From: a virus | Taxonomy: Duplodnaviria > Heunggongvirae > Uroviricota > Caudoviricetes | Length of the DNA: 4,669 bases | Strand: one strand, 5' to 3' | IMG/VR virus record: IMGVR_UViG_2565956719_000007 | Shown: piece after piece, positions 1 through 4,669 of the stretch | Layout of the letters: each line of letters begins with the position of its first letter | Position numbering within the stretch: the stretch's first letter is position 1 | The notes under the pieces: model-generated | Database searches by the model: none | Seen by the model: only the letters and a program-made list of their open reading frames with translations | Told to the model about the DNA's origin: nothing | Made by a program: the position numbers and the translations under genes

Positions 1-51
1 GCAGAAAAAGCTTATTATGCTTCCATCGGAAACGATGATCTGGCAGCCTGA
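1..51 (+). CDS. IS3-family transposase OrfB, C-terminal fragment (start lies upstream of the window)
   Basis: Frame 1 is open from the window edge and translates to AEKAYYASIGNDDLAA before TGA at 49-51, immediately upstream of the terminal inverted repeat. Confidence 0.7.
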   Translation, partial: AEKAYYASIGNDDLAA

Positions 52-68
52 GTTCACAGATAAAACAC

Positions 69-93
69 TCTCCAGGAAACCCGGGGCGGTTCA
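69..93. repeat. Terminal inverted repeat (right end) of the left IS copy
   Basis: TCTCCAGGAAACCCGGGGCGGTTCA matches the reverse complement of 4576-4600 at 23 of 25 positions (9 identical, 2 mismatches AA/TT, 14 identical). A 14-mer inverted match is not expected by chance in 4.7 kb. Confidence 0.85.
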
Positions 94-602
94 CTGTTAA
101 CACTGCCACTGTTGGGCAACTTCAGAACCACTGTCTCACCGCATTATCTCAAGGCGCAACTGAATTAAATATCCATATATCAAGTCAGGGAGGGGAAACT
201 GCTGCTGGCTTTACTGCGTATAACTTTCTTAAGTCACTCCCTGTTACCGTTAGAACTCACAACATAAGCAATGTTGAATCCATAGCTAATATCGTTTTCC
301 TGGCTGGCTCAGAACGTTTCGCAAACCCATTATCAAGATTCCTGTTACATCCTCTATTATGGTGCTTTGCCTCCCCAGCCGCCGACCATGCCAGATTGAG
401 AGAGTACGGGAAATGCCTCGATAACGATCTTGATCGCTTCGTTGAGACGTTCAATATCGACATCGGAACCCATATTAGGTGGGCATCCCTGATAGCAGAC
501 TCGACCATTTTGGATGCTAACAAGGCTCTTGAGCATGGCATAATTAATTCCATAAAAACTGCAAGGCTGGCATCCAATCAGGCAAACTGGTGGGTTGTTT
601 GA
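94..602 (+). pseudogene. ClpP-family (peptidase S14-like) serine protease homolog, 5'-truncated at the IS junction
   Basis: This frame is open from 39 to the TGA at 600-602 but has no ATG/GTG/TTG before 396, and everything left of 94 is IS sequence. By eye it aligns with E. coli ClpP: ISSQGGETAAG to INSPGGVITAG, VESIANIVFLAGSERFANPLSRFLLHP to [46 protein letters not shown] to FLSAPEAVEYGLVDSI. Candidate catalytic Ser (in VESIA) and His (in LLHP) are retained. About 20-45 N-terminal residues appear to be missing. Confidence 0.6.
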
Positions 603-627
603 TGGGTAAATCATGATTACTCCTTAT

Positions 628-652
628 AAAAAACCCACCTGACGGTGGGTTT
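628..652. terminator. Bidirectional rho-independent terminator between convergent genes
   Basis: AAAAAA-CCCACC-TGAC-GGTGGG-TTT: a 6-bp GC-rich stem with a 4-nt loop, an A-run on one side and a T-run on the other. It sits between the + strand stop at 600-602 and the minus-strand stop at 651-653. Confidence 0.6.
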
Positions 653-1100
653 AGTCAAACATAGTGTTTCTAAAGTCTCTCGCATACCCTGCTAACACTC
701 TCATTCTATTATGATTGTTAGCAGACATGTGAGCTACAGGATGAAAAAGAGCAATCAATGAATACCTGTTCTCATCAAAAAGATTTTGTGCATAAACGAG
801 AGCGGTATTGGATGTTTTATGCCACTGCAACTTTTGCGGTGTGCTGATATCTGTGCCATTTTTTATTGGCTCAAATTTATTTTCACCAATTGCTAAATGA
901 AGGTGCATAAGGCCTGCATCTTCAATATCAGGAGGTCGATGATAAGAGGTGTCTCTGCCAAAATAGCTGGGCAACGTTCCCGTAGACTTGTAGATGATAA
1001 AATCATCTACAAGTGTTTGTTTTAAATCAGGAAACTCAACAAAAACCGGGGAGAAAAAATAGTCAAAACTATCCTGATTATATTCCACGGTTACTTGCAT
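651..1100 (-). CDS. YafO-family-like toxin (putative ribosome-dependent mRNA interferase), 149 aa
   Basis: ATG at 1100 is preceded by GAGGT with 5-nt spacing, and that SD overlaps the upstream gene's TGA stop. From memory of E. coli YafO the protein shares motifs: IIYKSTGTLPSYFGRDTSY with ISYKRDGVLPDTFGRD, MHLHLA with HIHLA, LQWHKTS with LRQWSKTS, and a similar length. Family assignment is unverified. Confidence 0.55.
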   Translation of the reverse strand: MQVTVEYNQDSFDYFFSPVFVEFPDLKQTLVDDFIIYKSTGTLPSYFGRDTSYHRPPDIEDAGLMHLHLAIGENKFEPIKNGTDISTPQKLQWHKTSNTALVYAQNLFDENRYSLIALFHPVAHMSANNHNRMRVLAGYARDFRNTMFD

Positions 1101-1108
1101 GTTTTACC

Positions 1109-1675
1109 TCAGTGGAAGTTACCAGAGTGAAACACACGAGTCCCGTGCTCAGCAAGCGCACGCAAACCAGCCATATCTACGGAACTATCAAAAACAACCG
1201 GAACACATGAGCGTTGTTTAATAAGACTATTCAGGTTGGTTACGGCAGATCTGGCATCAGCAACAACGATATAGATATCTCTTGCGATCTCTTTAAAATC
1301 AGCAGAAGCTTCTTTGAATACCGATTTCATTGCCCCTTCAAGTCCTCTCAATTGATGCTCTATCAATCGAGACTTTTCTGGTTCAATGATAGACAACACA
1401 TTGTCTACATTCTCATCGGTAGCGTTTGCAAGAACACGATAAGCGTATTTCAGCATTCGAGACAATTCTTTAATCGAAGACACCGCCTCATGAAGCTCAT
1501 CATTAGCCCGTTCACTGCTGAATGAGGATTGATGGTAAGCGTGCTGAACGTTATCAGTAACAACCACCTCACAACTGAACGCAGAAGCTTGCTGTAATAG
1601 CAAACCTATTGCGACTCCAGCTTTGGCAGCGTTCAAGCTAAACATTTCATCAATCCCATTAGTCTCATTGCTCAT
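1109..1675 (-). CDS. Hypothetical 188-aa protein, first gene of the operon; candidate antitoxin or partner of the YafO-like protein, no recognisable domain
   Basis: ATG at 1675 is preceded by AAGGAGGT with 5-nt spacing, so I prefer it to the TTG at 1705 used by the ORF track. Its stop at 1109-1111 lies 8 nt from the next start. The protein is acidic and probably helical, with no HTH or nucleotide-binding motif evident by eye. Confidence 0.7.
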   Translation of the reverse strand: MSNETNGIDEMFSLNAAKAGVAIGLLLQQASAFSCEVVVTDNVQHAYHQSSFSSERANDELHEAVSSIKELSRMLKYAYRVLANATDENVDNVLSIIEPEKSRLIEHQLRGLEGAMKSVFKEASADFKEIARDIYIVVADARSAVTNLNSLIKQRSCVPVVFDSSVDMAGLRALAEHGTRVFHSGNFH

Positions 1676-1850
1676 ACAAACCTCCTTCTTATCGGAGATT
1701 ATCAATAGCTATGCATCCATTGAATACACGCTATGCGCAATAAGTTTACGTCACGTGATATCATTATGCAACCACCGTTCTATCACCGACTAACTTTACT
1801 CCCACTCCTATACATCATCTGGTATCCTGCGCAAAACTAAGGAGGTTGGT
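1676..1850. promoter_or_regulatory. Divergent intergenic control region between the minus-strand operon and the + strand membrane-protein gene
   Basis: A 175-bp AT-rich gap between divergent starts. On the minus strand a candidate sigma70 promoter is TTGCAT (1771-1766), a 17-nt spacer, then TAAACT (1748-1743). The spacer holds two overlapping 8-bp palindromes, TCACGTGA (1751-1758) and TGATATCA (1756-1763). On the + strand a possible extended -10 TGgTATCCT lies at 1820-1828, before the SD at 1839-1845. Promoter calls are weak matches. Confidence 0.4.
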
Positions 1851-2201
1851 GTGAATGCTCAGTCTGTCATCATGGTTTTCCTTGGGCTGATTGTCGCAAA
1901 ACTATATCCAGACTGGTGGAAAGGGGCATTAGCTACTGTCGCCATCTATTTGCTTTTATCCATCGTTAAGCGATCACTCGCTGAGACCGTAAATCAAGCA
2001 AAACGTTTCTCATTTAAGAGTTTAATAAACTATGTTACTGGGCTTATTTTTTGCCTTTCAATTCTGATCGCTTCGGCTTTTTTGCCCGTATCAATAGCTA
2101 ATTTTTTTGGCGCACCATATGAGGTAGGTTATCTATTCTCTGTTTCCTGTCTTGCCATTGCTCTTCTTTACCTGTGGACGAGATCAAAGAATAAAAATTA
2201 G
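1851..2201 (+). CDS. Small integral membrane protein (116 aa, about 4 predicted TM helices); possible superinfection-exclusion or immunity-type protein
   Basis: GTG start at 1851 with AAGGAGG 5 nt upstream. Four hydrophobic stretches are visible (VIMVFLGLIVAKLY, ALATVAIYLLLSIV, GLIFCLSILIASAFLPVSIANFF, YLFSVSCLAIALLYLW) and the C-terminus is basic (RSKNKN). Function is inferred from context only. Confidence 0.7.
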   Translation: MNAQSVIMVFLGLIVAKLYPDWWKGALATVAIYLLLSIVKRSLAETVNQAKRFSFKSLINYVTGLIFCLSILIASAFLPVSIANFFGAPYEVGYLFSVSCLAIALLYLWTRSKNKN

Positions 2202-2213
2202 CCATCCGTGGCT
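2191..2213 (-). terminator. Candidate rho-independent terminator for the minus-strand transcript, overlapping the 3' end of the convergent membrane-protein gene
   Basis: On the minus strand AGCCA-CGGA-TGGCT (5-bp stem) is followed by AATTTTTAT, 6 nt after the TAA stop of the 670-aa gene. The stem is short. Confidence 0.3.
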
Positions 2214-2218
2214 GCCAG

Positions 2219-4231
2219 TTATTGAGCTTCTTTTTGTGATGCCTGTGCGACTCTGGTGAGCGATTGTGTGACCGTACTGATCGCTCTGTCATATGCTGTG
2301 CTACCTTTTGGCGTATTTGCCAGACGTAACAAGGCATTTCGTATAACAGGGCTTTCGTATGCCTTCGCAGCTCCTCCTACGACACCAGCAGCAGGAACAA
2401 CAAACGCAGCCGTTTTTAGCATCCCCGCTAATACTGCTGCGTTTATGATGCCACCACCAACTAACAATCCATAAAGCTGCTGACCATTTAAGTTTTGAAC
2501 GTTCGCTTTTGCCGCGTGTCTTGTATCGTTGAGGTATTTAATAACGCCGTCCAGTTCCTTTCCATGTACGCCTTTAAAGAAAGTTGCTGATTGCTTCCTG
2601 TTCCGGTGTAACGCATTAATAAACTTTTCAACACTAATATTTCCAGACGGATCAGTCGCCTTATCTACAGCATTCTGAACTATGGCTGCTCGTGCGTTTT
2701 GCCTACCATTGTCATCCAGAAGCCTGTAAAGCTGAGAACGTTCTGATGGGTTTTGGCTAAAAACGAGTTTTGTTACATCCTCAGGTGTAGCCTTGCCGCT
2801 GGCTATTGCCTTTTGAACGCGCGTTCTTCCCATCATGTCATTGAATCTAGCCCATGAGCGATCAACCCTAGACATATTGGCAGCTTCTTCTGAGCCTAGT
2901 TTTTGGGATACTGCTTTTTTCATATCCGCTGTATATGCCTTGTAGACAATATCGCTGGCTTTCTGGAGCGTGTCTTTATCAACAGTCTCGTTTGAATTCA
3001 TGAACCGCTTTCGAAGGTCAGTTCTGTTTTCTCTCGCCAGACGCAGGTCATTGGGTCCGCTGGTGATATCGTCTTTAAATTGCTGCAAGACTTTTACCGC
3101 GGCTCTATCCTGAGATTTGCCCGGGCGGCTTAACACGGCAATCTGATTGTCGATAGCTTTTACCGTGTTTGAGAGATCGACAGGGGTATCCCCCATAGCG
3201 TCAATTATGCGGTTATATCGCTTTCCTGCTGCCTCAATGAATTTTTGTTGCCCTTTAGTCGCAGATTCATAAAGCTGTTTATCAGAAATGCCACCCAGAC
3301 CATCGCTAAATGTTCTGACTAAATTTTCTCGTGCTTGTTGTTGATTCAGCCGATTCTTACCGGTTCCAAAAAAAGGAACTCTTTCGCCTAATGTCTGAGC
3401 CTGACTCTGCATAAAGGTTTTATCTTTCAGCGTGTCACTGGTCATTAACGGCAGGTTTCTTTCCGACGCAAAATCGACAGCAGCCTTTGCTTCCGGTGAC
3501 ATCTCACCGCGAACAGCCCTGGAAACCGCACTAACTGTATTTTCCAGCCCCTTGCCAACACCACCAATGCCAGCAGAAATTACCGTTTGTGCAGGATCAA
3601 TATCTTCTCCGCCAGCAAGGCTGGTGCCACCCTGTAGTGCTAAATCTGTAGCAGCTGATTTCCCTATGGCACCAAGCACCGTTCCAGCCCTGCCCGCTGG
3701 TGTGAACGCTAACGCATTAGCAAGAAACGAAGTCAGGTCTTGCGGTGATAAACCTGGCTTGTTCAGGGCATAATCACCGGATGGCAGGGAAACGATAGTG
3801 TTACCCTTCTCATCCTGCCTTAATTTCGCCCCCATACTCTGAAGAATCTTTTCCTGAGACGCGTCGGAGCCGAAAAGTTGAGACCATCCAGCCTTCAGGG
3901 CATCCATGCTTAGTGAGTTCAACTCAGGGGCAGCCCCAACATTTTGCAGTCTCTCCATTTCTGGTGTCATTCGGCTTTCACCGGTAACGGCATCGCGCAT
4001 TGCAGCACCTAAAACAGCCCCTTGCTCAGCAGAGCGATCTAGTCCTTCCTTCTGCTGAGTGGCAAGCTGTGCATATCCTGATGCAAGTGAGTTGTCTGCT
4101 GGCGATTGCTGAACACCTTGTTGTGTTGGCGCTGACTGACCAGCAAAATACTCATCAATGGCGGACCCAATATCTTCCGTGCTCGTACCATCAGGAAAGG
4201 TAAATGTCTTACCATTTGCAGTTACTTTCAT
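2219..4231 (-). CDS. Large 670-aa protein, probably a phage DNA-ejection (injection) protein of P22-like podoviruses, gp16/gp20-like
   Basis: A 2 kb ORF with ATGATGA at its start overlapping the upstream gene's TGA. The second ATG (4231) is chosen because GGTGG lies 4 nt upstream of it. The protein is Ala/Gly/Gln/Ser-rich with a about 40-residue hydrophobic segment near the C-terminus (LYGLLVGGGIINAAVLAGMLKTAAFVVPAAGVVGGAAKAY). The N-terminus MKVTANGKTF..PDG.S.EDIG.AIDEYF resembles my recollection of P22-like ejection proteins. It is certainly a real gene; the product call is tentative. Confidence 0.5.
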   Translation of the reverse strand: MKVTANGKTFTFPDGTSTEDIGSAIDEYFAGQSAPTQQGVQQSPADNSLASGYAQLATQQKEGLDRSAEQGAVLGAAMRDAVTGESRMTPEMERLQNVGAAPELNSLSMDALKAGWSQLFGSDASQEKILQSMGAKLRQDEKGNTIVSLPSGDYALNKPGLSPQDLTSFLANALAFTPAGRAGTVLGAIGKSAATDLALQGGTSLAGGEDIDPAQTVISAGIGGVGKGLENTVSAVSRAVRGEMSPEAKAAVDFASERNLPLMTSDTLKDKTFMQSQAQTLGERVPFFGTGKNRLNQQQARENLVRTFSDGLGGISDKQLYESATKGQQKFIEAAGKRYNRIIDAMGDTPVDLSNTVKAIDNQIAVLSRPGKSQDRAAVKVLQQFKDDITSGPNDLRLARENRTDLRKRFMNSNETVDKDTLQKASDIVYKAYTADMKKAVSQKLGSEEAANMSRVDRSWARFNDMMGRTRVQKAIASGKATPEDVTKLVFSQNPSERSQLYRLLDDNGRQNARAAIVQNAVDKATDPSGNISVEKFINALHRNRKQSATFFKGVHGKELDGVIKYLNDTRHAAKANVQNLNGQQLYGLLVGGGIINAAVLAGMLKTAAFVVPAAGVVGGAAKAYESPVIRNALLRLANTPKGSTAYDRAISTVTQSLTRVAQASQKEAQ

Positions 4232-4575
4232 CATTCCACCGTAAATTGAATGCCTGATTTTGACGTGTAGCTACCTCCTGCTGATTGCTGAGTAGCTGGC
4301 TGTTGCCTTGATGATTTCTTCCCGCCATTACCAACATTAACGTTATATTGCTGGTTGTAATTGTCGGTATATTGCTGAATGTCGCGCATTGATTGTTGCA
4401 GCGCTTCAGGACTTGAGAAATCAGGCTTTGGCATACCCTGAAAATACCTATTGGCCTCTGCTTCGGTGTTGATGCCAGATGCCCCCATATCTCGGGCTGC
4501 TGCAATCCCCTGATTTTGCATTTTGCCCATGATTCGCTGTGCAGCGTTGTATAGCCTCCTCTCCTCAACACCAGA
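4231..4575 (-). pseudogene. Upstream ejection-protein-like gene, 5'-truncated by the IS insertion (C-terminal 114 codons remain); translationally coupled to the 670-aa gene
   Basis: The frame is open from the IS junction to the TGA at 4233-4231 and ends ...[19 protein letters not shown]. The part of the track ORF beyond 4575 is IS sequence with only a TTG at the window edge. Internal ATGs at 4528 and 4519 lack a convincing SD. Confidence 0.5.
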
Positions 4576-4600
4576 TGAACCGCCCCGGGAATCCTGGAGA
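4576..4600. repeat. Terminal inverted repeat (left end) of the right IS copy
   Basis: TGAACCGCCCCGGGAATCCTGGAGA is the inverted partner of 69-93 and begins with the TG dinucleotide typical of IS3-family ends. Confidence 0.85.
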
Positions 4601-4629
4601 CTAAACTTCCTGAGAAAGAGGTAAACAGG

Positions 4630-4669
4630 ATGACTAAAAATACTCGTTTTTCCCCCGAAGTCCGTCAAC
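4630..4669 (+). CDS. IS3-family transposase OrfA, N-terminal fragment (continues beyond the window)
   Basis: ATG at 4630 with a canonical SD; translation is [13 protein letters not shown]. It was missed by the ORF track because it runs off the window edge. Confidence 0.8.

Follow-up and report, generated by a model that had tools for sequence, protein, structure and literature searches.

The window (the whole 4,669-nt stretch of DNA that was analysed) contains a 4482-bp piece of a CUS-3-like prophage flanked by two directly oriented IS copies. We judge it very likely (a probability of roughly 85%) that this piece still lies at its native argW-dsdC location and that the flanking IS copies are scars of stepwise erosion. 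The interior is the in-place leftover of a decaying K1-type (CUS-3-like) prophage, not moved by the IS, and the process amounts to prophage erosion of the ordinary, IS-driven kind; decay of CUS-3 and deletions linked to IS629 had both been documented before. The initial annotation had proposed a composite-transposon-like module, mobile as a unit, which the data do not bear out: the cargo is native and colinear, and no other genomic context was found for it. The features of the window are as follows.

1-93, + strand: IS 3' end, with the last 16 OrfB codons and their stop codon (49-51), then the right terminal repeat, which finishes with ...GGTTCA at position 93
69-93, no strand: IRR arm, an inverted repeat complementary to 4576-4600 at 23/25 bases
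94-602, + strand: ClpP-like serine protease gene, 5'-truncated (28 of 537 nt missing at the start, by comparison with S88)
651-1100, - strand: YafO-family toxin homologue, 149 aa (PF13957, 79 bits, Pfam cut-off 25; phrog_1651)
1109-1675, - strand: 188-aa protein, function unknown (phrog_8416, unknown function), 8 nt upstream of the toxin gene
1851-2201, + strand: small hydrophobic protein, adjoining the gp16 gene (116 aa from a GTG in the ORF list; 109 aa per PGAP)
2219-4234, - strand: intact gene for a DNA ejection protein of the P22 gp16 family (the identical product matches PF26808 Phage_P22_gp16; phrog_770, DNA transfer protein; PGAP name)
4231-4575, - strand: 3' remnant, 345 nt long, of a 1452-nt gene for a gp20-type ejection protein (injectosome translocase), with the first 1107 nt missing
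4576-4669, + strand: 5' end of the same IS type, comprising the left terminal repeat at 4576-4600, an AGAGG that resembles a Shine-Dalgarno sequence, and the ATG of OrfA at 4630

IS termini and contig boundaries

The arms of the 25-nt inverted match at 69-93 and 4576-4600 are separated by 4482 nt, and the chance expectation for such a match in a window of the same size is ~3e-5. The match was noticed in the initial annotation and attributed to the termini of two IS3-family copies in the same orientation, an attribution confirmed by comparison with full-length 1310-bp IS copies from related genomes: positions 1-93 show 0 mismatches to their last 93 nt, and positions 4576-4669 show 0 mismatches to their first 94 nt. 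Both pieces lie on the + strand, and the two IS copies are therefore in direct orientation. Translation of positions 1-51 in frame 1 gives the OrfB C-terminus AEKAYYASIGNDDLAA, followed by the stop, and the ATG at 4630 starts OrfA, 13 codons of which lie within the window. The termini, TGAACC...GGTTCA, form imperfect inverted repeats of the 5'-TG...CA-3' type, as in the IS3 family.

The full-length copies encode an HTH_Tnp_1 OrfA (PF01527) and an rve OrfB (PF00665), match NF033516 with 304 bits (cut-off 160) and contain the ALIL frameshift pseudoknot (Rfam RF01497, 120 bits); the OrfA/OrfB -1 frameshift features were read on these copies, whose ends are identical to those of the window. A copy labelled IS629 family by PGAP shares 100% identity with the IS over 795 nt; identity is 99.8% with an IS3411-family copy (522 nt) and 96.2% with an IS1203 copy. 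Two copies of the 1310-bp IS in strain E10 carry 3-bp duplications, CCC and ACC. Judged by sequence, the window ends are those of an IS3-family element of the IS629/IS3411/IS1203 isoform group.

Scaffold KI538723.1 (GCA_000495015.1) contains the window as exactly one contig, between runs of 2780 N on the left and 1060 N on the right. The source is a draft, short-read E. coli genome, in which order and orientation across gaps follow the submitters' scaffolding. On the right, 94 nt, 1060 N and 95 nt sum to ~1249, roughly one IS of 1310 bp. On the left, the IS copy is unassembled together with the DNA outside it, both lying in the 2780-N gap; a simple insertion would call for ~5.8 kb and the arrangement of strain E12053 described below for ~1.5 kb, and the gap size agrees with neither. 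Because the window contig is bounded by N-runs, the right IS copy is inferred to be full-length from the gap size, and the left, of which the terminal 93-127 nt are assembled, may be. The left IS tail reaches 127 nt and the right IS head 251 nt in a second draft assembly, which also reproduces the right inner and outer junctions; the same repeat breaks both assemblies. The window is a contig built from short reads, and at either end it stops within the 1310-bp IS, a multi-copy repeat that the assembly collapsed. Since contigs end inside multi-copy IS elements, the apparent bracketing is partly an assembly effect. The window is an example of how IS sequences bracketing a short contig are largely an assembly signature.

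Prophage origin of the interior

Across its 4482 bp the interior matches the P22-like, CUS-3-like prophage of strain S88 colinearly and with 100% identity; prophages of this type are found at argW-dsdC in K1 ExPEC/APEC strains. The prophage is integrated between argW (tRNA-Arg) and dsdC with an intS-type integrase, dsdC lying at the far end. Its late genes follow the P22-type order gp7, gp20, gp16, then mnt/arc/ant and tailspike, according to the S88 annotation together with PF16928, PF26808 and PF25688. The source scaffold also contains a GAGTCTT run, the reverse complement of AAGACTC, in a hexapeptide acyltransferase gene, corresponding to the neuO heptad VNTR (5'-AAGACTC-3') described for CUS-3 (PMC3046976). 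The location of CUS-3 at argW-dsdC has been published, and CUS-3-like phage has been called 'prone to decay' (PMC9659370). The prophage features observed here agree with these descriptions (PMC3046976, PMC9659370). In a phage collection that holds no CUS-3 reference record, no record covered more than 16% of the interior.

Both genes that touch the IS ends are cut exactly there relative to the uninterrupted S88 prophage, as the initial annotation had described, with 28 nt missing from the 5' end of the ClpP-like gene and 1107 nt from that of the gp20-type gene. Their intact homologues match PF00574 (44 bits) for the ClpP-like protein and, in S88, PF16928 (271 bits) for the gp20-type protein. 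The truncated ClpP-like gene has no in-frame ATG, GTG or TTG before position 396, and its frame, open from position 39 on, begins within the IS; PGAP treats it variably, as a pseudogene or with a start placed within the IS.

The YafO-family homologue scored 79 bits with NF007377, under the equivalog cut-off of 153. Position alone suggests the neighbouring 188-aa protein as a candidate antitoxin; it matched no Pfam or NCBIfam family, and its PADLOC match was weak and non-significant. The small hydrophobic protein had no family match in Pfam, PADLOC or PHROG; its gene lies next to gp16, where P22 has sieA. None of the four cargo proteins received a credible defence-system assignment from PADLOC, and Pfam and NCBIfam profile searches found no replication function in the cargo.

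Junctions and proposed course of erosion

The initial annotation had read the arrangement as IS insertion into an accessory region of a prophage. The DNA is indeed that of a prophage; the right junction, however, lies in a structural ejection gene rather than in an accessory one. The missing 5' part of gp20, sought beyond the right-hand IS, is not there; the outer flank is instead erf minus 22 nt, which lies 24,578 bp away in the intact prophage, and therefore 24,578 bp of S88-type prophage are missing. The right copy is flanked by AGA and GAC (AGA-IS-GAC) with no target-site duplication, so it does not represent a simple insertion. Both the inner and the outer right junctions were found in 0/5,426 complete E. 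coli genomes, and the exact 42-nt right-junction sequence had no match in GTDB representative genomes or JGI metagenome contigs.

The left junction, in contrast to this private right one, is common to strain E12053, which has a closed linear chromosome. There the outer flank is a tailspike remnant, also with no duplication. In the source scaffold, tailspike and neuO are placed to the left of the window and the IS tail with erf to the right. Many IS629-group copies lack duplications because of later rearrangement (PMC3271280); duplications were reported at only 21/47 copies, 62% of IS629 copies were in prophages, and the element has been tied to genomic deletions (PMC3271280, PMC9943667).

From these junctions we propose the following course of events. 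In an older event, an IS would have inserted at codon 10 of the ClpP-like gene, giving the junction common to E12053. A later, lineage-private event would have joined the 3' end of the gp20-type gene through an IS to erf, with loss of 24.6 kb comprising virion, lysis, replication and immunity genes. This second event was probably recombination between two IS copies in the same orientation, or an IS-adjacent deletion. It had been suggested that recombination between the flanking IS copies could delete or invert the interior; direct copies would delete it and would not invert it. On general grounds, the realistic future of the interior would be loss through RecA-dependent recombination between the 1.3-kb direct repeats. 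A cargo-deleted product or relative, sought in complete genomes through an IS/erf outer junction, was not found.

Separately, the 5' end of the ClpP-like gene is a hot spot for IS insertion, with at least three independent IS insertions within 4 bp. In addition, the 40-kb prophage has just two forward-strand copies of ATGCCCTG, and the two window junctions coincide with them. Together these observations hint at a target preference of the IS; a published IS629 survey detected no such preference. The hot spot is the single point of possible specialist interest in this locus. Treating the window-type left junction and a junction of the type seen in strain BEN5202 as one event flipped by recombination was considered and rejected, because the gene abuts IRR in one and IRL in the other, 3 bp apart, which homologous recombination within the IS cannot yield.

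Alternative readings and comparison with known systems

Selection may have kept the cargo, through addiction to the YafO-family toxin and its putative antitoxin or through other useful morons, while IS deletions removed the lytic functions. We regard this as possible though rather doubtful; it would complement the erosion reading. A gene with a YafO_toxin domain adjoins an upstream partner ORF, the block is kept in the differently eroded prophages of E12053, BEN5202, E10, AH19K002 and the source, and retention of neuO under decay has been discussed (PMC9659370). Against this, the cargo has no defence-system matches and the ClpP-like gene is itself truncated. Moreover, the toxin module occurs in only 51/5,426 genomes, and shared ancestry can account for retention in a handful of related ones. 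About 230 further genomes match only part of the module, most having the small hydrophobic gene alone at 92-94% identity.

A functional composite transposon is improbable. In such an element the IS-cargo-IS unit (~7.1 kb) would move by means of its two outermost repeats, IRL of the left IS and IRR of the right one, or as a circle of one IS plus cargo. Two same-orientation IS3-family copies do present intact termini to the cargo (the left copy being inferred from its terminal 93-127 nt), IS3-family composites exist (PMC6350997), and Tn3411 is cited as a composite transposon. The cargo, however, is identical to and colinear with the native prophage at its native locus. Neither foreign cargo nor more than one context is seen: comparison with related genomes placed the interior only in the argW-dsdC prophage and gave no evidence of a composite transposon. 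The unit was found in another context in 0/5,426 complete E. coli genomes and in none of 72,556 plasmids, metagenome contigs and GTDB representative genomes. Matches to the interior in the plasmid collection were only partial and fell in ejection genes, the records being phage-plasmid-like apart from one mislabelled chromosome. All 51 carriers of the toxin module have it on the chromosome. The right IS, with mismatched flanks and joined to prophage DNA 24.6 kb away, has the form of a deletion scar and not of a transposition product. Equally improbable is the further proposal that the unit is an incipient composite transposon, whose two directly repeated IS629-type copies could copy out the phage-derived YafO-family toxin module, along with neighbouring genes, and move it to new replicons.

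Least likely of all is a single IS plus cargo present as an excised circle or amplified tandem unit, with the linear scaffold placement misleading: it too predicts a contig with an IS tail at the start and an IS head at the end in the same orientation, and two assemblies break at the same repeat, but the scaffold has tailspike and neuO on the left and IS tail and erf on the right, the right gap fits one IS, the left junction recurs in E12053, whose chromosome is closed and linear, and the cargo lacks a replication function.

In-place erosion has little significance beyond bookkeeping; it shows IS629-type elements dismantling a CUS-3-like prophage of K1 ExPEC/APEC, with neuO and a small toxin-containing block surviving. 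Tn3411 is reportedly flanked by direct IS3411 copies, as Ishiguro and Sato are said to have described in 1988. A circle of one IS plus cargo has been described for an IS2-like element of Burkholderia thailandensis (PMC6350997). The window resembles Tn3411 and this 'megacircle' in having two direct IS3-family copies around non-IS DNA (PMC6350997); it differs in that no sign is seen of movement or of an outer duplication common to both sides, and in that the cargo belongs natively to the locus.

The element itself resembles IS629/IS3411/IS1203 in its length of 1310 bp, TG...CA termini, ~25-bp imperfect inverted repeats, OrfA/OrfB with a -1 frameshift at an ALIL pseudoknot, 3-bp duplications and prophage location; the host is K1 ExPEC/APEC rather than O157, and otherwise nothing of substance differs. 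As in IS629-associated deletions, including those dependent on IEE (IS-excision enhancer), a large deletion, here 24.6 kb, directly adjoins an intact IS end; this junction is explained equally well if two IS copies recombined with each other.

A further close counterpart is the CUS-3 prophage (P22-like, K1-specific and neuO-bearing) with its decayed derivatives, a likeness that refers to published descriptions rather than to a CUS-3 reference record. The particular erosion state tailspike'...IS-'ClpP...gp20'-IS-'erf occurs in no complete genome searched, and in this it differs from those derivatives. Shared with them are the integration site, neuO with its AAGACTC VNTR, the P22-type ejection genes and the mnt/arc/ant region, and erosion that shortens the neuO-dsdC distance is likewise documented for them.

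Insertion sequence ends and truncated genes

A repeat finder returned a single long inverted pair in the window, between 69-93 and 4576-4600 (25 nt, 23 of them complementary, with 4482 nt between the arms), against a chance expectation of about 3e-5 in DNA of this size. Frame 1 of window 1-51 encodes AEKAYYASIGNDDLAA followed by a stop, while the OrfA-side start is an ATG at 4630 with AGAGG upstream; the initial annotation's account of both ends is borne out. Positions 1-93 correspond to the last 93 nt, and 4576-4669 to the first 94 nt, of a 1310-bp element, with 0 mismatches to eight independent copies in related complete genomes. The IS sequence at either end of the window reads on the + strand, which makes the two copies direct repeats. 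The element encodes an HTH_Tnp_1 OrfA and an rve (DDE) OrfB, scores 304 bits against the NCBIfam IS3-family model (cut-off 160) and contains an ALIL frameshift pseudoknot (120 bits). Clean insertions in strain E10 are flanked by 3-bp target duplications, CCC and ACC. Sequence identity is 100% over 795 nt to a partial copy labelled IS629 family by PGAP and 99.8% over 522 nt to one bearing the IS3411-family label; with an IS1203 copy it is 96.2% over 1310 nt. PMC3271280 treats IS1203 and IS3411 as isoforms of IS629. The ends, being identical to IS3-family termini, had thus been named correctly.

Both junction genes had also been described as losing their 5' ends at the IS, and comparison with S88, a K1 strain carrying an uninterrupted prophage, agrees: the ClpP-like gene lacks the first 28 of 537 nt and the gp20-type gene the first 1107 of 1452 nt, each cut precisely at the IS end. 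The observation of IS ends with adjoining truncations is confirmed. The truncated ClpP-like frame (39-602, +) continues upstream into the IS end without a stop and contains no ATG, GTG or TTG in frame before 396. PGAP calls for it differ by genome, either a pseudogene or an intact CDS starting inside the IS (possibly at ATA), and this inconsistency has produced spurious chimeric protein entries such as WP_071787753.1.

The host prophage and its cargo genes

The interior, 94-4575, is colinear at 100% identity with a stretch of the S88 prophage, which lies between tRNA-Arg/intS and dsdC, and 37 further complete genomes, mostly K1 ExPEC and APEC, give the same match. The prophage has a P22-type order: integrase, hexapeptide acyltransferase, tailspike, ant, arc, an mnt-like gene and the ClpP-like gene; then a YafO-family toxin homologue, a 188-aa unknown protein, a small membrane protein and gp16-, gp20- and gp7-type ejection genes; and finally virion, lysis, replication and immunity genes, followed by erf and early genes. 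A long GAGTCTT run lies in the acyltransferase gene of the source scaffold, and CUS-3 is described as integrating between argW and dsdC (PMC9659370); on these grounds, we name the prophage CUS-3-like. The GAGTCTT run is the neuO heptad VNTR (reverse strand of the extracted source locus, about 2500-2690 in window orientation). In this assembly it is split by a 10-N gap that hides its repeat number, and hence the phase ON/OFF state.

The ClpP-like protein matches PF00574 at 44 bits, as well as phage head-maturation protease families, below NCBIfam cut-offs, and a 149-aa protein contains a YafO_toxin domain (79 bits). No informative family was found for the 188-aa and 116-aa proteins, and PADLOC gave no credible match for any of these four. 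Two of these genes lie side by side.

651-1675, minus strand: YafO-family toxin homologue, with a 188-aa ORF (phrog_8416, no known family) 8 nt upstream

The arrangement resembles a type II toxin-antitoxin pair, except that the candidate partner is unusually large and unclassified. The module occurs in 51 of 5,426 complete genomes, always on the chromosome (51/51), and in no phage record. All four cargo genes are prophage morons, placed between gp16 and the mnt-like gene, and their functions are putative. In the intact S88 prophage (locus L002, 7725-8509), the start of the ClpP-like gene overlaps the end of the mnt-like Arc-family repressor gene by 1 nt, and it is probably co-transcribed with this immI-type regulator; in P22-like phages this is an odd site for a gene of the ClpP/head-protease type. 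Copies with 99% identity occur in a few other coliphages.

Source assembly and outer flanks

A look-up of the chimeric right-junction ORF gave one NCBI assembly record, scaffold KI538723.1 of GCA_000495015.1. The scaffold contains the window in full and without mismatch, between runs of 2780 N and 1060 N; the window is one contig of a scaffolded draft, with both contig ends inside the IS. In a second draft, GCA_002761615.1, a 4860-bp contig includes the entire window letter for letter, and there the IS tail is 127 nt long and the IS head 251 nt, so the arrangement is reproducible. The neat bracketing is largely a product of assemblers breaking in a multi-copy repeat.

Past the right gap, the last 95 nt of the IS (+ orientation) are followed by erf minus its first 22 nt, and the sum of 94 + 1060 + 95, about 1249 bp, fits one full-length copy. 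Mapped onto the S88 prophage, the inner flank stops at 12000 and the outer one begins at 36579, so the right IS replaces 24,578 bp. Its flanks, AGA|IS|GAC, contain no duplication, and it marks a deletion rather than a simple insertion. To the left, the contig before the gap stops 141 nt into the tailspike 3' end, without IS sequence; the 2780-N gap matches neither the about 5.8 kb that a simple insertion should give nor the about 1.5 kb expected from the arrangement in APEC strain E12053.

Prophage erosion versus a composite transposon

The left junction (IS|CTGTT...) recurs with every base identical in the closed E12053 genome, where a tailspike remnant without duplication forms the outer flank, again a deletion. 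Among 5,426 complete E. coli genomes, not one has the right inner junction or the outer IS|erf junction. The same IS interrupts tailspike, ant, gp16, gp20, gp7, gp10 and terminase genes in relatives' prophages, with one IS-bounded inversion and several deletions. The simplest reading is that the prophage would have eroded stepwise, by IS insertion and then IS-associated deletion, the left junction being older and the right confined to one lineage. Published data are in line with this: prophages hold 62% of IS629 copies, and only 21 of 47 keep duplications (PMC3271280); genomic deletions are attributed to IS629, and IEE-dependent excision removes from a few nt to >40 kb beside the IS (PMC9943667).

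Other altered copies were observed. The gp16 copy in E12053 (L001, 8864-10173) lacks a duplication, and 6 native bp (AACCCT) are absent from the site; this junction has changed since the IS inserted. In AH19K002 (L003, 6002-7337), a full IS is directly followed by an extra 26-bp right-terminal-repeat copy (CTCTCCAGGAAACCCGGGGCGGTTCA), probably what is left of a second IS that was deleted, and then by truncated ant. BEN5202 (L004, 6001-9656) contains an inverted 5' tailspike piece between two inverted IS copies; exchanging the flanks back recreates a TTC duplication for one copy, the signature of inversion by recombination between them.

Codons 9-10 of the ClpP-like gene (window 94; S88 prophage 7514-7521) form an insertion hot spot, where at least three IS629-type events arose independently within 4 bp: a 96%-identical variant in E10 (+ orientation, duplication CCC); the right terminal repeat abutting CTGTT in the window, E12053 and GCA_002761615.1; and the left terminal repeat abutting GCCCTGTT in BEN5202, FY26 and NCTC11151. 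The 40.4-kb S88 prophage contains only two forward-strand copies of ATGCCCTG, both at native sites of the window's IS junctions (window 94 and 4575; S88 prophage 7514 and 12000), and native sequence runs on with TG, like the IS's own end, at 5 of 9 left-repeat junctions. These placements may reflect a target preference, whereas no sequence-based target emerged from the IS629 study PMC3271280.

Two direct IS3-family copies could, structurally, act as a composite element, as the initial annotation proposed. Tn3411, which reportedly is flanked by IS3411 copies, is cited as a composite transposon. Every test run here was negative, however: the cargo is native to its own locus and colinear with an intact prophage, the unit occurs in no other context among complete genomes, plasmids, metagenome contigs and GTDB representatives, the toxin module is exclusively chromosomal, and the right IS links prophage DNA to prophage DNA across a deletion. 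Of the suggested recombination outcomes, deletion stands, as it would excise the interior and leave one IS, whereas inversion does not, the copies being direct repeats; no cargo-deleted product was found among complete genomes. The composite-transposon reading is unsupported. What the window shows is of an ordinary type that has been documented before: erosion of a CUS-3-like prophage by IS629-type elements, viewed through a fragmented assembly. In Burkholderia thailandensis, an IS2-like pair is mobile via a circle that holds one IS and the DNA between the copies (PMC6350997); both are IS3-family pairs, but the window's cargo sits at its native locus.

Follow-up and report, generated by a model that had tools for sequence, protein, structure and literature searches.

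A short ClpP paralogue gene of P22-like Escherichia coli prophages, interrupted by an IS3-family element

The closest characterized relative of the protein considered here is ClpP1 of Pseudomonas plecoglossicida (PpClpP1; PDB 9UXT). PpClpP1 is an N-terminally truncated homotetradecamer with an axial pore of 42.7 Å, and its peptidase activity is weak, with Ser73 and His96 essential and the third residue (Pro151) dispensable (PMC12900304). It does not bind ClpX; together with canonical ClpP2, which does, it forms a more active mixed tetradecamer, and phages are not mentioned in that paper (PMC12900304). Mixed rings are also formed by other accessory ClpP paralogues, for example the atypical ClpP2 of Pseudomonas aeruginosa, and are described as a 'rheostat' on regulated proteolysis (PMC13056064). 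As for the genomic setting, the P22 genes downstream of mnt are orf59a and sieA, and in CUS-3, UTI-1 and APEC-1 the corresponding region, from gene 16 to gene 9, is an 'ant moron' of six genes, most of them without a known function (PMC2629481).

The DNA analysed here (4,669 bases; hereafter the window) derives from a P22-like prophage; at each end it runs into a copy of one IS3-family element, the two copies having the same orientation. Bases 94–4577 are 100% identical to prophages of E. coli S88, APEC O1, ATCC 11775 and many ST95-type strains; in those genomes the prophage lies at a tRNA-Arg gene, beside intS. It carries an acyltransferase gene, a tailspike gene (annotated as endosialidase in FY26 and BEN5202), and P22-type head, ejection-protein (genes 7, 20 and 16) and immunity I genes, and is of the CUS-3/UTI-1/APEC-1 type. 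The gene next to the left IS copy, clp, is read here, with a probability of roughly 80%, as a recently inactivated moron gene of such a CUS-3/APEC-1-type prophage, which specifies a natively short paralogue of the PpClpP1 family and is independent of the neighbouring yafO-like gene pair. The features on which the analysis draws are as follows.

1–93, plus strand: 3′ end of the left copy of the IS3-family element, identical to the element annotated in E12053
94–602, plus strand: clp, a short ClpP paralogue gene truncated at its 5′ end, 100% identical to positions 8001–8509 of the S88 locus (L001)
279–281, plus strand: TCC codon of the catalytic Ser72 (Ser73 of PpClpP1), invariant in alignments A1 and A2 and aligned with Ser73 of 9UXT
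348–350, plus strand: CAT codon of the catalytic His95 (His96 of PpClpP1), invariant in the family
498–500, plus strand: codon of Asp145, at the canonical third triad position (Pro151 in PpClpP1), a variable column
628–650, no strand: hairpin rich in GC (AAACCCACC-loop-GGTGGGTTT) that separates two convergent units, clp (plus) and yafO-like (minus)
4576–4669, plus strand: start of the right-hand IS copy, oriented like the left one (tgaaccgccccgggaatcctggag..., then the transposase start)

Relationship of the clp product to known ClpP proteins

A preliminary description of the window had proposed that clp encodes a ClpP-family homologue, and this was borne out by profile search: against Pfam CLP_protease (PF00574; cut-off 20.2 bits) the window fragment scored 43.7 bits and the intact protein 44.4 bits, the latter match beginning at profile position 37 of 182. 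Peptidase S49 (SppA or lambda gpC type), which had been named beside it, was not among the families in the Pfam scan at E<=1. The NCBIfam ClpP models gave scores of 19–40 bits, below their cut-offs of 228–361, and a scan of PADLOC-DB 2.0 returned no family at E<=0.1.

Searched against PDB, a profile of 53 relatives hit 9UXT at E 3.6e-50, far above all other structures, and the single intact protein matched 9UXT at E 1.6e-35 over residues 3–175; canonical ClpPs appeared in the same structure search near 1e-7 to 1e-13. An AlphaFold2 model (pLDDT 92.9) was built not on the exact sequence of the intact S88 protein but on P0001, a protein that shares 97% identity with it. In Foldseek, this model was superimposed on 9UXT with TM 0.94 and rmsd 1.5 Å at 38% identity, and on many solved canonical ClpPs with TM 0.80–0.84 at about 20% identity. 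At E<=1e-30 the short ClpP family comprises 212 clusters (50% identity), mostly of 180–200 aa.

The retained candidate catalytic Ser and His of the preliminary description were confirmed as Ser72 and His95, each of which, like Gly43 of the oxyanion-loop GG, is found in 137 of 137 family cluster representatives. The expected ClpP fold was likewise recovered. At the canonical third triad position this protein has Asp145, in a column that is occupied by E, Q, K, R, D, N or S across the family. The N-terminal axial-loop region, which serves pore gating and ClpX/ClpA engagement, is natively absent, with the first core strand at the very start of the intact protein. A comparison of the E. coli gene with that of Pectobacterium gave a dN/dS of 0.075, with synonymous sites near saturation, which denotes strong purifying selection. 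The clp family is thus a constrained Ser-His ClpP paralogue without the N-terminal gating and docking region.

With PpClpP1 the clp product shares end-to-end homology, a native N-terminal truncation, a similar length (178 versus 183 aa), an aligned Ser/His pair and a third triad position that is not conserved. It differs from PpClpP1 in having Asp145 in place of Pro151 and in belonging to a prophage-borne branch as opposed to a non-phage chromosomal neighbourhood, and the window copy is in addition truncated. Canonical E. coli ClpP (peptidase S14) has the fold (TM about 0.8), the oxyanion-loop GG and the Ser-His pair in common with it, whereas the clp product lacks the N-terminal axial loops, scores far under the NCBIfam cut-offs and is not a host housekeeping gene product. 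The concept of a second subunit that has no ClpX engagement of its own and pairs with canonical ClpP is shared with the P. aeruginosa ClpP2-type paralogues, a likeness by analogy only, as the sequences are no more alike than those of ClpPs in general (about 20% identity).

A phage-borne ClpP-fold domain is also characteristic of phage head-maturation proteases, and a displaced or degenerate prohead protease has to be weighed as the origin of clp. The top NCBIfam and PHROG matches are indeed ClpP-related head-maturation proteases (NF045542, 49.3 bits; phrog_94, E 7e-21), and one phage record labels clp as such. However, the NF045542 score is far under the cut-off of 120, and the full-length match of the clp product is a cellular-type tetradecameric ClpP paralogue. 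Unlike the head-maturation proteases, clp stands alone without fusion to a scaffold or capsid protein, outside the head modules and on the opposite strand, and in unrelated prophages it turns up in the tail, lysis or early region. P22-type phages recycle their scaffolding protein and are not known to use a prohead protease. A prohead protease is therefore highly improbable as the source of clp, in line with the preliminary description, which had set clp apart from the virion operon by its strand, opposite the phage structural genes.

A recent IS-generated pseudogene

The intact gene, as found in S88 (L001 7973–8509; WP_000903306.1), encodes 178 aa, and window base 94 corresponds to its nucleotide 29. 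Codons 11–178 occupy bases 96–599, followed by the stop codon TGA at 600–602, with bases 94–95 as the remnant of codon 10. Missing from the window are thus 28 nt (nine codons, the ATG included, and one base of the tenth) and 10 residues (MLHTIHFLCP). The preliminary description had estimated a loss of 20–45 N-terminal residues; this was too high, because the family is natively short at its N-terminus and the remaining shortfall relative to canonical ClpP is no damage. Its claim that the start codon is absent and the 5′ end disrupted by an IS was upheld: the IS ends at base 93, and the first in-frame ATG, GTG or TTG, a TTG at 396, lies downstream of the Ser72 and His95 codons. Nor did a functional start that would make the gene intact come to light, and as no in-frame ATG, GTG or TTG precedes base 396, the window copy is a pseudogene. 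That the break is recent follows from the 508 bases that survive, which match intact copies at 100% identity. In the window, clp is also separated by the IS from the upstream mnt-like repressor gene, whose stop codon overlaps the ATG of clp (TAATG) in intact prophages. Window clp is therefore an ordinary pseudogene, recently created by an IS from a gene for a known kind of protein.

The disrupting element, presumably IS629/IS1203-like, is identical to the 'IS3 family transposase, programmed frameshift' element of E12053 (L003 4838–6051 plus its end). The left copy has its transposase stop, TGA, at 49–51 and finishes at base 93 with the terminal inverted repeat (...ggggcggttca). The right copy begins near 4578, with a boundary ambiguous by 2 nt, and matches E12053 from L003 4785 onward; it sits in the homologue of P22 gene 20, and homology to the intact prophage stops at 4577. 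No complete E. coli genome had the exact two-IS configuration of the window in one contiguous stretch, and one genome, E12053, shares its clp junction.

Three independent insertions of this IS type were found at the clp 5′ end, in different strains and within 4 bp of each other. A reverse-oriented copy is present in FY26 (with a GCC duplication), NCTC11151 and BEN5202, the right-hand clp/IS junction of BEN5202 being identical to that of FY26; a forward copy with a CCC duplication is present in E10; and a forward copy abutting CTG is present in the window and E12053. Derivation of the window's left junction by IS-IS recombination from an FY26-type insertion was considered and rejected, as a different IS end abuts clp and the join is 3 bp away. 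The preliminary description had suggested a search for the missing 5′ fragment upstream of the left IS. In FY26 and E10 it does persist beyond the IS, next to mnt, as no more than the 28-nt clp 5′ end; in E12053 the IS is instead preceded by a piece of the tailspike gene, which shows that the clp 5′ end has been deleted there together with mnt, arc and ant.

The two sites of IS insertion in the window each lie within a copy of the octamer ATGCCCTG of the intact prophage (L001 7996–8003 and 12482–12489), which has four copies in 20.5 kb versus 0.77 expected. These sites suggest a sequence-specific target preference of the IS, rather than selection against clp. More generally, the CUS-3-type prophages of several avian and human ExPEC strains (L003, L004, L005 and L006) are riddled with the same IS, which has hit the tailspike gene, ant, gene 16, gene 20, gene 7, gp10 and terminase; inversions and deletions between IS copies in these prophages represent ongoing IS-driven decay.

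RefSeq/PGAP lists an 'intact' Clp protease of 180 aa in E12053 (WP_071787753.1; L003 6060–6602), with an ATA start inside the IS, and one of 189 aa in E10 (WP_261175599.1; L006 7252–7821), with a start inside the IS end. If these calls of 180 and 189 aa were taken at face value, the IS-joined allele would remain functional, its product being a chimera whose N-terminus is encoded by the IS end. However, the proposed ATA start (window base 60) has no Shine-Dalgarno-like sequence upstream, an in-frame TGA lies at 36–38, the IS transposase is read in a frame other than that of clp, and the chimera replaces residues 2–7, the first core beta-strand, modelled by AlphaFold2 at pLDDT 96. A functional chimera is thus scarcely credible, and the IS-started coding sequences are probably annotation artefacts that hide a pseudogene.

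The mnt-clp module and its distribution among prophages

In the intact CUS-3-type prophage, clp follows a gene for an 82-aa ribbon-helix-helix (RHH) protein of the Arc/Mnt family, the stop and start codons overlapping as TAATG, and this mnt-like gene is divergent from arc-ant exactly as is mnt of P22. The position of clp is between tailspike gene 9 and ejection gene 16, on the strand opposite genes 16 and 20. The mnt-clp arrangement is kept in a P22-like prophage of Pectobacterium, with 80% protein identity and an upstream protein that matches Pfam Repressor_Mnt. As orf59a and sieA are the P22 genes downstream of mnt, clp fills the sieA-side slot. Like sieA/orf59a of P22 (PMC2629481, PMC10883804), clp occupies the slot that follows mnt in the interval from gene 9 to gene 16, has the same orientation and is presumably expressed from the prophage; yet there is no sequence relationship to SieA, the clp product being a predicted soluble protease subunit and SieA a membrane protein.

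A small RHH gene that comes first and overlaps the next gene by its stop codon is also the architecture of a toxin-antitoxin pair, and the mnt-like protein has a weak match to Pfam FitA-like_RHH, so that an RHH antitoxin with a protease effector might be envisaged. Against this, the RHH gene is divergent from arc-ant like P22 mnt, its Pectobacterium homologue matches Repressor_Mnt, and most members of the clp family have no RHH neighbour at all. A toxin-antitoxin-like pair is accordingly a most improbable account of the two genes; the real partner of clp in P22-like prophages is the upstream mnt-like repressor gene.

On its other side the module ends at the hairpin at 628–650. The 71-nt fold has a ΔG of −19.7 kcal mol−1 (z −2.7), and the same 42 bp are annotated as 'terminator' in Salmonella phage Emek; homology with other phages ends at this site. 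The hairpin marks the end of a mobile mnt-clp module. Without the yafO-like pair, this module was found at 98.7–99.5% identity in six phages, of which E212, EC.P3 and phiv205-1 are P22-like and PhiR12_1, PhiR12_4 and PhiR12_5 are lambda-like, the latter harbouring mnt-clp with ant inside the tail gene cluster. As the block sits in a lambda-like siphovirus (PhiR12_1), the immunity I module with clp has recently moved between phage morphotypes. In PhiR12_1 (L008 2495–4507) the ant/mnt/clp block is located between the tail-tip genes K and L and is about 98.7% identical across clp. The clp gene is undiscussed in the paper on phage E212.

Beyond the hairpin lies the yafO-like pair, which consists of a toxin gene of the YafO family (651–1100, minus strand; Pfam 78.9 bits) and an upstream gene (1109–1675, minus strand) for a 188-aa protein that matches no Pfam or NCBIfam family and has phrog_8416 as its sole match. 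Because it is not YafN, the 188-aa protein is a candidate new antitoxin partner. The PADLOC scan gave nothing for the toxin, nor for the product of a further gene at 1851–2201 (plus strand), a multi-pass membrane protein of 116 aa (109 aa in RefSeq) that adjoins gene 16 on the opposite strand. This membrane protein also has no match in Pfam, PHROGs or NCBIfam and is without the SieA motif FxRYPxEAxxFNK.

From a protease beside a toxin module, the preliminary description had raised the possibility of an original three-part system of protease, toxin and partner. clp and the yafO-like pair are indeed adjacent in CUS-3-type prophages, and in such a system the protease would degrade the partner or antitoxin. 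Type II antitoxins are in general removed by cellular proteases, which would suit such a scheme. The genomic evidence points the other way. clp (plus strand) and the pair (minus strand) are convergent, with the terminator hairpin between them, and the mnt-clp junction is present in 127 (intact in 121 of those) of 5,426 complete E. coli genomes, the yafO-like pair in only 55. The clp module thus lacks the pair in roughly half or more of the clp-carrying E. coli genomes, as it does in the six phages, and no YafO_toxin neighbour was seen in any other clp context examined; the co-occurrence that the preliminary description had looked to among intact homologues was absent from all the distant ones examined. 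On these grounds the three-part idea is unsupported and very unlikely to hold, and clp is better read as a moron gene independent of the pair.

The wider family was sampled in Enterobacterales members and one Chromobacterium. All of these distant relatives (52–60% identity) reside in prophages, each as a lone gene whose neighbours are on the other strand, at the following sites.

Klebsiella-type lambdoid prophages: clp homologue between the lysis cassette and the small terminase gene
Proteus prophage: clp homologue between N and the erf/ssb early genes
Pantoea Mu-like prophage: clp homologue between the tape-measure and DNA-circulation genes
Citrobacter P2-like prophage: clp homologue between the invertase gene and a tail-fibre assembly gene
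Chromobacterium prophage: clp homologue between the tail-fibre and lysis genes

Temperate phages of Enterobacterales thus carry PpClpP1-type short ClpPs repeatedly, as a moron of one gene. No report of this recurrent moron status was found in the literature, in which phage- or prophage-encoded ClpP morons receive generic mentions only (for example, a staphylococcal prophage clpP homologue, not further characterized). Scans for sigma-70 promoter and terminator consensus around clp, covering the window, the S88 locus and two stand-alone homologues, gave nothing above shuffled expectation; as they were uninformative and also missed the obvious hairpin, no promoter claim here is based on them.

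In Pseudomonas the setting is different. At least 80 Pseudomonas genomes (L029 and L030–L108), most of them from the putida group, carry a PpClpP1 orthologue at 80–99% identity. In P. plecoglossicida, clpP1 has PLD-type and LPG-synthase-type genes upstream, a KGG stress protein gene downstream and porin genes nearby. The idea that PpClpP1 is itself prophage-borne was therefore rejected, its neighbours being lipid-metabolism, stress and porin genes. Since the Pseudomonas context is non-phage and the sampled Enterobacterales context is all prophage, the family has a chromosomal and a prophage-borne branch.

Candidate roles of the intact protein

In the mechanism we propose, intact clp comes second in the mnt operon, which lies within the 'ant moron' (immunity I region) that separates gene 9 from gene 16. 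In P22, mnt encodes a prophage-expressed maintenance repressor, and for this reason the clp product may well be made in the lysogen; expression from the mnt promoter is what we infer from operon position only. The intact product is predicted, by homology to PpClpP1, to assemble into two heptameric rings like those of ClpP, with a pore that is unusually open; in this assembly the Ser72-His95 pair would cut peptides with a weak, ATPase-independent activity. As the N-terminal loops are absent, it is proposed not to dock ClpX or ClpA on its own. Its subunits might instead mix with host ClpP rings and so retune host Clp proteolysis in the lysogen. Assembly, activity and mixing with E. coli ClpP are all extrapolated from a relative of 38% identity that lives in a non-phage chromosomal context. 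In the lineage of the window this chain would have been cut when the IS3-family element landed 28 nt into clp, an event that took away the start codon and first core beta-strand and uncoupled the gene from mnt and its promoter.

The slot of clp brings to mind a more specific role, that of a prophage-expressed anti-phage or superinfection-exclusion factor acting by proteolysis of incoming phage proteins. The gene lies downstream of mnt, where P22 has orf59a and sieA; in other prophages it stands by itself, on the opposite strand, at sites typical of moron or exclusion genes; and it is under strong purifying selection. Nevertheless, it matches no PADLOC defence model at E<=0.1, no literature report was found, and the P. 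putida-group orthologues are ordinary chromosomal genes. Position alone, moreover, does not separate defence from other lysogenic-conversion functions. The gain from clp could lie in the control of lysogeny, in keeping out other phages or in the fitness of the host. We regard exclusion as an unlikely function of clp, and a generic modulation of host proteolysis as the most likely functional theme.

A broader proposition, put forward tentatively and with more doubt than confidence, is that prophage short ClpPs are an unrecognized, lysogen-expressed class of subunits that join or compete with the host ClpP barrel and retune ClpXP/ClpAP for the benefit of the prophage. If so, the gain might be stabilized lysogeny (for example through controlled turnover of the antirepressor or another regulator in the immunity I circuit) or exclusion of superinfecting phages, and Pseudomonas ClpP1 would be a chromosomal relative of a largely phage-carried family. 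Should the subunits mix with host ClpP, temperate phages would gain a direct handle on the regulated proteolysis of their host.

The window copy, as a dead gene, is itself of little consequence, and its value is corrective and contextual: the apparent large N-terminal loss is a native trait of the family, not damage, and the protease lies outside the toxin module. A ClpP paralogue family that was structurally characterized only in 2026, and treated as a chromosomal drug target, has a prophage branch that travels as a single-gene moron among many unrelated temperate phages of Enterobacterales, in slots usually held by lysogen-expressed exclusion or conversion genes.

One allelic difference of the CUS-3-type gene was also recorded. 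Codon 100 (393–395) specifies Cys in this allele (HPLLWCF) and Gly in most relatives, other E. coli copies included; Cys100 is located five positions past the catalytic His, within the segment that forms the bortezomib pocket in PpClpP1.

Follow-up and report, generated by a model that had tools for sequence, protein, structure and literature searches.

The window analysed here, the whole stretch of 4,669 nucleotides, is part of a P22-like prophage in E. coli located at tRNA-Arg/intS. An earlier sequence-only reading had proposed a two-gene operon at 651-1675, and both ORFs were present there on the minus strand. The downstream gene, predicted to encode a YafO-type toxin, is referred to as the toxin gene, the gene directly upstream of it as the partner gene, and both together as the cassette. 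The following features were assigned to the locus:

1743..1771, minus strand: candidate sigma-70 promoter TTGCAT-N17-TAAACT, seen in the sequence and agreeing with the consensus at 7/12 positions
1681..1687, minus strand: ribosome-binding site AAGGAGG of the partner gene, seen in the sequence 5 nt 5′ of the ATG
1679..1700, minus strand: predicted 7-bp RNA hairpin AAUCUCC / GGAGGUU, which may sequester the Shine-Dalgarno sequence of the partner gene
1109..1675, minus strand: partner gene, an ORF of 188 aa counted from the ATG, putative antitoxin
1101..1111, minus strand: coupling junction, seen in the sequence, with the TGA of the partner gene within the GAGG Shine-Dalgarno sequence of the toxin gene and a gap of 8 nt
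651..1100, minus strand: toxin gene, an ORF of 149 aa, predicted mRNA endoribonuclease of the YafO family
626..652, minus strand: intrinsic terminator AAACCCACC-GUCA-GGUGGGUUU followed by a U-run, beginning inside the stop codon of the toxin gene

The tight coupling and the strong ribosome-binding site described in the sequence-only reading were both recovered. The junction reads CAC-TGA-GGTAAAAC-ATG, and an F-H-TGA-GGT..(A/T)TG junction with the 8-nt gap was found in most of 26 distinct loci, 16 of which start the toxin gene at a weak TTG. The core GGAG of the ribosome-binding site was kept in all homologous leaders. With two small, adjacent, co-directional and coupled genes, the partner gene being the first, the locus has the layout of a type II toxin-antitoxin system. 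The AT-rich patch beside ejection genes was likewise found as described; GC contents were 0.378 for the toxin gene and 0.432 for the partner gene versus 0.47-0.48 for the ejection genes, which are of the P22 gp16 and gp20 types and co-directional with the cassette. The cassette is also flanked by a small membrane-protein gene in divergent orientation.

A promoter containing palindromes had also been proposed, and this claim proved weak. Three 8-nt palindromes are present upstream of the partner gene, but their enrichment is modest (shuffle P about 0.03) and a consensus promoter scan of 1676-1850 called no promoter. The palindromes TGATATCA and TCACGTGA lie within the spacer of the candidate promoter. 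Its layout is kept as TTGCAG-N17-TAGACT in the Salmonella locus L020, the nearest diverged homolog; the palindromes of the window are not conserved in L020 and were therefore not counted as evidence of autoregulation. Another clade has a palindrome across its -35-like box. The leader (1745-1660) folds with -27.5 kcal/mol (z -3.85). The CUCC and GGAG arms did not vary among 13 leaders from the other clade, and their pairing therefore provides no covariation evidence for the Shine-Dalgarno hairpin; leaders of other clades carry an attenuator-like hairpin with a U-run. Rfam detected no RNA family in either the window or the four homologous loci that were scanned. The terminator, with a folding energy of -14.9 kcal/mol (z -3.06), is common to the toxin gene and a convergent ClpP-like gene that meets it head-to-head, and homology to sister phages with a different cassette stops at base 652.

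The toxin matched Pfam PF13957 (YafO_toxin) over profile positions 3-101 of 101 with 78.9 bits (cutoff GA 25) and an E value of 3.4e-22, and BLASTP with K-12 YafO gave 38% identity (E 7e-20). Both results agree with the sequence hallmarks from which the family had originally been named, since YKSTGTLPSYFGRD, HLHLA and LQWHKTS are all present. Fifteen residues do not vary among 31 toxins that include K-12 YafO, and the window's toxin has all of them (D33, F34, Y37, P44, F47, G48, Y53, H66, H68, Q92, L101, Y103, P121, H124 and F143), and the FGRD, HxH and PxxH motifs are retained. Against the NCBIfam YafO equivalog NF007377, the score was 79 bits, under the cutoff of 153, and the toxin has a conserved additional N-terminal segment of about 17 residues that distinguishes it from K-12 YafO. 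By sequence comparison, the protein is clearly placed within the YafO family and not as an ortholog of K-12 YafO. The PGAP label of the toxin, 'type II toxin-antitoxin system YafO family toxin', is already public.

Structural comparison of the toxin was less informative. A recent review assigned YafO to the RelE/ParE (BECR) superfamily (PMC11980606). The predicted secondary structure of the toxin comprises two N-terminal helices, three strands and C-terminal helices, and the best-ranked Foldseek matches of its AF2 model were HigB2, Cami1, RelE and HigB, all with E values of at least 1. Both are compatible with a RelE/HigB-type BECR toxin, but the model, although built with 15 homologs, reached a pLDDT of only 52.5, and the fold matches are therefore unusable as evidence. 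PDB sequence searches with the toxin and the partner revealed no solved relative of either protein.

The partner had been described as an acidic protein that is not YafN, which agrees with its mildly acidic pI of 5.47 and with the comparison to YafN (E 36, no similarity). YafN, with 97 aa, belongs to the Phd/YefM family and matches PF02604; the partner gave no PhdYeFM match in Pfam. Profile searches of Pfam, NCBIfam and PADLOC revealed no significant family, HTH, RHH, AbrB and Phd domains were not detected with Pfam and NCBIfam, and a SocA_Panacea domain (PF13274) was likewise not found. A weak match of coiled-coil type was obtained with the tail of ZorA in PADLOC (E 0.004, 14 bits). The partner matched PHROG 8416 ('unknown function') with an E value of 2e-96, and its family is tiny, comprising 6 clusters with 23 representatives among 1.84 billion proteins in large collections. 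Its conserved elements are an N-terminal helix (GLLLQQ/GLLMQQ), a central QLRGLEG motif and a C-terminal tail ending F-H, and its size is about twice that of a typical antitoxin. The AF2 model is all-helical with six helices (pLDDT 73), and fold searches yielded generic helical bundles only. In agreement with the sequence-only reading, no DNA-binding fold was visible in the profiles or in this model, but an all-helical model at this pLDDT is still compatible with DNA binding by the partner. As a recognisable DNA-binding domain and a conserved operator in the clade of the window were both missing, canonical type II autoregulation is unsupported. By the sequence searches, the partner is unrelated to YafN and to any described antitoxin family.

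The cassette therefore resembles the YafN-YafO pair of K-12 in one half only. The two toxins have PF13957 in common, and the gene order is alike, with the neutraliser upstream, the toxin downstream and a very short gap. In contrast, the place of the Phd/YefM antitoxin of K-12 is taken by the all-helical partner of 188 aa, in which no similarity to YafN was detected, and whereas the K-12 pair is part of the SOS operon dinB-yafN-yafO-yafP, the cassette is phage or plasmid cargo.

Association of the two genes was investigated in homologous loci. Among the toxin-subfamily loci with upstream DNA available, a partner-family ORF was found directly upstream of the toxin gene in 48/48, and the gap was usually 8 nt. 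A PF13957 toxin also directly follows each of four distant partner homologs (E 5e-9 to 3e-4), and the partner gene is likewise located directly upstream of a YafO-type toxin gene in HK639, a phage, and on plasmids of Klebsiella. Neither gene occurred alone in the 55 complete E. coli genomes in which the module was found; all 55 have both. Altogether, 30 distinct pairs were obtained from Enterobacterales, Pseudomonas and Orbaceae, and each partner-family gene examined adjoins a YafO-type toxin gene on its upstream side. Both ORFs stay open at identities to the window of 23-40% for the partner and 34-70% for the toxin. The distance matrices of partner and toxin were correlated (r = 0.89, a value reached by 0/2000 Mantel permutations), with the partner diverging about 1.3 times faster than the toxin. 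Both the co-occurrence and the co-evolution expected of a type II toxin-antitoxin pair were observed. A 188-aa ORF that has no relation to the toxin and lies beside it by chance or as a non-functional remnant is a reading with hardly any probability left; it has nothing in its favour except that the partner is without any annotation, and it is effectively refuted by a pairing that is kept despite high divergence, with the junction fixed and both ORFs open, and by the co-divergence.

Decay of the cassette was confined to one of its genes. Frameshift alleles of the toxin gene beside an intact partner gene had arisen three times independently (L021, P0019 and strain SF-088), the P0019 allele being present on at least nine contigs, and no broken partner gene next to an intact toxin gene was seen among the alleles examined. 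The asymmetry comprises three events only and has a chance of about 0.09 if the mutations are neutral. The existence of toxin-only decay alleles implies that the partner protects. Strict pairing, conserved coupling, co-divergence and toxin-only decay together therefore support a cognate module of a toxin and its neutraliser.

Some of these observations do not distinguish an antidote from an obligate helper of the RNase, i.e. a chaperone, adaptor or specificity subunit in a two-subunit enzyme. Strict co-occurrence, translational coupling and co-divergence would equally be expected of obligate hetero-oligomers, and many antitoxins are neither as large nor as well folded as the partner. The homologous YafO is, however, autonomously toxic and neutralised by the product of its upstream gene (PMC11980606). 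The partner-first order together with the weaker toxin start would be a design for antitoxin excess, the frameshift alleles are confined to the toxin gene, and in sister phages the same slot is occupied by a recognised antitoxin-toxin pair. A helper function is accordingly regarded as quite improbable.

The N-terminal region of the partner contains a hydrophobic stretch that is conserved at residues 19-27 and followed in most members by a small-x-small motif at 30-32. It was assessed by a crude physicochemical comparison against eight textbook signal peptides. In the window's partner, the non-polar run is 9 residues long (versus 13-18 in the signal peptides), the 12-residue hydrophobicity is 1.9 (versus 2.0-2.6), the charge of the n-region is -2 and the hydrophobic moment is low and globular-like. 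A signal peptide in this protein, considered in view of distant homologs, is retained only as a minority alternative, as its N-terminus lies under the signal-peptide range for run length, hydrophobicity and charge. The N-termini of the distant homologs P0031, P0034, P0036, P0041 and L049, with 12-19 non-polar residues in a row and 12-residue hydrophobicities of 2.0-2.2, are within the textbook range, which would be odd for a cytoplasmic antitoxin. The Pseudomonas homologs are without a hydrophobic segment.

The partner might be linked to the inner membrane or exported through Sec by way of this segment, serving as a sensor with the RNase as its effector; the pair would then act in superinfection exclusion or abortive infection, set off by perturbation of the envelope or of secretion. 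The conserved segment with its small-x-small motif and the five signal-peptide-like N-termini are consistent with this, as are the divergently adjacent membrane-protein gene and the slot itself, in which P22 presumably keeps its membrane exclusion gene sieA. Apart from the unfavourable values of the window's partner and the homologs that lack the segment, conservation of GLLMQQ goes far beyond that of usual signal peptides. Moreover, an exported partner would be unable to neutralise a cytoplasmic RNase, yet toxin-only decay implies protection. Membrane linkage of this kind is considered rather unlikely. The earlier proposal of either a new antitoxin class or a sensor-toxin pair is supported in its first half, comparative evidence pointing to an antitoxin family, while the sensor-toxin half is without direct support.

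Both ideas could be combined in a new antitoxin that is coupled to the inner membrane or Sec through its conserved hydrophobic N-terminal segment, although this is again decidedly improbable. The state of the membrane or of secretion would then set how much neutralising partner is present in the cytoplasm, and perturbation of the envelope by an infecting phage would set off the YafO-type RNase; a toxin-antitoxin switch in the sieA slot of P22 would in this way sense DNA injection. The conserved 5′ leader, with its Shine-Dalgarno-sequestering hairpin and, in other clades, the attenuator-like hairpin, would add control at the RNA level.

The cassette was found in a variety of genomic contexts. 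It adjoins immI in the window, L008 and L053, lies downstream of the CI repressor gene in L056/57, adjoins an integrase gene in L054 and is located between Q and holin in L005 and between tape-measure and minor-tail genes in HK639; head and tail genes surround it in L003, L008 and HK639. It was also found on Klebsiella plasmids, flanked by IS5 on IncFIB plasmids, and at one non-phage chromosomal site. The cassette moves between cargo positions on temperate phages and on plasmids. The ClpP-like and membrane-protein neighbours were rejected as components of the module because they are absent from its other contexts and, in the case of the ClpP-like gene, because it is also present in sister phages with a different cassette. 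The module is present in the ExPEC/APEC lineages APEC O1, S88 and ATCC 11775.

Since the copies in L005, L003, L008 and HK639 lie in or near late operons and the window's cassette is co-directional with ejection genes, a role in the lytic cycle was also weighed, in which an RNase and its regulator serve phage development by late turnover of host or phage mRNA and are silent in the lysogen. This is very unlikely. An own terminator, a candidate promoter and AT-richness are hallmarks of a moron, and sites downstream of CI, beside integrases, on plasmids and outside phages do not fit a late function. The module also remained intact in IS-riddled, decaying prophages whose structural genes had been destroyed by IS elements, and it is dispensable, as sister phages have another cassette instead.

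These sister P22-like phages, EC.P3 and phiv205-1, carry PanA (SocA_Panacea, PF13274) cassettes in the identical slot and on the identical strand, with the ClpP-like gene on one side and the gp16-type ejection gene on the other. As in the window's cassette, the antitoxin gene is upstream and the toxin gene lies beside the common terminator. The proteins are, however, unrelated; the toxins of the sister phages are not YafO-like and show a weak C-terminal match to NsnC in PADLOC, and whereas the Panacea domain is promiscuous, the partner family was found only beside YafO-type toxins. By analogy, the PanA and the YafO-type cassettes may be regarded as functionally analogous, swappable cargo. Moron genes for exclusion or abortive infection are known from several prophages, e.g. 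rexAB of lambda, sieA of P22 and gp15 of HK97. The cassette occupies comparable sites (downstream of CI, in the P22-type immI slot and between tape-measure and minor-tail genes) and is likewise AT-rich with its own terminator, but its proteins have no sequence or fold relationship to those of the moron genes.

Taken together, the cassette is probably a mobile, self-contained, type II-like toxin-antitoxin moron of a P22-like prophage with a new antitoxin family. Judged from sequence and comparative data, the 188-aa helical partner is most likely the antidote of the toxin and hence would represent such a family. A single transcript would start from a weak promoter (near 1771-1743) and end at the terminator (652-626), the partner being translated from its strong ribosome-binding site and the 149-aa YafO-family endoribonuclease through coupling over the 8-nt junction. 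As most homologs start the toxin gene at a weak TTG, the partner would be made in excess over the toxin. It would bind and neutralise the toxin, most probably through its highly conserved C-terminal 30 or so residues, which are of low confidence in the model. If supply of the partner failed or the partner was displaced, for example through phage-induced shut-off or proteolysis or because the element is lost, the free toxin would cleave mRNA and arrest translation, as YafO does.

From genomic position alone, we infer that the cassette probably benefits the lysogen through abortive infection or exclusion, stabilises the phage or plasmid that carries it, or does both. A function in phage defence is plausible, as suggested by the cargo hotspots and, by analogy, the PanA cassette in the slot of the sister phages. 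The toxin was without a match in PADLOC-DB v2, and neither cassette protein was recognised as defence-associated in this collection of known and candidate defence proteins. In searches of the literature on YafO in defence, on prophages, novel antitoxins, HK639 and exported antitoxins, and by protein accession, no paper dealing with this pair was found.

YafO is among the least understood mRNA interferases of E. coli, and its dependence on the ribosome is debated. A survey from 2011 reportedly tied YafO only to Phd-type partners and to untested guilt-by-association candidates, and in a large E. coli survey most YafO partners are said to have been noted as 'novel' already. Type II toxins are well known to swap partners. 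The advance is incremental on both of these last counts; the annotation of the toxin is already public, and what is new here is the uncharacterised partner family. It defines a second, small and strictly paired family of partners of about 190 aa that is specific to YafO-type toxins. If validated, it would provide a new antitoxin fold and a tractable model for the neutralisation of YafO-type toxins, and ExPEC/APEC lineages would have in the cassette a candidate for an abortive-infection module encoded by a prophage.

The two-gene operon is most likely a type II-like toxin-antitoxin cassette. Within the window, the cassette and its neighbours are arranged as follows.

1109-1675, minus strand: partner gene, an ORF of 188 aa counted from the ATG
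651-1100, minus strand: toxin gene, an ORF of 149 aa
66/94-602, plus strand: ClpP-like serine protease gene (PF00574, E 2e-11), convergent to the toxin gene and downstream of the cassette
1851-2201 (RefSeq: 1872-2201), plus strand: small membrane-protein gene, divergent and upstream of the partner gene
1-93 and 4578-4669, same orientation: IS3-family element ends, 93 bases at the start and 92 at the end of the window

The YafO hallmarks named in the sequence-only reading were all found in the 149-aa protein, as YKSTGTLPSYFGRD, HLHLA and LQWHKTS, and the profile search it had proposed returned Pfam PF13957 YafO_toxin (78.9 bits, cutoff 25). The toxin is 38% identical to K-12 YafO (E 7e-20) and keeps all 15 residues that are invariant in an alignment of 31 toxins, K-12 YafO included (D33, F34, Y37, P44, F47, G48, Y53, H66, H68, Q92, L101, Y103, P121, H124 and F143). 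It is a YafO family member but not the YafO ortholog, with a score of 79 bits against an NCBIfam YafO equivalog cutoff of 153. Its subfamily has about 17 extra residues at the N-terminus, which are conserved and absent from K-12 YafO. The PDB held no sequence relative. The AF2 model was poor (pLDDT 52.5) and its best Foldseek matches, the RelE-superfamily proteins HigB2, Cami1, RelE and HigB, were not significant, so that these results are no more than compatible with the BECR fold assigned to YafO in the literature (PMC11980606).

The upstream protein had been described as acidic, unrecognisable and unrelated to YafN. It has a pI of 5.47, matched no significant Pfam, NCBIfam or PADLOC family and showed no similarity to YafN on sequence comparison. 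Its family is very small, with six clusters in a word-indexed search of 5.8 billion proteins and 23 matches when a profile was run in full against 1.84 billion cluster representatives; it is family 8416 in PHROGs ('unknown function') and is labelled 'hypothetical protein' in every public source. AF2 predicted six helices (pLDDT 73, pTM 0.65), confidently so in a core spanning residues 54-156; fold searches yielded generic helical bundles only. Conservation was highest in the N-terminal helix (GLL[LM]QQ), in a QLRGLEG motif in the middle of the protein and over the final ~30 residues, where the tail reads S-x-ID-M-x-x-L-x-x-LA-x-HGT...FH. This tail was modelled at low confidence, which would fit a segment folding only when bound to another protein.

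All diverged toxin homologs (55-70% identity) had a 183-249-aa gene directly upstream, with products homologous to the 188-aa partner (34-39% identity). Of the toxin-subfamily loci for which upstream DNA was available, drawn from viral contigs, GTDB genomes and metagenomes and including Pseudomonas (toxin 43% identical) and Orbaceae (33%), 48 of 48 had a partner-family ORF immediately upstream. With the partner as starting point, four of the remotest homologs within detection range (E 5e-9 to 3e-4) were each found directly preceding a PF13957 toxin. Divergence between partners correlated with that between the matching toxins (r = 0.89, 30 distinct pairs; reached by 0 of 2000 Mantel permutations), the partner diverging about 1.3 times faster than the toxin. 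Chance adjacency of the two genes can be regarded as effectively refuted.

The tight coupling proposed earlier was confirmed: an AAGGAGG ribosome-binding site lies five bases 5' of the partner ATG, and the partner TGA lies inside the GAGG Shine-Dalgarno (SD) of the toxin gene, with a gap of 8 nt. The junction (...F-H-TGA-GGT(N5)-start, 8-nt gap) is conserved, and the toxin has a weak TTG start in 16 of 26 distinct loci; this design yields partner in excess of toxin. The excess partner would bind and neutralise a YafO-type mRNA endoribonuclease, and free toxin would arrest translation if the partner supply failed.

The module was found in 55 complete E. coli genomes (1.0% of 5,426), with both genes in all 55. 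Three independent toxin frameshift alleles were detected among the homologous loci; in each case the neighbouring 188-aa partner gene was intact.

L021, 3001-3451: +1 nt
Toxin allele P0019 (loci L060-L063): mid-gene frameshift leading to a 114-aa product
L064 (strain SF-088), 301-757: -1 nt

The P0019 allele occurred on at least nine contigs, with an intact partner at each of the four places shown, and no broken partner was seen beside an intact toxin. Toxin-only decay supports the toxin-antitoxin model, not decisively, because there were only three events (chance ~0.09 under neutrality). As noted in the sequence-only reading, the partner has no detectable DNA-binding domain, a feature that keeps rival readings alive; one of them, in which the partner is an obligate helper subunit, is improbable.

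Another reading, a membrane-linked or exported partner, draws on a short hydrophobic segment at the N-terminus with a small-x-small motif behind it, and on several distant homologs that fall within signal-peptide range. Compared with eight textbook signal peptides, however, the segment in the window fell short in its non-polar run (9 residues vs 13-18) and 12-residue hydrophobicity (1.9 vs 2.0-2.6); its n-region is net negative and its hydrophobic moment low. The sequence is also more conserved than is usual in signal peptides, and Pseudomonas homologs lack a hydrophobic segment, so that a membrane-linked or exported partner is rather unlikely. Partner residues 1-35 correspond to window 1571-1675 (minus strand), and the comparison of this region took in proteins P0031-P0043 and locus L049. 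Met11 never varies within the close family and is kept by most wider enterobacterial members, in which a mostly basic extension of constant length (10 residues) precedes it; distant homologs begin directly with the signal-peptide-like sequence (e.g. ...AALA|E, ...AASA|Q, ...GAMA|E). Some gene callers take the internal Met as the start, and alternative starts or isoforms are possible.

The details of the sequence-only reading were almost all correct, the weak point being a 'promoter containing palindromes'. Three palindromes of 8 nt were modestly enriched (P about 0.03), but they were not conserved in the Salmonella homolog, and a scan called no promoter upstream of the partner gene. The best candidate, TTGCAT-N17-TAAACT (1771-1743), has a layout common to the Salmonella homolog. 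The leader of the window (1745-1660, minus strand) is stably folded (-27.5 kcal/mol, z -3.85), its AAGGAGG SD being paired in a predicted 7-bp hairpin. CUCC...GGAG pairing at the SD was invariant in 13 leaders of other clades and so gives no covariation evidence; upstream of it in these leaders lie a conserved GTCAGAGGTACTCC box and a hairpin with a U-run, in whose stem all five pairs vary yet stay paired, four of them changing on both sides. Many of these leaders carry the palindrome TTGCTCA-N5-TGAGCAA over a -35-like box. These features suggest that the operon may be subject to attenuation or translational control.

In most family members from outside E. coli (L003 and L005, 3290-3420; L023, L026, L030, L033, L036 and L043, 2290-2420; others), a stretch of about 130 nt preceding the partner gene is conserved, in the order palindrome over the -35-like box, TAnnAT -10-like box, small hairpin, GC hairpin with U-run and covarying stem, GTCAGAGGTACTCC box, and invariant CUCC..GGAG pairing at the SD. 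The leaders had no match in Rfam; this arrangement looks like an attenuator or small-RNA-like leader. The 16-nt translation-initiation contexts of the divergent genes, AAGGAGGTTTGTATGA and AAGGAGGTTGGTGTGA (1672-1687 and 1839-1854), are nearly identical and inverted, with arms 88% complementary and 151 nt between them.

The 4,669-bp window is 100% identical to chromosomal P22-like prophages of E. coli (e.g. APEC O1, S88 and ATCC 11775), integrated at tRNA-Arg adjoining intS. The cassette lies, as had been proposed, in an AT-rich patch (GC 0.38-0.43 vs 0.47-0.48 in the ejection genes); P22 gp16-type and then gp20-type ejection genes follow the small membrane-protein gene. A strong intrinsic terminator (652-626; -14.9 kcal/mol, z -3.1) starts inside the toxin stop codon, and homology to sister phages with a different cassette ends at base 652. 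In the sister P22-like phages this slot is filled by a SocA_Panacea (PanA) antitoxin gene with a toxin gene after it, both oriented as in the window.

L052, 4562-5433: PanA-toxin cassette of phage EC.P3
L051, 4560-5426: PanA-toxin cassette of phage phiv205-1

Their toxins (140-160 aa) weakly match NsnC C-terminal in PADLOC. The slot is thus a hotspot for swappable toxin-antitoxin cargo, with its boundary exactly at window base 652.

The ClpP-like gene shares a terminator with the toxin gene, forms an operon with the Arc/Mnt-family repressor gene of immI in intact prophages, and occurs also in the sister phages with the different cassette. A phage ClpP homolog beside such a hotspot could bear on antitoxin turnover. 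The small membrane protein (116 aa, basic, hydrophobic, pI 9.7, GRAVY 0.90) matched no Pfam, PHROG or PADLOC family, and its gene accompanies the cassette in E. coli prophages, not in other contexts. Because it occupies the P22 sieA-type position, it is a candidate superinfection-exclusion membrane protein.

Both window termini are IS3-family ends (right end ...CCCGGGGCGGTTCA, left end TGAACCGCCCCGGG...), and two IS copies therefore bracket the 4.5-kb cassette-bearing segment in the source strain. The immI side has been replaced by one copy, which also cuts into the ClpP-like gene, and the gp20-type ejection gene is disrupted by the other. Several IS3 insertions also occur in the decaying prophage of related strains. 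In some strains, including the source of the window, the prophage is full of IS3-family insertions and truncated structural genes, with the cassette still intact. In different elements the cassette sits at different cargo positions.

Window, L008 and L053: beside immI (arc/ant), in P22-like prophages and others
L056/57: directly downstream of a CI-type repressor, co-directional
L054: adjoining an integrase
L005: Q antiterminator on one side, holin on the other
L003: amid head and tail genes
Cultured phage HK639 (gp17/gp18): tape-measure/lipoprotein genes on one side, minor-tail genes on the other
L006: chromosomal, non-phage
IncFIB Klebsiella plasmids (43 records): flanked by IS5

On the Klebsiella pneumoniae IncFIB plasmid p1-0213293972 (L059, 4540-7062), a diverged cassette (partner 37% identical) has one of two IS5-family transposase genes on either side and lacZY adjoining. 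Since plasmid copies lie between such genes, the cassette moves on plasmids too, possibly within a composite transposon.

The pair is not in PADLOC. Where the cassette sits in genomes favours abortive infection or exclusion as its role, with expression in the lysogen, and its presence on plasmids would fit element maintenance; a lytic-cycle function of the cassette seems slightly less probable still than a helper-subunit role for the partner. The toxin annotation was already public, from PGAP. YafO toxins have been described with Phd-type partners and guilt-by-association candidate partners (Leplae et al. 2011, PMC3141249), and a 2023 E. coli survey listed 13 partner clusters for YafO_toxin, only 8% known (PMC10790755). 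No characterisation of the present partner family was found in the literature; what is new is therefore a YafO-family toxin paired with a dedicated family of helical partners of unusually large size, travelling as mobile cargo. Partner swapping by type II toxins is expected by specialists, but the strict pairing, phage hotspot context, signal-peptide-like segment and conserved leader still make this cassette worth taking to experiment.

Follow-up and report, generated by a model that had tools for sequence, protein, structure and literature searches.

Introduction

Phage morons, as described for HK97 and HK022, are units of promoter, gene and terminator inserted between phage genes. Type II toxin-antitoxin systems, for their part, include relBE, yefM-yoeB, higBA and phd-doc, whose promoters are autoregulated and whose antitoxins use an RHH, HTH, AbrB or Phd-type DNA-binding domain. 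YafN of E. coli K-12 is of the Phd/YefM type, and yafN-yafO is expressed from the dinB operon. In the gene order described for PF_YafO, the antitoxin comes first and the toxin second (PMC11980606). The slot between gene 16 and mnt of phage P22 holds sieA, and 85 bp upstream of sieA are enough for its expression (PMC10883804).

Here, we analysed a stretch of phage DNA of 4,669 nucleotides (the window) in which a YafO-family toxin gene and a partner gene are transcribed away from a gene in the sieA position. An earlier note on this DNA had described overlapping palindromes inside a candidate promoter of the toxin operon and had read them as an autorepressor operator. Based on comparison with related loci, positions 1743-1771 are probably a sigma-70-type minus-strand promoter of a two-gene YafO moron, in which the palindromes would be incidental and not a conserved operator.

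Results

A YafO module in an accessory slot of a P22-like prophage

From position 94 to position 4577, the window is 100% identical to a P22-like prophage of the CUS-3 type that is present in ATCC 11775 and in E. coli K1 strains such as S88 and APEC O1, while the ends of the window (1-93 and 4578-4669) match IS3-family elements with thousands of copies across E. coli genomes. Both ends are IS3-family termini in the same orientation; the left one is a 3' terminus, and the right one a 5' terminus after which the transposase gene begins, at about 4629. These termini bracket 4.48 kb of prophage DNA containing the YafO module, in a composite-transposon-like arrangement in which the Clp-like protease and gp20 genes are both cut short.

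The order of genes is a truncated ClpP-like protease gene (plus strand), the YafO toxin gene (minus), a 188-aa gene (minus), a divergent intergenic region of 175 bp, a 116-aa membrane-protein gene (plus), and the gp16 and gp20 ejection-protein genes (minus). The features of the two-gene unit and its divergent neighbour are as follows.

651-1100, minus strand: YafO-family toxin gene, 149 aa (Pfam PF13957, E = 3.4e-22; the RefSeq annotation agrees)
1109-1675, minus strand: 188-aa partner gene, presumed antitoxin; all-alpha, phrog_8416 (function unassigned), no Pfam or NCBIfam match
625-652, minus strand: intrinsic terminator at the end of the two-gene unit, immediately 3' of the yafO stop codon; 9-bp hairpin, -14.9 kcal/mol, z = -3.0, then a U run
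1851-2201, plus strand: 116-aa membrane-protein gene, an ORF in the same slot as sieA

The YafO toxin also matches NCBIfam NF007377, below the equivalog cut-off of that model. Its partner gene ends 8 nt before the toxin gene in the window, and members of the partner family (172-190 aa) are always found 8-9 nt 5' of a YafO gene (L006, L007-L013, L046-L050). The pair occurs in four independent settings, namely the P22-like slot, the tail regions of HK639 and L049, a chromosomal gntP-marC site (L047, L048) and a short metagenomic contig (L046), which supports a cognate pair. A recognised toxin family and a conserved adjacent partner that travels with the toxin are thus both present, as expected of a type II toxin-antitoxin system of the YafO type; the two are presumably toxin and antitoxin, with the partner neutralising YafO.

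No DNA-binding domain was detected in the 188-aa protein with Pfam, NCBIfam or PADLOC. An AlphaFold2 model of this protein (pLDDT 78) consists of long helices and has no strands, and a Foldseek comparison of the model with the PDB returned nothing at E <= 0.001, the best match (E = 0.047) being to generic helical bundles. The 188-aa family is probably a new YafO antitoxin family, unlike YafN of E. coli K-12, and despite the fold search an all-helical protein of this kind may present a novel DNA-binding surface.

Two further observations concern the neighbourhood of the slot. The ClpP-like gene, which resembles head-maturation proteases (window 105-602, plus strand; L001 8467-9003), lies directly 3' of an mnt-like Arc-family gene, and the immI region is an unusual site for such a gene, the head genes being far away. 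In P22, an ORF of 120-125 aa with an HExxH motif (HECAH) lies on the minus strand opposite sieA (L014 2136-2513); it is absent from the feature table of BK000583, and its start overlaps the sequence just 5' of sieA.

The probable core promoter is conserved where synonymous sites have diverged

Direct reading confirmed the two hexamers that the earlier note had placed on the minus strand, TTGCAT (1771-1766) and TAAACT (1748-1743), with a 17-nt spacer between them. The plus strand of 1743-1771 is AGTTTACGTCACGTGATATCATTATGCAA, and the minus-strand reading is TTGCAT-AATGATATCACGTGACG-TAAACT.

1766-1771, minus strand: -35 hexamer TTGCAT of the cargo promoter, read directly; TTGC invariant in the protein-homology loci, variants TTGCAT, TTGCAG and TTGCGC
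1749-1765, minus strand: spacer AATGATATCACGTGACG, 17 nt; length 17 in all haplotypes, 11 of 17 columns variable
1743-1748, minus strand: -10 hexamer TAAACT; variants TAAACT, TAGACT, TACACT and TAGAAT, with positions 1, 2, 4 and 6 invariant
1734-1738, minus strand: predicted transcription start, placed from the hexamer position, about 7 nt after the -10
1676-1733, minus strand: module-specific 5'UTR with the Shine-Dalgarno sequence AAGGAGG (1687-1681) and a conserved block, CATAGCGTGTAT; kept among YafO-type modules, absent in SEN22-type loci

Counted from the predicted start, the 5'UTR would be about 60 nt long in the window and about 27 nt in SEN22-type loci. An Rfam search of positions 1500-2000 (E <= 1) returned no RNA family.

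The hexamer pair agrees with the consensus TTGACA/TATAAT at 7 of 12 positions, and its 17-nt gap falls within the 16-18 nt accepted for sigma-70 promoters; because it has only these seven matches, it was not listed by a consensus scan. With a rough weight matrix built from sigma-70 consensus frequencies, the pair scored 9.7 bits, the best sigma-70-like site on either strand of the intergenic region, a value inside the range of best scores from shuffled 211-nt sequences (median 8.5, 95th percentile 11.8). The sequence of this one locus would therefore not establish a promoter, whereas the comparative data support one well.

The 188-aa protein has few relatives: a word search gave 6 clusters, and an exhaustive HMMER search gave 19. 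Contigs with partner homologs 79, 65, 63 and 54% identical to that of the window (L007-L013) are all P22-like prophages that have the partner gene and then the YafO gene at the same position, and the divergent neighbours across the related loci differ (115, 297, 140, 111 and 107 aa). When the intergenic regions were aligned, the five distinct YafO-type core promoters all kept TTGC--, a gap of 17 nt and TA-A-T.

Window: TTGCAT-AATGATATCACGTGACG-TAAACT
L007: TTGCAT-AATGATAGCACATGACA-TAGACT
L008-10: TTGCAG-GTTGACACCATGTATCG-TAGACT
L011-12: TTGCAG-ATTGACATCACGTCAAG-TACACT
L013: TTGCGC-GATGATATCATGTCAAG-TACACT

Three further loci (L025, L029 and L051) are near-identical to the window's version, with TAGAAT as the -10 hexamer. 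Mean pairwise divergence was then compared across the parts of the promoter.

16 nt 5' of the -35, five protein-homology loci: 0.11 per site
-35 hexamer, five protein-homology loci: 0.20 per site
-10 hexamer, five protein-homology loci: 0.13 per site
Spacer: about 0.33 per site in the five protein-homology loci; 0.29 over the tabulated haplotypes, the highest within the core promoter
Fourfold-degenerate sites of yafO, five protein-homology loci: 0.31-0.66 per site, mean about 0.47

The -35 hexamer, the -10 hexamer and the exact 17-nt spacing are conserved where synonymous sites have diverged by 31-66%, and the promoter reading is for this reason well supported. Positions 1, 2 and 6 of the -10 hexamer matter most for recognition by sigma-70, and invariance of TTGC in the -35 and of T1, A2, A4 and T6 in the -10 is the substitution pattern that would be expected of a working sigma-70 promoter. 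As the earlier note proposed, the candidate promoter lies upstream of a toxin operon, the toxin belonging to the YafO family (PF13957). The spacer evolves at about 0.7 times the synonymous rate between constrained hexamers; it is somewhat less diverged than fourfold sites and has an invariant core, T-G-A-x-A-x-C, so that weak constraint on the spacer is possible.

Only 5-6 independent spacer haplotypes were available for comparison, which is a small set. Loci from viral contigs and metagenomes were retrieved by a pattern that included the upstream element and TTGC, and for these motifs it is the protein-homology loci that give an unbiased view. A fixed-gap version of the pattern found no match and a variable-gap version did. 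In metagenomes, three relevant loci were recovered (L051, L056 and L067), the other matches being due to chance, and a scan of genome contigs with one genome per species gave only chance matches in unrelated taxa.

Unrelated cargo modules are joined to the same probable promoter

In Salmonella phage SEN22 and related contigs, the same position is occupied by a gene for a 217-aa DUF1902-domain protein followed by a HicA toxin gene. The -35, spacer and -10 of these SEN22-type loci are identical to those of L008-10, which carry a YafO module, and the homology between the two ends 2 nt after the -10 (window about 1741-1771; L002, SEN22, 3000-3045; L008 2889-2935). Since divergence is complete from that point, the boundary of cargo exchange would coincide with the predicted transcription start. 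The divergent intergenic region of SEN22 measures 141 bp, with 34 nt between the -10 and the ATG, so that a further promoter could hardly be accommodated. Given that unrelated cargo has the promoter in common, the promoter behaves as part of the slot and not as part of each cargo. An operator in the spacer that is recognised by the products of one module could not easily serve an unrelated module.

Other phages have HicA-type or Panacea-type modules in the slot, or nothing; in phages Emek and phiv205-1 it contains a Panacea-domain (DUF4065) module, with a different upstream region again. In the lambdoid phage HK639, a two-gene module with a partner 38% identical to that of the window (E = 1e-38) lies among tail genes, and its upstream region is unrelated and lacks the window's motifs. 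Comparison of the upstream regions of the distant modules in HK639, L046, L047 and L049 with the window's spacer revealed no motif in common.

An invariant element abuts the -35 hexamer on the side of the divergent gene

The earlier note had remarked that the palindromes also face the divergent membrane-protein gene. The geometry is as described; the palindromes, however, lie about 57-70 bp upstream of a block that the gene has in common with P22 sieA and outside any plausible core promoter of the plus-strand gene. The protein itself showed no homology to SieA (E = 0.29). Two features of this side of the intergenic region bear on the argument.

1820-1853, plus strand: block in common with the region upstream of P22 sieA, comprising TGGTATCCT, the Shine-Dalgarno sequence AAGGAGG and a GTG start; 97% identical to P22
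1772-1787: near-invariant element next to the -35, GGTGATAGAACGGTGG when read on the minus strand; it differs at about 0.11 per site, compared with about 0.47 for fourfold sites of yafO

The annotated putative sieA promoter of P22 ends where the 1820-1853 block begins. With regard to the start of the membrane-protein gene, RefSeq gives the ATG at 1872 (109 aa) instead of the GTG at 1851 (116 aa); the AAGGAGG-N5-GTG block, identical to that of the annotated P22 sieA GTG start, suggests that the GTG at 1851 is the real start.

Within the near-invariant element, GGTGATAGAACGGTG (1787-1773), located just 5' of the -35, is the most conserved non-coding stretch. The element (also L005, about 3000-3015, and L074-L083) persists in SI8-like phages with no cargo and no minus-strand promoter, and therefore belongs with the side of the sieA-position gene. 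The stretch contains no dyad, is not A/T-rich and shows no co-variation with Arc/Mnt operator types.

These properties raise the prospect that a regulator from the phage backbone or from the host binds GGTGATAGAACGGTG, the TGAyAnC core of the spacer, or both, and so coordinates the divergent promoters, in which case the palindromes would be at most a local variant of its site. Conservation of the element, its persistence in phages without the cargo, and its centre near -43, a typical position for an activator, are all consistent with such a regulator, as is TGATAGAA, which is found in the element and, going by the P22 annotation, also in one half of the P22 Arc operator (O_arc). Nevertheless, the element is a single half-site whose dyad partner is missing, the arc-mnt operator types differ between loci where the element is unchanged, so that it does not co-vary with the Arc/Mnt proteins, and no candidate regulator was found; its conservation could instead stem from a role as a recombination linker or as part of the region upstream of the plus-strand gene. 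We consider this explanation unlikely.

The element matches the arc-mnt repeat of the window's own prophage, GATAGCAAAGTG, at 9 of 12 positions. Identity with an Arc/Mnt operator was considered and rejected, given that arc-mnt operator types vary among loci, the element is invariant and the second half-site is missing. Outside the window, in the arc-mnt intergenic region (L001 8125-8195), two inverted copies of GATAGCAAAGTG lie 31 nt apart and flank the divergent arc and mnt promoters; these are presumably the phage's own Arc/Mnt-type operators, and they differ from those of P22, SEN22, Emek and L007.

The spacer palindromes do not survive comparison with orthologs

The two overlapping palindromes are present as the earlier note described them, with TGA in common and both within 1749-1765.

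1751-1758: 8-nt palindrome TCACGTGA; intact only in the window lineage and the near-identical L025, L029 and L051
1756-1763: 8-nt palindrome TGATATCA; intact in the window lineage and also in L013

TCACGTGA is broken in L007, L008-10, L011-12, L013 and all SEN22-type loci, and TGATATCA is broken in L007 (TGATAGCA), in L008 and SEN22 (TGACACCA) and in L011 (TGACATCA). Four of five independent haplotypes thus lack the former and three lack the latter, and the two occur together intact only in the near-identical lineage of the window. In L007, the closest ortholog (partner 79% identical), two of the three changes in the spacer break both palindromes, with no symmetric compensation.

We also asked how often such palindromes arise by chance. 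The window contains 21 perfect 8-nt palindromes, compared with 18.2 expected by chance in a random sequence and 18.4 +/- 4.4 obtained by simulation with a first-order Markov model, and a second overlapping pair is found at 2993/2997. An overlapping pair arose in 33% of the windows and 2.7% of the 175-bp intergenic regions that were simulated, indicating that the palindromes are mildly unusual for their spot, but not once the search is allowed for. More generally, dyads with arms of 4-5 nt are common by chance in any 25-nt stretch.

The reading put forward in the earlier note, recast as a lineage-specific operator, is one of self-repression of the promoter through binding of the 188-aa protein, alone or complexed with YafO, to TCACGTGA/TGATATCA. 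The arrangement is classical, with an inverted repeat that truly lies within the spacer and overlaps the core promoter, and the low frequency of such pairs in regions of this size speaks for it, as does the unchanged spacer of L025, L029 and L051, whose -10 and 5'UTR differ from those of the window at 4 positions. Other haplotypes have different dyads at this spot, for example TTGAC-N5-GTCAA in L011, and in L049, where the module is a distant one with a partner of about 19-26% identity, a perfect palindrome of 13 nt, TTGATATTATCAA, lies directly 3' of the best predicted promoter (2440-2455, about 58-46 nt 5' of the partner gene); no other independent context that we examined has a promoter-proximal dyad. 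Moreover, operators can turn over fast, and loss from orthologs is no proof of inactivity in the window lineage. Set against this are the loss of both dyads from a 79%-identical ortholog, the occurrence of an identical spacer in front of a YafO module and an unrelated HicA module, a spacer less constrained than its flanking hexamers, the unrelated upstream region of HK639 and the 188-aa protein, in which no DNA-binding domain or fold was detected. A dyad kept in orthologous modules or co-varying with the antitoxin, and an antitoxin with an RHH, HTH, AbrB/SpoVT or Phd/YefM domain, both of which would be expected of a type II operator, were not found. We therefore regard the autorepressor as unlikely; the operator reading is not supported by these data, the existence of the two short palindromes being the positive evidence that remains for it, and the palindromes appear incidental to the spacer of this lineage.

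Resemblance of the spacer and its flank to CRP, FNR, Fur and lambda operators was assessed by eye against consensus sequences and set aside, as only partial half-sites were seen and none was conserved in the other haplotypes.

Finally, it is improbable that 1743-1771 is not the promoter of the operon but a mosaic junction or the upstream region of the plus-strand gene, with transcription starting elsewhere, for example at 1726-1696: the consensus match is weak, the matrix score is within the shuffled range, the adjoining element travels with the plus-strand gene and weak sites do lie nearer the start codon (TTCAAT-17-TAATCT and TATTCA-17-GATAAT), but these score 6.1-6.9 bits and are not conserved (TAATCT is CAATCT in three of five haplotypes), they are impossible within the 34 nt available in SEN22-type loci, and the invariance of T1, A2 and T6 in the -10 and of TTG in the -35 is what selection on a promoter predicts.

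Discussion

Taken together, these results are best explained by a sigma-70-type promoter that drives a two-gene YafO moron. The promoter TTGCAT-17-TAAACT would transcribe a 5'UTR of about 60 nt, the 188-aa gene and the YafO gene, and transcription would stop at the terminator at 625-652. A promoter and terminator of its own around cargo genes in a phage-variable slot were found, as in morons, and the unit occupies the accessory slot that a P22-like prophage of the CUS-3 type has between the sieA-position gene and the mnt side of immI. Most likely, the promoter is not regulated at the spacer by the module's own products, and module-specific control, if any, would act in the module-specific 5'UTR or after transcription. 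The sequence features, their conservation and the sharing of the promoter by unrelated modules are direct observations, as is the lack of a recognisable DNA-binding fold; that the promoter is active, where transcription starts and that no protein binds are what we infer.

The feature is very probably an unannotated example of an ordinary sigma-70 moron promoter, and its importance in that respect is small. What it illustrates is that short palindromes in a promoter spacer say little about autoregulation unless orthologs share them. Beyond this, the P22-like slot appears to lend a common promoter to interchangeable toxin-antitoxin cargo, among it a YafO toxin with an uncharacterised helical partner, which bears on how toxin or defence modules of prophages may be expressed without their usual self-regulation.

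It is tempting to go further and to regard the promoter and the invariant 15-nt element together as a cargo platform of P22-like phages, at which YafO- and HicA-type modules would be swapped at the transcription start, with a factor coupling the platform to the divergent sieA-position gene and a partner belonging to a non-DNA-binding antitoxin family. We offer this combined view tentatively and consider it doubtful as a whole. If true, toxin-antitoxin or defence modules would be driven by a promoter that the phage owns, and a type II module would operate without transcriptional autoregulation. In literature searches on sieA promoters, on YafO partners and on toxin modules of CUS-3, we came across no paper on the minus-strand promoter, on a common promoter slot with cargo swapped at the start, or on the partner family of YafO.

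Comparison with known systems

Several described systems resemble parts of this locus. P22 P_sieA is comparable in that the plus-strand gene of the window occupies the sieA position and has 34 bp (97% identical) in common with P22, including the Shine-Dalgarno sequence and the GTG. However, the protein of the window is not a SieA homolog, the putative promoter of P22 lies in sequence absent from the window, and P22 has no counterpart of the minus-strand promoter. P_ant/O_arc of P22 likewise has a dyad inside a 17-nt spacer and belongs to the same immI neighbourhood, and the prophage of the window encodes Arc-family proteins nearby; in this case, the arc-mnt repeat of that prophage, GATAGCAAAGTG, does not match the palindromes, and the operator types vary independently of the cargo promoter.

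With yafN-yafO of E. coli K-12, the module shares the YafO family (PF13957) and a gene order of antitoxin then toxin, but it differs in having an all-helical 188-aa partner of phrog_8416 and a prophage promoter. The autoregulated promoters of relBE, yefM-yoeB, higBA and phd-doc are similar in the position of the partner gene before the toxin gene and in the palindromic sequence over the core promoter. In contrast to those systems, the palindromes of the window are 8 nt long and unconserved, the spacer is held in common with an unrelated module, and the partner lacks a detectable DNA-binding domain.

With the phage morons, the locus has in common a sigma-70-like promoter (1771-1743), two genes and a terminator (625-652) on the strand opposite the adjacent virion genes and in a variable slot. 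It departs from them in that unrelated cargo modules here have the promoter in common, with the exchange boundary 2 nt after the -10.

Follow-up and report, generated by a model that had tools for sequence, protein, structure and literature searches.

The window analysed here is a stretch of 4,669 nucleotides from IMG/VR virus record IMGVR_UViG_2565956719_000007 (Caudoviricetes). Positions 94–4577 are 100% identical to a P22-like prophage of ST95 ExPEC/APEC Escherichia coli (for example S88, APEC O1). In S88 and APEC O1 the P22-like prophage is intact and sits at a tRNA-Arg gene beside intS. The gene order of the S88 prophage runs from integrase through acyltransferase, tailspike, ant, arc, an Arc-family gene at the mnt position and a ClpP-like gene to a YafO toxin gene with a 188-aa partner on the opposite strand. 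These are followed by the gene for a 116-aa membrane protein, by genes for gp16-, gp20- and gp7-family ejection proteins on the opposite strand, and by the remaining virion genes.

Both ends of the window consist of the ends of IS3-family (IS629-like) elements, at positions 1–93 and 4576–4669 and in the same orientation. Homology to the S88 prophage stops at position 4577, and the IS inverted repeat TGAACCGCCCC begins at 4576. The ClpP-like gene has lost its first ~9 codons to the IS ends, and the gp20 gene the greater part of its length, so the prophage copy in the window is a defective, IS-bracketed remnant. What is left of the gp20-family ejection protein gene is its 3′ part (4231–4575, minus strand; phrog_917, E = 4.5e-35). 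The ClpP-like serine protease gene occupies positions 94–602 on the plus strand (PF00574, E = 4e-11). In the intact prophage it lies after the mnt-position Arc-family gene and on the same strand, an unusual passenger of an immunity region, and phages EC.P3, E212 and phiv205-1 carry it with 99% identity. An Rfam search of the window gave no match.

The 116-aa open reading frame extends from a GTG start at position 1851 to a TAG stop ending at 2201 on the plus strand. A Shine-Dalgarno sequence, AAGGAGG, is present at 1839–1845, 5 nt 5′ of the GTG. The gene had originally been predicted from the sequence of the window as having a strong ribosome binding site and as converging, across a 17-bp gap, on a 670-aa ejection-like gene, and both features are borne out. 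The convergent gene (2219–4234, minus strand) has 671 codons, or 670 aa from the RefSeq start. It matches phrog_770, 'DNA transfer protein', with E = 1e-172, and is annotated in RefSeq as 'P22-gp16 family phage DNA ejection protein'. Positions 2202–2218 separate the two genes.

RefSeq records the 116-aa gene of ST95 strains as 'hypothetical', with an ATG start at 1872 and a length of 109 aa, and the variants found in genomic islands are annotated as proteins of 129–130 aa from an upstream ATG (e.g. L006 8001–8040). The start (V/M)N(A/G)Q is kept at the equivalent codon in all relatives, and two relatives contain an in-frame stop four codons upstream of it. Because of this conservation and these stops, GTG 1851 is preferred over ATG 1872. 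Judged by the alignment, the correct start is the GTG or ATG codon that opens MN(A/G)Q, so that the RefSeq protein is too short and the 129–130-aa calls are too long.

The differing start in RefSeq, the 'hypothetical' label and the lack of a family match in any library might be taken as signs of a chance open reading frame. A comparison with the homologue from Yersinia enterocolitica (72% identical protein) gave a dN of 0.18, a dS of 1.24 and a dN/dS of 0.14, and relatives at 35–40% identity retain the same length and hydropathy pattern. Together with the conserved start codon and ribosome binding site, these values refute the chance reading, to which we assign practically no probability, and by these sequence measures the 116-aa open reading frame is a genuine gene under purifying selection.

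Upstream of the gene, on the minus strand, lie a YafO-family toxin gene (651–1100; PF13957, E = 3e-22) and the gene of its 188-aa upstream partner (1109–1675; phrog_8416), which is atypical and not a YafN-type antitoxin. The divergent arrangement of this operon and the 116-aa gene is present as proposed, with an intergenic region at 1676–1850, and it had led to the suggestion that the two may be co-regulated. The YafO pair occurs in only some prophages of this type. Relatives without the toxin-antitoxin cassette include L023, L024, L004 and the islands, and DNA homology between contexts begins only ~40 nt 5′ of the start codon. This boundary identifies the YafO operon, at the level of sequence comparison, as an independent insertion, and co-regulation as an intrinsic property of the 116-aa gene is therefore not supported.

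Kyte-Doolittle analysis of the 116-aa protein reveals four hydrophobic segments, at residues ~4–19, 25–39, 58–86 and 93–110. An AlphaFold2 model built from 12 sequences, with a pLDDT of only 66, contains helices at 3–18, 22–49, 55–85 and 90–115. Both analyses thus agree with the original prediction of a four-helix membrane protein. The basic loop at residues 40–57 contains five Lys/Arg residues, and the C-terminal tail reads RSKNKN. Counting Lys and Arg together, eight are found on this loop and the tail as against two on the other side, which favours a predicted topology with the N and C termini inside. An invariant motif, AKLYPDWW (residues 16–23, A16 to W23), stands out in the alignment of the 12 family members. 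With the termini inside, this motif would fall in the turn that joins helices 1 and 2, on the predicted periplasmic side.

No known family could be assigned to the protein. Scans against Pfam, NCBIfam, PADLOC and PHROG returned nothing significant, none of the anti-phage defence models of PADLOC-DB was matched, and a profile search of the PDB gave no matches. Foldseek comparison of the AlphaFold2 model with BFVD and the PDB yielded no match with E < 0.6, a weak negative given the pLDDT of 66. The GtrA-like four-helix family PF04138 did not appear among Pfam matches at E ≤ 10. Nor did any colicin-immunity family, and no colicin-immunity sequence was matched in the PDB. T4 Imm and HK97 gp15, which stop DNA entry by related phages, are small phage-encoded proteins of the inner membrane, as the 116-aa protein is predicted to be; the likeness is one of functional class only, since no PHROG or Pfam similarity was found and both come from other genomic contexts and phage types. 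The similarity to Phage_holin_3_6 (PF07332) is sub-threshold, with 13.7 bits against a gathering cut-off of 28.4 and E = 0.065.

The closest known counterpart by position is sieA, whose products fall into types A, B and C. SieA blocks DNA injection by P22-like phages, and mutations that escape it map to the C-terminal regions of gp16 (G532W, P546S) and gp20 (Leavitt et al. 2024, PMC10883804). The gene is present in 22 of 66 P22-like phages, about a third, and the recognition by SieA of ejection proteins that diverge widely still awaits an explanation (PMC10883804). In P22, sieA lies between genes 16 and 9, has its own annotated promoter and converges on gene 16 across a 22-bp gap. The type-B sieA of prophage HS1 (E. 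coli HS) has the same position and orientation, with a gap of 21 bp. The 116-aa gene likewise occupies the interval between genes 16 and 9 of a P22-like prophage and converges on gene 16.

The two proteins are not related in sequence. BLASTP of the 116-aa protein against P22 SieA gave E = 0.29, and hhalign of the family profile against SieA gave probabilities of 0.4% for type A and 0.09% for type B (HS1). Neither the 116-aa protein nor its distant relatives matched phrog_7745 at E ≤ 10, whereas P22 SieA matches it at 9e-109. Precomputed Pfam annotation assigned no family to any homologue of the 116-aa protein and PF26849 to 14 of the 16 SieA homologues returned; the local Pfam library lacks PF26849 and PF26808, so a null result there says nothing about SieA. 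The conserved cytoplasmic C-terminal motif of SieA, FxRYPxEAxxFNK (PMC10883804), is found in P22 SieA (FGRYPGEANGFNK) and HS1 SieA (FNRYPGEARKFNK), but none of the 12 family members in the alignment has it. The profiles, the BLASTP result and the missing motif rule out a SieA homologue of type A or B (PF26849, phrog_7745), and by these sequence criteria the 116-aa protein is not homologous to either type. The architectures differ as well, as the 116-aa protein is predicted to have 2 + 2 helices separated by an 18-aa basic loop, whereas SieA has 164–212 aa and a soluble insert of ~55 aa after its first helix. The suggestion that the gene follows the SieA paradigm thus stands for position, orientation and leader (32 of 33 nt, see below) and fails for homology, and the search for similarity to known exclusion and immunity proteins came out negative throughout (SieA types A and B, colicin immunity, PADLOC, PHROG). 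The family is uncharacterized and unannotated, and not homologous to any known exclusion protein.

The region directly in front of the gene also resembles that of sieA. Positions 1821–1853 on the plus strand read GGTATCCTGCGCAAAACTAAGGAGGTTGGTGTG and comprise a sieA-type leader, the Shine-Dalgarno sequence and the GTG start. A single mismatch separates this segment from the 33 nt ending in the GTG of P22 sieA (P22, L003 4832–4864), and in P22 the annotated sieA promoter lies directly upstream of the 33-nt leader. When a 40-nt leader query was used, 73 phage records matched; all are P22-like, and the match lies at sieA, hkcB or another gene in that position. Candidate –10 elements can be read from the plus-strand sequence at 1809–1828, namely TATACA (1809–1814), CATCAT (1813–1818) and an extended –10-like TGgTATCCT (1820–1828), and the block is conserved from ~1811 onward across loci with different upstream cargo. 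A scan for two-hexamer sigma-70 consensus promoters found none on the plus strand upstream of 1851.

The same leader precedes other genes. In HK620 (L039 3001–3361), the leader and GTG stand before hkcB, which abuts gene 16 and whose 109-aa product has a single membrane helix at its N terminus. An unannotated 62-aa open reading frame with two membrane helices (MKKKFVNVAKCAIFIFF...) follows the leader in phage phiv205-1, E. coli E66 and ETEC4079. It is located at 3536–3724 in L038 (phiv205-1), 4038–4226 in L037 and ~4032–4220 in L036, is convergent on gp16-family genes and is found with at least two gp16 types. HkcB (one helix) and the 62-aa protein (two helices) are unrelated in sequence to the four-helix 116-aa protein, although all three are small membrane proteins encoded behind the same leader and convergent on gene 16. 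The leader of the type-B sieA in prophage HS1 is related to that in the window, and at the corresponding position phage N7 has a different 106-aa single-helix open reading frame with its own leader. Every other occupant examined is a small membrane protein. As the same leader precedes the unrelated SieA, HkcB, 62-aa and 116-aa proteins, the segment from the sieA leader to the end of gene 16 is, on this sequence comparison, a cassette slot whose small membrane proteins are unrelated to one another. As a kind, small membrane proteins encoded at the sieA position were already known. The start site of P22 SieA has been described as uncertain (Leavitt et al. 2024, PMC10883804), and the conservation of the GTG across cassettes favours the 164-aa start.

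On the other side of the gene, the gap to gene 16 contains a short conserved hairpin, AGCCA-TCCG-TGGCT (2200–2213), which is terminator-like on the minus strand, where it is followed by AATTTTTATT. In relatives the gap measures 16–23 bp and mostly contains a small hairpin, GCCA-TCCN-TGGC. This stem is retained, with a variable loop, in most of the distant relatives examined, and L010 retains only CCATCCATGG.

The most hydrophobic stretch of the gp16 protein in the window lies at residues ~578–615 (LYGLLVGGGIINAAVLAGMLKTAAFVVPAAGVVGGAA), where the KD19 value reaches up to 1.86. It is bracketed by the residues that align with the P22 escape positions G532 and P546; P22 gp16 is ~30% identical to the window gp16 over the C-terminal 300 aa. 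C-terminal hydrophobicity was 1.3–1.9 for the gp16 types linked to the 116-aa gene versus 0.7–1.1 for P22 and HS1, a trend that is not clean, since N7 and HK620 overlap the linked range and one sequence is mis-framed. Because of this overlap, a hydrophobic C terminus was rejected as a marker of the linked gp16 types. Among the phage records, N7 has the closest gp16 C-terminal region (63%), yet it lacks the 116-aa gene.

The family is small. An exhaustive phmmer search of 1.84 billion representative proteins gave seven matches, and word-indexed searches returned 19 clusters for the single sequence, rising to 24 when a profile served as the query. Wherever a source is named, it belongs to the Enterobacterales (Escherichia, Salmonella, Yersinia or Edwardsiella). 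Searches of 50,697 phage records by tblastn and distant blastn found no match at the protein or DNA level, nor did one turn up when a single genome of each species was scanned. The gene is present, always on the chromosome, in 227 of 5,426 complete E. coli genomes, and at 17 loci in IMG/VR.

At every locus with testable downstream sequence (>20 loci), the gene converges on a gp16 gene of the same type. The linked gp16 proteins are 62–100% identical to that of the window, and where the membrane protein falls to 35–39% identity, the paired gp16 is still 62–71% identical. The linkage is seen in P22-like prophages as well as in primase/integrase islands. Upstream, the content varies between loci: the gene may be preceded by the YafO cassette, directly by an Arc-family gene, by other open reading frames, or by AlpA/PerC/Abi_2. 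None of the loci bearing the 116-aa gene contains a type-A sieA.

Two kinds of element carry the gene in E. coli. The form with at least 99% identity, as in the P22-like prophage, is found in ~100 E. coli genomes, and a variant with 90–95% DNA identity in ~170 complete E. coli genomes. The variant loci examined lie in islands that carry genes for an integrase, a TOPRIM/DUF927 primase, AlpA and PerC, along with ash-family and Icd-like genes. Of the virion module they contain just the ejection-protein cluster, represented by gp20 and gp16 and, in some islands, by gp7 and gp14 as well. Such islands were seen in L006–L009, L025–L028, L030–L031 and L040 (E. coli 83972, 10870–28374), with a variable cargo spot (Abi_2 in some) beside the homologue of the 116-aa protein. 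L029, which carries the variant form, has a fuller P22-like late gene set, so not every variant copy need be island-borne. From their gene content the islands look like satellites carrying their own ejection proteins. A literature search found no description of these ejection-protein-only islands.

Taken as an analogy with sieA, the best explanation of the 116-aa protein is that of a SieA-like superinfection-exclusion protein, a proposal to which we give about an even chance. The chances are similarly balanced that the gene has taken the place of sieA, without being homologous to it, in the P22-like cassette slot. Like P22 SieA, the protein is small, prophage-borne and predicted to be a polytopic membrane protein, and its gene occupies the same slot 3′ of and convergent on gene 16 with the same leader, ribosome binding site and GTG. 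It would be expressed from the prophage, as sieA is, and would reside in the inner membrane. There it would impede the gp20/gp16 DNA-delivery conduit of superinfecting P22-like phages, with superinfection exclusion as the outcome. It may act through the invariant AKLYPDWW turn, predicted to face the periplasm, and its membrane helices. The exclusion reading is argued for by the match to P22 sieA in slot, orientation and leader, a leader found only in P22-like phages. It is also argued for by the linkage to gp16 at >20 loci, including islands with only ejection-protein-cluster virion genes, by the lack of a co-occurring type-A sieA, and by the small membrane proteins that make up the other slot occupants examined. 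It is weakened by the lack of homology to SieA types A and B, the missing motif and the different architecture. Since HkcB and the 62-aa protein are without known function, sieA is the one occupant from which the step from slot to exclusion can be drawn. The 116-aa gene is also tied to one gp16 type, whereas sieA is found with several.

The slot could instead serve as an expression site for a prophage 'moron', a membrane protein with another role in lysogenic conversion, for instance protection from unrelated phages or from colicins, or a function in the envelope or in host fitness. Such a role would suit a slot in which, SieA aside, four or more membrane proteins unrelated to one another and without known function are found, in a gene 16-to-tailspike region that is a general cargo region and here also contains the YafO toxin-antitoxin pair and the ClpP-like gene. 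The constant pairing with one gp16 type, down to 35–39% identity and in ejection-protein-only islands, argues against a function unrelated to ejection proteins, and no known defence family is matched in PADLOC. We regard a moron role as possible, though somewhat unlikely. That same pairing, constant even in islands with little else of the virion module, would be expected of an accessory or self-immunity factor for the element's own gp16/gp20, which might shield the producing membrane from new membrane-active gp16 or be needed for ejection-protein function. The convergent layout of a small membrane protein and a membrane inserter also recalls the gene pairs of pore-forming colicins and their immunity proteins. 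The orientation opposite to the late operon and the lysogen-type sieA leader speak against a factor of this kind; P22 needs none, and N7, with the closest gp16 C terminus among phage records, lacks the gene. It has, in our estimate, a slim chance of being correct. That the protein acts as a toxic or holin-like membrane effector, such as an abortive-infection killer, is very improbable. The sub-threshold resemblance to Phage_holin_3_6 and the holins among the non-significant Foldseek matches point in that direction, but all these scores are insignificant and P22-like prophages have a separate lysis cassette. Moreover, the strong ribosome binding site lies in the leader of a lysogen-expressed protein, and no partner antitoxin travels with the gene.

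The immunity proteins of pore-forming colicins (colicins A and E1) are small polytopic inner-membrane proteins. Their genes lie directly downstream of, and convergent on, the gene for a protein that inserts into the inner membrane, and the pair is tightly co-inherited. The 116-aa gene and gp16 share this convergent layout and tight co-inheritance; unlike in the colicins, there is no similarity to immunity families and the partner is a virion ejection protein. By analogy, the 116-aa protein and the linked gp16 type could form a cognate pair that moves as an ejection-plus-exclusion module, an unlikely extension of the exclusion proposal. In such a pair the membrane protein would recognize the unusually hydrophobic C-terminal segment of gp16 within the bilayer, a segment that aligns with the region of the P22 SieA-escape mutations. 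The module would move between P22-like prophages and the integrase/primase islands, which would then be satellites.

Specialists are likely to gain most from two of these results, the cassette slot with its shared leader and the islands whose virion genes are confined to the ejection proteins. The slot occupants form a set of natural, directly testable alternatives to SieA, and if they do exclude phages, their comparison would reveal which part of the gp16/gp20 conduit is vulnerable. With the gene present in 227 of 5,426 E. coli genomes, including ST95 ExPEC/APEC strains, the protein could alter how susceptible these strains are to infection by P22-like phages and to transduction.

When the family alignment was used for a profile search, only one further relative emerged, the mosaic protein P0040 (131 aa, L041 1695–2090). 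It has only the N-terminal helix and the AKLYPDWW turn in common with the family, and its C-terminal half is different. This suggests, from the sequences compared, that the N-terminal hairpin can be exchanged as a functional module. The P0040 gene is convergent, at a distance of 16 bp, on a large open reading frame with no family on record, and Arc and Rha genes lie alongside.
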